The position numbers were made by a program, and so were the translations under genes. The notes under the pieces are model-generated. The model was not told the DNA's origin, did not search any database, and worked only from the letters and a program-made list of their open reading frames with translations. Positions 1-64,000 of a stretch of DNA of 64,000 nt are shown here, one piece after another (positions within the stretch are counted from its first letter, which is position 1; the number at the start of each line of letters is the position of its first letter). Origin of the DNA: Haloprofundus marisrubri (GTDB taxonomy: Archaea > Halobacteriota > Halobacteria > Halobacteriales > Haloferacaceae); assembly GCF_001469955.1 (NCBI RefSeq), contig NZ_LOPU01000018.1, positions 1-64,000 on the forward strand. Reading direction: 5' to 3'.

Positions 1-132
1 GTACCTCACGCGCACGCGCGTAGCGTGCGGCTGTTGCACGGGCGCTCACACGTGCGCACACCCGCGCCTGCTAGCGGTTTTCTCCGGACAACCGCGAAAG
101 ATTTAGGCCGTCCCTTCGCATATCGCCTGCCA

Positions 133-2649
133 ATGAGCAAGGGGCCGGAACTGATAATCACCGAAAAGGACAACGCCGCGAGGCGTATCGCGGACATCCT
201 CAGCGGCGAGTCCGCCGACGCCGAGCGGATGAACGGCGTGAACGTCTACAAGTGGGGCGGCAAGCGCTGTATTGGCCTGTCGGGCCACGTCGTCGGCGTC
301 GACTTCCCGCCGGAGTACAACGACTGGCGCGACGTCGAACCCGTCGAACTCATCGACGCACCTATCGACAAACATCCGACGCAGGAGAACATCGTCGCCG
401 CACTGCGACGACTCGCCCGCCACGCCTCCAGAGTGACTATCGCCACCGACTACGACCGCGAGGGCGAACTCATCGGGAAGGAAGCGTACGAACTCGTCCG
501 CGACGTGAACGAGGACGCGCCCATCGACCGCGTGCGCTTTTCGTCCATCACGCAAAACGAGGTGACCGAGGCGTTCGACAACCCCGAGGACCTCGATTTC
601 GACCTTGCCGCCGCCGGCGAGGCCCGACAGATTATCGACCTCGTGTGGGGCGCGGCGTTGACGCGGTTTCTCTCGCTGTCGGCGCGACAACTCGGCAACG
701 ACTTCATCTCCGTCGGTCGGGTGCAGGGACCGACCCTGAAACTCATCGTCGACCGCGAACGCGAAATCGACGCGTTCGACCCCGAGGACTACTGGGAACT
801 GTTCGCTGACCTCGAAAAAGACGACTCGGGAGAGAACTTCGAAGCGCAGTACTTCTACCCCGACGAGGACGGCAACGAGGCCGAACGCGTCTGGGACGAG
901 GAGACGGCCAACGAGGTGTACGACACGCTTCAGACCGCGTCGTCGGCGACGGTGCAGTCGGTCCGGCGTCGCACGCGGACGGACAAGCCGCCCGCGCCGT
1001 TCAACACGACCCAGTTCATCCGCGCCGCAGGCAGCATCGGCTACTCCGCACAGCGCGCGATGAGCATCGCCGAGGACCTCTACACGGCGGGTTACATCAC
1101 CTACCCGCGAACCGACAACACGGTCTACCCTGACGACTTGGACCCCGAGGAACTCGTCTCGGAGTTCGTCGGTACGAATCGTTTCGGCGACGACGCCGAA
1201 TCACTGCTGGACCTCGACGAACTCGACCCGACGGAAGGTGACGAGGAGACGACCGACCACCCGCCGATTCACCCGACCGGCGAACTTCCCTCCTCCGCGG
1301 ACATCTCCGAGGACGAGTACGAAGTGTACGAACTCGTCGTCCGGCGCTTTTTCGCCACCGTCGCCGAGGCGGCGAAGTGGGAACACCTCCGCGTCGTCGC
1401 CGACGTCGACCCCGACGGCGAACCACTCTCGCTGAAAGCCAACGGGAAGCGACTCGTCAAAGAGGGCTATCACGCCGTCTACCCGTACTTCAACAACACC
1501 GAGAGCTTCGTCCCCGACGTCGAGGAGGGCGAGGCACTCGACGTGACGGAGACGCGCTTCGAGGCTAAACAGACCCAACCGCCGCGACGGTACGGCCAGT
1601 CTCGGCTCATCGAGACGATGGAGCAGATGGGCATCGGGACGAAGGCGACCCGCCACGACGTGATTCAGAAGCTCTACGACAGAAACTACATCGAGAGCGA
1701 CCCGCCGCGGCCGACCCGTCTCGCCCGCGCCGTCGTCAGCGCCTCGGAGGAGTTCGCCGACCGAATCGTGAGCGAGGAGATGACCGCGCAACTCGAATCG
1801 GACATGCTCGCCATCGCCGACGGCGAGAAGAACTTCGAGGACGTGACCGAGGAGTCCCGCGAGATGCTCGAAACCGTCTTCGAGGGGCTGATGGAGTCCG
1901 GCGACGAGTTGGGCAAACAGCTCCAAAAATCGTTGAAAGCCGACAAGACGCTCGGGCCGTGTCCGGAGTGCGGCGAGGACCTGCTCGTCAGAAAGAGTCG
2001 ATACGGGTCGTACTTCGTCGGCTGTGACGGCTACCCCGACTGCGAGCACACCCTCCCGCTGCCGTCGACCGGCAAACCGCTCATCCTCGAAGACGAGTGC
2101 GAGGAACATGGCCTCCACCACGTGAAGATGCTGGCCGGGCGCAAGACGTTCGTCCACGGCTGTCCGCAGTGTAAAGCCGACGAAGCCGACGAACAGGACG
2201 ACGAAGTAATCGGGGAGTGTCCCGAATGCGGTGAGGAACACGGTGGCGAGTTGGCAATCAAGCAACTCCGCTCGGGTTCCCGCCTCGTCGGTTGTACGCG
2301 CTATCCGGAGTGTGACTACTCACTGCCGCTGCCGCGCCGCGGCGAAATCGAAGTCACCGACGAGGAGTGTGAGGAGCACGGGCTTCCACACCTCGTGGTT
2401 CACAACGGCGACGAACCGTGGGAACTCGGCTGTCCCATCTGCAACTACCGCGAGTACCAAGCCCAGCAGGTCGGCGGCGACGAACTGCAGAGTATCTCCG
2501 GTATCGGCGAGAAAACCGCTGAAAAGCTGAAAGATGCCGGTATCGCGGACGTGCCGGGACTGAAAGACGCCGACCCCGACGATATCGCCGCGAGCGTCGA
2601 GGGCGTCGGTGCGGATACGGTTCGGGACTGGCAGGCGAAAGCTGATTAG
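133..2649 (+). CDS. topA: DNA topoisomerase I (archaeal type IA) with C-terminal Zn-ribbon repeats and an HhH tail
   Basis: N-terminal Toprim motifs ('ITEKDNAARRIA', 'TDYDREGE'). Several C4 zinc-ribbon repeats ('CPECGEDL...CDGYPDCEH'). C-terminal helix-hairpin-helix ('ISGIGEKTAEKLKDAGI'). The track ORF begins at 25; the in-frame ATG at 133 (MSKGPELIITEKD) is the likelier start. Confidence 0.9.
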   Translation: MSKGPELIITEKDNAARRIADILSGESADAERMNGVNVYKWGGKRCIGLSGHVVGVDFPPEYNDWRDVEPVELIDAPIDKHPTQENIVAALRRLARHASRVTIATDYDREGELIGKEAYELVRDVNEDAPIDRVRFSSITQNEVTEAFDNPEDLDFDLAAAGEARQIIDLVWGAALTRFLSLSARQLGNDFISVGRVQGPTLKLIVDREREIDAFDPEDYWELFADLEKDDSGENFEAQYFYPDEDGNEAERVWDEETANEVYDTLQTASSATVQSVRRRTRTDKPPAPFNTTQFIRAAGSIGYSAQRAMSIAEDLYTAGYITYPRTDNTVYPDDLDPEELVSEFVGTNRFGDDAESLLDLDELDPTEGDEETTDHPPIHPTGELPSSADISEDEYEVYELVVRRFFATVAEAAKWEHLRVVADVDPDGEPLSLKANGKRLVKEGYHAVYPYFNNTESFVPDVEEGEALDVTETRFEAKQTQPPRRYGQSRLIETMEQMGIGTKATRHDVIQKLYDRNYIESDPPRPTRLARAVVSASEEFADRIVSEEMTAQLESDMLAIADGEKNFEDVTEESREMLETVFEGLMESGDELGKQLQKSLKADKTLGPCPECGEDLLVRKSRYGSYFVGCDGYPDCEHTLPLPSTGKPLILEDECEEHGLHHVKMLAGRKTFVHGCPQCKADEADEQDDEVIGECPECGEEHGGELAIKQLRSGSRLVGCTRYPECDYSLPLPRRGEIEVTDEECEEHGLPHLVVHNGDEPWELGCPICNYREYQAQQVGGDELQSISGIGEKTAEKLKDAGIADVPGLKDADPDDIAASVEGVGADTVRDWQAKAD

Positions 2650-2702
2650 GGTCTGACATTCCTTTAGAAAGAGTGATCAGATAGCAATATTTCTCTAAAG
2701 AT

Positions 2703-3713
2703 ATGTCCGCTGTCGGTAATGTCTTTCTAGCCCCTTGTAGTAATCAAAACGCCGCAAATCATCTTCAAGAGACCGTTGTCGGTGGTGTTCCCGCAGCGGT
2801 CTACAGACAATACACGAGCAAGGACTTCGGGGACTGCGTCTCTGTCTGGGGTGTTTCGCCCGGTGGTAAAAAGTACACAGATCAAATGGCCAGAGGAGAT
2901 ATTCTACTGTTCTACACCGGCGCAAAGCGATACACGTTGGCAGCACGCGTTATCGGAACCGAAGAAAATCGAGAGTTGGCGGCCGAACTTTGGACAGATT
3001 ACCAAATTGGGCTTCGGGATGACGACGAACTCTGGCCGCACGTTATTTATCTCTCAGATATTGTGGCCGTCCAGATTGATAGCACTGAGGTACACCACGA
3101 GCATGCCGGACACAGTAGAGGACATCCTCAGAATTTCATGCGGCTCAACGATCGTGGTCTGAGAAACATCAGAGAGAAGTACGGGAGCGTCCGTTCGTTC
3201 CTCGGTTACGGAGTCAAAGACGTTCGTCCAGATACGTTCGAGAAAGCAGATAACGAACTGCACGAAAAAGTCAAACGAACCCCCGAACTCACCGAACCGG
3301 AACGGAAAGAGGAGACTACGACTCGGAAGGCACGATCTGCAGCCTTTCGCAGTGGTATAAAAGAGTTATACGAATACAAATGTGCAGTTTGTGGGGCTAA
3401 CCGGATGACTCCAAGTGGTCGCCCTGAAGTGGAGGCCGCCCACATCTACCCTCGAAGCGAGAACGGGCAAGACGACTTCAGGAATGGGCTTGCCCTCTGC
3501 AAACTTCACCACTGGGCCTTTGACAATGGCTGGTTGGGTATTCGGGATGATCTTACGTTGTTAGTCAGACATCGACCTCAGGTAGCTGGATTTGCAGAAT
3601 TCTCTTCGCTTGAGGGAACCAGACTCATACTCCCTCCCGATGACAGATACCACCCTGCTAAGATCTATCTCCGAGAACATCGTGCACTTCACGGCTTCAG
3701 CGCCGAACTATAG
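2703..3713 (+). CDS. PUA-like (EVE-type) domain fused to an HNH nuclease; candidate modification-dependent (type IV-like) restriction endonuclease
   Basis: N-terminal ~150 aa fit an EVE/PUA-like pattern (W...G...ARGDILLFYTG...YTLAARVIG...ELWTD...W). C-terminal HNH motif: 'CAVCGANRM...EAAHIYP...NGLALCKLHHWAFDNGW'. The gene sits in a ~1.1 kb islet of clearly lower GC than its flanks. Confidence 0.7.
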   Translation: MSAVGNVFLAPCSNQNAANHLQETVVGGVPAAVYRQYTSKDFGDCVSVWGVSPGGKKYTDQMARGDILLFYTGAKRYTLAARVIGTEENRELAAELWTDYQIGLRDDDELWPHVIYLSDIVAVQIDSTEVHHEHAGHSRGHPQNFMRLNDRGLRNIREKYGSVRSFLGYGVKDVRPDTFEKADNELHEKVKRTPELTEPERKEETTTRKARSAAFRSGIKELYEYKCAVCGANRMTPSGRPEVEAAHIYPRSENGQDDFRNGLALCKLHHWAFDNGWLGIRDDLTLLVRHRPQVAGFAEFSSLEGTRLILPPDDRYHPAKIYLREHRALHGFSAEL

Positions 3714-3740
3714 CCATTCGTTCCGCACGCTTTTTAACAC

Positions 3741-4472
3741 ATGCCGGGAGTAGACAGTCCAATGACTCTGCCGTGGGAATCGTGGGACCACATCCTCAAA
3801 ATCGACCCCGACAAGGACCTCGTCGACGGTGAGACGTTCGCCGACGCCTGCGCGACCGGCACCGACGCCATCGAAATCGGCGGGACGCTCGACATCACGA
3901 CCGAGAAGATGCAACGCGTCGTCGACGCCTGTGCGGAACACGACGTACCGCTGTATCAGGAACCGTCGAACCCCGGCGTCGTCGTCGACGACGACGCCCT
4001 CGACGGCTACCTCATCCCGACGGTGTTCAACGCCAGCGACTCCTTCTGGGTCACCGGCGCGCACAAAGAGTGGGTCCGCATCGAGAACGGCCTCGACTGG
4101 AGTCGCACGCACACCGAGGCGTACATCGTGCTCAACCCCGAGGCCTCCGTCGCACAGTTGACCGACGCCGACTGTGACCAGAGCGCCGACGACGTGTCGG
4201 CGTGGGCCGCCGTCGCCGAGAAGATGTTCGGACAGGACATCGTCTACATCGAGTACTCCGGAATGTACGGCGACACCGAGAAAGTCAAAGCCGCACAGGA
4301 CGCCCTCGACGAGTCGACGCTGTTCTACGGCGGCGGCATCCGAAGCTACGACGCCGCCTACGAGATGGGCCAGTGCGCCGACGTCATCGTCGTTGGCGAC
4401 TTGCTGCACGACGAGGGTGTCGACGCGGTCAGAGAGACCGTCGAAGGCGTCAAGGACGCCCACGCCGAGTAG
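3741..4472 (+). CDS. geranylgeranylglyceryl phosphate synthase (PcrB/GGGPS family)
   Basis: Motifs '[10 protein letters not shown]', 'YIEYSG' and '[14 protein letters not shown]...VIVVGD'. The true start may be the internal Met at 3762 (MTLPWESW). Confidence 0.85.
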
Positions 4473-4564
4473 TTTCGTTCTCTCCTCGCACTCTCCTCGT
4501 TTCTCCGTTCGCTGCACGGCGAGCAGTCGCGCTACAGGAGACGGGGTCGCACAGGACCCTGCGG

Positions 4565-5035
4565 CTACTCCTCGGTGACTTCGCTAAAGGGTGTGTACGG
4601 GCAGGTGTACTCGTTGCGGATGAGTTCCTCCTCGACGATTTCGAAGCCGAGCGAACTCAGGTCGCGGCCGATTCGGCTCAGGTCGTCGCTGTCTTCGCCG
4701 ACGACGGTGATGTGGACGTTCTCGTCGCCGGTCATAATCTCGCGGACCGAGACGACGCCGTCGACGTCGCAGGCCTCCCGTGCGAGTTGTTCGCGCTTGG
4801 GAATCGGCGCAGTACAGAGGATGAGCGTGTACAACTGGTAGCCGGCGGCCTCGAAGTCGATGTCGAGGTGCGTTCCACGGACGATGTCACTGTCTTCGAG
4901 TCTGTGGATTCGGTTACGAACGGTGCTCGGAGAAACGCCCTTCATCTCGGCGATTTCGCGGGCGGACGTTCCGCGAGCGTCGCCCTGAAGCGCGTAGATA
5001 ATGTAACGGTCGAGGTCGTCGAGTTCCCGCGACAT
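4565..5035 (-). CDS. Lrp/AsnC family transcriptional regulator
   Basis: 156 aa starting MSRELDDLDRYIIYALQGDAR. N-terminal HTH followed by a C-terminal RAM/ACT-like domain. The ATG at 5035 was confirmed on the minus strand; the track ORF extends further upstream in the same frame. Confidence 0.85.
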   Translation of the reverse strand: MSRELDDLDRYIIYALQGDARGTSAREIAEMKGVSPSTVRNRIHRLEDSDIVRGTHLDIDFEAAGYQLYTLILCTAPIPKREQLAREACDVDGVVSVREIMTGDENVHITVVGEDSDDLSRIGRDLSSLGFEIVEEELIRNEYTCPYTPFSEVTEE

Positions 5036-5189
5036 ACGCTGAAACGTGACCGACAGGTGCAAATGTGTTTTGTTCCGCCCACCGTCTCGAAGCGGCGGTG
5101 GTCGAAGTCGTGGTAGACCCCGCGGACCCCGTGCGGACCCCGCGGACCCAACGGATTCAGGGAGCCAAACTGGTCCGAACGTCTCTCGA

Positions 5190-5753
5190 CTACATCGGTC
5201 GCCGACGGTCGTGAAACGGTCCCTCACCGTCGAACCGACCGTCACCATCGAACGTTCTACTGGCCTCACTTCGATTTCGGGGGTCCAAGAGCGACCGGCC
5301 GTCGTCCGACCCCGCCGCCGTCTCCGTCGACCATTCCGGCGGTACTCGGGCAACGACCTCGTCGACGCGGCGTCCGAGTGCGTCGGCTAACACCGACGAT
5401 GCGCAGACCGTCTCGATTCCCGATGTCTCGAACACCTCGTGGTTTCGGGGGTCGTTGACGAGAACGACGACGGTTCTCACGCCGACCTGCGTTCGCAGCA
5501 GTTGTGCTACGAGGAGGTTGACGCTGTCTCGCGGTGACGCGGCGACGGCGAGCGTCACGTCTTCGCCGGCCGCCTCCCGAAGTGAGCGTGCGTCGGTCAG
5601 CGTCGCTTCGGTGGCACGAGTACCGCCGCTCCGTACGCGGATTACCGTCTCGGCGTCGTCGTCGACGTACCGAACGTCAACGCCGCGGTTCCGCAACTGC
5701 TGTGCGAGTAGGGTGCCGACGTGGCCGCCGCCGACGACGAGTGCTGTTGACAT
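5190..5753 (-). CDS. TrkA-N (NAD-binding) domain protein; potassium transport regulatory subunit-like
   Basis: MSTALVVGGGHVGTLLAQQL carries a Rossmann GxGxxG and matches the TrkA-N family. The ATG at 5753 was confirmed. Confidence 0.75.
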   Translation of the reverse strand: MSTALVVGGGHVGTLLAQQLRNRGVDVRYVDDDAETVIRVRSGGTRATEATLTDARSLREAAGEDVTLAVAASPRDSVNLLVAQLLRTQVGVRTVVVLVNDPRNHEVFETSGIETVCASSVLADALGRRVDEVVARVPPEWSTETAAGSDDGRSLLDPRNRSEASRTFDGDGRFDGEGPFHDRRRPM

Positions 5754-5986
5754 CTGTGTTCTCCCGGGGCCGTCTGTACCGTGCCCGACGACCGCGTACG
5801 TCCCTATAGTTCTCGTACTCGCATAAGCTGGCGGGTCTAATTCTCGAAACCGGAATAGTAGGAGATTTTTTACCCGAATCACGATATTGTGGTGCGGGGC
5901 CTCGCTGCCGAGACACATCACTTCTACCGGGTCGTACGGAGGCCGGAATCGTTCGTTTTTAACCTCCCGACGCGGAACGCGTAGAC

Positions 5987-7291
5987 ATGCAAAACCGAAC
6001 GTACGCAGCAGACGCCGAACCCGGCGACACGGTGACGCTCGCCGGTTGGGTTCACGAAGTTCGTGACCTCGGCGGTATCGCATTCCTCATCCTGCGGGAC
6101 ACGACCGGCAAGATTCAGGTCAAGTTCGAGAAAGACGAGATGGACGAGGACCTCGTCGAGGCCGGACTGGGCGTCCACCGCGAGAGCGTCATCTCGGTGA
6201 CCGGCGACGTCGGCGAGGAACCGCGTGCGCCCACGGGCGTCGAAGTCGTCCCCGAGAGCCTCGACGTCGTCGCCGAGGCGGACCCACAACTGCCGCTGGA
6301 CCCCTCCGGCAAGGTCGACGCGGAACTCCCGACGCGTCTCGACAACCGGACGCTCGACCTCCGCAAAGACGAAGTAAAGGCTATCTTCGAGATACGTGCA
6401 GCGGTCCAGCGCGCCGTCCGCGAGAAGTTCCGTGACCTGCACGCGACCGAAATCAACACGCCGAAAATCGTCGCCACGGGAACCGAGGGCGGCACCGAAC
6501 TGTTCCCCATCACGTACTTCGGTCAGGAAGCGTTCATGAACCAGTCGCCGCAGCTGTTCAAACAGCTCATGGTCGGCTCGGGTCTCGAGCGCGTCTTCGA
6601 GGTCGGTCCCATCTTCCGCGCCGAAGAACACAACACGCCGCGACACCTCAACGAGGCAACTTCCATCGACTTCGAGTCGGCGTTCGTCGACCACACGGAA
6701 GCGATGGATGTCTGTGAGGCCGTCGTCAAGGCCGCCTACGAGGCCGTTGAGGAGGACTGCCAGCAGCAACTCGAAGCGCTCGGACTCGAAGACGAGTTCG
6801 AGGCCCCCTCGGGCGAGTTCCCGCGTCTCACCTACGAGGAAGCCATCGAACGCATCAACGCGTCGGGCGAACTCGACGAGCATCTCGTCTGGGGCGACGA
6901 CCTGCCGACCGAAGGCGAGAAAGCGCTCGGCGAGGACGTCGGCGAACATTACTTCATCACCGACTGGCCCAGCGAAATCAAGCCGTTCTACATCAAGGAC
7001 CACGACGACGACGAGTCGCTGTCGACCGGGTTCGACATGATGCACCCGAACATGGAACTCGTCTCGGGCGGTCAGCGTGAACACCGCTACGAGCATCTCG
7101 TCGCCGGCTTCGAACAGCAGGGTCTCGACCCCGAGTCGTTCGACTACTACACGAAGATGTTCAAGTACGGCATGCCCCCGCACGCCGGCTTCGGCCTCGG
7201 CGGCGAGCGTCTCATCATGACGATGCTCGGCCTCGAAAACATCCGCGAAGCGGTGCTGTTCCCGCGAGATCGCCAGCGTCTGAGCCCCTAA
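5987..7291 (+). CDS. aspS: aspartyl-tRNA synthetase, archaeal type
   Basis: 434 aa. N-terminal OB-fold anticodon-binding domain. Class II motifs ('FRAEE', 'GGERL', 'FPRD'). Confidence 0.9.
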
Positions 7292-7529
7292 GGCGAAGAT
7301 CTGGGATTCAGCGAGACGAGCAGAGCGAGTCTCGCCGGACCGACAACGCCTGAGCCCGTAACACGAAGGCGTTTCGGAGGGCGGGAGCTCGTCACGAACG
7401 AACTGTACCCTCGATTTTTCCGCCGTTGGTAGCCGAGAACAGCTACCGAGGAGTCGCGTCGATATCGGTACCGGCGGACGAGTGGGACGGCCAAGCGACT
7501 TATTCGCGTCCACTCCTAAGCCCGAATCG

Positions 7530-8081
7530 ATGCCGGAACTGAACGAGCACGTACTTCGAGAGGCCGGTGACCGCGGACGAACGCTGTTGGTTTCGGACCT
7601 CGTGCGACTTATCGAGCGCCACGAGTCGACGAATCGGCCCGGTGTCGACCCCGAACGCGTCGTGACGTACGCCGAGTCACTGGAGGCGGACGGGGCCCGT
7701 ATCGACGCGGGGAGCGTTCGGGGAGCCATCGAGGAACGACAGACGGACTCGTCGTCGTGGATAGGCGAGGACGCGCTCTACGCCGTCGGCGACGGGCGAG
7801 TGAGCACGTACCCGAAACAGTGGCACGAGGCACTCGAAGGCGACGAAGACGTGCGACGCTACCTCGAAGTCATCCTCGACGACGTCGGCGACAGTGAGAA
7901 CGCCTTCGACAGAGGTGGGCCGGGAACCGGCGTTCCGCGGAGCCTCCTGCTCGACGTCACTAGCGTTCTCGGCGACCTCACGCCCGAGGAGACGAAGGCG
8001 CAGATTCAGGCGCTACGGGGCGATGGCGTACTCGCCGAAGACGCCGACCAACATCCGGACGCCCGCGTCTCGTTCGTCTAA
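7530..8081 (+). CDS. hypothetical protein (acidic, haloarchaeal)
   Basis: ORF with halophile-like acidic composition in a gene-dense region. The in-frame ATG at 7530 (MPELNEH) is the probable start. No recognisable domain. Confidence 0.5.
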   Translation: MPELNEHVLREAGDRGRTLLVSDLVRLIERHESTNRPGVDPERVVTYAESLEADGARIDAGSVRGAIEERQTDSSSWIGEDALYAVGDGRVSTYPKQWHEALEGDEDVRRYLEVILDDVGDSENAFDRGGPGTGVPRSLLLDVTSVLGDLTPEETKAQIQALRGDGVLAEDADQHPDARVSFV

Positions 8082-8276
8082 ACGCGCTCTCTCTCTCTCG
8101 TCTCCGAAACGTCGAATCGACACGACGCGCTCGCCGAAGAACGGAACTGAACTCGAGAAACCGACGGACTGGACGCAAAACGTCGGTGCGTCCGGGAGTG
8201 ATGCATGTCTGACTAGTCGACCGTCCGGCGAGTTAGGTTGCGGACGGCGTGGCAGACGCGCCGAACGTCACACGTC

Positions 8277-8510
8277 CTAACGAAGTTTGACTTCGTCGTC
8301 GGTGACCGCTTCGACGGCTTCCTCCTGGAGCGGGTACGTGTCCTCGTCCCTCTCACCCCAACCGAGCTTCGATTTGAGTTTCTCGGTGAGTCCGGGGTCC
8401 GGTTCGACGTACGCAGTCCCGTGTTCAACATCGGCAACGATGCCTACGGTCTCGCCGTCGTCGGCGACGACCTTCTTTCCCTCATCGTCTTCGGTGATGT
8501 TAGTTGCCAT
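8277..8510 (-). CDS. small acidic hypothetical protein
   Basis: 77 aa from MATNITEDDEGKKVVADDGETVGIV. Halophile-like composition. The ATG at 8510 was confirmed. Confidence 0.5.
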   Translation of the reverse strand: MATNITEDDEGKKVVADDGETVGIVADVEHGTAYVEPDPGLTEKLKSKLGWGERDEDTYPLQEEAVEAVTDDEVKLR

Positions 8511-8809
8511 CGGTGGGTCCTCCGTCAGTCGTCTGCGACCCGTTGGTCGCGTCACCGACAACAACGTGGTTACGTAAAAAGCGGAGCGACCGTTTCTCGG
8601 CGTTCAAACCGCGCCGCCGGCGTGAAAGGGTGTGAGGAGCTGGTATACGGTGGTTTCACATTGCCTCAACGTAGCACACTACCAGACGGAAATACACCAT
8701 TTACCGGCGTGAACGGGGTGAACGACGGCTGAGCGACAGTCGAATGAACACTACACGACGGTCGGCCGGGATTGTAACTGTTAAACCTGCGGCGTGGAGA
8801 TGAGCGAGT

Positions 8810-9697
8810 ATGGCTGGCGAGGCAGCAGCGTTCGTCCCCGGTCACGTCACCGGGTTCTTCAGCGCCCATCCCGACGACGACCCTCGGGTTGCGGGTTCGC
8901 GGGGAGCAGGGGTGACGCTCTCACACGGCGTCACCGTCCGCGTCCGACCGGCGGAGTCGACGACGGTGACACTCGAGGGTGAGACGATTCGAGTCGACCC
9001 GGTCGAACGAGTACTCGACGCACTCTCCGTGACCGCGACCGTCGACGCCGAAACGTCGTTGCCGCTGGGTGCGGGGTTCGGCGTCTCGGGCGCGATGGCG
9101 CTCGGAACTGCGCTCGCCGCGAACGACGCTTTCGAGCGTGCGCTCTCGGAAAACGAACTCGTCACCCTCGCCCACGGGGCGGAGGTACAGTCGGGGACGG
9201 GCCTCGGCGACGTGGTCGCGCAGGCCCACGGCGGTGTCCCAATTCGTCTCGAACCCGGTGCGCCCGGCGAAGGATTGCTCGACGGCATCCCCGCCCAAAC
9301 CCGCGTCGAGTACGTCACGTTCGGCGAACTCTCGACCGAAGACGTGCTCTCGGGCGACACCGCACGGCTCTCGGAGGCCGGCACTCGTGCGCTGTCGAGT
9401 CTCGTCGAACGCCCGACGCTCGACCGGTTCATGCTCGCCTCCCGGCGGTTCGCCCGCGAGGCCGGACTGCTCACCGACCGCGTCGAAGAGGCGATACGCG
9501 AGGTGAACGCCGTCGACGGCGAGGCGTCGATGGCGATGCTCGGCGACTCGGTGTTCGCGCTCGGAACCGGTCTCTCGGAGGCAGGCTACGACCCGACAGT
9601 CTGTCAGAGCCACCCGGCAGGCGCACGACTGCTCGGCGACCAGACGCTGCCGCTGGAGTCCTGCGAACCGTCGCCGCCGGCGCCCGGCCGCGAGTAG
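8810..9697 (+). CDS. pantoate kinase (archaeal CoA biosynthesis, GHMP kinase superfamily)
   Basis: GHMP motif 'PLGAGFGVSGAMALGTALA'. Size and adjacency to a phosphopantothenate synthetase homolog match the archaeal PoK/PPS pair. Confidence 0.7.
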   Translation: MAGEAAAFVPGHVTGFFSAHPDDDPRVAGSRGAGVTLSHGVTVRVRPAESTTVTLEGETIRVDPVERVLDALSVTATVDAETSLPLGAGFGVSGAMALGTALAANDAFERALSENELVTLAHGAEVQSGTGLGDVVAQAHGGVPIRLEPGAPGEGLLDGIPAQTRVEYVTFGELSTEDVLSGDTARLSEAGTRALSSLVERPTLDRFMLASRRFAREAGLLTDRVEEAIREVNAVDGEASMAMLGDSVFALGTGLSEAGYDPTVCQSHPAGARLLGDQTLPLESCEPSPPAPGRE

Positions 9698-9731
9698 CAT
9701 CGATTTTTACCGCCCCCCGCCAATCGCCGGT

Positions 9732-10478
9732 ATGACCGAGATTCCCGAGGACCACCCCCGATACGAGTCGCTGTTGACGCGACATCGAATCGAGGCGGGT
9801 GTCGACGCGGGCATCACCAGCAGACAGGGACTCATCGCACAGGGCCGCGGCGAGGCGTTCGACTACCTTCTCGGCGAGCGAACCATAGAGAGCGCCGACG
9901 CCGCCGAACGCGCCGCGGCGGCACAACTGCTGTTGGCCGAGCGCCCGGTACTCTCCGTCAACGGCAACGTTGCCGCGCTCTGTCCGGGCGAACTGGTCGA
10001 ACTCGCCGACGTCGTCGACGCGGCGCTCGAAGTGAACCTGTTCAACCGGACCGACGAGCGGATGGAAGCCATCGCCGCCCACCTCCGCGAACACGGTGCG
10101 ACCGAAGTGAAAGGACTCACCGCCGACGGCCGTATCCCAGGCCTCTCCCACGAGCGTGCGAAAGTCGACGCCGACGGTATCGGCGCCGCAGACGTGGTGC
10201 TCGTCCCGCTGGAAGACGGCGACAGGGCGGAGGCGCTGGCGGCGATGGGGAAAATCGAACTCGTCGTCGACCTCAACCCGATGTCGCGGTCGGCGCAGGC
10301 CGCGGACATCCCTATCATCGACAACATCATCCGGGCCGTGCCGAACGTCACCCGACACGCCCGGAAACTGCGAGGCGCTCCGCGCGAAGAACTCGACGCA
10401 ATCGTCGCCGAGTTCGACGCGTCGGCGGCGTTGGACGACGCCGAGCGGGCGATTCGCAACGGTACGACGCAGGAGTAG
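9732..10478 (+). CDS. 4-phosphopantoate--beta-alanine ligase (phosphopantothenate synthetase, archaeal)
   Basis: 248 aa. Immediately downstream of PoK on the same strand. COG1701-like pattern. Confidence 0.65.
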   Translation: MTEIPEDHPRYESLLTRHRIEAGVDAGITSRQGLIAQGRGEAFDYLLGERTIESADAAERAAAAQLLLAERPVLSVNGNVAALCPGELVELADVVDAALEVNLFNRTDERMEAIAAHLREHGATEVKGLTADGRIPGLSHERAKVDADGIGAADVVLVPLEDGDRAEALAAMGKIELVVDLNPMSRSAQAADIPIIDNIIRAVPNVTRHARKLRGAPREELDAIVAEFDASAALDDAERAIRNGTTQE

Positions 10479-10571
10479 CCACGGCGGCCCGTCTCTACCT
10501 TCGACGTGTGATAGAGGCAAACTGCTCGCTGGGTAGTTGCGCTTATCTACCCCCATCGCATACCGCGGTGC

Positions 10572-11471
10572 ATGAATCGTCGAGTCATCGTCGCAGACGC
10601 GACTGGACGGCTCGGAATGGCAGTCGTCGACCGACTCTGTTCGGCGAAATCCGACGAGTTCGATGTCTCCGTATTTGGAGGACTGCTCGACGACGATGCG
10701 ACCGACCTACGACGGAACGGCGCGACGCTCCTCAAGACGACGCTCTCGGATGCTGACGCGGTGAGCGACGCCGTATCCGATGCTGATGCTATCGTTTTCG
10801 CCGTCGAGACGGCAGACCCCGACGACGAGACGACGAAAGAACTCGCCGAGACGCTCCTGCAGGCCGCCGAGGAGAACGACTGCTCGCAGTTCGTGCTCGT
10901 GAGCGCTGCCGGTGTCGACGCCGGCGCGGGCGACGAGGTTCCGGAGTTCGCGGCCGTCCGGGCTATCGAAGAGGCAGTCCGCGAGGCGTCGCTTCCGTGG
11001 ACCGTCGTCCATCCCGCCTACACGGTGCAGCGGTTCGAGGCGTTCCGTGAGGGTATCGAATCGGGGATGCTCACGCTTCCGCTCGAAGAGGATGGTTCGC
11101 TCCACGTCGTCGACGGCAACGACGTTGCACGAGTCGTCGCCGCCGTATTGGCGGACCCCGAGTCGTTCGAGCGAGAGACCGTCGAGTTCGCCGCAGGGGT
11201 GTACACGCTCGATGAACTCGCCGACGCGTTCGCCGACGTTCTGGGTCACGATATCACCGGGGTCCACGCACCGATGGACGTCGCCCGCGACGAGTTACCC
11301 GAAAGAGAAGTCGCCCGGGTCGAGTTCGCAAACGCCGGCGGCTACGCGGTGCAAGCGGACCTCGACGACCTCGAAACCCGATTCGGCTTCGAGTTCACCA
11401 CACTGGAGTCGTATCTCCGCGCCGAGTGGGCAACGGAGACGGCGCAGTCGTCGCAGTCGATGGCCGACTGA
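10572..11471 (+). CDS. NAD(P)H-binding NmrA-like / atypical SDR family protein
   Basis: N-terminal Rossmann fold 'VIVADATGRLG'. Overall NmrA-like layout. Confidence 0.65.
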   Translation: MNRRVIVADATGRLGMAVVDRLCSAKSDEFDVSVFGGLLDDDATDLRRNGATLLKTTLSDADAVSDAVSDADAIVFAVETADPDDETTKELAETLLQAAEENDCSQFVLVSAAGVDAGAGDEVPEFAAVRAIEEAVREASLPWTVVHPAYTVQRFEAFREGIESGMLTLPLEEDGSLHVVDGNDVARVVAAVLADPESFERETVEFAAGVYTLDELADAFADVLGHDITGVHAPMDVARDELPEREVARVEFANAGGYAVQADLDDLETRFGFEFTTLESYLRAEWATETAQSSQSMAD

Positions 11472-11544
11472 ACGAAACAGGCGTGGCTGAGCCGGCTGAG
11501 CGGATTGAGCGAGACTACGTGAGAATCGAAACCGAACTCGACGG

Positions 11545-12621
11545 TTAGTCGAAGCCACTGATGAGCGTCACGAGCCACTGCGCCGGGTCGCCGCGGCGAC
11601 GAACTTCCACTCCTTCGACCCATTTCACCCACTGGAAACCGCGCCGGCCCGGCGCGACGAGTCGCAGCGGCGCACCGTGGCCGTGCGAGAGGGAATTGTC
11701 GCCGACGTGTGTCGCCAGCAACGCATCTCGGGCCTCCTCGACTGGAAGGCTCCAGCGGTAGCCGGTGACGGAGACGAACCGGACGTAGCGAGCGTCGTCG
11801 TCGACACCGGCGGCATCGAGCAGGTCGCCGACACGAACGCCGCGCCAGTTCTGGACCGTGTACCAACCGCTCGTGCAGTCCAACAGGGCTTCGAGTTCGG
11901 CGTCCGTCGTCAACTCGTCGTAGTCGAGTTCGAGCGGTGAGTTCACTCGGCCGCCGAGAGACAACGACCACGCCGCGGTGTCTATCGGGTCGGGGTCGTC
12001 GGCGACCCAACTCGTCACCGGAAACGACGACCCCTCGACGGGTTTCGACCCGGTGAACCGACGTTCGACGCCTGCGGTGTCCAAGACTCGATTCGTCGTC
12101 TCTTGGGCGCGAAACAGCACCGCGCCGCCGACGAGCAGCCCCGCGTACTGAAGCGCCGCCCGGCGCTCTTCGAAGTCGGCTCGTCGCGGGGGCCGAAAGT
12201 GCGTCCGGAGGTGGAGCAGCGTGAGCGGGACCAAGAGGAGGCCGAAGAAGACGTGCACGCTCAACAGGTTCCACAGCCATACGTCGGCGTCAGCGCCGAA
12301 CACCCACGCGATGCCGGTTCCGAGCGCCGACAGCGTGACGACAGTCAACAGTATCGACACGCCTGTCGCGCGGTTCCAGAGATGTCGGTTCGTCACTCGG
12401 TGGCGGACACGATACAGCTTGAAGCCGACGAGGGCGACGAGCGTTAGTCCGGCGACGGCGTGCAGCCAGAACAGCCACGCGCCATCCGGCGTTCCCACAG
12501 TGAAACTCAGCAGACCGGAGGCCACCTCGAAACTGACGAGTACGAAGATAGACCAATCGACGAGCCGTGGCCGCGGCTCGATTCGGGAAACGAACCGCCG
12601 GACCGACTCACCGACTGTCAC
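11545..12621 (-). CDS. molybdopterin-dependent oxidoreductase (sulfite-oxidase/MsrP-like) with an N-terminal multi-TM domain
   Basis: N-terminal hydrophobic segments. C-terminal 'CTSGWYTVQNWRGVRVGDLL...THVGDNSLSHGHGAPLRLVAPGRRGFQWVKWV', typical of the Moco-binding oxidoreductase fold. Confidence 0.75.
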   Translation of the reverse strand: MTVGESVRRFVSRIEPRPRLVDWSIFVLVSFEVASGLLSFTVGTPDGAWLFWLHAVAGLTLVALVGFKLYRVRHRVTNRHLWNRATGVSILLTVVTLSALGTGIAWVFGADADVWLWNLLSVHVFFGLLLVPLTLLHLRTHFRPPRRADFEERRAALQYAGLLVGGAVLFRAQETTNRVLDTAGVERRFTGSKPVEGSSFPVTSWVADDPDPIDTAAWSLSLGGRVNSPLELDYDELTTDAELEALLDCTSGWYTVQNWRGVRVGDLLDAAGVDDDARYVRFVSVTGYRWSLPVEEARDALLATHVGDNSLSHGHGAPLRLVAPGRRGFQWVKWVEGVEVRRRGDPAQWLVTLISGFD

Positions 12622-12700
12622 GGTCGTTCTAAGGAACGGGGCCTCAAGAGCGCGTCGTCGACGATACTCACCGGTGTCGGCGACTGCCGGCCGCTACCGG

Positions 12701-13513
12701 TTACTGGTTCGGTGATTCGCTCGTCGCCTCGTCGGCGTCGTCGTCGGCTTCGAGCGGCGACTCGCCTTCGGTGGCGTCCGACTCGGAGTCTGCCTCGGTA
12801 TCGCTGTCTCCGGCGCTGTCGTCGCTTTCGGCCTCTACACTCTCCTTTTCGAGTGCTGCCTCGCCGGGTGTTCCGTCTTCGGAGTGTTCCGATTCGCCGT
12901 TCTCGGTCGCTGCCTCGACGACGTCGTCCTCGACGACTGTCTCTCCGGGTTCGGGTGGACGGTCACCTTCGTCGTCTTCGACGGCGTCGACCATCTCGTC
13001 GACATCCGACTCGTCGGCGCTCTCGGTTCCCATCACGTTCTCCTCGGCGACACCCGTGTCGGCGATATCCCGCTCGGTTTCGTCGTCTACGAGTTCGTCA
13101 CCGCCGGTTCCACGCCGGGTCTTGATGACGTACGCGACGAGGGCGACGGCGACGGCGAACACGACCAGACGGAGCAGCGTCCCGGTGACGGACCGTCCGG
13201 ACGACTCGTCCTCGGTACGCTTCGGTTCCGCCTCGGTCCCGTTCGCTCTCGAACGCAACTGTCCGACGCGTTCGTCTTCGGACAGTCGCCGGAGTACGCC
13301 GAGGACGACCAGCGACGCCGCGATTAGCTGTTTGCCGGTCCGTCGTTCACGACTCTGTTCGGTGTCTTGGCCCGCGAGCGTCCGGAGGAACCGTTCGACG
13401 TCGAACGACTCCGTGTCCTCGTTCGACGACACCGTCTCTCCGTCGCCGTCACCGAGCAGTGCCCGGGCCACGCGCTTTGCCTCGCGTATCGTCCCTTCTG
13501 TTTCGTCTGTCAC
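12701..13513 (-). CDS. highly acidic membrane-anchored hypothetical protein
   Basis: One central TM segment (LLRLVVFAVAVALVAYVI) followed by a very Asp/Glu-rich tail. No known domain. Confidence 0.5.
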   Translation of the reverse strand: MTDETEGTIREAKRVARALLGDGDGETVSSNEDTESFDVERFLRTLAGQDTEQSRERRTGKQLIAASLVVLGVLRRLSEDERVGQLRSRANGTEAEPKRTEDESSGRSVTGTLLRLVVFAVAVALVAYVIKTRRGTGGDELVDDETERDIADTGVAEENVMGTESADESDVDEMVDAVEDDEGDRPPEPGETVVEDDVVEAATENGESEHSEDGTPGEAALEKESVEAESDDSAGDSDTEADSESDATEGESPLEADDDADEATSESPNQ

Positions 13514-13610
13514 GTGTGTTCTCCCCGTGTGGAGTCAACACGGAGCGTCGAAAAGTTTCGGGCGAACGTCAATTTGAAAAGAAAGTCACTGGAAGGCGAC
13601 TGTTCGTGAG

Positions 13611-14591
13611 CTACTCGAACAGTGCTTTCGGTGGGCCGCCGCCGAGTCGCTCTCTGTCGTGCGATTCCGAGAAGTCGATATCGGGTCCAGTCGGGACCAG
13701 ACGCTTGGGGTTGACGTCGCCGTGGCTTCGGTAGTAATGTTCGGAGATGTGTTCGAGGTTCACCGTGTCGGCGATTCCCGGCAACTGGTACAGTTCCTTC
13801 GTGTAGTTCCAGAGGTTCGGGTACTCGTGAATCGCTCGGCGGTTACATTTGAAGTGCGTGTGGTAGACGTGGTCGAAGCGGACGAGCGTCGCGAACATCG
13901 CCAAATCCGCCTCGGTGAGCACGTCGCCGGCGAGATAGCGCTGGTCGCCGAGGACGTTCTCGTAGTGGTCGAGTGCGTCGAACAGTTCGCCGACGGCCTC
14001 GTCGTACGCCGCCTGAGTGTCAGCGAACCCGGCGCGGTAGACGCCGTTGTTGATGGGTTCGTAGATGTCGTCGATGAGGCGGTCCACATCGTCCTGATAC
14101 CCCTTCGGATAGAGGTCCACGTCGTGTTCGGCAAGACGGCCGAACTCCGTGTCGAGCATCCGCATAATCTCCTCGGACTCGTTGTTGACGATGGTTTCTT
14201 TCTTTTTGTCCCAGAGCACAGGGACCGTCACGCGACCGGTGTAGTCGTCGGCGGCGCGGACGTAGATATCGCGGAGGTACGGTTCGTCGTACAGTGGGTC
14301 CGGCAGGCGTTCGGAGAACTCCCAGCCGTCGTCGATGCGAACGGGTTCGGTCAGCGAAAGCGAGATAGCGTGTTCGAGACCCAGAAGCGAGCGGGTCATC
14401 GCCGCGCGGTGCGCCCACGGGCAAGCCCGGCAGATGTAGAGGTGGTATCGGCCGGCCTCGACGGGGAACGTCGCGTCTTCGTCGTCCTCGATTCGGTCGC
14501 GGAACGACGTCTCCTGTCGGTCGAACTCTCCATCGTCGTTTGTCGCTTCGTACGCATCGGTTGTCCACTCGCCGTCGACGAGCATGTTCAT
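13611..14591 (-). CDS. glutathionyl-hydroquinone reductase (Xi-class GST, YqjG/ECM4 family)
   Basis: 'CPWAHR' active-site motif. Length ~326 aa. C-terminal GST fold. Confidence 0.85.
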   Translation of the reverse strand: MNMLVDGEWTTDAYEATNDDGEFDRQETSFRDRIEDDEDATFPVEAGRYHLYICRACPWAHRAAMTRSLLGLEHAISLSLTEPVRIDDGWEFSERLPDPLYDEPYLRDIYVRAADDYTGRVTVPVLWDKKKETIVNNESEEIMRMLDTEFGRLAEHDVDLYPKGYQDDVDRLIDDIYEPINNGVYRAGFADTQAAYDEAVGELFDALDHYENVLGDQRYLAGDVLTEADLAMFATLVRFDHVYHTHFKCNRRAIHEYPNLWNYTKELYQLPGIADTVNLEHISEHYYRSHGDVNPKRLVPTGPDIDFSESHDRERLGGGPPKALFE

Positions 14592-14796
14592 CGACTGTCG
14601 CCTCCGGCCGTCGCTGGTCGAATCATTCGTACCGTCGCTAAGGCTGGACCGAGCAAAAGCGTTCGCCGCACACGTTCTGCGGCGCTCGCGAGTGGGCCGT
14701 CCGCAGTGAACAGTACGCTCGGATTACAGACTGGTATGCCGAGCCATAACATCGAACAGTGCCCACGGCTGCACATAACAAAGGCGGTAGTCCGCT

Positions 14797-16485
14797 TTGC
14801 CGGACGCAATGCCCGACCCTGGTTCGCAGCGAAAGTACGTGCCACTGCTGGTACTGTTAGTCGTCGCGCTGGGCGCGATTGCTATCGGTTCCGGGTTCGC
14901 ATCCCAGTTCGACGCGGGGTCGCTCGCTCCCGCGAACGACTCGGCGGACGAATCCAGCAGTGACTTCGCCGAAACCGGCGTCGTGACCACAGCACAGAAC
15001 GAGACGACACCGAACGCCACGAATTCGTCAAATTCGACGGCGTCGTCGACGACACCGACGGGGACGACGACCGAAACGTCAACCGACGGGGCCGATAACG
15101 AAAGCACCGAGACCGACGAACAGAGTAGCGATACGTCGGACAACAGCGCCGGTGGGTCCAACGAGAACAACGCCGGAAGTAGCTCGAACAGTAACTCGAA
15201 CTCCAACTCGAACTCCAATTCAAACTCCAACTCGAACGGGAACAACGGCGGCGGTGGCGGTGGCGGTGGCGCGGGCGACGCGACTACCACGACGAGTTCC
15301 CCGACTACGACCGACGCGCCGTCTACGACCGAATCGCCGACTACGACGGAGACCACGTCGACAGCGACAACGACGGCGACGAGTACGCCGACCGAGACGA
15401 GTTCGCCCGTCGAAACCGCGACACAGACGCCGACGTCGACCAGCACGCCGACGGAGGTCCTCCCGATAGAGGATATGTCTCCGGACTGTGGTGCACTCGT
15501 CGTCACGAACCCCAACGAGTTCGCGGTCGTGTACAGCTATGACATTCCGTCGGCGGGTATCGAGGGGAACATCGAGCTTGGTCCCGGCACATCCGAGACG
15601 CTCGTCTTCGACTTGCCTGATGACGGTGTCTACTACGTCGTCACCTCGGCATCGAGAGCCGACACCGGCGAATCGGTGCCAGTCGAAGACGAGTCTACGT
15701 CCTCGATTTCCGAGAGCGTCACTGGGTGTGAGTCGCCGACGACGACTGAAGCACCGACGACAACCGAGGCACCACCGACGACCACCTCTGCTCCAACCAC
15801 CACGTCGGCCCCGACCACCACGGAAGCACCAACCACGACATCGGCTCCAACGACGACGGAAGCGCCGACTACTACGTCAGCGCCAACGACGACGGAAGCT
15901 CCGACCACCACATCGGCACCGACAACGACCACAGAGCCGACGACGACCGAGGCACCGACGACCGAGGCACCGACGACCACCTCGGCCCCAACAGAGACTT
16001 CCGCGCCGATAGTAACGTCGACACAGACGCCGACCGAGACGACGACGGCGGTCGAAACGACGGCAACGCCGGCTGAGACGACGACCGATGCACCTGTGAC
16101 GACGAGTGCGCCGACCACGACATCGGCATCGACCGAGACGAGCACGACCGAAGCCGTCACCGAGACTGAGACGACGACCGAAACCCCGGCGACCACCGCG
16201 GTGACGTCGACCGAACCGACCACCGTCGAAGACGACAGTACACAAACGGCTGTTGCCGAAACGACGTCGGATACCGCGACGGAGACGGTCGCTTCTACCG
16301 AGACGAGCGACCCCACAGAAACCGCCGACCCCATAGAGACGACTGTCGCCGAGACGACCACTGCGAGCGAGGAGACGCCGCTGAGCACGATTTCGGCGAC
16401 GACATTCCCGAACAATGGGTTCGGGGCCGCGCTGGCTTGTCTGCTCGCGCTGGCCGGATTCTCGGTGCGTCGTCGCCAGCAGTGA
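14797..16485 (+). CDS. secreted Thr/Pro/Ser-rich cell-surface protein with a PGF-CTERM-like anchor
   Basis: N-terminal signal/TM (LLVLLVVALGAIAIGSG). Long low-complexity T/P/S tracts with tandem TTTEAPTTTSAP repeats. C-terminal 'NNGFGAALACLLALAGFSVRRRQQ', which resembles an archaeosortase A sorting signal. Confidence 0.8.
   Translation: MPDAMPDPGSQRKYVPLLVLLVVALGAIAIGSGFASQFDAGSLAPANDSADESSSDFAETGVVTTAQNETTPNATNSSNSTASSTTPTGTTTETSTDGADNESTETDEQSSDTSDNSAGGSNENNAGSSSNSNSNSNSNSNSNSNSNGNNGGGGGGGGAGDATTTTSSPTTTDAPSTTESPTTTETTSTATTTATSTPTETSSPVETATQTPTSTSTPTEVLPIEDMSPDCGALVVTNPNEFAVVYSYDIPSAGIEGNIELGPGTSETLVFDLPDDGVYYVVTSASRADTGESVPVEDESTSSISESVTGCESPTTTEAPTTTEAPPTTTSAPTTTSAPTTTEAPTTTSAPTTTEAPTTTSAPTTTEAPTTTSAPTTTTEPTTTEAPTTEAPTTTSAPTETSAPIVTSTQTPTETTTAVETTATPAETTTDAPVTTSAPTTTSASTETSTTEAVTETETTTETPATTAVTSTEPTTVEDDSTQTAVAETTSDTATETVASTETSDPTETADPIETTVAETTTASEETPLSTISATTFPNNGFGAALACLLALAGFSVRRRQQ
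15181..15270 (+). repeat. hexanucleotide repeats (aactcgaactcc)n encoding (NS)n, then (ggc)n encoding poly-Gly
   Basis: Direct simple repeats seen in the sequence, inside the surface-protein CDS. Confidence 0.8.
15733..16000 (+). repeat. imperfect tandem ~36-nt repeats encoding TTTEAPTTTSAP
   Basis: Repeated 'accaccacggaagcaccaaccacgacatcggctcca'-like units, inside the surface-protein CDS. Confidence 0.8.
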
Positions 16486-16532
16486 CGCCTGACGACTGAT
16501 ACTTTCTTTGTCCCCCGGTCGGTGGTGAGCGC

Positions 16533-17432
16533 ATGGACACTCGTCGCGCGCTCTTGGTCGACGCATTCACCACCGAACCGCTCACGGGCAACGCTGCCGG
16601 CGTCGTGCCCGACGCGTCCGGTCTCTCGGACGAACAGATGCAGGCGGTCGCCCGCGAACTCTCCGTGAGCGAAACCGCATTTCTCCACCCTTCGGAGAGT
16701 GCCGACCGTCGCATTCGGTACTTCACGCCGACACAGGAGGTCGACCTCTGCGGACACGCGACGATTGCGGCGCACGCACACCTCTTCGAAGATGACGTCC
16801 TCGACGCCGGGTCGCACACGCTCGAAACGAACGTGGGCGACCTCGACATCGAACTGACCGACGACGGCGTCGTCTGGATGACGCAGGCCGAACCGACGGT
16901 CCACCCGGTCGACGTCGACTACGACCGGGCGAGTAACGCACTTGGCGTCCCCGTCGATTCCCTCCGTGCCGTTGCAGACGACCTCCCAGCGGCCGTCGCT
17001 TCCACCGGCCTCCCGTTTCTCGTGCTTGGTGTCGACTTCCTCGACGCCGTCGGCGGCGCGACACCCGATATGAGCGCCGTCGCCGAATTGGCCGAGGAGC
17101 ACGACGCCGCTGGCGTCTACCTGTTCACCTTCGACACCCTCACCGCCGAGGCGACGCTACACGCGCGGATGTTCGCACCCGGTGCGGGCGTTCCTGAAGA
17201 CCCCGTCACCGGAACGGCGAGCGGCGCGTGTGGGGCGTATCTGCGACACGTCGGCGCGTTCGACACGCTTCCCGACGAGATGCAGTTCGAGCAGGGTGAG
17301 TTCCTCGACAGACCGGGTCGCGTCCGCGTCCGCGTCGGCGACTCGGTTCGCGTCGGCGGGCGCGCAGTCACAGCGCTGGATGGCTCTCTGGTCGTTCCGG
17401 AACTCGACAGCGACGAGATACTCGAAGTGTAA
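16533..17432 (+). CDS. PhzF family isomerase (phenazine biosynthesis-like protein)
   Basis: N-terminal 'LLVDAFTTEPLTGNAAGVV'. Length ~300 aa. Typical of the PhzF/DAP-epimerase-like fold. Confidence 0.8.
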   Translation: MDTRRALLVDAFTTEPLTGNAAGVVPDASGLSDEQMQAVARELSVSETAFLHPSESADRRIRYFTPTQEVDLCGHATIAAHAHLFEDDVLDAGSHTLETNVGDLDIELTDDGVVWMTQAEPTVHPVDVDYDRASNALGVPVDSLRAVADDLPAAVASTGLPFLVLGVDFLDAVGGATPDMSAVAELAEEHDAAGVYLFTFDTLTAEATLHARMFAPGAGVPEDPVTGTASGACGAYLRHVGAFDTLPDEMQFEQGEFLDRPGRVRVRVGDSVRVGGRAVTALDGSLVVPELDSDEILEV

Positions 17433-17439
17433 GAAGGAT

Positions 17440-17910
17440 TCAGCGGTCCGATTCGGCGCCGACTTCGGGCTCGGACCACACGATAGCCGACGAACACCAG
17501 TGACAGAACTCCAGTTCCGTGTCCAACGGGTAGCCACAGACCGGACAGGCGTGGTCCGCGCTGGCGGACGCCGCCGGTTTGAGTGCGATTCGGCAGGCGT
17601 CGTAGACGCTGAGACCGAGCAGGAACAGAAGCGGCGGATACACGTTCGAGGGGTCGATGCTCATCGAACCGAGCGTCGTCATCGGGTCCGTCGTCATCGC
17701 GGACGCCGACAGCGTCGCCGGGTTCAGTGCCAGCAGGAGGGCGATGCCGCTCCCGAGAACGAACAGAAACCAACTGACGCCGCGTCGCCATCGACGGAGA
17801 TACAGGTGGGCGACACCGGCAATCCCGACGGTGGCGAACATCGTCCCGAGAACGGCGGCGACGAGTGCACGCCGGGGTGTGTCGGTCATGTCCCCAACGT
17901 CCAGAGCCAC
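17440..17910 (-). CDS. membrane protein with a C-terminal zinc ribbon
   Basis: Three TM segments followed by 'CPVCGYPL...CHWCSS'. The start may be the internal Met at 17889. Confidence 0.55.
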   Translation of the reverse strand: MALDVGDMTDTPRRALVAAVLGTMFATVGIAGVAHLYLRRWRRGVSWFLFVLGSGIALLLALNPATLSASAMTTDPMTTLGSMSIDPSNVYPPLLFLLGLSVYDACRIALKPAASASADHACPVCGYPLDTELEFCHWCSSAIVWSEPEVGAESDR

Positions 17911-17954
17911 ACGACATAAGTTAGTGGGTTTTTGTTGAATTTCTTCTCAAGAGT

Positions 17955-17980
17955 AAATATAGTATATATGATATTTGGGT
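17955..17980 (-). promoter_or_regulatory. AT-rich TATA-like element upstream of the minus-strand membrane-protein gene
   Basis: 'taaatatagtatatatgatattt' stands out in an otherwise high-GC context. It lies 45-70 nt upstream of the start at 17910. Confidence 0.4.
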
Positions 17981-18018
17981 GGCCATAGCGACCACTCCCA
18001 ACGGTCGGGGTACAGGGT

Positions 18019-18705
18019 TTACAGGAGTTCGACGAGTTCTGCGAGCGTCCGCAAGTCGTACTGACCGGGGGCCGTCGCGTCCTCGGATTTCGGCGGTGCG
18101 TAGCCGATTTTCGACCCGTACACCGGCGCGACGGCACGGGTGTGCCGCCCCGGTTCGCCCATCGCCATCGTCGCTACCCGGTGACCGGCCGTCGTCGCCT
18201 CGTGAGTCACGGAGAGCAAATCGAGGCTGTCGGAGTGGTCCGTCGCCGTCACGGCCAACTTACCGACGTCACCGGCCTCACAGGCCGCCGACAGCAGACT
18301 CCGGAGGTTTCCCATCGTCGGCGTCTTTCGGAAGTTGTGGACCGACGCGACGACGGTGAGGCCGCGTTCTCTGGCCGCAGTCCGGAGCGAGACGGCGCTC
18401 GGAACCTTCGGTCCGTGCGGACTCAGTGCGGCGAGTTCCACGTCGACGGCGACGACGGCGTCGTGGTCGAACGTCGCTTCGAGCGTCGTCAGTCGCCCGT
18501 CGTCTTCGGCTTCGCCGCCCTCCCAGTCGGCGCGGTTCGTCACCAGCACCGGGAGGTCACCGTCGTAGTCGTCGAGCGATTCGAGCGGGTCTTCGGCGAG
18601 GTCCAACCGAAACTCGACGATGTCGGCGTGGTCCCGAACCACGGGCATCGTCGTCACCTCCAAGTCGCCCGTACTGGCCGCCAACGCGAACGAGTCGAAC
18701 TCCAT
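18019..18705 (-). CDS. aroD: 3-dehydroquinate dehydratase, type I
   Basis: 228 aa from MEFDSFALAASTG. The ATG at 18705 was confirmed. Type I DHQase TIM-barrel pattern with the catalytic Lys region 'SVHNFRKTP'. Confidence 0.8.
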   Translation of the reverse strand: MEFDSFALAASTGDLEVTTMPVVRDHADIVEFRLDLAEDPLESLDDYDGDLPVLVTNRADWEGGEAEDDGRLTTLEATFDHDAVVAVDVELAALSPHGPKVPSAVSLRTAARERGLTVVASVHNFRKTPTMGNLRSLLSAACEAGDVGKLAVTATDHSDSLDLLSVTHEATTAGHRVATMAMGEPGRHTRAVAPVYGSKIGYAPPKSEDATAPGQYDLRTLAELVELL

Positions 18706-18778
18706 GCGCTCACACGGGTCGCCGAGAAGCAAAAATGGACCCGTTGCTCGGACAGTCGGGCACGCGCAATCTCCGAAC

Positions 18779-19822
18779 TCAGTTCTCGTAGGGAACGTGC
18801 GACGCGCGGTAGCGACGGACGTCGTCGGCGTCGGCCTGCTCGACGGAGCAGACGGTGTAGAACTGGATACGGCGCTCCTGTTTCGTGACGACCGAGAACT
18901 CGTAGTTCGTGGCTTGGTGGGCCACTTCGGCGTCGGTTTCGGCGACGAACGTCTCGTGGCGGCCGATTCGCGCTCGGACTCGTCGTCCGGACTGCTCATC
19001 GATTCCGTCCACGCGAGCGTCGAACGCGTCGAGTACCGTCTCGTCGAGTTCGTAGCCAACCGAGTCACGGCCGGCGAGCATCGCCGCTACCGTCGTCGTC
19101 CCCGTCCCCAAAAACGGGTCCAAGACGGTGTCGCCGTACACTGAGTACATCCGAATCAGTCGCAACGGGAGTTCGAGCGGGAACGCCGCCGAACGCTCCC
19201 GTCTGTCGCTGGGTGCGGCGAGCGTCTGGTCGGTGCCGGTGAGCGTCCAGAGGTCCGAGAACCACTCGTTTCGCTCCTCCCAGAAGAACGCGCTCTCGTA
19301 TCGTCGGTCGTCACCCGCCTCGAACTGGCGTGGGCCGCCCTTGCGGAACACGAGGATGTACTCGTGTTCGAGCGTCACGTACGCGTTCGGCGGCAGCGTG
19401 CCCGACCCCATGAACTTCGTCAGTCGGTTCGTCGGCTTCCGCCACAGCACGTCCGGCAGCGGCCTGAGTCCGCGCTCTCGGAACGCCGACACGATTCGGG
19501 CGTGATTCGGAAACTGCTGGAACTCGTCACCGACAGAGCGCGTCGCGTCACCGACGTTGATACAGACGACGCCGCCCGGCGCGAGAACGCGAGCGACTTC
19601 GTCCCAGACCGCGTCGAGTTGTGCGTGCATACGCTCGAAAGCCGTGTCGCCGTCGCCGGTGTCGAGTGCGTCGGCAACCTTCGGGTCGCGCGACGAGAAG
19701 AGGTCGTCCCACAGCGAAATCATCGGATACGGGGGCGAGGTGACGACGAGTTCGACGGACTCCGACTCGACGTCGTCCATCGCGGCGGCATCGGCGAGTC
19801 GATGGACGTGTTCTGTCTGCAC
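18779..19822 (-). CDS. site-specific DNA methyltransferase (beta-class amino-methyltransferase, N4-cytosine or N6-adenine); no cognate restriction gene nearby
   Basis: Motif IV 'TSPPY' near the N-terminus. Motif I 'LDPFLGTGTTTVAA' near the C-terminus, i.e. the beta-class order. Its neighbours are aroD and trkH. Confidence 0.8.
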   Translation of the reverse strand: MQTEHVHRLADAAAMDDVESESVELVVTSPPYPMISLWDDLFSSRDPKVADALDTGDGDTAFERMHAQLDAVWDEVARVLAPGGVVCINVGDATRSVGDEFQQFPNHARIVSAFRERGLRPLPDVLWRKPTNRLTKFMGSGTLPPNAYVTLEHEYILVFRKGGPRQFEAGDDRRYESAFFWEERNEWFSDLWTLTGTDQTLAAPSDRRERSAAFPLELPLRLIRMYSVYGDTVLDPFLGTGTTTVAAMLAGRDSVGYELDETVLDAFDARVDGIDEQSGRRVRARIGRHETFVAETDAEVAHQATNYEFSVVTKQERRIQFYTVCSVEQADADDVRRYRASHVPYEN

Positions 19823-19979
19823 AGCTTACTTGTGATTTGGTTGTTATGTAGACCTTTGGGTCGCTCGCAGGCGGTGAACCTCTTCGCGCATCTGAGCGCG
19901 GTGACGCAATCGGGTTGAACGAACGCACGAGGCGAACCCGACCGGTGAACTCATAGGAATTCGCTACGCTTTCGGACTC

Positions 19980-21509
19980 GTGTCTCGCTCGATGCGCTCG
20001 ACGTTCGACCTCTCGACGCTCCGCGTCGACGTCAGAGGAAGCCTCGCGCTCATCGGGAAGATAACCAAGTATCTCTCGGTGCCACTTGCGATTCCGTTGG
20101 TGTTCGCGCTATACGAGGGCGTCGACGTGCTTCCGTTCGCCGTCACGCTGGTGCTCGTCGTCGTCGTGGGTGCGCCGCTGGAGCGAATCAGCCCCGACAC
20201 CGACCCGGGTCCACGAGAAGGCTATCTCATCGTCGCGCTGACGTGGCTCATCCTCCCTGTCGTCGGCGCGATTCCGTTCGTCCTCGCGGGTAACGGCGTC
20301 ATCGCCGACCCGGTGAACGCGCTGTTCGAGAGCATGAGCGGGACGACGACGACGGGCGCGACGGTCATCGTCGACTTCGACGTCCACTCGCGGCCCATCA
20401 TGCTGTGGCGGTCGCTCATCCAGTGGATTGGTGGTCTCTCCATCCTCGTCATCGCCGTCGCCGTGCTCTCGGAACTGTCGGTCGGCGGTGCACAACTGAT
20501 GGAGACGGAGACGGCGACGACGAGTATTCGGAAACTGACGCCCCGAATCGAGGGAACCGCGCGCCTGCTCGGAACGCTGTACCTCGGACTGACCGCGACG
20601 GTCGTCGTCGGCCTGTTCGCGCTCAATGTTGTCGGCCTCGCGCCCGAGATGACGCTGTTCGATGCGGTGAACCACGCCTTCACCGGTATCTCTACCAGCG
20701 GGTTCTCACCGCGCGCCGACAGCATCGCGGCGTTCTCACCGGTCGCTCAGTGGGCCGTTATCCCGGTGATGTTCGTCGGCGCGACGAACTTCGTCATCAT
20801 CTACCGCGTCATCCGTGGCCGATACGACGCACCGCTCAGAAGCGAGGAGTTCCGCGTCTACGTCGGCCTCGTCGCCTTCCTCTCGCTACTTCTCGCGGCT
20901 CTGCTCGCCGTCGACCCCCAACAACAGTACTCGATAGAGGAGATGCTTCGGCACGCCACGTTCCAAGTGGTCTCCATTCTGACGACGACAGGCTACGCGA
21001 GCGCGAACTTCGACCTCTGGTCACCGTCGGCGAAGAACGTGCTCTTTCTCTGTATGTTCTTCGGCGGGATGGTCGGCAGCACGACCTGCTCTATCAAAGT
21101 CCTCCGATGGCTCATCATCGTGAAATCCCTCCGTCGGGATATTTTCACGGCCGTTCACCCGAGTGCGGTCCGACCGGTTCGTCTCGACGGCGGTATCGTC
21201 AGCGAGGACAGCATCCGGCAGATGTACGCGTACACGATGTTGAACCTCGTCATCTTCGCCTGTGCGACGGTGTTTATCATCGCCGACGCCGCCCGCGTCG
21301 GCCTGGCACTCACCGAACTGGAAGCCCTTGGTGCGAGTGCGGCGACGTTTCTCAACATCGGTCCCGGATTCGGCCTCGCGGGGCCGTTCGGCAGCTACGT
21401 CGAGTTTCCGGCGACGACGAAGATGGTCATGGTCGTGTTGATGTGGGTCGGCCGTATCGAAGTGATTCCCGTCCTCGTCCTCCTGACGCGGACGTACTGG
21501 CGCGACTAA
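19980..21509 (+). CDS. trkH: TrkH family potassium uptake protein (membrane subunit)
   Basis: 509 aa, polytopic. Repeated M-P-M pore-loop-like segments with Gly-rich selectivity motifs ('SGTTTTGAT', 'TGISTSGFS', 'TTTGYAS'). Confidence 0.85.
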   Translation: MSRSMRSTFDLSTLRVDVRGSLALIGKITKYLSVPLAIPLVFALYEGVDVLPFAVTLVLVVVVGAPLERISPDTDPGPREGYLIVALTWLILPVVGAIPFVLAGNGVIADPVNALFESMSGTTTTGATVIVDFDVHSRPIMLWRSLIQWIGGLSILVIAVAVLSELSVGGAQLMETETATTSIRKLTPRIEGTARLLGTLYLGLTATVVVGLFALNVVGLAPEMTLFDAVNHAFTGISTSGFSPRADSIAAFSPVAQWAVIPVMFVGATNFVIIYRVIRGRYDAPLRSEEFRVYVGLVAFLSLLLAALLAVDPQQQYSIEEMLRHATFQVVSILTTTGYASANFDLWSPSAKNVLFLCMFFGGMVGSTTCSIKVLRWLIIVKSLRRDIFTAVHPSAVRPVRLDGGIVSEDSIRQMYAYTMLNLVIFACATVFIIADAARVGLALTELEALGASAATFLNIGPGFGLAGPFGSYVEFPATTKMVMVVLMWVGRIEVIPVLVLLTRTYWRD

Positions 21510-21524
21510 GAGAGAAAACCCGTC

Positions 21525-22490
21525 TTACGCGACGCCGATGCCGTCTTCGGCTTCGAGCAGTTCGTGGTAGCGGTTGCGGATGGTGACTTCGCTGATGTCG
21601 GCCACCTCGGAGACCGCGGCCTGCGTCGTCTTCTCGTTCGTGAGCAGTGCCGCGGCGTAGACGGCGGCGGCCGCGAGGCCCACCGGCGACTTACCCGAGT
21701 GGACGCCTTTCTCCTTGGCGTTCTTGAGCAGCTGTCGGGCGCGGTGTTCGGCTTCCTCGGAGAGTCCGAGCGACGAGGCGAACCGGGGGACGTACTGCTC
21801 GGGGTCGGCGGGTTTCACTTCGAGTTTGAGTTCACGGACGACGTAGCGGTACGTTCGGGCGACCTCGCTCTTTTCGATACGCGAGACGTCGGCGATTTCG
21901 TCGAGGCTGCGGGGAACGCCGGCCATCCGCGCGGCGGCGTAAACGCAGGCGGTGGCGACACCCTCGATGGAGCGACCGGGGAGCAGGTCCTCGCTCAGCG
22001 CGCGGCGGTAGATGACCGACGCCGTCTCGCGGACGTTTTTCGGGAGACCGAGTGCGGAGGCCATGCGGTCGATTTCGCCGAGCGCCTGCTTCAGGTTGCG
22101 CTCCTTGGAGTCGCGGGTGCGGAAGCGCTCGTTCCACTTGCGGAGACGCTGCATCTTCTGGCGCTGACGCGACCCGAGCGAGTTGCCGTAGGCGTCCTTG
22201 TTTCGCCAGTCGATGTTCGTCGACAGTCCCTTGTCGTGCATCGTGTTCGTCGTTGGTGCGCCGACGCGGGATTTCTGGTCTTTCTCGCGGGCGTCGAACG
22301 CGCGCCACTCGGGGCCGCGGTCGACGGAGTCCTCGCTGACGACGAGGCCGCAGTCTTCACACAGCGTCTCGCCGTGTTCGGTGTCGGTGACGACGTGCCC
22401 GCCGCACTCGGGGCACGCGACCGACTCGTCGCTCTCGGGTTTCTCTTTCTCCTGTTCGTCCGTTCGTCGGGTGTACATCCGTTCGCTCAT
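21525..22490 (-). CDS. tfb: transcription initiation factor IIB (TFB)
   Basis: N-terminal Zn ribbon 'CPECGGHVV...CEDCGLVV'. Two cyclin-like repeats. 321 aa. Confidence 0.9.
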   Translation of the reverse strand: MSERMYTRRTDEQEKEKPESDESVACPECGGHVVTDTEHGETLCEDCGLVVSEDSVDRGPEWRAFDAREKDQKSRVGAPTTNTMHDKGLSTNIDWRNKDAYGNSLGSRQRQKMQRLRKWNERFRTRDSKERNLKQALGEIDRMASALGLPKNVRETASVIYRRALSEDLLPGRSIEGVATACVYAAARMAGVPRSLDEIADVSRIEKSEVARTYRYVVRELKLEVKPADPEQYVPRFASSLGLSEEAEHRARQLLKNAKEKGVHSGKSPVGLAAAAVYAAALLTNEKTTQAAVSEVADISEVTIRNRYHELLEAEDGIGVA

Positions 22491-22583
22491 GGTGTGAGAC
22501 GGCTACTGCTCCGGGGGTCGAGACGGGCCAAAGAACGTGGGCCGAGCGTCCAGAGCGGTCCTTACCCGTTGCAGGATAGTGTC

Positions 22584-22592
22584 TTATATAAG
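22584..22592. promoter_or_regulatory. TATA-box-like element in the tfb / binding-protein divergent intergenic region
   Basis: 'ttatataag' in the 228-nt intergenic region, followed by a further AT-rich stretch at 22633-22670. Which gene it serves is uncertain. Confidence 0.35.
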
Positions 22593-22718
22593 TGGTTTGG
22601 TGTTGGGCGCGATTCGTGCCGACTCGCCGCTCAGACAGCCATTTGTAAATGAATATCACAACATTAAAATACTACAGATTGCGCCACAGATTTCAGTTCG
22701 CAGCACTCACTGCAAGCG

Positions 22719-23468
22719 ATGACCCGACCCGACGCCGACGGCAAGCGCGTGGTGTCGCTCGCTCCAAGTGCGACGGCGACGCTCGACGCGATGGGTGCAA
22801 GCGACGGCCTCGTTGGGGCGACGCTGCACTGCGACACCGATGTTCCCGCCGTCGGCGGTTGGCTCAATCCCGACTACGACCACCTCGCGGAACTGGACCC
22901 CGAGTTGGTCTGTACGAGCGACGCGCTTCAGCGAGAGGTTCGAGACGAACTTCGAAGTCGCGGCTACCGCGTTCACCACGTCGAACCCGCGACGCTTTCG
23001 GACGTACTCGACTCGTTCGCCGAAATCGGCGAGGCTGTCGGCCGTCCGGATGCCGGCGAGGCGCTTCGCGCTGGTGCCGAGGCCCGCCTCGACGCTGTTG
23101 CCGACTGTGTCGCTGACCGCGCCGCCGACGAACTCCGACCCGTCGTCTACTGTGAGGAGTGGTCCGACCCGCCGATGGCCGCCGGCAACTGGGTGCCTGA
23201 CGCCGTCGTCGCCGCCGGAGGGCGATATCCGTTCGTCGAATCGGGCGAACGCTCCCACGAGGTCGACAGGGAAACCGTCGTGTCGGCGGACCCCGACCAC
23301 GCGATACTCCACGTCTGCGGGCGTGGTGACCGTGTTGACCCCAGCGTTGTCACCGACCGTGATTGGGCAATCGACCCCGAAGTCCACGTCGTCGACGACT
23401 CGCTTTTGAACCAACCGAGTCCGCGACTCGTCGACGGCATCGAGACGCTGGCCGACCTGTTACACTGA
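22719..23468 (+). CDS. periplasmic-binding-protein-like (BtuF/TroA-type cobalamin/iron-siderophore binding fold)
   Basis: 'KRVVSLAPSATATLDAMGA...VGATLHCD', typical of the class III PBP fold. No obvious lipobox or signal peptide. Confidence 0.6.
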   Translation: MTRPDADGKRVVSLAPSATATLDAMGASDGLVGATLHCDTDVPAVGGWLNPDYDHLAELDPELVCTSDALQREVRDELRSRGYRVHHVEPATLSDVLDSFAEIGEAVGRPDAGEALRAGAEARLDAVADCVADRAADELRPVVYCEEWSDPPMAAGNWVPDAVVAAGGRYPFVESGERSHEVDRETVVSADPDHAILHVCGRGDRVDPSVVTDRDWAIDPEVHVVDDSLLNQPSPRLVDGIETLADLLH

Positions 23469-23539
23469 CTCCGAAGGCGACCCGGTGAGAGTGTCGTCGA
23501 TTCCGATACATCGATAACGGTTCGTCGGGAGTCGGTGGT

Positions 23540-24061
23540 ATGCGAATCGTTGTCGGGAGCGCAAACCCGGTGAAGAAAGCCGCAGTCGAGGCCGTCGTCG
23601 GGGACGCGACAGTCGACGCAATCGCCGTCCCCTCTGGCGTCCCCGAGCAACCGCGAGGGCACGCTGAAACCATCGCCGGCGCGCAGACGCGAGCGTGGGA
23701 GGCGTTCGACACTGGCGGAGACGAGTCGGCAGTGTACGACTACGGCGTTGGGTTGGAGGGTGGCGTCGCGTCGTTCGACGGCGCAGACGACCTGTATCTG
23801 GTGATGTGGGCAGCGGTCACTGACGGTGTCCGTGTCGGACGCGGAGCAGGACCGAGCGTTCGCCTCCCGTCGAGAGTCGCCGTGCGAATCCGCAACGGCG
23901 AGGAACTCGGGCCGGTGATGGACGACGTGCTCGGAACGGACGACATCGCCAAGAAAGAGGGTGCGGCGGGTGCGTTGACCGGCGGCCGAATCGACCGTGA
24001 GACGGCGCTTTCGACGGCCGTCGCGGGGGCGTTCGGTCCGTTCGTCTCCGAGTTGTACTGA
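23540..24061 (+). CDS. non-canonical purine NTP phosphatase (inosine/xanthosine triphosphatase, YjjX/DUF84 family)
   Basis: 'MRIVVGSANPVKKAAV' N-terminus. Length 173 aa. Confidence 0.7.
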   Translation: MRIVVGSANPVKKAAVEAVVGDATVDAIAVPSGVPEQPRGHAETIAGAQTRAWEAFDTGGDESAVYDYGVGLEGGVASFDGADDLYLVMWAAVTDGVRVGRGAGPSVRLPSRVAVRIRNGEELGPVMDDVLGTDDIAKKEGAAGALTGGRIDRETALSTAVAGAFGPFVSELY

Positions 24062-24072
24062 CTGGGTCTTTT

Positions 24073-25914
24073 TCAGTCGGATTCGACCGGTTCGGCTTGT
24101 TCGCGTGCGTTGGCGCTCTCCTCGACCGCTTTCGTGAGCGAGACGTTCAGTGACAGCATCGACGCGACGCCGCCGAGGACGGTGACGATGTTCTTCACCG
24201 CGTGGTCGAGAATCGCCGCACCGACGGCGACGGGCGCCGAGATGGGACTGAGCGCGACGACGAGGATGGTGAACGCCCCTTCGTAGAGGCCGATACCACC
24301 CGGCGACAGCGGAAGCACTTTGGCGAGGTTGCCGACGCTGACCGCGAAGAAACTCACGGCCACGAGCGTCACGAGTGACATCTCGCCGCTCGCACCGAGG
24401 GCGACGAGGACGAGAATCGCGGTGACGACGTCGAGCACCCAGATTGCGAGGCTGCTGACACCCACACGGGCGAACGCGTCGCGGCGACCCGCCGTCCGCT
24501 GCAGGTCGACGACGAACTGCTCGACGATGCCGGCGACGTGGTCGGCGTACGAGTCCGAGGAGAACCGACCGAGCGCACTCCGGATGAAGTTACGGTCCGA
24601 ACGTGCGCTGGCGACGATTGCTACCACGGCGAGTATCGCTGCGACGCCGACCCCGGCGGCGACGAACGCTGCTGTACGACCCGCTTGGCGCTCGCTTGCA
24701 CCGACCTGCCCGGCACCGCTGCCGAGCAGTCCGTCGACGAGTGCGCTCGTGTTGCCGGTGGCGACCAGTCCCAACAGTACCGTTCCGGCGAGAACGGTAA
24801 TCGTGAGTAAGTCGAACACCCGCTCGGCTGCGAGCGACGCGAATCCGGACGGATACGGGATGTTCCGTCGGGCTTTCACCACGTACGCGCGGACGGCGTC
24901 ACCGGCGCGTGCGGGAAAGACCAGGTTCCCCGTCTGACTGATGAAGATAGCACCGGTCAGGAATCCGGTCTTCTCGCGGAAGCCGAGTTCCGCGAGGATG
25001 TCGCGGTAGCGGAGACCGCGAATCGGCCACGAAACGAGATACACGACGGCCGCCAGTAGTACGAGCGCCGGGTCCGCCGCACCCATGACGTCGAGTACCT
25101 CCTGCGGGTCGAGATACACCGTCATGAGCATCAGCGCAACGAGCGTCAGTGCGACACCCGCCGCCATCGTCACCCGACGGTCGATTCGCGGACGAACCGA
25201 AAGCTCCCACCAAGTGCGGCCGATTTGGCTACCCATCCCGAAGATGTCGCGGACGAGGTCGACTTTCGTGTCGCCTTTCGGCTCCCAGTCGACGGAGAAC
25301 TCCGCGACTCGAAGGCCCTTGCGCTGGGCGCGAACCAGCAGTTCGGTGTCCCAGAACCAGTGGTTGTCCTTGATTTCGTCTTTGAGTTGGTAGAACGCCT
25401 CGCGGCTCATCGCCTTGAAGCCGCACTGGTGGTCACGGAGTTTCGACCGAAGGAACAGTCGAACCATTCCGTTGTATCCGCGGCTCGGAATACCCCGTTT
25501 GAACGGGCGGTCCGCGACGTTCTCGGGCATCCACCGCGACCCGGTCGCGACGTCGTACTCCTCGCTACGAACGCGCTTGACGAGTTCTTCGAGGTGGCGC
25601 ATGTCGGTGGCGAGGTCGGTGTCGAAGTAGACGAGGGTCTCACCGTTGGCGGCCTCGAAAGCTCGTTCCAACGCGCCCCCACGCCCGAGTCGCTCGTCGG
25701 AGTGGAAGTGACGGACTCGGCTGTCTTCGGCGGCCAACTGGTCGGCAATCTCTGGTGTGCGGTCGTCGCACCCGTCCTCCGCGACGATGACCTCGACGGC
25801 ATCGCTGGGGAGAAACGCTGCAAGTGTCTCAAGCGTGGTCCGCACCGTCCCCTCTATCGTATGTTCCTCGTTGTACGCAGGAAGGACGACGCTGACCTCG
25901 ACCGGGCGGTCCAT
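24073..25914 (-). CDS. GT2 dolichyl-phosphate hexose synthase-like glycosyltransferase fused to a C-terminal multi-TM domain (AglD-like)
   Basis: N-terminal 'VSVVLPAYNEE...DGCDDRT...YFDTDLATD' (GT-A fold, DxD motif). About 350 aa of C-terminal TM helices. The two-part layout resembles Haloferax AglD. Confidence 0.75.
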   Translation of the reverse strand: MDRPVEVSVVLPAYNEEHTIEGTVRTTLETLAAFLPSDAVEVIVAEDGCDDRTPEIADQLAAEDSRVRHFHSDERLGRGGALERAFEAANGETLVYFDTDLATDMRHLEELVKRVRSEEYDVATGSRWMPENVADRPFKRGIPSRGYNGMVRLFLRSKLRDHQCGFKAMSREAFYQLKDEIKDNHWFWDTELLVRAQRKGLRVAEFSVDWEPKGDTKVDLVRDIFGMGSQIGRTWWELSVRPRIDRRVTMAAGVALTLVALMLMTVYLDPQEVLDVMGAADPALVLLAAVVYLVSWPIRGLRYRDILAELGFREKTGFLTGAIFISQTGNLVFPARAGDAVRAYVVKARRNIPYPSGFASLAAERVFDLLTITVLAGTVLLGLVATGNTSALVDGLLGSGAGQVGASERQAGRTAAFVAAGVGVAAILAVVAIVASARSDRNFIRSALGRFSSDSYADHVAGIVEQFVVDLQRTAGRRDAFARVGVSSLAIWVLDVVTAILVLVALGASGEMSLVTLVAVSFFAVSVGNLAKVLPLSPGGIGLYEGAFTILVVALSPISAPVAVGAAILDHAVKNIVTVLGGVASMLSLNVSLTKAVEESANAREQAEPVESD

Positions 25915-26257
25915 TGTCCATCTATGCAGCGAGAGTGGCTAAGAAGCTTCTGACTCTCAGGATACGTGGAATTGTAAACCGAGAGTTCATTCACGATACC
26001 CTACTCGCTGTATCGGCCGAAATCGACCGATTTCGGGGCCGTAATGGGAGATTACCGCGGATTTTTGGCCGTAAATACAGCCTTACGTGACCATAGTTTG
26101 GGGCATACAGTCACGAAATATTTACTATTAGGCCATCGTACCAGGCCACGCTCAGACCCACCAGTTACGCTCCCTTTACGACTGTAAATCGCAAGACTGC
26201 AGCGTGTTAACCTCACGTACCAAATGCCATATTAGTGCCAGTCACCACGCCTGAGAT

Positions 26258-26491
26258 ATGAGCGTTACCACGGCCACCGAGCTCAGTGACAAGCAGCAAC
26301 GGATACTCCGGTACCTCCGGACGAACGCCACCACGCAGACGTACTTCAAATCGCGGCTCATCGCCGACGAACTGGGTCTGAGCGCCAAAGAAGTCGGTGC
26401 GAACATGACGGCCATCCTCAACGGTGATTTCGACGTGACGGTCGAAAAGTGGGGCTACTCGTCGGGCACGACGTGGAAAGTCAGCACGTAA
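26258..26491 (+). CDS. small conserved hypothetical protein (possible winged-helix)
   Basis: 77 aa, MSVTTATELSDKQQRILRYLRTNATTQTYFKSRLIADELGLSAKEVG; HTH-like. Follows an AT-rich intergenic region. Confidence 0.5.
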   Translation: MSVTTATELSDKQQRILRYLRTNATTQTYFKSRLIADELGLSAKEVGANMTAILNGDFDVTVEKWGYSSGTTWKVST

Positions 26492-26656
26492 CGAGTTCAC
26501 TCCGCTGACATCGGTCCTCCTCCCTCCGGGCACTCGCACGCGACACTCCGGGCAGAGTGTTTTCCTGCGGATATCCTACACGACCACGAGCAGCGATGAC
26601 TCTGAAAGCAGGCGTTACGCACAGTGGCAAACGAGTGCCACATCCAACAGGGGTCG

Positions 26657-27262
26657 TTACGCGTCGTAGCCGACGAGTTCGTCCGCGTTGCTCGCAAACG
26701 CGATGGTTTCGGCCCCGAAGGAGTCCGCGTAGCGGACCAGTAACATGATGAGCGTCTCGGGCCGTTCGACGGCGAGACTCTGCTCGGTTGCGAGGAGTCC
26801 TGCCTCTTCTAACTGCTTTCTGTACGAACTCACCGTCGCCGTCGAGACGTCTGCGGCCTCGGCGAGTTGGACACCGGTCGCGTCGGGGTCGCAAAGCAGT
26901 TCGAGCAGCATCTTCCGCGGGGTGTCGCGGCGGAGATACCCGAGTGCGACCTGTTCGAACTCCGAGAACCGTTGTGCCGGGAAGAAACGTCGGTAGTCGC
27001 CGTCTCGACGCGAGAGGACGACACCTTCCGAGAGCAGTTTGTCGAGATGGTGCTGCGTCTCGCCGGTGCCGAGACGGAGGTCGTCGCGGACTTTCGAGAA
27101 GTGTGCACCGGGGGTCGTCGAGAGGTAGCCGACGATGGCGTCGCGGACGTCGCTGCGCGACTCGCCGTCAGTGTCGTCGAGACGAGCGAACGGAACCGCC
27201 GCACCGAGGGCGGCGAACCGGCGGAGCGTCGCTCGTTTCTCTTCGTCTACCCGGTCGGACAT
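26657..27262 (-). CDS. winged-helix transcriptional regulator (two wHTH-like modules)
   Basis: 'TPGAHFSKVRDDLRLGTGETQHHLDKLLSEGVV' and 'ATGVQLAEAADVSTATVSSYRKQLEEAGLL' are ArsR/TrmB-like HTHs. Confidence 0.6.
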   Translation of the reverse strand: MSDRVDEEKRATLRRFAALGAAVPFARLDDTDGESRSDVRDAIVGYLSTTPGAHFSKVRDDLRLGTGETQHHLDKLLSEGVVLSRRDGDYRRFFPAQRFSEFEQVALGYLRRDTPRKMLLELLCDPDATGVQLAEAADVSTATVSSYRKQLEEAGLLATEQSLAVERPETLIMLLVRYADSFGAETIAFASNADELVGYDA

Positions 27263-27301
27263 CTACCCCAGTTCGGGGAGTGGAGGACAAAAACGCTTCG
27301 T

Positions 27302-28561
27302 TTACTGGAGTTCTCGGTCGAACTCCATCTCTTCTTCGTCCGTTTCGGCCGCGTTCTCGGCGTCGGCGTCTCCGTCTCCATCGGTGGCGGCGCGGCCGTC
27401 GTTCGAGGAGCGGTCGCTCTCTTCGATAACCTCGTCGGGGTCTTTGATGTCGGCCTCGTCTTCGGCGTTGGCCTCCTGAATCACTTCGTCGGCGCTCTTG
27501 ATGTCGCCGGCGTCACCGGCTTTCACGGCTTGTGCCTCCTGTTCGAGCTGTTGGACGTCCATCTCGGCGGCCTGGTCGATTTGGCCGAGAATTTCCTCGA
27601 TGTCGTCGAGACCCAGCATCTCACGGGTTTCCTCGTCGAAGTCCAAGCTGTCGAGACCCGCCTGCTCCTGCACGTCGCTGCCGGTCAGCTGCTTGCCGTA
27701 GCGACCGACGAGCGAGGTGAGCTCCTGCGGGAGGATGAACGTCGTCGACTCGCTGGAACCGATGTCGGCGAGCGTCTCCATGCCTTTGTCGATGACGGCG
27801 CGTTCACCCATCGACTCGGCGGATTTCGCGCGAAGAACGGTGGAGATGGCGTCACCCTGGGCTTCGAGAATCTGGCTCTGCTTTTCACCTTGCGCACGGA
27901 TGATGTTCGACTGTTTCTCACCCTCGGCGCTCTCGACGGCACTGCGCCGTTCACCTTGGGCTTCGAGAATCATTGCACGGCGACGACGCTCGGCGGAGGT
28001 CTGCTGCTCCATCGCCTGCTGGACGTCGGCGCTCGGGTTCACTTCACGGACTTCGACCGATTCGACGCGAATCCCCCACTCGTCGGTGGGTTCGTCGAGT
28101 TCCTTTCTGATTCGGGCGTTGATTTCCTGACGCTTGTTGAGCGTGTCGTCGAGTTCCATGTCGCCGAGCACGGCGCGGAGCGTCGTCTGCGCGAGGTTCG
28201 AGACGGCGGTCTTGTAATCTTCGACCTCGAGGAAGGCCTTCTTCGCGTCCATCACCTTGATGTAGACGACGGCGTCGGCGGTCACGGGCGAGTTGTCGCG
28301 CGTGATGGCTTCCTGCCGGGGAACGTCCAACGTCTGCGTACGCATATCGAAGCGGTACGTCCGCGAGACGAACGGTGGGATGAAGTTGATACCCGGTTCG
28401 AGCAGTTTGCGGTACTCGCCGAACACCGTCAGCGCACGCTTCTCGTACGCTTGCACGATTTCGACGGACTGGAACACTACGAGGACTGCCAGCAACAGGA
28501 ATAGCACACCTACGAAGAGGATGGGTATTCCCAGGCCGGTCTGTAACAGGACGGGGTCCAT
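27302..28561 (-). CDS. SPFH/band-7 (stomatin/prohibitin-like) membrane protein
   Basis: N-terminal TM, then the SPFH core ('VEIVQAYEKRALTVFGEY...LDVPRQEAITRDN'). Coiled-coil region and acidic C-tail. Confidence 0.85.
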   Translation of the reverse strand: MDPVLLQTGLGIPILFVGVLFLLLAVLVVFQSVEIVQAYEKRALTVFGEYRKLLEPGINFIPPFVSRTYRFDMRTQTLDVPRQEAITRDNSPVTADAVVYIKVMDAKKAFLEVEDYKTAVSNLAQTTLRAVLGDMELDDTLNKRQEINARIRKELDEPTDEWGIRVESVEVREVNPSADVQQAMEQQTSAERRRRAMILEAQGERRSAVESAEGEKQSNIIRAQGEKQSQILEAQGDAISTVLRAKSAESMGERAVIDKGMETLADIGSSESTTFILPQELTSLVGRYGKQLTGSDVQEQAGLDSLDFDEETREMLGLDDIEEILGQIDQAAEMDVQQLEQEAQAVKAGDAGDIKSADEVIQEANAEDEADIKDPDEVIEESDRSSNDGRAATDGDGDADAENAAETDEEEMEFDRELQ

Positions 28562-28684
28562 AACTGGCTCTTTGTATGTTTGATTGATAAGGTTTTCCTC
28601 AACTTCGCCGGTCTGTCCGTCGAATCGGGGTCGCAGCCGTCTCGGGTTCTCGGGGACTTCTCTCCTGCGGGACCCCCCGCCCCG

Positions 28685-29314
28685 TCAGACTCGTTCGGTT
28701 TCCTCTTCGAACTCGGGTTCGTTCCCCTGTTCGCGTTCACGCTCGATGACCTCGTCGGCGGCCGCTTCCCGTTCTCGCCGGCCTTTCGCCAACTCGCGGT
28801 CGATTTCGTCTTCGACGACGTCGAACGACTCGACCATCACGACGTTGCCGCCGCCGGGGTCGACGACCATCACTTCGGTTCCCTCGGGAATCTCGCCGTG
28901 GTACGACCGGGCGGCGTAGTACGGGTTGAAGCCGCCGCCGGCGATTTTTATCTGTCCCTCGGACTTCGAGACTCGTTCGGTGACGACGCCGGTCATCCCT
29001 TTCAGGGAGTCCGAGTCGGAGGTCTGCGCCGTTCCTTTCCCGCCGTAGAAGTCGAACTCACGGTAGACGTAGAAGGAGAGCGCGCCGAAGACGAGAACGA
29101 GCAGTCCCAAGAGGAGTGGACTCGCCAGTGCCGGAACGAAGAGGCCGACGAGACCGGCCGCCAGCAGCGCGATGCCGACGATGATGAAGTTCGCACCGGG
29201 AGCCAGCGCTTCCAGAATCGAGAGGGCGAGACCGGACACCACGAGCAACAGCGGGAGGGCGTCGGGGCCGATGTCCAGTTGTAAGAGTACGTGCGCGAGA
29301 CGCGGGCGTGCCAT
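28685..29314 (-). CDS. NfeD-family membrane protein (stomatin operon partner, short form)
   Basis: N-terminal TM helices plus a C-terminal OB-fold-like beta domain ('GMTGVVTERVSKSEGQIKIAGG'). Sits directly upstream of the SPFH gene. Confidence 0.75.
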   Translation of the reverse strand: MARPRLAHVLLQLDIGPDALPLLLVVSGLALSILEALAPGANFIIVGIALLAAGLVGLFVPALASPLLLGLLVLVFGALSFYVYREFDFYGGKGTAQTSDSDSLKGMTGVVTERVSKSEGQIKIAGGGFNPYYAARSYHGEIPEGTEVMVVDPGGGNVVMVESFDVVEDEIDRELAKGRREREAAADEVIEREREQGNEPEFEEETERV

Positions 29315-29357
29315 AGCTGACCTAAGTACGTTGGATGATTAACGCTTCGGCTCTGGA

Positions 29358-29621
29358 TTACAGTACCGTGAAGATGAACACGAGCGTCCCGAGGACGCCG
29401 ACGAGCACGAAGAAACTGTTCTCCAGTGACGGCGACTCCGGTTCCAGCGGTGGGAGTTCACGTCGTTCCGGGCGTGGTTCCGCCGTCGCGTCGGTTTCTT
29501 CGGAATCTTCGGCGTCCTCGCCGACTTCGTCGACACCGAAGCGCCACTCGGACTCCTCGGTGGTGTCGTCGGCGTCGGCTGTCTCACCGTCGTCTCGCCC
29601 CCCGGTGTGAGAATCGCGCAT
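29358..29621 (-). CDS. small acidic protein with a C-terminal TM helix
   Basis: 87 aa: an acidic N-terminal region followed by 'FFVLVGVLGTLVFIFTVL'. Confidence 0.45.
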   Translation of the reverse strand: MRDSHTGGRDDGETADADDTTEESEWRFGVDEVGEDAEDSEETDATAEPRPERRELPPLEPESPSLENSFFVLVGVLGTLVFIFTVL

Positions 29622-29702
29622 ACAAGACGTAGGAAGCGGTCGCTGAAATGTCTGCCGCCGGCCGAACGCGACGGCTCGACTACCGATACTGAACAGTGTC
29701 GG

Positions 29703-31457
29703 CTATCGTTTCGCTTCGTGGCGGATGACGTTGCCGTCGTAAACGATGCCTCGCTCGGCGTCGAGCGTGACGAGCGTGCCGTCGTCGACTTCCTCGGGCA
29801 GCGATGCACCACTTATCATCGGGATGTCGATTTCGCGGGCGACGAGCGCCGGGTAGCCGGTCATCCCTTCGCGTGCGTCGACGATACCGCCGAGTCGGTT
29901 CACGTCGCCGGTGAACTCGCCGTCGAACTCGGTGTCGAGCGCCAGCAGCGCCCCGTCGGGAATCTCCGAGAGGTCGCCGTCCGTCGAGCGGACGACGGGG
30001 CCGGCGACGCGCCCGCCGACGACGCTCCGACCGGTCGTGATGGCCTCGGCGGCGACGTGGACTTTGAGCATGTTCGTCGTGTTCGTCTCCTCGAGTTCGG
30101 TCATCATCCCCGAGAGGACGACGAGCGTGTCACCGCTCTCTGCGACACCTGCCTCCAACGCCGCGTTGACGCCGCCTTGCATCACTTCTTCGGCGCTTTC
30201 GCGGTAGTCGGTGTACTGGGCGTCGACGCCCCACGACAGCGACAGTTGTCGGCGGACGCGGTCGTTCGGCGTCGTGGCGATGACCGGCACGCCGGGGCGG
30301 AACTTCGCGGTTTTGCGGGCCGTGTACCCGGATTCGGAGGCGGCGACGATGGCCGCCGCGCCGATGTCGCGGGCGAGATACCGCGCCGAGCGAGCGAGCG
30401 CTTCGGTGCGCGACTCCTCCGTGGCCATCGGAACGCGCTGTTCTTGGCTCTCCTCGTACTCCTCGCTGCCTTCGACTTCGCGGACGATGCGGTCCATCGT
30501 CTCGACGACGCGAACCGGGTGGTCGCCGATGGCCGTCTCGCCCGAGAGCATCACGGCGTCGGTGCCGTCGAGGACGGCGTTGGCCACGTCGGAGGCTTCC
30601 GCGCGGGTCGGCCGCCGAGCGTGGACCATCGAATCGAGCATCTCCGTTGCCGTGATGACGGGGACGCCCGCGGTCTGACACTTGCGGATGATGCGCTTCT
30701 GTATCATCGGCACGTCTTCGAGCGGACACTCGACGCCGAGGTCACCACGGGCGACCATCACGCCGTAGGCGGCGTCGATGATGCCGTCGAGGTTGTCGAC
30801 TGCGCCCGCGCGTTCGATTTTGGCGATGACGGGAATGTCGCCGCCGGCCTCCTCGATAGCGTCGCTGATGGCGTACACGTCGGAGGCGTCGCGGACGAAA
30901 CTCGCGGCGACGAAGTCGGCGTCCTTGTCGGCGGCGAGTTGGATGTCTTGGTAGTCGCGGTCGGTGATGAGGTCGATGTCGAGGTCGACGCCCGGGACGT
31001 TCACACCCTTCCGACCGCCGAGTTCGCCGCCGGAGTCGATGTGAGCGACGACGCCGTCGTCGACGACGCGTTCGACCGTCGCTTCGATGCGGCCGTCGTC
31101 CAAGAGGATGGTGTCGCCCGGTTCGGCGGCGTCGATAGGAAGCGAGAGACCAACTTTCTCGGGTGTCGCGGTGTCGCCTTCGAAGAAGTGTACCTCGGAG
31201 TCGGTTTCCAACGTAATCGGGTCGTCCAGTGGGGCGGTGCGAACTTCGGGTCCTTGCAGGTCGACCATCGCCGCGAGCGGGTCTGCGGTCGCTTCGTCGA
31301 CGGCTTGAATGCGGTCGACGACCGTCGCCCGGTGGTCCGTCGTTCCGTGACTCGCGTTTAGACGCGCGACGGACATGCCCGCGTCGGCGAGTCCCCGAAT
31401 CGTTCCTCGGTCGTCCGACGCCGGACCCAGCGTGCAGACGATTTTGGCGTTTCTCAT
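29703..31457 (-). CDS. pyk: pyruvate kinase with a C-terminal PEP-utilising-enzyme mobile domain
   Basis: 584 aa from MRNAKIVCTLGPAS. The ATG at 31457 was confirmed. 'MVARGDLG' motif. C-terminal 'TGRSVVGGRVAGPVV' swivelling domain. Confidence 0.9.
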   Translation of the reverse strand: MRNAKIVCTLGPASDDRGTIRGLADAGMSVARLNASHGTTDHRATVVDRIQAVDEATADPLAAMVDLQGPEVRTAPLDDPITLETDSEVHFFEGDTATPEKVGLSLPIDAAEPGDTILLDDGRIEATVERVVDDGVVAHIDSGGELGGRKGVNVPGVDLDIDLITDRDYQDIQLAADKDADFVAASFVRDASDVYAISDAIEEAGGDIPVIAKIERAGAVDNLDGIIDAAYGVMVARGDLGVECPLEDVPMIQKRIIRKCQTAGVPVITATEMLDSMVHARRPTRAEASDVANAVLDGTDAVMLSGETAIGDHPVRVVETMDRIVREVEGSEEYEESQEQRVPMATEESRTEALARSARYLARDIGAAAIVAASESGYTARKTAKFRPGVPVIATTPNDRVRRQLSLSWGVDAQYTDYRESAEEVMQGGVNAALEAGVAESGDTLVVLSGMMTELEETNTTNMLKVHVAAEAITTGRSVVGGRVAGPVVRSTDGDLSEIPDGALLALDTEFDGEFTGDVNRLGGIVDAREGMTGYPALVAREIDIPMISGASLPEEVDDGTLVTLDAERGIVYDGNVIRHEAKR

Positions 31458-31480
31458 ACGGTGCGATACACCCGTGTGGC

Positions 31481-31488
31481 TAAAAATA
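31481..31488 (-). promoter_or_regulatory. TATA-like element for pyk
   Basis: 'taaaaata' (minus-strand sense 'tattttta') lies 24-31 nt upstream of the pyk ATG. Confidence 0.4.
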
Positions 31489-31582
31489 CCGACGATGAAC
31501 TCGTCGCCGAGTGAACGATTGTGAAGAATCGTCGACCGCGTTCTCGCCGGGTCGACCCCAAGCTTTTCGTCCCAAACTGAGC

Positions 31583-31588
31583 TATAAA
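31583..31588 (+). promoter_or_regulatory. TATA-like element for the PRC-barrel gene
   Basis: 'tataaa' lies 27-32 nt upstream of the ATG at 31615. Confidence 0.4.
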
Positions 31589-31614
31589 CCCCGCGCCGTC
31601 GTACGGTTAGGTGC

Positions 31615-31857
31615 ATGGAGCACATCACCGAGGAGTTGGTGGGACGTGCGGTCGTCACACCCGACGGTGCCGAAGTCGGCAAAGTGACTGCGGTCGAAGA
31701 CGACAAAGCCATCGTCGACGCCGAAACCGGTGTCGCCGCGGAGATGGCCGACTCCGTCGCGCCCGGCGACGACCGCCTCGCCATCGAAGCAAACCAGATT
31801 GCGGCCGTTACGGACGACAACGTCCAACTGGTCGAGGAGTTCCGGAAAGAGAGCTAA
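31615..31857 (+). CDS. PRC-barrel domain protein
   Basis: 80 aa, 'LVGRAVVTPDGAEVGKVTAVEDDKAIV', typical of small haloarchaeal PRC-barrel proteins. Confidence 0.7.
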   Translation: MEHITEELVGRAVVTPDGAEVGKVTAVEDDKAIVDAETGVAAEMADSVAPGDDRLAIEANQIAAVTDDNVQLVEEFRKES

Positions 31858-31910
31858 CCGAGTCGGCCGGTCACACATATTTATTGTCAGTGTCCGAAAA
31901 CTATCGGACG

Positions 31911-32315
31911 ATGTCCGAACACGCCTCGCTTCCGATTCCCTCCGGTAACCGTATCGAACGAGCGCTCGCGCTTGCACTGCTCTCGCTTGTGAGTTTGTAC
32001 GCCATCGGCAGCATCGTCCCCGTTTCGACGCTCGACACGATTGGCGTCGTCGCCGTCCACCTCGCCGTCGTGGTCGGATGCCTCCTGACAGCTACCGTTT
32101 TGTTCCGAACTGCTACCGGACGACTCGCTGGCCGCTCGTCCGCTAAGCGTCTGCGCCAGTTCGCCACCGGCGCGGCTACTGTCGTATTCGGTTCGTTCAC
32201 CGTAGCGTTCGTCCTCTCGGAGTTTTCCGCCCCGAGTGTGGTCGTCAGGTCACTGCTCGCTATCACACTCGGCGCACTGCTCGTACTCGCCGGTGTAGTC
32301 GCTCGGCGCGGATAA
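31911..32315 (+). CDS. small integral membrane protein (4 predicted TM)
   Basis: 135 aa from MSEHASLPIP, hydrophobic throughout. ATG at 31911. Confidence 0.5.
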   Translation: MSEHASLPIPSGNRIERALALALLSLVSLYAIGSIVPVSTLDTIGVVAVHLAVVVGCLLTATVLFRTATGRLAGRSSAKRLRQFATGAATVVFGSFTVAFVLSEFSAPSVVVRSLLAITLGALLVLAGVVARRG

Positions 32316-32350
32316 TCGACGCATCGAGAGAAGACGGGTCGCTGTTGCGA

Positions 32351-34444
32351 TTACCGCACTTTCGTGCCCGGTTCCGAATCGCCGTGGGTCGTCAGGATGT
32401 CGGCCTGTTCGCCCGCGGCCAGCAACATCCCGTTGGATTCGACGCCGAACAGTTCGGCTTTTTCGAGGTTGGCGACGACGACGACGCGCTTTCCAGCTAA
32501 CTCGTCGAGGTCGTGTAGCTGTTTGATACCCGCGACGATTTGGCGGACTTCGTGGCCGATATCCACTTCGACTTTCGCCAGTTTGTCCGCGCCCTCGACG
32601 CCTTCTGCGGAGACGATTTCGCCGACGCGAAGGTCGAGCGCTTGGAACTCGTCGAAGCTGATTCTATCCTCCGAGATGGGTTCGAGGTCGCTCACGTCCG
32701 ACTGAGCGGTCGCTTCCTTCTCGTCGCTTTCGGTTTCTTCGTCTCCGTCGTCCGCCGTCGCTTCCGCGACGCGTTCGTCGAGTTTCTCGTTCAGTTCCTC
32801 GACGCGGTCGTCTTCGATTTTCTCGAACAGTTCGGTCGGTTCGTCGAACGACGCCGGCGGCGCGTCGAGCGCCGCGTGAATTTCTACATCGTGGACCGAG
32901 CCTTCCTCACCGAGAGCGTCCCAGAGCCGTTCGGCTTTGCCGGGTGCGACCGGTTCGAAGAGCACGGCGACGGCTTTGGCGATTTGGACGCAGTCGCGGA
33001 TGACCTGCGCTGCCTTCTCGGGTTCTTCGTCGGTGAGTTTCCACGGTTCGTTGCGCTGGATGTACTCGTTGCCGAAGCGCGCGAGTTCGACGGTTGCGAG
33101 GCCCGCTTTCCGGATGGAGTAGTCGTTGACGGCCTCGCCGAAGTCCCGAATCGCACCTTCGATTCGGCTCTGGACCTCCTCGGAGACGTCCGCTTCGGGC
33201 GTTCCCTCGTAGTTTCGATACGCAAAGAGGAGCGACCGGTAGAGGAAGTTGCCGACGGTGCCGACGAGTTCGCCGTTGACGCGCTCTTGGAACTTCGACC
33301 ACGAGAAGTCGACGTCCTGTTGGAACCCGCCGTTGGTGGCGAGATAGTATCGGAGCAGGTCGGGGTCGAAGCCCTCGGCGAGATACTCGTCGGCCCAAAC
33401 TGCTCTGTTGCGGGAGGTAGAGAAGCCTTTGCCGCCGAGCGTGACGAATCCGCTCGCCATGACGGCGCGCGGTTCCTCGTAGTCGACGCCGCGGAGCATC
33501 GCGGGCCAGAAGACGGTGTGGTGCTGGATGATGTCGCGGCCGATGACGTGGACGATGTCGCCGTTGTCCTGCCACACTTCCTCCCAGTCGTACTCGTCTG
33601 CACCGACGCGCTCTGTGTACTGCTTCGTCGAGGAGACGTACTCGATAGGGGCGTCGACCCAGACGTAGAGCACCAACTCTTCGGTTCCGTCGCCTTCCTC
33701 GCTGGGGTAGTCGATACCCCAGTCCATGTCGCGGGTGATACACCAGTCCTGCAGTTCGCCCTCTATCCACTCTCTGGGCTGGTTCTGCGCGTTCGAGGTG
33801 CCTTCGAGACGGTCGATGAACTCTTGGAGATACTCTTGGAACTCCGAGACGCGGAAGAACTTGTGCGTCCGCTCGCGGTACTCGGCGGGGTTACCCGTGA
33901 TGGTGCTGACGGGGTCGACGATTTCGCCGGGTTCGAGGTGGCGCTGACAGCCCTCGTCGCACTCGTCGCCGCGGGCTTTCGCTCCGCAGTAGGGGCACTC
34001 GCCTTCGACGTAGCGGTCCGGGAGGTACTGGTCCTCGTCGGGGGCGTACGCGACCATGATGGTCTTCTCGTAGACGTGGCCGTTCTCGTCGAGGGTGCGG
34101 ACGAACTCCGTCGTCAACTCGGTGTTCGTCTCGTCGTGGGTGTGACCGTAGTTGTCGAACTCGACGTTGAACTTCGGGAACGTCTCCTCGTAGGTCTCGT
34201 GCCAGTCGAGAGCGAACTCTTCGGGGGTGACGCCCTCCTTCTCGGCGTTGACGGCGACGGGGGTGCCGTGCATGTCCGACCCGCTGACGAACGCGGTCTC
34301 TTGGCCCAGTTTTTCGAGGGCGCGCGAGTAAACGTCGCCGCCGACGTACGTTCTGAGGTGGCCGACGTGCAGGTCGCCGTTTGCGTACGGCAACCCACAG
34401 GTCACCACCGCTGGTCGGTCCGTGGGGAACTGCTCGTGACTCAT
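32351..34444 (-). CDS. metG: methionyl-tRNA synthetase with a C-terminal tRNA-binding (Trbp111/EMAP-like) domain
   Basis: 'HVGH' ('GDLHVGHLRTYVGGDV') and 'KFSTS'-like ('GGKGFSTSRNRAV') class I motifs. Zn knuckle 'CPYCG...C'. C-terminal OB-fold. Confidence 0.9.
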   Translation of the reverse strand: MSHEQFPTDRPAVVTCGLPYANGDLHVGHLRTYVGGDVYSRALEKLGQETAFVSGSDMHGTPVAVNAEKEGVTPEEFALDWHETYEETFPKFNVEFDNYGHTHDETNTELTTEFVRTLDENGHVYEKTIMVAYAPDEDQYLPDRYVEGECPYCGAKARGDECDEGCQRHLEPGEIVDPVSTITGNPAEYRERTHKFFRVSEFQEYLQEFIDRLEGTSNAQNQPREWIEGELQDWCITRDMDWGIDYPSEEGDGTEELVLYVWVDAPIEYVSSTKQYTERVGADEYDWEEVWQDNGDIVHVIGRDIIQHHTVFWPAMLRGVDYEEPRAVMASGFVTLGGKGFSTSRNRAVWADEYLAEGFDPDLLRYYLATNGGFQQDVDFSWSKFQERVNGELVGTVGNFLYRSLLFAYRNYEGTPEADVSEEVQSRIEGAIRDFGEAVNDYSIRKAGLATVELARFGNEYIQRNEPWKLTDEEPEKAAQVIRDCVQIAKAVAVLFEPVAPGKAERLWDALGEEGSVHDVEIHAALDAPPASFDEPTELFEKIEDDRVEELNEKLDERVAEATADDGDEETESDEKEATAQSDVSDLEPISEDRISFDEFQALDLRVGEIVSAEGVEGADKLAKVEVDIGHEVRQIVAGIKQLHDLDELAGKRVVVVANLEKAELFGVESNGMLLAAGEQADILTTHGDSEPGTKVR

Positions 34445-34744
34445 CTTGTCTGTGGTATCGTGAATGCGGGCCTAAAGCCCGCTGGTTCGTGGTAATCGAC
34501 TCCGGTACACTCCTTTTCGGGCGACGCAAGGTGTGGCGTCGCTCGTCGGAGCGAATCGAGAATCCGAGTTTCGCAGTGAACGCCCGTCGAGTCGCGTTAC
34601 CGACCGACGGTCGAACTGACAGGTCCACCCGGCGCTACAAGGGGCGCATGCGCATCGTGGAACTGTCACTGGTGTAAGCGCCAGCGACGTGAGCCTGTCG
34701 GGTCACAGTGGGTAGAAAGCGTCGAATCCGTTTAGTTCTCTCGC

Positions 34745-35305
34745 TCACAGCAGCGTGGCGGCCCCGTGGAAGAACGCCAGCGTCACGAGCAGTCGACCCG
34801 CGCTGCCGACGAACGTCGCGCCCGCGAACTTCAGGTAATCTTCCTCCAGTATCGAGAAGGCGTATATCGACAGCGTGTCCGGGAAAAAGGGGACACAGAG
34901 CGCGATGGCGAGGCCACCGTACCCCCACTTGCGAGCGATGTTCATCGTCTGCTTCTCGGACCACGCGACGATGTCGACCGGCGAGCGCCGAAGCCATCGC
35001 ATGACGATACCCGAATCTTTCGCCTCTTGGCCGATGTGGAACGCGAAGACGCTCCCGAGAGCCTTCCCGGTAGCGCTGACGAGAATGATGACCGTCATCC
35101 GTCCGGCGTAATCGAGGCCGAGGTTCAGCGGTGCGGCGAGAACCACTTCGCTGACACCCGGGAGCGCGAACGCGATGAGAAACGAGTAGACGAAGATGAT
35201 GACGAGGCCGAGCCATCCGGTGGCGTGTTCGACGGCGCGCTCCATCCACGAGAAATCCAGCCAAGCGGCGAGAGCGAGGTCGAACGCGGGGAGCAGCGCA
35301 GTCAC
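34745..35305 (-). CDS. DedA/VTT-domain (SNARE-associated) membrane protein
   Basis: 186 aa, polytopic. 'FLIAFALPGVSEVVLAAP' and 'GYGGLAIALCVPFFPDTLS' match the DedA pattern. Confidence 0.7.
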   Translation of the reverse strand: MTALLPAFDLALAAWLDFSWMERAVEHATGWLGLVIIFVYSFLIAFALPGVSEVVLAAPLNLGLDYAGRMTVIILVSATGKALGSVFAFHIGQEAKDSGIVMRWLRRSPVDIVAWSEKQTMNIARKWGYGGLAIALCVPFFPDTLSIYAFSILEEDYLKFAGATFVGSAGRLLVTLAFFHGAATLL

Positions 35306-35378
35306 ATCTGCATCTGGAAAGTGCGGCGTTGTAAACCTTCAGGTTCGGCTGTACAACAGTTCTTCGTGTAGAAATTCA

Positions 35379-36488
35379 CTAATTAGAGAACGAATCCACG
35401 TCGGCGACGAACTGACGGAGCATCTCGCGGGTCACGTGCGGCATGCAGACGACTCGGAGTTCGCCCGTCGCGGTCCGCGAGATTCGCCAGCCAGCGTCGC
35501 GGAGTGCGTCGAACAGCGAGTCGGGTATCGACGCGGCGACGAGCGGGAGTTCGGGGTCGACCACGTCGAACTCACGCGCTCGAAGTTCGTCGGCCAACCA
35601 CTCGGCGTCGGCCATGGATTCCTCGAACTGCTCGCGGTAGCCGTCGGGCCACAGCGTCTCCAGTGCGGCGGCAGCACCGGCGACGCCCGCGCCGCTTCGG
35701 GTGCCGGTGAGCGTCGCTTGCGACGTGGATTCGAGATATGGCGTATCGACGGCGAGCGCATCGAGCGTCGCGCGTTCTCTGGCGAGAAACCCGCCCGCGG
35801 GAACCACGGCTTGGCCCATCTTGTGCGGGTCGATGGTCATCGTGTCCACGTCGGCGTGGGCGAAGTTCCACGCGTGGTCGGTGAACGGAAGCGCAAACCC
35901 GCCCCACGCGGCGTCGACGTGGACGAACGTCCGGCCGTCGCCGGGAGTGTCGTCGGCGAGGGCGGCGAGTTCCGGAATCGGGTCGACGCGGCCGTACTCC
36001 GTCGACCCGGCGACGCCGACGACCAGAATCGTCTCCGCGTCGAGACTGGCGCGGACGGCGTCGAGGTCCGCACGATACTCCTCGTCGACGGGGACGGTTC
36101 GCAGTTCGACGCCGAGTACGTCGGCGGCTTTCTGGAAACTGAAATGGACGCTTTCGGGGGCGACGACGTTCGGCGTCTCGGGAGCGTCGGGCCACTCGTC
36201 GCGGGCGCGGTTTCTGGTCGCGCGGACCGCTTGGATGTTGGCTTCCGTGCCGCCGCTTGCGACGTAGCCGTGCGCCTCCGGAAGCCCGGTCAACTCGCCG
36301 AGGGCGTCGACTGCTCGGTTCTCTAACTCGGCGACCGACTGGTACGTCGCGGGGTCACCGGGATTCGTGGCGAGAAAACGCACCGCCGCCTCGCGTGCGG
36401 CAGGATGGGGTTCCGTACACATCGAGGAGAGGACTCGGTCGAACTCCTGCGGGACGGCGCGCTGCATACGCCGAACGTAATCTTTCAC
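35379..36488 (-). CDS. mfnA: L-tyrosine/L-aspartate decarboxylase (PLP-dependent group II decarboxylase, MfnA)
   Basis: 'HVDAAWGG' and 'DPHKMG' PLP-lysine motifs. About 370 aa. The archaeal CoA (beta-alanine) route uses this enzyme. Confidence 0.8.
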
Positions 36489-36535
36489 TCCGTTTATCCA
36501 TTCCGTTCTGTCGGCGCTGCGGAAGCGACTCCCAG

Positions 36536-37303
36536 TCAGAAGCCGACGAGTTGGATGTACGCGATGCCGAACAGCGTCGTGTTGTAGGCGGCGTGAATCA
36601 GTATCGGCACGGCCAGATTCCCCGTGCGCTCGTAGGCGATGCCGAGTATCGACCCCGTGACGAAGATGACGCCCGTCGTGGCGACGATAGCGAGCGGGTT
36701 TCCGAGGTAGTTGAAGACGTGCGGCGAGGCGAAGATGAGGCTGGCGAGGACGATAGTCGCCACCGGGCCGAAAGCGGTTCGGAGTCGGCCCTGAATCGCG
36801 CCGCGGAACAGCAGTTCCTCGGCGGGGGCGACGAGGAAGATGGAGAGAACGGCGAGGGCGAGAAGCACCGTCGGGTCGTTCTGTGCGACTTGGCCGATGA
36901 CGCTCTCGACCGGTTCGATGTTCGTCAGCGTCAGTGCGTACGAGAGCACCGACGCGAGAACGACGGCGACGACTGTCGCTCCGGCGGCGAACGTCAGTTC
37001 GCCTCGGTCGGGCCGTCGAATCGGCAGCGAGTTGAGGCGCAGGCGTGCGTAGAGCGCGCCGACTCCAGCGAACAGCAACTGCTGGGGAATCGTTGCGAGG
37101 ACGAGAACGAACGTCGAGGTGACGCCGAACCCGAGGAAGAACAGCGGGATAATTGCCACGGCACTGGCGATGAGTCCGCCGACGAAGCCGGCCACGAGGA
37201 GGCCGAGGGCGACGAGGAGCGCGATAACGCGGTGGAACGTCGACGAACCGCCGGGTCCGTCCGAAGCGGCGGATTCCGGGGTCGGTGTGGGTGTGGAGGA
37301 CAT
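36536..37303 (-). CDS. CPBP family intramembrane metalloprotease (CAAX protease/Abi)
   Basis: 'EELLFRG' motif 1, 'FASPH' motif 2 and 'HAAYN' motif 3 in a polytopic protein. Confidence 0.8.
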
Positions 37304-37384
37304 ATGTTACTCACCGTGAGATTAGCGCTGGTGAATATAAAACAGTAGTGAGGGGTGCGAACGGTTCGCGCCCCGTAAACCGCC

Positions 37385-39700
37385 TTACCGGACGGAGTCG
37401 AGCATCAGTTTCTGCTCGACACGCTTGACCTCGTGTTGAACGTCGCGCACCGCGTCGATGTTCGCGCTGATGGAGGTGATTCCCTTGTTGACGAGGAACT
37501 GGACCATCTGCGGTTTCGACCCGGCTTGGCCGCAGATACTCGTCTTCACGCCGAGTTCGCGGCACGTCTCGATGGTCGAACCGATGAGTTCCAACACTGC
37601 TGGGTGGAGTTCGTCGAATCGGTCGGCGACGTTCTCGTTGTTTCGGTCCACCGCCAGCGTGTACTGGGTGAGGTCGTTGGTCCCGAAGGAGGCGAAGTCG
37701 ATGCCCGCCTCGGCGAGTTCACGAACCGACAGTGCGCTTGCGGGCGTCTCTATCATCACACCCCACGTCCGTTTCTCGGGGTCGATGCCCGCCTCGCGCA
37801 TCAGTTGTACCGCGCGGTAGACGTCCTCGGCGTCGTTGACGAGCGGCAACATCAGTTCGACGTTGTCGTAGCCCATCTCCCAGAGGCGGCGGAACGCCTC
37901 CAGTTCGTGCGCGAACGCCTCGGGCGTGTCGAGACTGCGGCGGATGCCCCGGTAGCCGAGCATCGGGTTGTGTTCGTTCGGTTCGCCGTCGCCACCCTCC
38001 AACTGGCGGAACTCGTCGGTCGGTGCGTCGAGCGTCCGTACGCGGACCGCGCGCGGGTAGAACTCGTCGGCGACGCCCCGAATCCCTTCGACCAGTTCGT
38101 CGACGTACGCCTTCTCGCCGTTGTCCGCGATGTACTTCTGCGGCGTTTTGCCGAGCGACAACACCATGTGTTCGATGCGGAGCAAGCCGACGCCGTCGGC
38201 CCCCGTCGCCGCGGCGCGTTCTGCGGCCTCGGGGATGGAGACGTTGACTTTCACCTCCGTCGCGGTCATCGGTTTGACCGGCGTCTTCGGGCGAACCTCC
38301 TCGACGGGTTCGTGTTGCTCTTCCTTTTTGGCCTTCTGGCCCTCCTGAATCGTCCCTTTGTCGCCGTCGATGGTGATGACCTGACCGTCCGATAGTTCTC
38401 GGGTCGCGCTGCCGGTGCCGACGACGGCCGGGACGCCGAGTTCCCGGGAGACGATGGCGGCGTGACTCGTCATCCCGCCCTCGTCGGTGACGATGCCGGC
38501 GGCGCGCTTCATCGCGGGAACCATGTCGGGCATCGTCATCTCGGTGACGATGATGTCGCCCTCCGACACTTTGTCGAGTTGGTCGAGTTTGGTGACGATG
38601 CGCGCCTCGCCGGAGACGATGCCCGGACTCGCGCCCAGTCCGTGCAGGAGCGTGTCGCCGTCCGACGACGACTGTTTCTGCCCGCTGTTGCCGTTCGACG
38701 AGAGCGTCGTCGCGTCGACGCCGTCGCCATCGGTAGCGACTTCGACGCCGTCGGAGCCGGAAATCGTCGTGATTGGCCGCGACTGCAGCATGTACACCTC
38801 GCCGTCGTAGATGGCCCACTCCACGTCCTGCGGCGTCTCGTAGTGGTCTTCGACCTCACAGCCGAGTTCGACGAGGCGCTCGATTTCGTCGTCCGAGAGC
38901 ACGCGCTCGGTGCGTTTCTCGTCGGGCACGTCCACGGTAGAGGTCTCGCCGGTCTCGGAATCCTTTATCATCATCAGCTTCTTGTCCGCGAGCGTCTCTT
39001 CCTGAACACTTGCGGAGTCGCGGTCGACGACGTAGTTGTCCGGCGACACCGACCCCGAGACGACCGCTTCGCCGAGACCCCACGCCGCCTCGATGATGAT
39101 GCGCGGTTCGCCCGTCGAGGGGTGGGAGGTGAACATCACGCCGCTTTTCTCGGCGTCGACCATCTGCTGGACGACGACAGCGATGTCGACTTTGTCGTGC
39201 GAGAAGCCCTGTCGCGTCCGGTAGTAGATGGCGCGCTGGGAGAACAGCGACGCCCAACACTCCTTGACGCGTTCGACAAGTTTCTCGGCTTGGACGTTGA
39301 GGAACGTCTCCTGCTGGCCGGCGAACGACGCGTCGGGGAGGTCTTCGGCCGTCGCCGACGAGCGCACCGCGACGAACGCCTCCCCGTCGCCGACGGAGCG
39401 GTACGCCTCCAGAATCTCCTCGCGGACTTCCTCGGGGAGTTCCGTCTCCGTGATGAGTTCGTGTGCGCGCTCGTGGGCCGCTGCGAGCGCTTTCGAGTCT
39501 TCGGGGTCGATATCCATCGCCTCGAAGAGTTCTTCGTCGATGCCTGCCTCCTCGATGAACGTCCGATAGGTGTCGGCGGTCACGACGAATCCCGGCGGGA
39601 CAGGAAGCCCCGCGGCCGTGAGTTCGCCCAGCGAGGCCCCTTTACCACCGACTGTGTCGATGTCGGCGGCGCGTACGTCATCCAGCCAAAGTACAGCCAT
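37385..39700 (-). CDS. ppsA: phosphoenolpyruvate synthase (pyruvate, water dikinase)
   Basis: 771 aa. N-terminal ATP-grasp ('VGGKGASLGEL'). Central phosphohistidine domain 'GGMTSHAAIVSRELGVPAVVG'. C-terminal PEP-utilising TIM barrel. Confidence 0.9.
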   Translation of the reverse strand: MAVLWLDDVRAADIDTVGGKGASLGELTAAGLPVPPGFVVTADTYRTFIEEAGIDEELFEAMDIDPEDSKALAAAHERAHELITETELPEEVREEILEAYRSVGDGEAFVAVRSSATAEDLPDASFAGQQETFLNVQAEKLVERVKECWASLFSQRAIYYRTRQGFSHDKVDIAVVVQQMVDAEKSGVMFTSHPSTGEPRIIIEAAWGLGEAVVSGSVSPDNYVVDRDSASVQEETLADKKLMMIKDSETGETSTVDVPDEKRTERVLSDDEIERLVELGCEVEDHYETPQDVEWAIYDGEVYMLQSRPITTISGSDGVEVATDGDGVDATTLSSNGNSGQKQSSSDGDTLLHGLGASPGIVSGEARIVTKLDQLDKVSEGDIIVTEMTMPDMVPAMKRAAGIVTDEGGMTSHAAIVSRELGVPAVVGTGSATRELSDGQVITIDGDKGTIQEGQKAKKEEQHEPVEEVRPKTPVKPMTATEVKVNVSIPEAAERAAATGADGVGLLRIEHMVLSLGKTPQKYIADNGEKAYVDELVEGIRGVADEFYPRAVRVRTLDAPTDEFRQLEGGDGEPNEHNPMLGYRGIRRSLDTPEAFAHELEAFRRLWEMGYDNVELMLPLVNDAEDVYRAVQLMREAGIDPEKRTWGVMIETPASALSVRELAEAGIDFASFGTNDLTQYTLAVDRNNENVADRFDELHPAVLELIGSTIETCRELGVKTSICGQAGSKPQMVQFLVNKGITSISANIDAVRDVQHEVKRVEQKLMLDSVR

Positions 39701-39831
39701 TGCGTACTCGGTTCGTCCACAGGATTCCTAAAGAAGCTTGCGTATGGAACAGCGGTGAAAATTACTGACTCGGATGCGAGTGAGATTTCGCACGAAGAGA
39801 CCAATTTCGCCCGCTTCGAGCGTTCTCGGGG

Positions 39832-40491
39832 TTGTCTCCGGACGTTTCAACGAACGAATGGGTTCAAACAACCTCTTTGTGCCCGGAGGTGTTCTCGTGG
39901 CTCGTGATACGCCTCGCCACACCCGACGACGCCGAAGCCGTTCAGCGTCTCTACGCGCCCTACGTCCGCGACACCGCTATCAGTTTCGAGCGCACGCCAC
40001 CGACGCACGCGGAGATGCGAACCCGAATGACGACGACGCTCGACTCGCTTCCGTGGTTGGTGTACGAGAAAGAGGGACGTATCCTCGGCTACGCGTACGC
40101 CGGAGCGCATCGCGAACGCGAGGCCTACCAGTGGTCCGTCGACCTCTCGGTGTACGTCGCTGCCGACGCGCACCGACGCGGTATCGCGCGCGGTCTGTAC
40201 ACGGCGCTGTTCGGGATTCTCGACGCGCAAGGGTACGTCAACCTCTACGCGGGGACGACGATTCCGAACCCCCGAAGCGTCGGCTTCCATCGAGCGATGG
40301 GTTTCGAATCGGTGGGCGTCTACGAGAACGTCGGCTACAAACACGGCGAGTGGCACGACGTGCAGTGGTTCTCCCGTACGCTCCGCTCGCATCCCGAAAA
40401 CCCCGACCCGCCCGTGCCGCTCGCGGCGGTGCGTGAGACGCCCGCGTTCGAGCGAGCGCTCGACGCCGGAAACGAAGAAATCGACGACTGA
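39832..40491 (+). CDS. GNAT family N-acetyltransferase (phosphinothricin acetyltransferase-like)
   Basis: 'VIRLATPDDAEAVQRLY...' and 'RRGIARGLYTALFGIL' (acetyl-CoA binding motif A). The true start is probably an internal GTG near 39890. Confidence 0.7.
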   Translation: MSPDVSTNEWVQTTSLCPEVFSWLVIRLATPDDAEAVQRLYAPYVRDTAISFERTPPTHAEMRTRMTTTLDSLPWLVYEKEGRILGYAYAGAHREREAYQWSVDLSVYVAADAHRRGIARGLYTALFGILDAQGYVNLYAGTTIPNPRSVGFHRAMGFESVGVYENVGYKHGEWHDVQWFSRTLRSHPENPDPPVPLAAVRETPAFERALDAGNEEIDD

Positions 40492-40522
40492 GAAGGAAAC
40501 GGAGAGCGAGTCGTTTCTGTCC

Positions 40523-41698
40523 CTACTTCTCGATGATGCTCTCTTCGACGGCCTCGCCGAAGTGCCGCGCCACCTGCTCGTAGTACAAAAGCAGTTCGTC
40601 GCCCGCTTCGAGGTCGGTGACGGCTTTTCGGCCTTCGCTCGTCGGGACTTTGATGGTCTCTGCGTTCTGCAACAGCGTCTCGACGTGGTCGCCGCCGGCG
40701 TCGACTTCGACGCGGAACATCGGTCGCTTCTCTATCTTGACGCGGCCGACGATAACTTCGCGCGTGCGGCCGTCGGTGTCGACGACCTGCACCTCGTCGC
40801 CGCTTTTCAACTCGGAGAGATATTTCGTGCCGCCGTCGGGCGTGCGGACGTACGCGTGGACCGCACCGGCGTTGACCCGGAACGGCCGGGAGGCGACGTA
40901 CGGTGATTCGGCCGTCTCGGCGTGGACGAAGAACAACCCGCGGGACATCGACCCGACGAGCATCCCCTCGTCGTGTTCGAGCAGGCTGCCGGTGTCGACG
41001 CAGACCCGGTCTGCCATCCCGACGCGTTCGACGGAGAGCACTTCCGCCCACTGGAGGTCGAGTTGTTCACGTTCGGTCGCGTCGCGGACTTCGACGGTTT
41101 GGCGAATCTCGTCGGGGTTGTCCGAGTCGAGAAGGACGCCGTCGGCACCGTGTTCGAGCGTCTCGAACGCCGCACGGGCCTCTTCGGCGGAGGTGACGCC
41201 CGCGACCAACTCGGTCTCTTCGCCGATGCGCGCGATGAGATTTTCGAGGGGAATTATCTGCCAGTCCTCGCCGACAACGAGGGTGTGGTCGGCGTCGCGG
41301 GCGGCCTCCTCGGCGAACGACTCGTACTCTTTTCCCATGATGCGGACGTACGCGCCCTGTGCGCGGCCGTCGCTGTGTCGGAGCGTCGTGAGGTCCGCCG
41401 ACCCCGAGAAGTCCGAGGGCAGGTCGACGGTGCCGTCGCCTTCGCCGTCCTTACCGACGATGTAGGCGTCGGCCTCGGCAGTCTCTTTCTCGGCGTCTTC
41501 GGCGTCGGTGACGTGGACGTCGGCGTCGTCGCGGAACGCCGCTACCTTCACGTCGCCGAGTTGACGGACGCGGGCCACGTCGGACTCGTCGACGAGCACC
41601 CAGTCGACGCCCGCTTCGAGTCCCGTCGTGATGCGCTGCTTTCGAACCTCCCAGTCGCCGACCGTGTCGTCGGCCTTCAACCAGACGCTCCGTGTCAT
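40523..41698 (-). CDS. 3-dehydroquinate synthase II (archaeal aroB')
   Basis: 391 aa from MTRSVWLKADD. The ATG at 41698 was confirmed. Fits the archaeal DHQ synthase II family, working with ADH synthase in the alternative shikimate entry route. Confidence 0.75.
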   Translation of the reverse strand: MTRSVWLKADDTVGDWEVRKQRITTGLEAGVDWVLVDESDVARVRQLGDVKVAAFRDDADVHVTDAEDAEKETAEADAYIVGKDGEGDGTVDLPSDFSGSADLTTLRHSDGRAQGAYVRIMGKEYESFAEEAARDADHTLVVGEDWQIIPLENLIARIGEETELVAGVTSAEEARAAFETLEHGADGVLLDSDNPDEIRQTVEVRDATEREQLDLQWAEVLSVERVGMADRVCVDTGSLLEHDEGMLVGSMSRGLFFVHAETAESPYVASRPFRVNAGAVHAYVRTPDGGTKYLSELKSGDEVQVVDTDGRTREVIVGRVKIEKRPMFRVEVDAGGDHVETLLQNAETIKVPTSEGRKAVTDLEAGDELLLYYEQVARHFGEAVEESIIEK

Positions 41699-41776
41699 TG
41701 TCCGACTCTCTCGGGGGCGCGGCTTGAACGTGGCGGATGCGTCAGGTGTCGTCGGCAAGCCGAAGCACTGACCCAG

Positions 41777-42565
41777 TTAGCAGACCTGCCAACCGCCGTC
41801 GACCTGCAGCAGTTCGCCGGTGATGTAGCTCGCTCCCTCGGTCGCCAAGAACGCCGCCGCGTCGGCGATGTCTTCCGGTTCGCCCGGTCGGCCGAGCGGA
41901 ATCGGCTTCAGAAACCCGTCGTTCTCGGCGTCCTCGTACATCTCCTCGGTGAGCCCCTCGACGAACTCCGTGGCGATTTGGCCGGGAGCGACGGCGTTGA
42001 CCCGAATCCCGTGTTCGGCTAGTTCGAGCGCCGCGCCGCGGGTAATCATCCTGACCGCCCCTTTCGTGGAGTCGTACTGGACTTGGTCGAACTGGGCCTC
42101 GTTCGAGGAGATAGAGGCCGTGTTGACGATACAGCCCGGTTCGCCCCTGTCGAGCATGTCGTTTGCCGCCGCTTGAACGCCGAAGAAGACGCCGTCGACG
42201 TTGACGCGGTGGACTTGCCGGAACTCCTCGGGCGAGAGGTCGAGCATGTCGCCTTCGAGAAACAGCCCGGCGTTGTTCACCATCACGTCGACGCCGCCGT
42301 ACTCGCGGGCCGCTTCGACGACGGACTCTACTTGGCTTCGGTCGGTCACGTCCGTCTCGACGTACTCGGCGTCGCTGCCCATCTCGCGGATGAGTTCGTG
42401 CGTCGGCGTCTCCTCGTCTACGTCTTTCGGGTCCTCGCGCACGTCGGCGACGATGACCGTCGCACCCGACTCGCCGAAGCGCGTCGCCATCGCCCGGCCG
42501 ATACCCGAAGACCCGCCCGTCACGATGACCGTCTCGCCGTCGAAGTCGAAACTCGTCGTTGCCAT
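41777..42565 (-). CDS. SDR family oxidoreductase (glucose-1-dehydrogenase/3-oxoacyl-ACP reductase-like)
   Basis: 'TGGSSGIGRA' cofactor motif, 'NNAG', and catalytic 'YDSTKGA'. The ATG at 42565 was confirmed. Confidence 0.85.
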   Translation of the reverse strand: MATTSFDFDGETVIVTGGSSGIGRAMATRFGESGATVIVADVREDPKDVDEETPTHELIREMGSDAEYVETDVTDRSQVESVVEAAREYGGVDVMVNNAGLFLEGDMLDLSPEEFRQVHRVNVDGVFFGVQAAANDMLDRGEPGCIVNTASISSNEAQFDQVQYDSTKGAVRMITRGAALELAEHGIRVNAVAPGQIATEFVEGLTEEMYEDAENDGFLKPIPLGRPGEPEDIADAAAFLATEGASYITGELLQVDGGWQVC

Positions 42566-42635
42566 ACGCTCCGTTCGCGCGACGGCGACAAAAAGTTCGG
42601 TTTGACGGTTAGTCGTTCTCGATTCGGTCTGCTGC

Positions 42636-43430
42636 TCAGGCTTCGATGCCGAGTCCGGCGTGTTCGAGTGCGTCCTCGGTCGACTGGTCGTCGTGGAGAA
42701 CGGCCGAGACGGCGCGCGTGATTGCCTCGGGGTCGTCGTGCTGGAAGATGGAGCGACCCATCGAGACGCCGGCCGCGCCGGCGTCCATCGCGCCGCGGAC
42801 CATCTCGACAGTGTCGCGGTCGGTTCCTCGGCTTCCGCCGGCGATGACGACCGGCAGACGCGTCGATTCGACGACGTGCTCGAACGTCTCGGCATTGCCG
42901 CTGTAACCCGTTTTGACGACGTGTGCACCCGCTTCCTCGGCGAGACGGACTGCGTGACCGAGCGCTTCGGGGTCGCTGCCGTCGACGTCGGGGCCGCGGG
43001 CGTACGCCATCGCCAGAACGGGGACGCCGAGTCGTTCTGCCTCGTCGGTGACGCGCGCGAGGTCCTCGAGTTGCTTTGGTTCGTAGTTGCTGCCGACGTT
43101 GAGATGCAGAGAGACGGCGTCGGCACCGACGCGAACCGCTTCTTCGACGGTTCCGGTCATTCGTTTGTCGTTGCTGTCGGGGCCGAGAACGGTGGAGGCG
43201 TTGAGGTGGACGATGTACCCTCGTCCGTTTTTGTGCGGGTGGACGCGTGGGGCGAGTCCTTTCTGTGTGAGGACGGCGTCGGCCCCGCCGCGTGTCACCG
43301 CCGAGATGGTCGATTCGATGTTTTTGAGGCCTTTTACCGCCCCGAGTGTGATGCCGTGGTCCATCGGAACGACGAGGTATCGCCCCTCCGTGGAGATGCG
43401 GTCGAGTCGTGCGTGTATTCCTGTGTTCAT
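42636..43430 (-). CDS. 2-amino-3,7-dideoxy-D-threo-hept-6-ulosonate synthase (ADH synthase, class I aldolase DhnA-like; archaeal aroA')
   Basis: 264 aa from MNTGIHARLDRIS. 'LVVPMDHG' and 'HVVKTGY' are typical of the DhnA aldolase family. Clustered with aroB' and trpCBA. Confidence 0.75.
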   Translation of the reverse strand: MNTGIHARLDRISTEGRYLVVPMDHGITLGAVKGLKNIESTISAVTRGGADAVLTQKGLAPRVHPHKNGRGYIVHLNASTVLGPDSNDKRMTGTVEEAVRVGADAVSLHLNVGSNYEPKQLEDLARVTDEAERLGVPVLAMAYARGPDVDGSDPEALGHAVRLAEEAGAHVVKTGYSGNAETFEHVVESTRLPVVIAGGSRGTDRDTVEMVRGAMDAGAAGVSMGRSIFQHDDPEAITRAVSAVLHDDQSTEDALEHAGLGIEA

Positions 43431-43458
43431 GAGTATGTGAATCTGTACCAGTGTACGG

Positions 43459-44301
43459 TTATGTGCGTTCCGGATGCGGTGTGCGTTGCGCGAACCCCTT
43501 CTCCGCACCCTCGCTCAGTTCGCGCGCCTTCTGTTCGAGACGGTCGGCGACTGCTTCGGCTGAATCGCCGTTCTCGTGACCCTCCGCCACGATGTCGACC
43601 AGCGCGCTACCGACGATGATGCCGTCCGCGCCGCCGGCGACGATTCGCTCGGCGTGTTCGCCGGTCTTGATGCCGAAGCCGACTGCCTTCGGGACGTCCC
43701 AGTCGCTGAGTCGCCCGAGGCTCTCGTCGGTCTGCGTCGAGACGTCACTTCGTGCCCCAGTGACGCCGAGGCGCGCTTGGACGTAGACGTAGCCCGAGAC
43801 CTGTTCCATGATTCGCTCCAAGCGCTGGCCTTCCGTCGTCGGCGCGACGATGAAGACGAGGTCGAGGTCGAACTCGTCGCACGCCTCTCGAAGCGGGTCG
43901 GCCTCCTCGGCGGGCAGGTCGGGGACGACGAAGCCGTCGAGGCCGACTTCGGCGGCTTTCTCGACGAACGCGCGCGGACGCTCTGCTCTCTCGCCGCCGT
44001 AGCGGTAGATGAGGTTGTAGTACGTCATGCAGACCAACGGGACGTCGACGTCGAGTTCTTCGACGAACTCGAAGAAACGCGTCGGCGTCATGCCGCCTTC
44101 GAGTGCCCGCACGACGGCGTTCTGAATCGTCGGCCCTTCCGCGATTGGCTCCGAGAACGGCAGACCCAGTTCGATTACGTCCGCGCCGCCGCGTTCGAGC
44201 GCTTCGACGTACTCGATGGACGACTCGTAATCGGGGTCGCCGACGGCGAGGTACGGGATGAACGCCGGACCGTCCGCGAACGCCTCGGGGATTCGGCTCA
44301 T
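43459..44301 (-). CDS. trpA: tryptophan synthase alpha subunit
   Basis: '[11 protein letters not shown]', 'ELGLPFSEP' and 'GFGI' motifs. 280 aa. Its start lies 4 nt past the trpB stop codon. Confidence 0.9.
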
Positions 44302-45542
44302 CGGAGCCCTCCCGAGAACATCGACATGTCCGGTGCGTTCTCGATACCTCGCTTTTCGGTCTCCTCGATAACTGACTCCAAATCTTTGTCACCGCGGCCG
44401 GAGACGTTCACGAGGACAGTGTCGCCGAGGTCCTCGTGGTTGTTCTCTAAGTAGGCGAACGCGTGTGCCGTCTCCAGCGCCGGGATGACGCCCTCCATTC
44501 GCGAGAGGCGGTGGAACGCTTCGAGCGCCGCGTCGTCGTCGACGTTCACCGGCGTGGCTCGGTTCTCGTCGACCAAGTAGGCGAGTTCGGGACCCACGCC
44601 CGCGTAGTCCAGACCCGAGGAGACGCTGTGCGACTCCATGATTTGGCCATCGTAATCCTGCAGCAGTTTGGTGCGTGCGCCGTGGAGGACACCCTCGCCA
44701 CCAGTCGACAAGGAAGCCGAGTTGGGCGCGACGCCTTTCTCCTCGTCGACGGAGAGCGACGACCCGCCCGCCTCGACAGCGTACAAGTCGACCCCGTCGT
44801 CGTCGACGAACTCGGCGAACGCGCCCATCGTGTTCGACCCGCCGCCTGCGCAGGCAAGCACCGAATCGGGGAGCGTTCCCGCTTGCTCTCGCATCTGCTC
44901 ACGTGCTTCCTCCGAGATGACCGATTGGAAGTCACGGACCATCGCCGGGAACGGATGCGGGCCGACGACGGAGCCGATGACGTAGTGGGTGTCTTCGACG
45001 TTCGTCGCCCAGTCGCGCATCGTCTCCGAGATGGCCTCTTTGAGGGTTCCGCGGCCCACCGTCACGGGGTTGACCTCCGCGCCGTTTATTTTCATCCGGA
45101 AGACGTTCGGGCGCTGGCGGTTGATGTCGCGTTCGCCCATGTACACCTCGCAGTCGAAGTCGAGGTGCGCGCAGGCCATCGCCGTCGCGGTGCCGTGTTG
45201 GCCCGCACCGGTCTCGGCGATGATGCGCTCTTTGCCCATGTACTTCGCCAACAGGACCTGTCCGAGCGCGTTGTTGAGTTTGTGCGCGCCGCCGTGGAGC
45301 AAGTCCTCGCGCTTCATGTACACGTCGCGGTCGTAGCGCTCCGACAACCGCTCGGCGTACTGTGTCGGCGTCGGTCGGCCACCGAAGTCTCGGAGTCGCT
45401 GGCGGAACTCGTCCATGAAGCCGTCCTCGTTGTTCAGGACGTACCGCTCGTAGGCGTCCTCCAGTTCCTCGATGGCGGGCATCAACGCCTCGGGGACGTA
45501 CTGTCCGCCGTACCGGCCGAACTTCCCGTCGCTCGTGCTCAT
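44298..45542 (-). CDS. trpB: tryptophan synthase beta subunit
   Basis: '[10 protein letters not shown]' N-terminus. PLP site '[13 protein letters not shown]'. 414 aa. Confidence 0.9.
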
Positions 45543-45544
45543 AG

Positions 45545-46309
45545 TTACTCGTTGGTCTCCGCGTTGACGAACTTCTCGGTATTCATTTGCACGTCTCCGT
45601 CCATGATGGCCGACCCGACGAGAAGGCCGTCGGCACCCGCATCGCGCATCCGCCGGGCGTCTTTGGGCGTCGTCACGCCGCTCTCGGCGATGAGCGTCAC
45701 GTCCTCGGGGACCGCAGGCGCGACGGACTCGAAGGTGGCGAGGTCGACTTCCAGTTTCGCCAAGTCACGGTTGTTGACGCCGATTATCGAGGCTCCCGCC
45801 TCGATTGCCTCGCTCAGTTCCTCACCGTCGTGAACTTCAACGAGTGCCTGAAAATCGCGGGCTTCGGCCGCCTCCAAGAGTCCGGACAGGTCGTCGACGA
45901 AGCGGGCGATGAGCAGTATCACGTCGGATTCGACGACGTCCAACTGGTCCTCGCGGACGACGAAGTCCTTGCGAAGCACGGGCACGTCGACGGCCTCTCG
46001 AATCTTTCTGAGATTCTCCGCCGACCCGCCGAAATGGTCGGGTTCGGTGAGCACCGACAGCGCCGCCGCGCCGCCGTCGACCATCTGTCGGGCGAGTTCG
46101 ACCGGGTCGTCCTCGCGCGTCCCCTCGGTGGTTGGACTCGTCGGTTTTACCTCGGCGATGACGGGGATTCGTCCCTCGCTCTCGGCGGCGGCGAACGCGT
46201 GCGGCAACGACCGCGCGTCGACCGAGAGTCGTTCGCTCCCGCCGTCTCTGTCGCGCGCGGCGGCGAGAATCGAGCGTACCGCCGGGGCGACGTCCGCTGT
46301 GTCGTTCAT
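45545..46309 (-). CDS. trpC: indole-3-glycerol phosphate synthase
   Basis: '[11 protein letters not shown]', 'VLRKDF' and 'IGVNNRDL' motifs. 254 aa. Confidence 0.9.
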
Positions 46310-46412
46310 CGATGTACACTAATGCACTAATCTGTTCATAAGGTTTGTGACTGCGGCTCGTAGTTCGAGGCAGTTTCGAGGAGCGTCGCCCGAACCGCGA
46401 ACGTTGAAGCGG

Positions 46413-46886
46413 ATGCCGACACTCACCTTTTCCATGGAAGACGCAGGAATCTACGCGCGCGAGTCGCCGACGCTCGACACCGTCGTCCAACTCGGCGTCG
46501 TCGGCAGTCGCGTCATCAACGTCTCGTTCCCCGACTCGGTACCCGAGGACGCCGAATCCGACCATCCCATCTTGGACCGAATCTTCGCGTATCTCGGCGG
46601 CGCGGAGGACCACTTCGACGACGCACCCGTCGCGCTGACCGTCCCGACCGACCAGCGGGGCGTGCTCGAAGCGACCCGAAACGTCCCACACGGCGAGACG
46701 ATTTCGGTCGAACGACTGGCACGGTTGGCCGGACTCGACGCCGACGACGAGGAGGACGTTCGACTGGTCGAGAAGGCGCTTCGAGAGAATCCGGTTCCGC
46801 TCTTGATTCCCGACCACCGGATTCAGGCGACGGGTGCGACTCCCGAGGACGTGGCGGCGGCGTTGCGGCGGGTCGAGCAGGGGTAG
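46413..46886 (+). CDS. MGMT-family (O6-alkylguanine-DNA alkyltransferase-like) protein with Cys-to-Asp at the active-site position
   Basis: The C-terminal 'ISVERLARLAGLDADD...ENPVPLLIPDHRI' aligns to the Ogt HTH-NP...PCHRV signature. The codon at the Cys position is GAC (Asp). ATG at 46413. Confidence 0.6.
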   Translation: MPTLTFSMEDAGIYARESPTLDTVVQLGVVGSRVINVSFPDSVPEDAESDHPILDRIFAYLGGAEDHFDDAPVALTVPTDQRGVLEATRNVPHGETISVERLARLAGLDADDEEDVRLVEKALRENPVPLLIPDHRIQATGATPEDVAAALRRVEQG

Positions 46887-46891
46887 ATCAG

Positions 46892-47278
46892 TTACTTCAA
46901 CTTCAACAGGTCAGACTTGTCGTCCCATAGTATCTTCACGTAGGCACCAAAGCCGACCAGAAGCGACAGCAATACGAGCGTATCGAACCCTCTCACCGCC
47001 GATATCGACAGCTCGAAGAACTCCACGAGCGTCGTGACAGCGAACGTGACGAATCCGGCGGTGGCGACGACGGCGGCGGGACGACGGTACTCGCTTGTCG
47101 ACCAGATACCGGCCCCGATGAGAAGACACATCAGCGCGATCGCTGGGTCCCAGAGTCCCGCCAGTGCCGCGGTATCAGTCATCTCTCCGTAGTAGCTCAG
47201 TATAAACAGTAGAAGCGCAATTACGGCCAACGTACGTCTCACGTTAGAGTGGAGGGCACTTTTTGAGACGGTAGACAT
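46892..47278 (-). CDS. small integral membrane protein, paralog 1
   Basis: 128 aa, 3-4 TM. Its C-terminus 'FVTFAVTTLVEFFELSISAVRGFDTLVLLSLLVGFGAYVKIL' is similar to the neighbouring paralog. Confidence 0.55.
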   Translation of the reverse strand: MSTVSKSALHSNVRRTLAVIALLLFILSYYGEMTDTAALAGLWDPAIALMCLLIGAGIWSTSEYRRPAAVVATAGFVTFAVTTLVEFFELSISAVRGFDTLVLLSLLVGFGAYVKILWDDKSDLLKLK

Positions 47279-47341
47279 CTGATGTACGTTTTATCTGTCG
47301 GAGTATAATAACCTTCGTCGACTCGTAGCGTGGGCTCGCAC

Positions 47342-47713
47342 TCACTCTCCACCACCGAACGACTCCAATTTTAAGTACGCGCCGACGCCGACCACGACGG
47401 CCAACAGCGTAACCGCGTCGACGACAGCAGCGACACCCCTGATTTGAGAGAGGCCGACGAACTCGAACAGCCAAATCGCCGCCGCGACGAACAGTGCCAC
47501 CGAACCGACGACGCGCAGCGTCGACCCGTCGCCGCGGCCCTCCCACAGCCGGACGCCCCAGATGAAAAACAGCGTCGCGTACACGAGCGTCCACAGCGAC
47601 GAGAGCGCCGCGTTCCGGGTCGCGGTGCCGTACATCGCCGCGACGGCGACGGCGACGACACCGACGGCGAGAACGACGCGAACGCTTCGCGGGAGCGACT
47701 GAAGTGCGGCCAT
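47342..47713 (-). CDS. small integral membrane protein, paralog 2
   Basis: 123 aa. 'LFVAAAIWLFEFVGLSQIRGVAAVVDAVTLLAVVVGVGAYLKL' aligns with paralog 1. Confidence 0.55.
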   Translation of the reverse strand: MAALQSLPRSVRVVLAVGVVAVAVAAMYGTATRNAALSSLWTLVYATLFFIWGVRLWEGRGDGSTLRVVGSVALFVAAAIWLFEFVGLSQIRGVAAVVDAVTLLAVVVGVGAYLKLESFGGGE

Positions 47714-47740
47714 CTGTCCGCCGCTTTCGACTCCGCGACC

Positions 47741-48805
47741 CTAACTCGTTCGTTCCCGGCCGGTCCACTCCCAGCCGAACCCTTCGTGGACGACGAACTC
47801 CAGCGCGTTCACGAGGTAGTGGGCGACGACGACCACGAGGAGGCTCTCGGTGAGGACGAACGCCGCCGCGAGAACGAAGCCGATTGCACCGGTGACGAGA
47901 ATGCCGACCGGCCCCTGCGCCCCGTGGCCGAGGCCGAACGCAATCGACGAGAACACGGCGAGAAGCCACGGCGAGATATCGAATCCGGCGGCGAGGACGC
48001 CGATAAGCGCGCCGCGAAACAGGAGTTCCTCGAATCCGGCGATGATGGGGAGCACGACCAAGAGGAGTATCGCCCAGCCACCGATAGAGTCGGGTGCGAG
48101 CGCCTCTCGGAGCGCTTCACCACCACCCAAATCGAACCGCTCACCGGCCATCGCCGCACCCTCGTTGAGCACGTAGAGACCGACGCCGAACGCGATACCG
48201 AGACCGACTGCGGTGAGGTCCGTCGTCGCCGCGGTGACACCGAACGCCGAGGCGGGAATCTCCGCCACCCACGCTCCGGCGAGCAACAACCCGGCGAACA
48301 ACCCTTGCGAGAGCGCGACGTTCGCCAGCAGCGCCCCCGTCGAGAGGTCGGCTGCCGCCCCGAGGTCGGTGTCCGAATCGGCCGTGTCGTCATCGTCGCT
48401 CTGTCGGGCGGGCGCTGGGCCGTACTGTACTCGACCCGGAAACTCCACGTCTTCGAGACGCTTCGGTCGCTCGGCGGCAGGCGTCGTCTCTCGTCCGGTC
48501 ACGGGTGGTGTCTCTGCGTCGTCGTGGTCGGTACTGGAGTCGAACGGCACGCCGGCGGTGGTAGAATCAGTCGCACTGGCGGTGTTCGGAGCGGTGTCGA
48601 CATCGGCGACGGTGCCAGCGGCCGACGCGTCGACACTCGCCGTTTCGGCCTCGGAGTCGGCTTCGTCGCCGTTCTCGTCGCTATCGCTGGCGATGTCGTC
48701 GACGGCACTGCCGTCGCTCACGACACCTTGCGACGCACGAGCCAACAAAAGTAAAAGCGCGAGGACGACGCCCGCGAATCCCGCGAACGTCGACCAATCA
48801 GCCAT
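47741..48805 (-). CDS. CPBP family intramembrane metalloprotease with a long acidic N-terminal extension
   Basis: '[11 protein letters not shown]' and 'FGLGH' motifs in the C-terminal polytopic domain. Highly acidic N-terminal ~150 aa after an initial TM. Confidence 0.75.
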   Translation of the reverse strand: MADWSTFAGFAGVVLALLLLLARASQGVVSDGSAVDDIASDSDENGDEADSEAETASVDASAAGTVADVDTAPNTASATDSTTAGVPFDSSTDHDDAETPPVTGRETTPAAERPKRLEDVEFPGRVQYGPAPARQSDDDDTADSDTDLGAAADLSTGALLANVALSQGLFAGLLLAGAWVAEIPASAFGVTAATTDLTAVGLGIAFGVGLYVLNEGAAMAGERFDLGGGEALREALAPDSIGGWAILLLVVLPIIAGFEELLFRGALIGVLAAGFDISPWLLAVFSSIAFGLGHGAQGPVGILVTGAIGFVLAAAFVLTESLLVVVVAHYLVNALEFVVHEGFGWEWTGRERTS

Positions 48806-48810
48806 CTACG

Positions 48811-50874
48811 TTACTGCGGACTGGGGTTCGAGGGGCTGGGGGAGCCTTGCTTCTCGAATGCCGACCCGGTGATGCTCTTGAGGCGGTCGACGAGCGAATC
48901 CTTCTCGGGTTCGCCTTCGAGCGCCACGTCGAGCACTTCGCTGATGTGGCTGACGGGGATGATTTCTATCATCTCCTCGTACTCGTCTTCTATCATCACG
49001 TCCTGTTCGTTCGCTCTCGGGATGATGACACGGTCCATCCCCGCCTTGGCGGCGGCCTCGATTTTGTGCGTGACCCCGCCGACTGGGAGCACGTCACCGC
49101 GGACCGACAGCGAACCGGTCATCGCCAGCGACTGGTCGACGCCGACGTCTTCCAGCGCGCTGATGACGGCGGCTGCGACGGTGATGGAGGCGGAGTCGCC
49201 GTCGACGCCGCCCTGTCCGGCCTGCACGAACTGGATGTGGATGTCCTTCTCGGAGATGTTCTCGTCGGAGAACTTCTTGATGATAGCCGAGACGTTGTCG
49301 ACGGCCTCTTGGGCCATCTCTTTGAGCTGACCGGTGGCGATGACCGTACCGGGGCCCTGCGAAGGCGTCACTTCGGCCATCACGGGAAGGACGATACCGG
49401 AGTCCTCACCCATGACCGCGAGTCCGTTGACGCGGCCGACGACGTAGCCCTCGTTGACCGAGAGTTCGTAGTCTTTGCGCCGCTGGATGAAGTCGTCCGC
49501 GAGCTGCTGTTCGATGCTGCGGGAGCGACCTTTCGCTTGGAGCACGTGTTCGCGCGTGGTGAACTCGGCGTCCTCGGCGCGGGCCATGTCGCCCGCGACG
49601 CGGACCAAGCCCCCAAGGTTACGCAGTTCGAGGGTGAGGTGGCCTTTCCGGCCCGCGCGGCGACGGGCTTCGAGGATGATTTCCTCGATGGCAGCCTCGT
49701 TGAACGAGGGGAGGCGACCGTCTTTGGCGACCTCTTGGGCGACGAAGCGCGCGTACTTGCGGCGCATCGCCGGCGTGTCCTCGATGGTGTCGTCCATGTA
49801 CACCTCGTACCCGTACCCTTTGATACGGGAACGGAGCGCGGGGTGCATGTTCTCCATCGCGTCGAGGTTCCCCGCCGCGACCATCACGAAGTCCGTCGGG
49901 ACCGGTTCCGTCTGGACCATCGCACCCGAGGAGCGCTCGGACTGGCCGGTGATGGAGAACTCCCGCTCCTGAATCGCCGTCATCAGATGCTGCTGGGAGC
50001 GGATGTCGAGCGTGTTGATTTCGTCGACGAACAACACGCCTTTGTTCGCTTTGTGAATCGCGCCGGCTTCGACGCGGTCGTGACTCGGCGTCTCCATCCC
50101 ACCGGACTGGAACGGGTCGTGGCGGACGTCGCCGAGCAGTGCACCGGCGTGTGCGCCGGTGGCGTCCTCGAACGGGGCCGTCGACGTGTCGGCGTTGTTC
50201 ACGAGGAGGTTCGGAATCATCGCGTCGCTGCCGCGGGAACCGTAGCGGAAGGCGAGGAAGATGATACCCGCTGCGAGAATACCCAGAAGCACTTGCTGGG
50301 CGATGATGAGCGAGTAGCCCACGACCACCGCGATGATAATCCACATGAGGAACGAGCGCATCTGGTTGCGCTTTCTGGCTTCCTCCTTGTGGGCCTCGAC
50401 TATCTGTTCACCTTTCCCGGCGGGGACGGTCCGAACCTTCGGTTCGTTGCCGTCGTCGGGGTTGTGGTAGACGAGAACGTCCTGAAGTTCCTCTTTCGGG
50501 AGGAGTTCACTCATCGCCTTCGCCAGCATCGACTTCCCGGTGCCCGGAGAGCCGATCATCATGACGTGGCGACGCTGTTTGGCCGCTTTCAGGATGACGT
50601 CGCGAGCGTGCTCCTGTCCGATGACCTGGTCGACGAGGCGGTCGGGAACCTCGATATCTTCGGTGGTCTCGATTTTGAGGCCGCCGAGGAGGTCGTCCTC
50701 GTCGACGTCGTCGGCTACCTCCGCAGACACCTCGACGTCGCTTCCGAGGTCGTCGATGGTCCGCTCGTCGGTCCCGTCGTCGACGGGGTCGGTGACGTCC
50801 TTCTCGGACGTCGGCGCGGACTCGTCTGCCCCCTGTTCCGGGAGGCTGTCGTCTTTATCCATGTCGTTGCTCAT
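48811..50874 (-). CDS. lonB: archaeal membrane-bound Lon protease (LonB)
   Basis: Walker A 'MIGSPGTGKSM'. TM hairpin inserted in the AAA+ domain (FLMWIIIAVVVGYSLII...). C-terminal Lon protease domain with 'SITVAAAV'. 687 aa. Confidence 0.9.
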   Translation of the reverse strand: MSNDMDKDDSLPEQGADESAPTSEKDVTDPVDDGTDERTIDDLGSDVEVSAEVADDVDEDDLLGGLKIETTEDIEVPDRLVDQVIGQEHARDVILKAAKQRRHVMMIGSPGTGKSMLAKAMSELLPKEELQDVLVYHNPDDGNEPKVRTVPAGKGEQIVEAHKEEARKRNQMRSFLMWIIIAVVVGYSLIIAQQVLLGILAAGIIFLAFRYGSRGSDAMIPNLLVNNADTSTAPFEDATGAHAGALLGDVRHDPFQSGGMETPSHDRVEAGAIHKANKGVLFVDEINTLDIRSQQHLMTAIQEREFSITGQSERSSGAMVQTEPVPTDFVMVAAGNLDAMENMHPALRSRIKGYGYEVYMDDTIEDTPAMRRKYARFVAQEVAKDGRLPSFNEAAIEEIILEARRRAGRKGHLTLELRNLGGLVRVAGDMARAEDAEFTTREHVLQAKGRSRSIEQQLADDFIQRRKDYELSVNEGYVVGRVNGLAVMGEDSGIVLPVMAEVTPSQGPGTVIATGQLKEMAQEAVDNVSAIIKKFSDENISEKDIHIQFVQAGQGGVDGDSASITVAAAVISALEDVGVDQSLAMTGSLSVRGDVLPVGGVTHKIEAAAKAGMDRVIIPRANEQDVMIEDEYEEMIEIIPVSHISEVLDVALEGEPEKDSLVDRLKSITGSAFEKQGSPSPSNPSPQ

Positions 50875-50911
50875 AGAACTGTGTCGCTACCTGTCCGGAG
50901 GGTCGCTCGCC

Positions 50912-50918
50912 TGATATA
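50912..50918 (-). promoter_or_regulatory. TATA-like element for lonB
   Basis: Minus-strand sense 'gtatatc' lies 38-44 nt upstream of the lonB ATG. Confidence 0.35.
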
Positions 50919-51010
50919 CTTTCTCCCCGAGCATCCGTCGCTCTTCGAACCAGTCTGCCAGCTTATAGGCTTCTCGCGGCCGTTTTCGGCACTTCGGACG
51001 ACTCGCCGTG

Positions 51011-51020
51011 TTTATAAATA
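51011..51020 (+). promoter_or_regulatory. TATA box for the nadM operon
   Basis: 'tttataaata' is centred about 27 nt upstream of the ATG at 51042. Confidence 0.55.
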
Positions 51021-51041
51021 CTGCGACGGTACTGTTCAGTC

Positions 51042-51575
51042 ATGCGGGGGTTCTACATCGGGCGGTTCCAACCGTACCACAACGGCCACCACCACATGGT
51101 CGAAGAGATTGCGACCGAAGTCGACGAACTCGTTCTCGGTATCGGGAGCGCAGGCGACTCACACACGCCGCGCAACCCGTTCACCGCGGGCGAACGCGTC
51201 ATGATGCTGACGAAGTCGCTGTCGGAGTTCGACCTCACGACCTACGTCGTCCCCATCGAGGACCTCGACCGTAACTCCGTCTGGGTGAGCCACGTCCAGA
51301 GCATGTCGCCGAGTTTCGACGTCGCGTACTCGAACAACCCGCTCGTCGTCCAACTGTTCAACGAGGCGGGCGTCGAAGTCCGTCAGTCGCCGATGTTCCG
51401 GCGCGAAGTGCTCGAAGGAACCGAACTCCGAGAACGGATGATTCAGGACGAAAACTGGCGACATCTCGTCCCGGAGGCAGTCGTCAACGTCGTCGAGGAG
51501 ATGGACGGCATCGAACGCATCCAGCGCGTCAGCGACTCCGACGCCAACGGCGACGGCAACTCCGACCCCGCCTGA
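51042..51575 (+). CDS. nadM: nicotinamide-nucleotide adenylyltransferase (archaeal NMNAT)
   Basis: 'GRFQPYHNGH' (HxGH nucleotidyltransferase motif). 177 aa. Confidence 0.85.
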   Translation: MRGFYIGRFQPYHNGHHHMVEEIATEVDELVLGIGSAGDSHTPRNPFTAGERVMMLTKSLSEFDLTTYVVPIEDLDRNSVWVSHVQSMSPSFDVAYSNNPLVVQLFNEAGVEVRQSPMFRREVLEGTELRERMIQDENWRHLVPEAVVNVVEEMDGIERIQRVSDSDANGDGNSDPA

Positions 51576-51576
51576 G

Positions 51577-52341
51577 ATGATTACGCTGGCCTCCGACTTC
51601 GGCACGCCGTACCCCGCGGCGATGAAAGGCGTCATCCTCGCGCGCAGCGACGCCCGACTGGTCGACGTCGCCCACGACTTTCCCCGACAGGACGTTCGCA
51701 CGGCGGCCTTTTGGCTCCGCGAAGTGCTCCCGTACTTTCCTCCCGCGGTCCATCTCGCCGTCGTCGACCCCGGCGTCGGCACCGACCGCGCTGCCCTCGT
51801 CGTCCGCGCGGGCGAACACGCACTCGTCGGTCCCGACAATGGCCTGTTGCTCCCGGTCGCCCGCCGACTCGCCGGAGAGAATGGAGAAATGAGGGTGTTC
51901 GACTACGCCTACGAGGACCCCGACTCCGCGACGTTCCACGGCCGGGACGTGTTCGCACCCGCCACGGCCGAAGTTCACGACGTCGGCGTCGACGCCGTAG
52001 AGACGCTCGACGCCGTCTCACCGGCCGCCGAGTTCGTCGACTACGAGTTCCCCAAACCAGAACTCCGCGACGACGACGCCACCGGCGAGGTGCTCGTCGT
52101 CGACGACTTCGGCAACGCCATCACGAACCTCCCCGGTGCCCTCCTCGACGGCCGCGACGAGGGGGCTGTAAACGACGAACGCGTCCCCGTCGGTGGGTCG
52201 TTCGCCGCCGTCGATACGGGTGAGCGACTCCTCACCGTCGGCAGTCACGGCCACGTCGAACTCGCGGTCAACCGGGGCCGCGGCGACGACGCGTTCGACG
52301 TCGGCGTCGGTGACGAGATTCGCCTGCGATTCGATGGTTGA
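51577..52341 (+). CDS. SAM hydroxide adenosyltransferase / SAM hydrolase (DUF62, fluorinase/chlorinase-like fold)
   Basis: 'ITLASDFGTPYPAAMKGVI' and 'VVDPGVGTDR' are typical of the DUF62 family. The start lies 2 nt after the nadM stop. Confidence 0.7.
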   Translation: MITLASDFGTPYPAAMKGVILARSDARLVDVAHDFPRQDVRTAAFWLREVLPYFPPAVHLAVVDPGVGTDRAALVVRAGEHALVGPDNGLLLPVARRLAGENGEMRVFDYAYEDPDSATFHGRDVFAPATAEVHDVGVDAVETLDAVSPAAEFVDYEFPKPELRDDDATGEVLVVDDFGNAITNLPGALLDGRDEGAVNDERVPVGGSFAAVDTGERLLTVGSHGHVELAVNRGRGDDAFDVGVGDEIRLRFDG

Positions 52342-52942
52342 CGCCTTCTCGGTGATGAACCTCGTCGGCCTCGTCGCCTTCGCCGTCGTCGGCGCGCTGA
52401 AAGCCGCCGACGCGGACCTCGACCTCTTCGGCGTGGCGGTTCTCGGTATCCTCACCGCCCTCGGCGGCGGCACGATGCGTGACGTACTCGTCGGCCGGAC
52501 GCCCGCGTCGCTGCAGTCGGTCGCCGACGTGAGTGTCGCGTTCGTCGGCGTCGGCCTCGCCGTCGCGCTCTCGTCGCTCGTCTCGGGTCGACTGCGCGAC
52601 CACCCGGCGATACAACTGCCCGACGCTATCGGATTAGCCGCGTTCGCCGCGACGGGCGCACTTGTCGGTGCTGAGGCAGGGCTGTCGCCGTACGGCGTCG
52701 TCGTGCTCGCGACGCTCACCGCCGTCGGGGGCGGGAGTCTCGCGGACCTGTTGCTGACGAGAGTGCCCGTCGTCCTCCGCGAGGACTTCTACGCGACGCC
52801 CGCGTTGCTCGGTGGTGTCGTGTTCTGGGCGCTCGTGAGGGGTGGTCTCTCAGCCGACTTTGCCGCCGTCGCGTGTGCGGTGTTCGTCCTCGTCGTCCGA
52901 CTCGTGGCGCTTCGACGGGACTGGTCGTTGCCGCGGGTGTGA
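52335..52942 (+). CDS. trimeric intracellular cation channel family membrane protein (TRIC/UPF0126, YadS-like)
   Basis: Two repeats carrying a Gly-rich 'GGGTMRD' / 'GGGSLAD' motif. Seven predicted TM helices. The ATG at 52335 overlaps the preceding stop. Confidence 0.65.
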
Positions 52943-53115
52943 CGTTCCGCACCTCTCGAATCGCTTCTGGTTGTCTCACTCTACGGGTCACTCCACGCAG
53001 TGGTCTTATACTGAGAGTCGTGTGCGCGTGCTAAGACTGTGTAGACCGTCTGTACCGAACGGTCCTCAGCTCAACGCCGACAAAAAATCGATGGGTCGAA
53101 AGTCGAAAACGCGTG

Positions 53116-54684
53116 TTACTCGGCGGCGATGACGTCGTCGATACGGACAATCATCGTCGCGGCTTCGGTGGCGGACTCGATGGCCTCGCGCTTGACCGCT
53201 GCGGGGTCGAGAATGCCGGCTTCGACGGGGTCGCCGATTTCGCCGGCGCGGCCCGTCGAGATGATGCCTGCGCGGCCGTCCTTCTCGTGGGCGGCGCGGA
53301 GGTCGACCAGCGCGTCGATGGAGTCCATTCCCGTGTTCTCCGCGAGCGTGCGCGGGAGACTGTCGACGGCGTCGGCGAAGGCGGTGACCGCGAGCTGTTT
53401 GCGGCCTTCGATACCCGCCGACTCCGAGCGGATGTAGTCGGAGATGGCGATTTCGGTCGCACCAGCGCCGGGGACGACGCCGCCTTTGTCGAGCGCTGCG
53501 ATGACTACGTCGATAGCGTCGTTCATCGCGCGTTCGAGTTCGTCGACGACGTGTTCGGTTCCGCCGCGGAGGAACAGCGTGACGGATTTCGACGCTTTGC
53601 CGCCCTCGATGAAGGTGAGTTCGTCGTCACCGTACTTTTTCACTTGGACGCTGTCGACGTGACCGAAGTCGGACTCGTCGAGGTCCGAGAGCGAGCCGAG
53701 ACGCTTCGCACCGCTCGCGCGAGCGAGTGCGCGGGCGTCGGATTTCTTCACGCTCTTGAACGCGAGGATGCCCGCGTCGGCGAGGTAGCCGGCGACGCGG
53801 TCGTCGATGGCTTTCGTGCAGAACACGACGTCGACGCCGGCGTCCTTGAGAGTTTTCGCGTAGCCGCGGAGTTCGGTGTCTTCGGCCTCGATGGCGGCGT
53901 TGAGTTGGTCGACGTTGGTGATGTTGTACTCGGTGTCGGCCTCGGCTTTGCGCACGTCGAGTTTCATGTCCAGAACGACGGTCGTGGCGTCCTCGACGCT
54001 CCGGGGCATGTTGTCGCTGACGGGTTCCTTGTCGATGACGACGCCCTCGACGAGTTCGGTCGCGCTGGAACTCGCGCCGGTCTTCGTGTGGACGTGGATA
54101 TCGTCGCGGTCGATGCGTTCGCCCTCGGCGACTTGTCGGACCGCTTTGACGACCTGTTTCGCCAGCACGTCGGCGGTCACGTCGCCGGTTCCTTTGCCGG
54201 TCATCGAGGATTCGGCGACCTGTTCGAGGATGTCGTCTTCGAGGTCGATGTCGAGGACCTGCGCGTCGATGGCCTCCTGAGCGAGGCGGGCGGCCTCGTG
54301 GTAGCCCTCGACGATGACCGTCGGGTGGAGGTCGGATTCGAGGAGGTCTTCGGCCTGCGCGAGGAGTTCGCCGGTCAGAACGGCGGCCGTCGTGGTGCCG
54401 TCACCGACTTCGTCCTCTTGGGTCTGCGATACCTCGACAATCATCTGTGCGGCGGGGTGTTCGATATCCATCTCTTTGAGGATGGTCGCGCCGTCGTTGG
54501 TGATGACGACCTCACCCGAGGAGTCGACGAGCATCTTGTCCATCCCGCGGGGGCCGAGTGTCGTTCGGACCGCGTTGGCGACGGCTTTGCCCGCTCGAAT
54601 GTTCGAGTCCTGGGCGGCCTGTCCGCGGGTCCGTTCGCTGCCTTCTGCGAGAATAAACATCGGTTGCTGCATGCGTGATGCCAT
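53116..54684 (-). CDS. ths: thermosome subunit (group II chaperonin)
   Basis: 'GPRGMDKML' and 'ITNDGATIL'. ATP-binding 'GDGTTT'. 522 aa. Confidence 0.9.
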
Positions 54685-54714
54685 GGTGAATGAACCTCAG
54701 CGGTCCATGGTTTG

Positions 54715-54750
54715 CAGTTCTATATATAGTTTTCGTAGAATCGTTCGAAA
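54715..54750 (-). promoter_or_regulatory. thermosome promoter: TATA box (tatatata) plus an upstream CGAA-containing element
   Basis: 'tatatata' at 54721-54728 lies 37-44 nt upstream of the ATG at 54684. 'tcgttcgaaa' at 54741-54750 resembles the heat-shock-responsive elements described for haloarchaeal cct promoters. Confidence 0.55.
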
Positions 54751-54807
54751 ATCACCCGCAGAGACGCCGCTCTGTCAGTTATTCTCTCGCAGAAAGTTGT
54801 TGGGGAC

Positions 54808-55119
54808 TCAGTTCGTCGAGTTCTCGACGCAGACAGTCCCATCGCCCTCGATGAGGACGGTTCGGCCCGCATAGGGGAACGAGAACGACCACGGAGTCAC
54901 TCCGTCGAAGAGGTCCTCCAGCGCGTCCGGGTCGATGCCGGTCTCGTACAGCGGCGGGAGGTCGTTCATATCGGCGTTTTTCGCGGCCGCGACGGCTTCG
55001 ACGACGGCGACGGTTACCCATTCGTCGCTCGTCGGGTCGTATGAGAAATACTGTACTCTGGTGCCGTCCTGTAACACGGGCTTGCTTGTCGGCTTGGTAT
55101 CTGACGTTTCGTGAGACAT
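54808..55119 (-). CDS. HalOD1 output-domain protein
   Basis: 103 aa. '[16 protein letters not shown]' and '[19 protein letters not shown]' match the halobacterial output domain 1 pattern. Confidence 0.65.
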
Positions 55120-55309
55120 TATGTCGTCGGTGTTCGCAGTCGATTCGTCGCTAATTCCACAGTGTTCGATTTGGGGAGTTGCCTCTCCTCACCACACACA
55201 CAGCGCGGGTCCCCCGCGCGTCGTAAGCAGTCTACAGCACCGACGACTATAGTACTTCGCCGCCGAGCGCTCGCAACGCTCATAACCCCGTGGGAAAACC
55301 GGACGCACG

Positions 55310-56137
55310 ATGCTGGAACTGGAACACGGGTTTCGCGTCGTCGACGTCCACACGCGCCTCGACCCGGACGCCGAGGACGTCGCAACCCACGGCCGGGCGC
55401 TCTCGCCGGAGCGACTCGAACGCGAGATGCATCAGGCGGGTGTCGTCCACGCTGTCGTCGCCCCCAGCGGTCACGAACGCGACGAGAGCTACCTCCGGTC
55501 GAACAACGCCGTCGCCCGACTCAGCGTCGACCGCCCGTTCTCGGCGTTCGCCCGCCTCGACGGTCCGCGCGACCCGTCGCCAACGACGGGCGCGCGACTC
55601 CGGAACCTCACCGCATCTCGCACGGAGCACCACACCTCACCGGGCGACGTCGAACGGTACGCCTACGACGACCGATTCCACGGCTTCGTCCTCGACCCCG
55701 CGGCCGACGGACTCCCGGACGAAGACATACTGGACATGCTCGACAACGTCGGCCTTCCCGTCGTCGTCCAGGGGTCGCCGGCGTTTCCGCCTTCGACGGC
55801 CGCCGAGACGGTTCTCGGGAGGTCGTTTCCGGTCGTTCTGACGAGTTTCGGCGGCTTTCCGCTCGACGACGACCGGATGCGGGCGGCGCTCGACCTGTTG
55901 GACCGATACGACGACCTGTATCTCGACACCAGTGCCGTCAGATATCGCTCGCTGCTCGAACGCGGCCTGCTCGAACATCCCGACCGGATTCTGTTCGGGA
56001 GCGGTGCACCGACGATCCACCCGAACGTCGCCGTGATGGAACTGTTGACGCTCGACGTCTCCGAAGACGCGATGACCCGGGCGTTCTCGAAGAACCCCGC
56101 GCGGGTGATTCCGTCGCTCGCCCCCGGCGGGCAGTGA
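55310..56137 (+). CDS. amidohydrolase-family metal-dependent hydrolase (TIM barrel)
   Basis: 'VVDVHTRL' N-terminal HxH-like metal ligand region, then a C-terminal 'LFGSGAPT...' stretch. Confidence 0.6.
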   Translation: MLELEHGFRVVDVHTRLDPDAEDVATHGRALSPERLEREMHQAGVVHAVVAPSGHERDESYLRSNNAVARLSVDRPFSAFARLDGPRDPSPTTGARLRNLTASRTEHHTSPGDVERYAYDDRFHGFVLDPAADGLPDEDILDMLDNVGLPVVVQGSPAFPPSTAAETVLGRSFPVVLTSFGGFPLDDDRMRAALDLLDRYDDLYLDTSAVRYRSLLERGLLEHPDRILFGSGAPTIHPNVAVMELLTLDVSEDAMTRAFSKNPARVIPSLAPGGQ

Positions 56138-56238
56138 GAGGACGAACGCGGAGACCGAGTTCATCGAGATTCGTCTCGCTCCGTTAGGTTTACCGCCATC
56201 ACTTTGCTTGCGACGAGGCTCGTTTCGCTTCGCTCAAC

Positions 56239-57147
56239 TCACCGCCAATCGTATCGCGCAACCGCGCGGTCGGCGCGTTTCGAGACGCCGTGGGGGTTCC
56301 GAGTCGCCGACCGGTCGCGGGCGCGGGCGACGAGTCCGTCGGAGGTTCCCATCGAGATACCGACAGTGACGTCGCGGCCGTTGCCGACCCACCTCGTGGG
56401 GGTTGCCTCGCCGCGGACCACGTCGCGAGCGGCGGAGTACGCGTCGCTGCCGGCGTGTGAGAGCGTTCGGCGAACGGTAGTCGGTCGGAGGCCGTAGTTC
56501 TTCACGAGTCGATACGCCAGCGCGCGATACTTCCAGTGATAGTCGCGGCGGTCGGTCCCACCGTCGGCTTCCGTCTCGTACTCGCGGCGGACGCACGCTT
56601 TCGGTTGCCACGAAACCGTCCCGCCGAATCCGGAGAGGCGGTGGGCGGCGTCTCGTGCGCCCCCGGTTTCGAGATACTCGTCGAAGCCGTCGAGTTTCGA
56701 CAACGTCTCCGCGCGGAACGCCACGTTACCGCCGTTGAAGTAAGTCACATCGCGGTCGCGGATGCGGCGGTGTTCGGGTGTCTCGGTCGTCATTCCCGCG
56801 CGAAGCGTCTGGTGAGTCGGACCGGTGACTACGTCGGCTTCGTCGAGGCCGTCGAGAATCGCGTCGCCCCACGTCTCTTCGACGAGGAGGTCGTTGCCGA
56901 CGAACGCGATGGCGTCGCCGGAGGCGACCTCGATGCCCGCGTTCCGGGTGACGTTCAGGGTCCGCGCCGACACCTCGACCAGCACGTCGACGTCGTCTCG
57001 GTCGCGGACCATCCCGGTCGTGCCGTCGGCGGAGGGGCCGTTGACGACAATCACCTCCGCGTCCGGGGCGGTCGCTGCCAACGCGTCGAGGCTGGCGGCG
57101 AGTTGGTCCCGGCTATTGAGTGTCGGGACGACGACCGAGAGCTCCAT
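56239..57147 (-). CDS. glycosyltransferase family 2
   Basis: 'LSVVVPTLNS...EVIVVNGPSADGT' and 'GDAIAFVGND' (DxD-like). Confidence 0.75.
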   Translation of the reverse strand: MELSVVVPTLNSRDQLAASLDALAATAPDAEVIVVNGPSADGTTGMVRDRDDVDVLVEVSARTLNVTRNAGIEVASGDAIAFVGNDLLVEETWGDAILDGLDEADVVTGPTHQTLRAGMTTETPEHRRIRDRDVTYFNGGNVAFRAETLSKLDGFDEYLETGGARDAAHRLSGFGGTVSWQPKACVRREYETEADGGTDRRDYHWKYRALAYRLVKNYGLRPTTVRRTLSHAGSDAYSAARDVVRGEATPTRWVGNGRDVTVGISMGTSDGLVARARDRSATRNPHGVSKRADRAVARYDWR

Positions 57148-57351
57148 ACCCCCCAGTGTGCGACGAACTACTTAAATTTCGCCACCGCTCGCTGTCGACA
57201 GATGCGAGCGATTCACACGCCGAGCGCCCCGAATCCACCGAAAGCGGTGCGGCGACAGTCGACGGATAACGGGTCACCGGACGCTGTTTTTGCAGGTTGC
57301 TCGTCGGTATCACACTGGTCGAGAAGTAGTCACGGTACGCTGTCGGGACGA

Positions 57352-57624
57352 TTACGTGTTGAGGAAGTACACCTGCTTGCGCGCGTCCTTGAAGCTGTAG
57401 CGTGAGCCGACGAGGTCGGACTCTTCGAGACGGTTCAGCGCGTAGCGGACGGTCCGGTCGGGAAGCAGCGACTCCTCGGCGAGCTGGCCCTGCGAGAGCG
57501 GTGCGTCGCCTTCGAGAACCTTGGCGACGAGCTTCGCGCTCGGGGGAAGTTCACGGAGGCGGTCACGGAACTCTGACTCCGAAAGGCGGTCCTGTTGGCT
57601 GGTCTCTGCGGTAGTGGTGCTCAT
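57352..57624 (-). CDS. winged-helix (MarR/TrmB-like) transcriptional regulator, small
   Basis: 90 aa. 'SAKLVAKVLEGDAPLSQGQLAEESLLPDRTVRYALNRLEESDLV'. Confidence 0.65.
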   Translation of the reverse strand: MSTTTAETSQQDRLSESEFRDRLRELPPSAKLVAKVLEGDAPLSQGQLAEESLLPDRTVRYALNRLEESDLVGSRYSFKDARKQVYFLNT

Positions 57625-57712
57625 ACCTTCTCGTGCGCTCGGTCAGTGGTAAAGTTTGGCTACATATGCGGCATACGAATCCAGATAGTATTATTTCCTA
57701 ATATCAATATTA

Positions 57713-58155
57713 ATGACACCCCTTTGAGAAGGGTTTTGACGGCACACACCGATGGTTCGAGCGTGATTCCGACTTCGCACGTCGACATCTTGGAGAAAGA
57801 GTCGTTCGCACACATCGCCACCATCCTTCCCGACGGGACGCCGCAGGTGACGCCGGTGTGGGTCGACCACGACGACCGGGAGGCCATCCTGCTAAACACC
57901 GCTCGTGGCCGGCGAAAAGAGAAGAACATCAAACAGAACCCGAACGTCAGTGTCTCGATTCTCGACCCGGACGACCCGTACCGCTACATCTCCGTCCGCG
58001 GGGAGGCGACGCTCACCGAAGACGGCGCAGTCGACCACATCGACAAACTCGCAAAGAAGTATATGGGCGTCGACGAGTACCCCCACCACGGCGACGAGTC
58101 CGGTCCGCGCGTCATCATCCGTATTCCGGCCGACCACGTCGTCACCAGCGGGTAA
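57713..58155 (+). CDS. pyridoxamine 5'-phosphate oxidase family protein (split-barrel, possibly F420/FMN binding)
   Basis: 'FAHIATILPDGTPQVTPVW' and 'AILLNTARGRRKEKNIKQNPNVSVSILD' match the PPOX-class pattern. ATG at 57713. Confidence 0.7.
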
Positions 58156-58188
58156 GTCGACGGTCGTCGGTGTCACGGTCGACGCCGG

Positions 58189-58401
58189 CTACCGGTGGTC
58201 CGTCTCGGGATTGTCGCCGTGACGGCGGTACCGACCCATGAGACACTGGCAGTCCGGGCAGTGCACTAGTGTCATCCCTGGAAGTTCGTGGCGAACCAGT
58301 TCCTCGGGAGCGTGCTCACTGTGGCAGTGACGACAGGTCGCCATAGCTATTCTATGCTGCGTGCAAGCATAAGTCACGGTTCGCCGATTCCGACTTATCA
58401 T
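58189..58401 (-). CDS. small zinc-ribbon protein
   Basis: 'CRHCHSEH...CPDCQC', four-Cys. The start may be the internal Met (MATCRHC). Confidence 0.4.
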   Translation of the reverse strand: MISRNRRTVTYACTQHRIAMATCRHCHSEHAPEELVRHELPGMTLVHCPDCQCLMGRYRRHGDNPETDHR

Positions 58402-58412
58402 CCAGTACGGTT

Positions 58413-59150
58413 TTGGTGTTTCGGCGTGCAGTCCGAAGTAGTGTGAAAGGACAGGAGTGGTACCAGGCCGACGACGTAGCCCGCGAGTACGACTCGAAGC
58501 GTTTCTCGAAGGGTGGGCGACTCATCGACCACCGCGAGAAGCAGGCCGTGCTGTCGGCGCTCGGACCGGTCGAGGGGAAGAACGTACTCGAAATCGCGTG
58601 TGGCACCGGCCGGTTCACAGTGATGCTCGCCGAACGCGGCGCGGACGTGGTCGGACTCGACATCTCGGCGGCGATGATGGCACAGGGCCGTCAGAAAGCG
58701 CGTAGTGCCGGCGTCGGCGACCGAATCGAGTTCATCCGTGGTGACGCCGCGAGACTGCCGTTTCCGGACGACCATTTCGACGCGGTGATGGCGATGCGGT
58801 TTTTCCACCTCGCGGACACCCCCGCGAAGTTCCTCGCCGAGATGCGTCGCGTCTCGAAGAAACAGGTGTTCTTCGACACGTTCAACAGTTTCAGTACGCG
58901 CGTCGTCTACAACTGGTTGCTCCCGATGGGGTCGCATCTGTACTCCCGGGCGGACGTCGAACGACTGCTCGCCGGTGCCGGCCTCCAACTGGCCGACGAG
59001 TCGCACGACTTCATCCTGCCGTACGGTCTCTACCGGAAGATTCCGAACGGCATCGCGGGTGAACTCCGCGAGTTAGACGAGACGATACGGGACAACGAGT
59101 ACGGCGAAAAACTCTCGTCTGTGTCGTACTGGAACGCGGAAGTCCTGTAG
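58413..59150 (+). CDS. class I SAM-dependent methyltransferase (UbiE/COQ5-like)
   Basis: Motif I 'VLEIACGTGRFT'. Post-I 'VVGLDIS'. Motif II 'FDAVMAMRFFH'. Confidence 0.8.
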   Translation: MVFRRAVRSSVKGQEWYQADDVAREYDSKRFSKGGRLIDHREKQAVLSALGPVEGKNVLEIACGTGRFTVMLAERGADVVGLDISAAMMAQGRQKARSAGVGDRIEFIRGDAARLPFPDDHFDAVMAMRFFHLADTPAKFLAEMRRVSKKQVFFDTFNSFSTRVVYNWLLPMGSHLYSRADVERLLAGAGLQLADESHDFILPYGLYRKIPNGIAGELRELDETIRDNEYGEKLSSVSYWNAEVL

Positions 59151-59167
59151 ACTCCGCTCGCAGCGAC

Positions 59168-59593
59168 TCAGAACTCTTCTTCGATGACTTCGCCGACGGC
59201 GAAGTTCGACTTCACTTCGGTTATCTCTATTTTCACCCGTTCGCCGACTTCGGCGTCGGGGACGATGATGACGTAGCCGCGTTCGACACGGGCGATACCG
59301 TCGCCCTGTTTGCCGATATCCTCGATTTCGACGTACCGTAGTTCACCGACCTCGACCGGCGGTTGCGGTTCATCGGCGTCGGTCGTCGACGACGCCGAGG
59401 ACGTATCGGTCGTCGTCTCGGGTTTCGACTCGCGGGAGATGAGTGCGACACGGTACGTATCGCCCGCTTCGATAGAACCGGTTTCGACCTCTCGACGGGG
59501 GATTTCGACGGTGTAAGAGTCGCCGTCGCTGCGAACCTCCGCACTGAACAGACACAGGAGTTTATCTGAGATTTCCAAGGGAGAGACCTCCAT
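59168..59593 (-). CDS. TRAM domain protein
   Basis: C-terminal 'ELRYVEIEDIGKQGDGIARVERGYVIIVPDAEVGERVKIEITEVK' is a TRAM OB-fold. The N-terminus carries a second, degenerate copy. Confidence 0.75.
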   Translation of the reverse strand: MEVSPLEISDKLLCLFSAEVRSDGDSYTVEIPRREVETGSIEAGDTYRVALISRESKPETTTDTSSASSTTDADEPQPPVEVGELRYVEIEDIGKQGDGIARVERGYVIIVPDAEVGERVKIEITEVKSNFAVGEVIEEEF

Positions 59594-59711
59594 CGTGTGG
59601 GTCGGGTGCTGTCGTTAAAGATGTACCGCCACCAACACTGTTCCGGCGGTTGATACACGAGCGGCCCTGAGCGACCGATTCTACGGGAATCGTCTCGACA
59701 GCCCCGACGAC

Positions 59712-60398
59712 TCAGCGACTCGTGCCGTCCGGTCGCTTCGCCCCTTCGGAGTCGTAGACGACCACTTCACCCGGCGCTCGCTCCACCGGTGCGTAGTTGT
59801 CGCGGACGCCTATCGCCTCCGCTATCTCCCGAACTGCACGCTCTTTGAGCGCCGCTGCGAGTTCTTCGGCCTCCTCACGGGTGATGTCGCGGCCGAGTCC
59901 TTCGCACTCGTGTGCGCGGACCATTCCCTCGCTACCGACGGCCTCGCCCATCGGCTGATTCGTCCCCCCGAGAGCGACCGAAAAGGGGTACGTTCGGCAG
60001 ATGAGTGGCCGGTTGTCGTGGACCGAACACGCGCCCATCCCCTCGTCGTCTTCCTCGTAGAACGTGCAGTCGCCGCAGGCGTCGGTCTGTAGCGCCCACT
60101 CGAACGTCTCGCCTTCGGGTTCGCCGTCGTCGCTCTCGTCACTCTCGACGAGTCCGTACGGCATCGGACGGGCGATATCGCGCCATTCGTAGCGTTCGTC
60201 GGTTTCGCCGTCCAGTTCCCGAATCTCGTCGGGGAACACCGTTGCGGTGTGCGGTTCCTCGTCGCCGTCTTCGGCGGTGTATCCCTTGCAACAAGCCCCG
60301 CACCGAGTGCACTCGAAGCCGATTGACTCGATAGCGTCGGCTAACACGTCGGTGTCGAGCGTTTTCGCTCGCTTCAGTTCGGTTTCGAGCGACTCCAT
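59712..60398 (-). CDS. YkgJ/UPF0153 family putative Fe-S/zinc-binding protein
   Basis: 'CTRCGACC' plus 'CGDC...CSVHDNRPLICRTYPF', characteristic of the UPF0153 cluster-binding family. Confidence 0.7.
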   Translation of the reverse strand: MESLETELKRAKTLDTDVLADAIESIGFECTRCGACCKGYTAEDGDEEPHTATVFPDEIRELDGETDERYEWRDIARPMPYGLVESDESDDGEPEGETFEWALQTDACGDCTFYEEDDEGMGACSVHDNRPLICRTYPFSVALGGTNQPMGEAVGSEGMVRAHECEGLGRDITREEAEELAAALKERAVREIAEAIGVRDNYAPVERAPGEVVVYDSEGAKRPDGTSR

Positions 60399-60454
60399 CT
60401 ATCCGACTCTGCCTCCGAGGCCGACGGTGAAAACGCCGTCGTCCCGCTTCGAGC

Positions 60455-61336
60455 CTACTCCGCGAGCGACGACGCCACCGATTCGACGACGGCGTCGAGT
60501 TCCGGCGTCTCGACGTAGTCGTGCGTCATCGACAGCGGCGAGACGCTCACCGCGCCGTCGACAACTGCGCGCCGGTCGCTGTCTTCGGGGTAGCGCTCGC
60601 GGTGTTCGTCGATGCCCGGCATCGGGTTGCCGAAGCCGACGACGTGCGGCCACGTCTGGTCGACCAGTCGCACCTCTCGGTCTGTCGTCTCCGACTCGGC
60701 CGCATCGACTGTGTCACTCGGTTCACCGCCGTCGGCGGCGGCCGGTTCCGCCTCCTCCACCGACTGCGCGTAGTCGGCCAACACGTGCGTCAGTCGCAGC
60801 GGCGGGGCGTCGATATCGACAGGTGCGTTGACGTTCAATAGGTCCACGTCGTCGAACACCTCGGTTTCCCAGACCTGTTCGAGCAGGTCGCGGGCGACGA
60901 CTGCGGGTCGGACGAACTCGTACTCCTCGCCGGGGTGGCAGTGGAAGTCCTCGGAGTGGTACGCCGAGACGGCGATAGCCGGTGTGCCGAGAAAAGAGGC
61001 TTCGATACCTGCGCCGACGGTTCCCGAGCGCCCGACGACGTAGTTGCCGAGGTTCGGACTGTCGTTGATGCCGGAGACGACGATGTCGAACTCGGTGTCC
61101 AAGCCGCCGCCGAGGCCGAAGGCGACGCAGTCGGCGGGCGTGCCGGCGAGGCGGTAGCCCCACTCGTGGTCGCGGAGCGTCACCGCGCCGTTTCGCGTGC
61201 GGCCCATCCCGCTTTGGTTCTCGTCGGGGGCGATGACCGTCACGTCGGCGACGGCGTCGAGTTCGCGGTACAGCGCCTCGATGCCGGGCGCGTCGATTCC
61301 GTCGTCGTTCGTCAGAAGCACTCGCGGCGTCTGCAT
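60455..61336 (-). CDS. surE: 5'/3'-nucleotidase SurE
   Basis: 'RVLLTNDDGIDAPGI' N-terminus. 'SGINDSPN' motif. Confidence 0.85.
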   Translation of the reverse strand: MQTPRVLLTNDDGIDAPGIEALYRELDAVADVTVIAPDENQSGMGRTRNGAVTLRDHEWGYRLAGTPADCVAFGLGGGLDTEFDIVVSGINDSPNLGNYVVGRSGTVGAGIEASFLGTPAIAVSAYHSEDFHCHPGEEYEFVRPAVVARDLLEQVWETEVFDDVDLLNVNAPVDIDAPPLRLTHVLADYAQSVEEAEPAAADGGEPSDTVDAAESETTDREVRLVDQTWPHVVGFGNPMPGIDEHRERYPEDSDRRAVVDGAVSVSPLSMTHDYVETPELDAVVESVASSLAE

Positions 61337-61438
61337 TCGTTCGGGTCGACGACGGTCCGATACGAATGTCTATCGGTGGGAGCGGTAGGTGCGTCTCGGT
61401 AGCTCACGGGTGGTGTATGGACGAAGAGAGACGGCGGC

Positions 61439-62227
61439 CTACAGCGGCCGAACCTGCTCACCGTCCAACACGACCCGGCCCTCGTGCGCCAGTTTCTCGA
61501 CGTGTGCGACGACCGTCGCCCGTGCCAAATCCTCGACGCCCGTGAGGTCCTTCTCGTAGGCGGCGTCGAGCACGTCGTCTATCGTCGTCGCCCCGTCTCG
61601 AATCGCCGCGAGAACCTTCGTTTCCCGGTCGAGTCGGTGGCGAATCAGCCGTTCGAGCGTCGCTTGCGGGTCGTCGATTTCGGGACCGTGACCCGGCAAC
61701 AGTCGCACCGGGTTCTTCGCTAGCAACCGCCGAAGCGCGGTCAGATACGCCCGTACGTCGCCCTCGGGTGCCCCGACGACGACACTCCCTTCTGCGACGG
61801 CCAAATCGCCGCAGAGAATCCGGTCACCGACGCCGAACGCGACGTGGTCTGCGGCGTGGCCGGGCGTGTCGAACACAGTGACGGGGCCAGCGTCGGTTTC
61901 TATCTTCGTTCCGTCGACGAACGTCCGGTCCGGTTCGATTCCGGTCGCTCGCTCGAATCGCTCCTCGCGCCAACGACGCGCCCACACCGTCGCGCCCGTC
62001 TCGTCGGCGTACTCGGCGACAGCGCCGATGTGGTCGGGATGGGTGTGCGTGACGGCGACGTGTTCGACGTTCGCGTCGGCGACGAGCGAGTCGAGTTCGT
62101 CGGTTCGCGCGGCCGGGTCGACGAGAAGCACGGACTGGTCACCGACGAGATAGGCGTTCGTCGCCCCCGTCGGCGCGCGGGTGGCCACTGGGACGGAGAC
62201 TCGGCGAGTCGTGTCGTCTCTATTCAT
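61439..62227 (-). CDS. MBL-fold metallo-hydrolase with a C-terminal winged-helix-like extension
   Basis: 'VAVTHTHPDHIGA' (HxHxDH) and 'LLPGHGP'. Confidence 0.8.
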   Translation of the reverse strand: MNRDDTTRRVSVPVATRAPTGATNAYLVGDQSVLLVDPAARTDELDSLVADANVEHVAVTHTHPDHIGAVAEYADETGATVWARRWREERFERATGIEPDRTFVDGTKIETDAGPVTVFDTPGHAADHVAFGVGDRILCGDLAVAEGSVVVGAPEGDVRAYLTALRRLLAKNPVRLLPGHGPEIDDPQATLERLIRHRLDRETKVLAAIRDGATTIDDVLDAAYEKDLTGVEDLARATVVAHVEKLAHEGRVVLDGEQVRPL

Positions 62228-63972
62228 CAGTCGGCGCTGCTCGCGTCGCTTCCGCCGCTTCCGCCGCTTCCGCCGTCGCCGACGCTGACGAACTTGGCGA
62301 GCACGTCGTCTACCTCGTCGGCGGCCTCGTACGGTCGGTTGACGATGATGTCGCCGGCTTTCGACTTGCCGAGACCCGGAATCGCGGTCAACTCGTCCAT
62401 CGACGCGCCGTTGACGTCCAGCGGATGCGGTACGCCCGTCACCGAGCGGTAGCCGTAGTCGACGATGGCCGTGTCGATGGTGCGGCCGAGTTCACGCTCG
62501 CCGGGGATACCGACCAAGAGGGGATAGGTACCGAGTTGGCGACCGAACGTCGTGCCGTCCTGGTGGTATTCGAGGTGGACGTTTTCGAGGACCGTGCCGG
62601 GGGGTGCGACGCGCTTGAGCATCGGCCGGTCTATCTCCTCTCTGACCTCCTGTTTGTACTGCTTGAACAGTTTCTTGTGGTCTTTTGCAATCTGGGACCC
62701 CGTCGACGACATCTCGGTGCCGTCGAACGCCATCACCTGCCGGATGTTGATGCGGCGAACCATCAGCCCCTCGTCGTACACCCGCTGAAGGAACCGCTTG
62801 TTGTGCGCGAACGTCTCCTCGCGTTCGCCCATCAAGCCGTGTAGAAGGTTGATTCCGGGCAGGAGTTTGGGGAGTCGATTGGTGGCGTCGTCACCGTACG
62901 TCGGTGCGTCGGCAGGGTCCTCGCCGGGTCGCCACCCACCCTCTTCGTTGACGATTTTGACCGCCTGAAAACACTCTTCGGCGGTGACGTTGAGGTTGTT
63001 CTCCTCCTGCACCACGGGGTCGGCCGATTCGAGGCCGAACGCCGCAGTGTCGCCCGGCGTGTTGTGCTCGGCGATGATTCGGATGCACTCTCGGGACTCC
63101 TCGGGCCACCGTGCGATGGTGATGGGGTTCATGTTGTCGAGGTGCAGCGTCCCCAAGTCGGGCGCTACCTCCCGAATTCCACCGTACAGTCGCCGAAGTG
63201 CGTCCGGGTTTGGTGCTTCGCCGTCGCCCCCGAACGCGAGGATGTCGGCCTGTCGGCCGAGACGGAAGTGGCGCGCACCCCGGTCGTAGAGGTTTTCGAC
63301 CTCTTTGACGACCGAATCGGCGGTTCGGAACGCGGGATTCCCGTACAACGGCTCCGTGCAGAACGAACAGCGGTACGCACAGCCCCGAGAGGTCTCCATC
63401 TCGCAGATGAGGTACTCCGGATGGTTCGGGTGTTGTTCGACGACGAACGCGCCTTTCGCGGCCCAGCGGTCCAGTTCCTCGTTGTCGCGCATCCGGTTAC
63501 CGAAGCCCTCCAACCCGGAGTCGAGGAGGTCGTAGGCGGCCGCTTCGATGTCGCCTTTGGCGACGAAGTCGTAGTCGAGGTCCTTGCGCTCCATATCCTG
63601 ACCGCCGGCGTTCTCCTCGCCGACGCCGAAGCGGATGGGGCCGCCCATGAGCGTCGTTCCGTCGGCGGTCCACGCCAGTTCCCGGACCTCCTCGGGTTCG
63701 GCGGGCGTCCCGCCGACGTAGCTGCCGGGGACGGTCATGCCGCCGATATAGACGAACAGGTCCGCGTCGGCGACGTCGGCCCACTTCTGTCTATCCTCGC
63801 GGAGTTCGTCGATAGTGTGGTACGTAATCTGTTCTTCGGGTACCCCGGCGTCGACCATCGCACCGGCGGTAAAACGGGGATACGTCGAGATGTACGGCGG
63901 CACGCCGAAGTGTGCCGGTTCGTCGACGTACCCGTCGACGAGCGTCACCTGAAGGTCGGCGGGGTCGGTCAT
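62227..63972 (-). CDS. radical SAM protein with an N-terminal B12-binding-like domain and a C-terminal HhH motif plus Gly/Ser tail
   Basis: 'CAYRCSFC' CxxxCxxC. C-terminal 'ELTAIPGLGKSKAGDII' (HhH). A (GSG)n tail is encoded by gcttccgcc repeats at the 3' end. Confidence 0.8.
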   Translation of the reverse strand: MTDPADLQVTLVDGYVDEPAHFGVPPYISTYPRFTAGAMVDAGVPEEQITYHTIDELREDRQKWADVADADLFVYIGGMTVPGSYVGGTPAEPEEVRELAWTADGTTLMGGPIRFGVGEENAGGQDMERKDLDYDFVAKGDIEAAAYDLLDSGLEGFGNRMRDNEELDRWAAKGAFVVEQHPNHPEYLICEMETSRGCAYRCSFCTEPLYGNPAFRTADSVVKEVENLYDRGARHFRLGRQADILAFGGDGEAPNPDALRRLYGGIREVAPDLGTLHLDNMNPITIARWPEESRECIRIIAEHNTPGDTAAFGLESADPVVQEENNLNVTAEECFQAVKIVNEEGGWRPGEDPADAPTYGDDATNRLPKLLPGINLLHGLMGEREETFAHNKRFLQRVYDEGLMVRRINIRQVMAFDGTEMSSTGSQIAKDHKKLFKQYKQEVREEIDRPMLKRVAPPGTVLENVHLEYHQDGTTFGRQLGTYPLLVGIPGERELGRTIDTAIVDYGYRSVTGVPHPLDVNGASMDELTAIPGLGKSKAGDIIVNRPYEAADEVDDVLAKFVSVGDGGSGGSGGSDASSAD

Positions 63973-64000
63973 AGCCCCGGGTTGTCGGTCGACGGGTAAA

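Follow-up and report, generated by a model that had tools for sequence, protein, structure and literature searches.

A reader–HNH fusion gene between topA and the GGGP synthase gene of Haloprofundus marisrubri, a predicted modification-dependent restriction endonuclease

A compositionally foreign single-gene islet

In the 64-kb stretch of H. marisrubri DNA analysed here (the window), one ORF, encoding 336 aa, is the sole occupant of the interval between topA and the gene for a PcrB-family GGGP synthase (GGGPS). The features of the locus are:

133..2649, + strand: topA (DNA topoisomerase I), left flank; Pfam Topoisom_bac, E = 9.6e-123, also Toprim, Zn_ribbon_Top1 and HHH_5
2650..2702, + strand: AT-rich upstream spacer of 53 nt, nearly identical in Haloprofundus halophilus
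2703..3713, + strand: reader-HNH fusion gene, predicted type IV restriction endonuclease; 336-aa ORF, stop codon TAG at 3711-3713
3714..3761, + strand: GGGPS promoter region, the right boundary of the islet, abutting the HNH stop codon (by-eye junction alignment, 13 loci)
3762..4472, + strand: PcrB-family GGGP synthase gene, right flank; Pfam PcrB, E = 1.8e-55

The topA ORF is listed as 25..2649, from GTG 25, and its probable start is ATG 133, which makes the product 838 aa long, as in H. halophilus. Likewise the GGGPS ORF is listed as 3741..4472, from ATG 3741; its probable start is ATG 3762, within a conserved CCAATGA, and the H. halophilus gene, called at 236 aa, has no upstream ATG.

A preliminary description, made from the letters of the window, had taken the 2650-3740 segment to hold exactly one gene and, by eye, to be near 50% GC, and both points were borne out on computation. 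The gene has a GC content of 51.5% (0.515) against ~64% for host genes; same-length windows elsewhere in the 64-kb window average 0.640 (sd 0.022, minimum 0.562), placing the gene at z = -5.8 as the most AT-rich stretch of the whole. In 300-nt windows GC passes from 0.61-0.66 to 0.51-0.52 across ~2550-3750 and back to 0.63-0.66, the dip being confined to that interval. GC3 is 0.50 in the reader-HNH gene, 0.83 in topA, 0.88 in GGGPS and 0.77-0.88 in the other plausible genes. The gene is a compositionally foreign, single-gene islet.

Comparison of junction sequences indicates that the islet begins, on its left side, at the topA stop codon or just past it. The 2650..2702 spacer contains TCAGATAG, common to the Halogeometricum pallidum locus, and is unrelated to the post-topA sequence of empty-site genomes; it travels with the reader-HNH gene and presumably holds its promoter. 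At the right edge TCCGCACGCTTTTTA (3722-3736), in the GGGPS promoter region, is kept in empty-site genomes in the by-eye alignment of 13 loci. No tRNA was found in the 64-kb window, no Rfam family reached its gathering score there, the window's ORF list holds no integrase near the islet, and the search of the islet edges gave short, chance-level repeats only, none of them convincing as direct or inverted repeats; the impression of an islet lacking integrase, tRNA and obvious direct repeats was correct.

An HNH_2 nuclease module preceded by a helical linker

The protein has 33 full-length homologues, with the alignment beginning at M1, and the EVE-like and HNH motifs quoted in the preliminary description are present in its translation. 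An AlphaFold2 model of the 336 aa has a mean pLDDT of 85.7 and a pTM of 0.52, the relative arrangement of the domains being uncertain. Searches with Pfam, NCBIfam and PADLOC recognised the HNH half alone. The gene can be divided into:

2703..3212, + strand: reader domain (aa 1 to ~170), PUA-superfamily, YTH-like, of the T. gammatolerans McrB N-terminal type
3231..3368, + strand: inter-domain linker with two predicted helices (aa 177-189 and 205-222, from the secondary structure of the model) and a conserved R211-x3-F215
3381..3542, + strand: HNH_2 core (aa 227-280), C227-x2-C230 ... H247 ... N261 ... C266-x2-H269-H270 ... D274
3543..3710, + strand: C-terminal extension (aa 281-336), kept in P0087/HhiV4I and all family members (P311, P318, H326, R327, G331)

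The C-terminal assignment to an HNH_2-type nuclease, already suspected, is well founded: the Pfam HNH_2 model matches at E = 2e-13, above its gathering score, and the PADLOC HNH model at E = 1.2e-14, and PADLOC models for REases of types II and IV match weakly besides. Across the 33 homologues C227, C230, H247, N261, C266 and H269 are invariant, H270 and D274 reach 90% conservation or more, and the catalytic and zinc residues, intact in the alignment, align with those of TagI and EcoKMcrA. By its sequence the core is a predicted zinc-stabilised beta-beta-alpha-metal nuclease motif, with both catalytic and zinc-binding residues in place.

The nuclease module of P0087, a 381-aa protein of HHPV4 (Haloarcula hispanica pleomorphic virus 4), is 49% identical to the window protein over 156 aa, gap-free; the alignment starts at aa 177, and the linker is part of the module that the two have in common. 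From its source virus, length and domains, P0087 is almost certainly HhiV4I, which has been tested and is a Dam/m6A-dependent type IV enzyme preferring Mn2+ (PMC11037411). In sister proteins a DpnI_C winged helix, an SRA or an MTaX1 domain is swapped in before the same HNH module. The linker helix of VcaM4I is auto-inhibitory (PMC7897488), and by analogy the linker of the window protein may act in a similar way.

The best NCBIfam match, PT-DNA_restrict (NF045808, E = 3.4e-25), would suit a phosphorothioate-dependent enzyme of the ScoMcrA/SprMcrA type; this match is partial, covering aa 186-327 in the HNH half only, and scores 88.7 bits against a curated cut-off of 180 bits, and the phosphorothioate reading was rejected as scarcely credible.

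A YTH-like reader domain of the TgMcrB type

The N-terminal domain had been described as an EVE/PUA-like reader, of which the PUA part stands and the EVE part does not. Fold, profile search and homologues all place the domain in the PUA superfamily, and it is homologous in both sequence and fold to TgMcrB's N-terminal domain (TgMcrB-NTD): the reader-domain profile matches the PDB entry of TgMcrB-NTD (6p0f/6p0g) at E = 1e-5, over only ~80 residues, and its WG motif aligns with TgMcrB and PH1033. Pfam EVE (PF01878) gave no match to the window protein even at E <= 1, a threshold at which it matched 18 of the 33 homologues (best 3.5e-4); on sequence grounds the reader is best regarded as an EVE relative at superfamily level and not as a demonstrated member. 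The YTH sequence model, of eukaryotic type, gave no significant match to the window protein. A weak NCBIfam match to PRK00809 at aa 47-77 (E = 0.12) lies below use as evidence.

Among the 33 homologues W49, D66, F70 and Y71 are invariant, and Y77 and W97 nearly so. Judged by conservation alone, these residues, W49, F70/Y71, Y77 and W97 among them, may line a pocket that takes up a flipped base.

The reader domain is modular: a threshold of E <= 1e-3 gives 235 representatives, and ten long proteins sampled from these carry it fused to a McrB-type AAA_5 domain (7/10), DEAD/DEAH helicases (2/10) or HNH (1/10). Stand-alone reader-domain proteins of ~160-190 aa exist as well, and RNA is bound by most YTH and many EVE/PUA domains (PMC10542128, PMC11037411), as would be expected if the gene encoded an RNA-directed or housekeeping protein, its reader binding modified RNA and its HNH domain serving RNA/DNA metabolism, not defence. 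We consider this highly improbable: TgMcrB-NTD has little affinity for RNA (PMC7544203), the reader is found fused to McrB GTPases, the nuclease is of restriction type, and the gene is patchily distributed, foreign in composition and lost in sister species.

Probable long residence in a variable restriction slot

The preliminary description had proposed a recent horizontal acquisition. The foreign composition agrees with this; the word recent does not survive the synteny comparison, which had been suggested as a check for a new insertion, as H. halophilus, Halogranum rubrum and Halogeometricum pallidum all carry the gene at this site. The H. halophilus gene is 93.3% identical at the nucleotide level and its flanks are 91.4% and 92.1% identical, a flank-like divergence; identity stands at 96-98% for codon positions 1 + 2 and at 85% for position 3, and this comparison points to a pattern of purifying selection. 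The homologues at the site in Halogranum rubrum and Halogeometricum pallidum are 55-59% identical, and Halogranum amylolyticum retains a 3′ remnant of the gene.

That a sister species has only a 3′ remnant, and that the contents of the slot turn over, might suggest that the H. marisrubri gene is itself what is left of an old insertion, no longer functional and in decay. This is barely plausible, given an intact, full-length ORF in which every catalytic and family-invariant residue is present, and given that its substitutions against H. halophilus are strongly third-position-biased.

Another reading is that of a selfish HNH gene, or homing endonuclease, standing on its own: it would cut one of the flanking genes or the topA-GGGPS junction where this is empty, and be copied in via repair. 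In favour are the lone HNH gene, its foreign composition, its exact placement between two highly conserved genes, its presence at that site in four genera or species, and the lack of an integrase or repeats. The flanks of HNH-carrying genomes are, however, no closer to the window than those of HNH-free sister genomes; the flank comparison gave no co-conversion signal, on which ground homing or recent cassette transfer was rejected. Further, the same slot is occupied elsewhere by genes unrelated to this one (Mrr, McrB-like, DpnII and type IIG); relatives within the family are found away from this site, in proviruses and plasmids; and the architecture joins a reader to an HNH_2 domain that is 49% identical to that of a restriction enzyme tested as methyl-dependent. 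We therefore regard homing as very unlikely. We take the gene instead to be long-resident cargo of the variable topA-GGGPS slot, and we conjecture that slot contents are exchanged by recombination within the conserved flanking genes.

Compared across the Haloferacaceae, the topA-GGGPS junction is a recurrent restriction hotspot, occupied by different systems in related genomes. Elsewhere it holds Mrr, DpnII with a Dam-like MTase, or Eco57I/MmeI-like (type IIG) enzymes, and in Haloferax namakaokahaiae a McrB-like protein bearing the same type of reader. Mrr_cat genes in the slot of the five Haloferax species sampled encode 334-355 aa, three of them 334 aa. H. volcanii is absent from the loci sampled for slot contents; from locus tags, HVO_0682 presumably adjoins topA there. 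Pfam, NCBIfam and PADLOC gave no match for slot ORFs of 237 and 244 aa (L023 and L012), nor for the 468-aa ORF that partners the McrB-like gene (L025).

Function: a probable solitary type IV enzyme

We propose that the product of the gene is most probably a restriction endonuclease of type IV, solitary, dependent on DNA modification and of predicted YTH-like-HNH architecture, making a strong candidate of what the preliminary description had offered as a candidate modification-dependent enzyme: a reader is fused to an HNH_2 nuclease 49% identical to that of P0087, and for EVE-HNH enzymes restriction that depends on modification is proven (PMC7897488, PMC6765204). Family members are also encoded in proviruses, on plasmids and in defence neighbourhoods whose other genes include integrases, pleolipovirus VP3, GmrSD and a DUF1156 methylase. 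In this proposal the YTH-like, PUA-fold domain would probe DNA and flip a modified base into its conserved, largely aromatic pocket; binding of the base would then position or release the HNH nuclease lying behind the helical linker, and the predicted catalytic residues H247, N261 and H270/D274, supported by a zinc scaffold of Cys3His type, would cut the DNA nearby, probably as a dimer with a divalent metal, by analogy with VcaM4I and HhiV4I. No methyltransferase partner would be required. No cognate methyltransferase adjoins the gene, its neighbours being topA and GGGPS, as they are in H. halophilus, Halogranum rubrum and Halogeometricum pallidum. Host DNA, we propose, would be safe because it lacks the target mark.

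Which mark this might be is a separate matter. The preliminary description had named 5mC, 5hmC and m6A together; a YTH-like reader of the TgMcrB type shifts the likeliest target to m6A, over 5mC or 5hmC. The closest characterised relative, TgMcrB-NTD, prefers N6mA DNA over 5mC or unmodified DNA (PMC7544203; PMC7680126, citing Hosford 2020), and this makes m6A the leading candidate; since the homology covers only ~80 residues at E = 1e-5, specificity is not reliably transferable, and by this analogy we hold m6A to be nearly an even prospect. Haloarchaea often have m6A from type I systems, plus m4C (PMC5867850), and a context-free reader of m6A or m4C would therefore clash with the host. The same enzyme class might alternatively sense a modified cytosine (5mC, 5hmC, glucosyl-hmC or m4C), like VcaM4I and TagI, which we think unlikely. 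Readers of the PUA fold in HNH enzymes often read 5mC or 5hmC.

In the literature searched, “YTH-HNH” is named once, as future work (PMC11037411). The YTH-like-HNH architecture is most likely one that has been named and is uncharacterised, the window gene being a further predicted member of a known enzyme class. The m6A-dependent type IV enzymes in the cited literature are few (DpnI, winged-helix fusions and TgMcrBC). A halophilic YTH-like reader wired to HNH would offer a specificity module of a new kind and might find use as a reagent; otherwise, the gene would be an ordinary member of a well-understood class.

More tentatively, and as less likely than not, we suggest that an uncharacterised, m6A-reading YTH-like-HNH class might do the job of Mrr, in a fixed slot that alternates epigenetically incompatible systems. 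The occupants that would be incompatible are methyl-dependent nucleases (Mrr, YTH-like-HNH and YTH-like-McrB) on the one hand, and the GATC-methylating DpnII or type IIG systems on the other. If such alternation is true, the slot would determine which lineages can exchange DNA. Mrr is a known barrier to transformation of H. volcanii with Dam-methylated DNA (PMC5867850, PMC6471742); if the role here is Mrr-like, deletion of the gene, or the use of unmethylated DNA, should ease genetics in Haloprofundus, Halogranum and Halogeometricum. The topA-GGGPS slot is also a compact, easily scored case of defence-gene turnover between core genes, with no recognisable mobility machinery.

Comparison with known systems

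The VcaM4I/TspA15I EVE-HNH group (PDB 6yex; PMC7897488, PMC6765204) reads DNA with an EVE domain, whereas the window protein belongs to another branch, the TgMcrB-type YTH-like readers; its HNH is of the HNH_2 (TagI/HhiV4I) type, unlike that of the VcaM4I/TspA15I group, its likely target differs, and its host is archaeal and halophilic. TagI, an SRA-HNH enzyme dependent on 5mC (PDB 6ghs), has a nuclease resembling the window HNH and an SRA, not YTH-like, reader; the reader of EcoKMcrA (6ghc) is the NEco domain, again not YTH-like. In McrB of Thermococcus gammatolerans (TgMcrB; PDB 6p0f/6p0g; Hosford 2020, as cited in PMC7680126 and PMC7544203) the reader sits on a GTP-driven AAA+ motor partnering the McrC nuclease, whereas the window reader is fused straight to HNH; the window protein and its neighbourhood have neither an AAA domain nor a partner gene, and the reader alone is common to McrBC and the window protein.

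HhiV4I (PUA-wH-HNH, from HHPV4; PMC11037411) has in common with the window protein, via P0087, the linker, the HNH_2 core and the C-terminal extension, and both belong to the haloarchaeal gene pool. HhiV4I, though, uses a DpnI_C winged helix to read m6A and carries an SRA-like domain in addition; the window protein has neither, carrying a YTH-like reader instead, and DpnI_C, which is present in P0087, P0048 and P0097, gave no match to it.

H. volcanii Mrr (HVO_0682), a type IV enzyme of 334 aa (PMC5867850), lowers transformation by GATC-methylated DNA (PMC5867850, PMC6471742). It is unrelated to the window protein, its nuclease being of the PD-(D/E)xK Mrr_cat type, and its gene runs on the opposite strand; yet both are solitary, Mrr is methyl-dependent, and Haloferax Mrr_cat genes lie at the same topA-GGGPS slot.

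A single AT-rich gene between topA and the GGGPS gene

The only long ORF between topA and the PcrB-family GGGP synthase (GGGPS) gene encodes a reader-HNH fusion of 336 aa, and it is the lowest-GC stretch of the 64-kb window. The neighbouring features, and one other that is mentioned below, are as follows.

ORF listed as 25..2649 (likely start ATG 133), + strand, topA, Pfam Topoisom_bac E = 9.6e-123
2703..3713, + strand, reader-HNH gene
ORF listed as 3741..4472, + strand, GGGPS gene, Pfam PcrB E = 1.8e-55
26258..26491, + strand, 77-aa ORF, function not assigned, inside an AT-rich stretch

Both flanking ORFs are listed from positions that are most likely too early: topA from 25 rather than from ATG 133, which gives 838 aa as in Haloprofundus halophilus, and GGGPS from 3741 rather than from ATG 3762, at a conserved CCAATGA and downstream of a TATA-like CTTTTTA at 3730-3736. 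The preliminary description of a low-GC islet holding exactly one gene, with no integrase, tRNA or obvious direct repeats at its edges, is borne out. The gene has a GC content of 51.5%, against a mean of 64.0% for other windows of the same length (sd 2.2%, minimum 56.2%; z = -5.8); in 300-nt windows GC drops from 0.61-0.66 to 0.51-0.52 over about 2550-3750 and recovers afterwards, and GC3 is 0.50 in the gene versus 0.83 in topA and 0.88 in GGGPS. The window contains no tRNA and no Rfam family at gathering score, there is no integrase ORF near the gene, and only short, chance-level repeats were found at the islet edges. The window's second most AT-rich stretch (25900-26650, about 0.56 GC) is mostly intergenic and is where the 77-aa ORF lies.

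An HNH_2 nuclease joined to a YTH-like reader

The protein consists of a reader with a YTH-like PUA fold and, after it, an HNH_2 nuclease that is intact. The nuclease previously called at the C-terminus matches Pfam HNH_2 at aa 227-280 (E = 2e-13; 50.4 bits, cut-off 21) and a PADLOC HNH model at aa 188-328 (E = 1.2e-14). Moreover, aa 177-332, spanning the linker helices, HNH core and C-terminal extension, align without a gap and at 49% identity with P0087, a 381-aa DpnI_C and HNH_2 protein of Haloarcula hispanica pleomorphic virus 4. By length, source and domains this corresponds to HhiV4I, a Dam/m6A-dependent type IV enzyme that prefers Mn2+ and cleaves close to paired G6mATC sites (PMC11037411). 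The NCBIfam model “phosphorothioated DNA-binding restriction endonuclease” reaches 88.7 bits against a cut-off of 180, and in the nuclease half only, so that it is uninformative on the reader; phosphorothioate dependence was thus ruled out.

For the reader (aa 1 to ~170), the 336-aa protein itself gives no match to Pfam EVE, YTH, ASCH or SRA, even at E <= 1, but 18 of 33 homologues touch EVE at that threshold (best 3.5e-4). A profile built from just the N-domain finds the N-terminal domain of Thermococcus gammatolerans McrB, TgMcrB (PDB 6p0f/6p0g, E = 1e-5; full-length 6ut5, E = 1.8e-4), with the WG and GD-x-(V/L)LFY motifs in alignment; PH1033 is marginal (E = 0.3). The homologues' EVE matches and the TgMcrB match mean that the earlier term “EVE/PUA-like” holds at the superfamily level, while the specific relative is, judged by profile similarity, the YTH-like McrB reader and not EVE. 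The TgMcrB reader is reported to bind N6mA dsDNA or ssDNA better than unmodified or 5mC DNA, to have low RNA affinity and to hold a flipped-out adenine in its crystal structure (PMC7544203); a second paper says that it “specifically targets 6mA-modified DNA” (PMC7680126). Residues W49, G50, D66, L69, F70, Y71, Y77 and W97 are invariant or nearly so among the homologous readers, and are candidates for the base pocket.

Both domains recur in other architectures. When aa 1-176 were searched exhaustively against 1.84 billion representatives, 235 proteins came up at E <= 1e-3, among them stand-alone forms of ~160-190 aa, HNH-sized forms of ~320-350 aa and far longer ones. Of the long proteins, ten were examined: a McrB-type AAA_5 domain occurs in seven, one of which has an MrcB_N reader as well; two have a DEAD/DEAH helicase together with HhH motifs, and one has an HNH. 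P0162 (1720 aa) and P0169 (1244 aa) combine the reader with DEAD/DEAH helicase, ResIII and helix-hairpin-helix domains. The same HNH module also sits behind DpnI_C winged helices, SAD_SRA and MTaX1. In P0033 and similar proteins (467-506 aa), the same reader and HNH are preceded by a further ~130-aa domain, covered by the precomputed PF26348, which we infer to be SRA-like from its overlap with SAD_SRA matches in relatives. This three-domain layout parallels the PUA-wH-HNH of HhiV4I, whose m6A-reading winged helix holds the position taken by the reader. Such shuffling of readers and effectors is a hallmark of modification-dependent restriction enzymes (PMC6765204, PMC7897488, PMC10542128), and the reader, from the company it keeps, is probably a swappable sensor of restriction systems.

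A hypervariable slot with an old resident

Across Haloferacaceae the stretch between topA and GGGPS is a hypervariable slot. From other species we fetched eighty loci around GGGPS (L001-L080), in which the gap closes at about locus position 6000. In 56 of them topA has the same orientation and its end lies no more than about 5.5 kb upstream; the size of the gap varies widely.

Contents of the topA-GGGPS slot
Empty, 40-200 nt: 17 genomes
Homologue of the gene, same strand and position: Halogranum rubrum (59% identity), Halogeometricum pallidum (55%)
Mrr_cat genes, 334-355 aa, opposite strand: five Haloferax species
McrB-like AAA_5 gene bearing the same reader N-terminally, with a 468-aa partner: Haloferax namakaokahaiae
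DpnII endonuclease and D12 (Dam-like) methylase: Haloferax larsenii, L007:3276-5905
Eco57I/MmeI-like type IIG enzymes: three genomes
Low-GC ORFs, 237/244 aa, no family: two genomes
Non-defence genes (BAT regulators, DUFs, PQQ propeller): other genomes

Three of the five Mrr ORFs match H. volcanii mrr HVO_0682 in size (334 aa); the latter, a type IV gene of 1005 bp (PMC5867850), lowers transformation by GATC-methylated DNA (PMC6471742). If the H. larsenii DpnII and D12 methylase act on GATC like their namesakes, their epigenetic polarity would be opposite to that of the methyl-dependent Mrr of other Haloferax. In H. namakaokahaiae (L025:2734-5647, - strand) the McrB-like protein is of 524 aa, and its first ~200 aa are 33% identical to the window reader with all invariant residues present; its 468-aa partner, which has no match in Pfam, NCBIfam or PADLOC, presumably plays a McrC-like role. 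The 244-aa ORF of Haloferax profundi (L012:5130-5864, - strand) and the 237-aa ORF of Halogeometricum limi (L023:5067-5780, - strand), at GC 0.49-0.52 and with no family in the same three databases, could be hitherto unrecognised defence genes. In junction alignments, the GGGPS promoter block TCCGCACGCTTTTTA is conserved in empty-site genomes; it lies in the window at 3722-3736, 9 nt past the HNH stop codon. The haloarchaeal restriction-modification survey that we checked does not mention this hotspot.

The nearest protein, P0001 of H. halophilus (96% identity), lies in the same topA-gene-PcrB order; compared with the window, nucleotide identity reaches 93.3% in the gene, 91.4% in topA and 92.1% in GGGPS. 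At codon positions 1 and 2 of the gene identity is 96-98%, at position 3 it is 85%; this bias, with the flank-like identity, means that the gene predates the split of the two lineages and is conserved under purifying selection. With the family-conserved residues also kept, a pseudogene was ruled out. Between PcrB and an AsnC-type regulator, H. halophilus carries a Na+/H+ exchanger gene and a 71-aa ORF (L081:9825-11285), for which the window has no space (PcrB ends at 4472, regulator ORF 4565..5353); this marks the window as DNA of another strain or species.

In Halogranum amylolyticum (L002:5908-6008 approx.) the gene is gone except for its last ~43 nt, joined to the GGGPS promoter; this 3′ piece, which together with the promoter is 89% identical to H. 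rubrum over 101 nt, is a deletion remnant. Flanks of HNH-carrying genomes are no closer to the window than those of HNH-free sister species, so that nothing in them points to recent transfer or homing from one of these genera to another. A homing endonuclease is an unlikely reading: co-conversion tracts are missing, many unrelated restriction genes occupy the slot, and family members are also found at unrelated loci. Those other loci are AT-rich mobile or defence neighbourhoods that also contain integrases, pleolipovirus VP3, MazG, GmrSD and a DUF1156 methylase. One of these family members, P0039 (L085:2852-7035, on a 145-kb contig of Salinigranum marinum), is immediately downstream of a TGT-family gene (possibly DpdA-like) and a BrxC/BrxD-like ATPase gene, which hints at a link to a DNA-modification or defence cluster. 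We conclude that the gene goes back to the mobile, AT-rich gene pool of haloarchaea, and that in this lineage it has long been settled in a slot with turnover. The recent horizontal acquisition proposed earlier gains no support from the junction comparison, since H. halophilus, H. rubrum and H. pallidum have the gene or its homologue at the same site.

Proposed mechanism and relation to known systems

The proposal of a candidate modification-dependent restriction enzyme is largely right: a PUA-fold reader is coupled to an intact HNH_2, the gene is solitary with no methylase beside it, and both domains occur in restriction-system contexts. An RNA-directed housekeeping role is unlikely, given the patchy distribution, loss from sister species and McrB-type domain partners. 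As a restriction enzyme, the protein might flip a modified base into the conserved aromatic pocket of its reader; base capture could then license the HNH, perhaps by releasing linker-helix auto-inhibition as in VcaM4I (PMC7897488), and the HNH, probably dimeric, would cut DNA nearby with a divalent metal. Host DNA would be spared where it lacks the target mark. From kinship to TgMcrB and positional analogy to HhiV4I, we tentatively put forward N6-methyladenine as the leading candidate for this mark; the main alternative, a reader of modified cytosine, seems to us rather unlikely. The predicted m6A-dependent restriction is directly testable, and the gene may be of practical use in haloarchaeal genetics.

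“YTH-HNH” has been named as a fusion for future characterisation (PMC11037411), the only mention in the literature that we searched, and public records label the homologues “HNH endonuclease” or “putative restriction endonuclease”. In their 2023-24 census preprint (PMC10542128), Bell and co-authors cite their own 2020 survey as the catalogue of McrB fusions with EVE/YTH readers. PUA-superfamily-HNH fusions are an established type IV class; among its members, VcaM4I and TspA15I use EVE-type readers and TagI uses an SRA domain as its reader (PMC6765204, PMC7897488). That the topA-GGGPS junction behaves as a hotspot is a further, modest observation; the gene itself is a so far uncharacterised representative of this known class, which explains it well.
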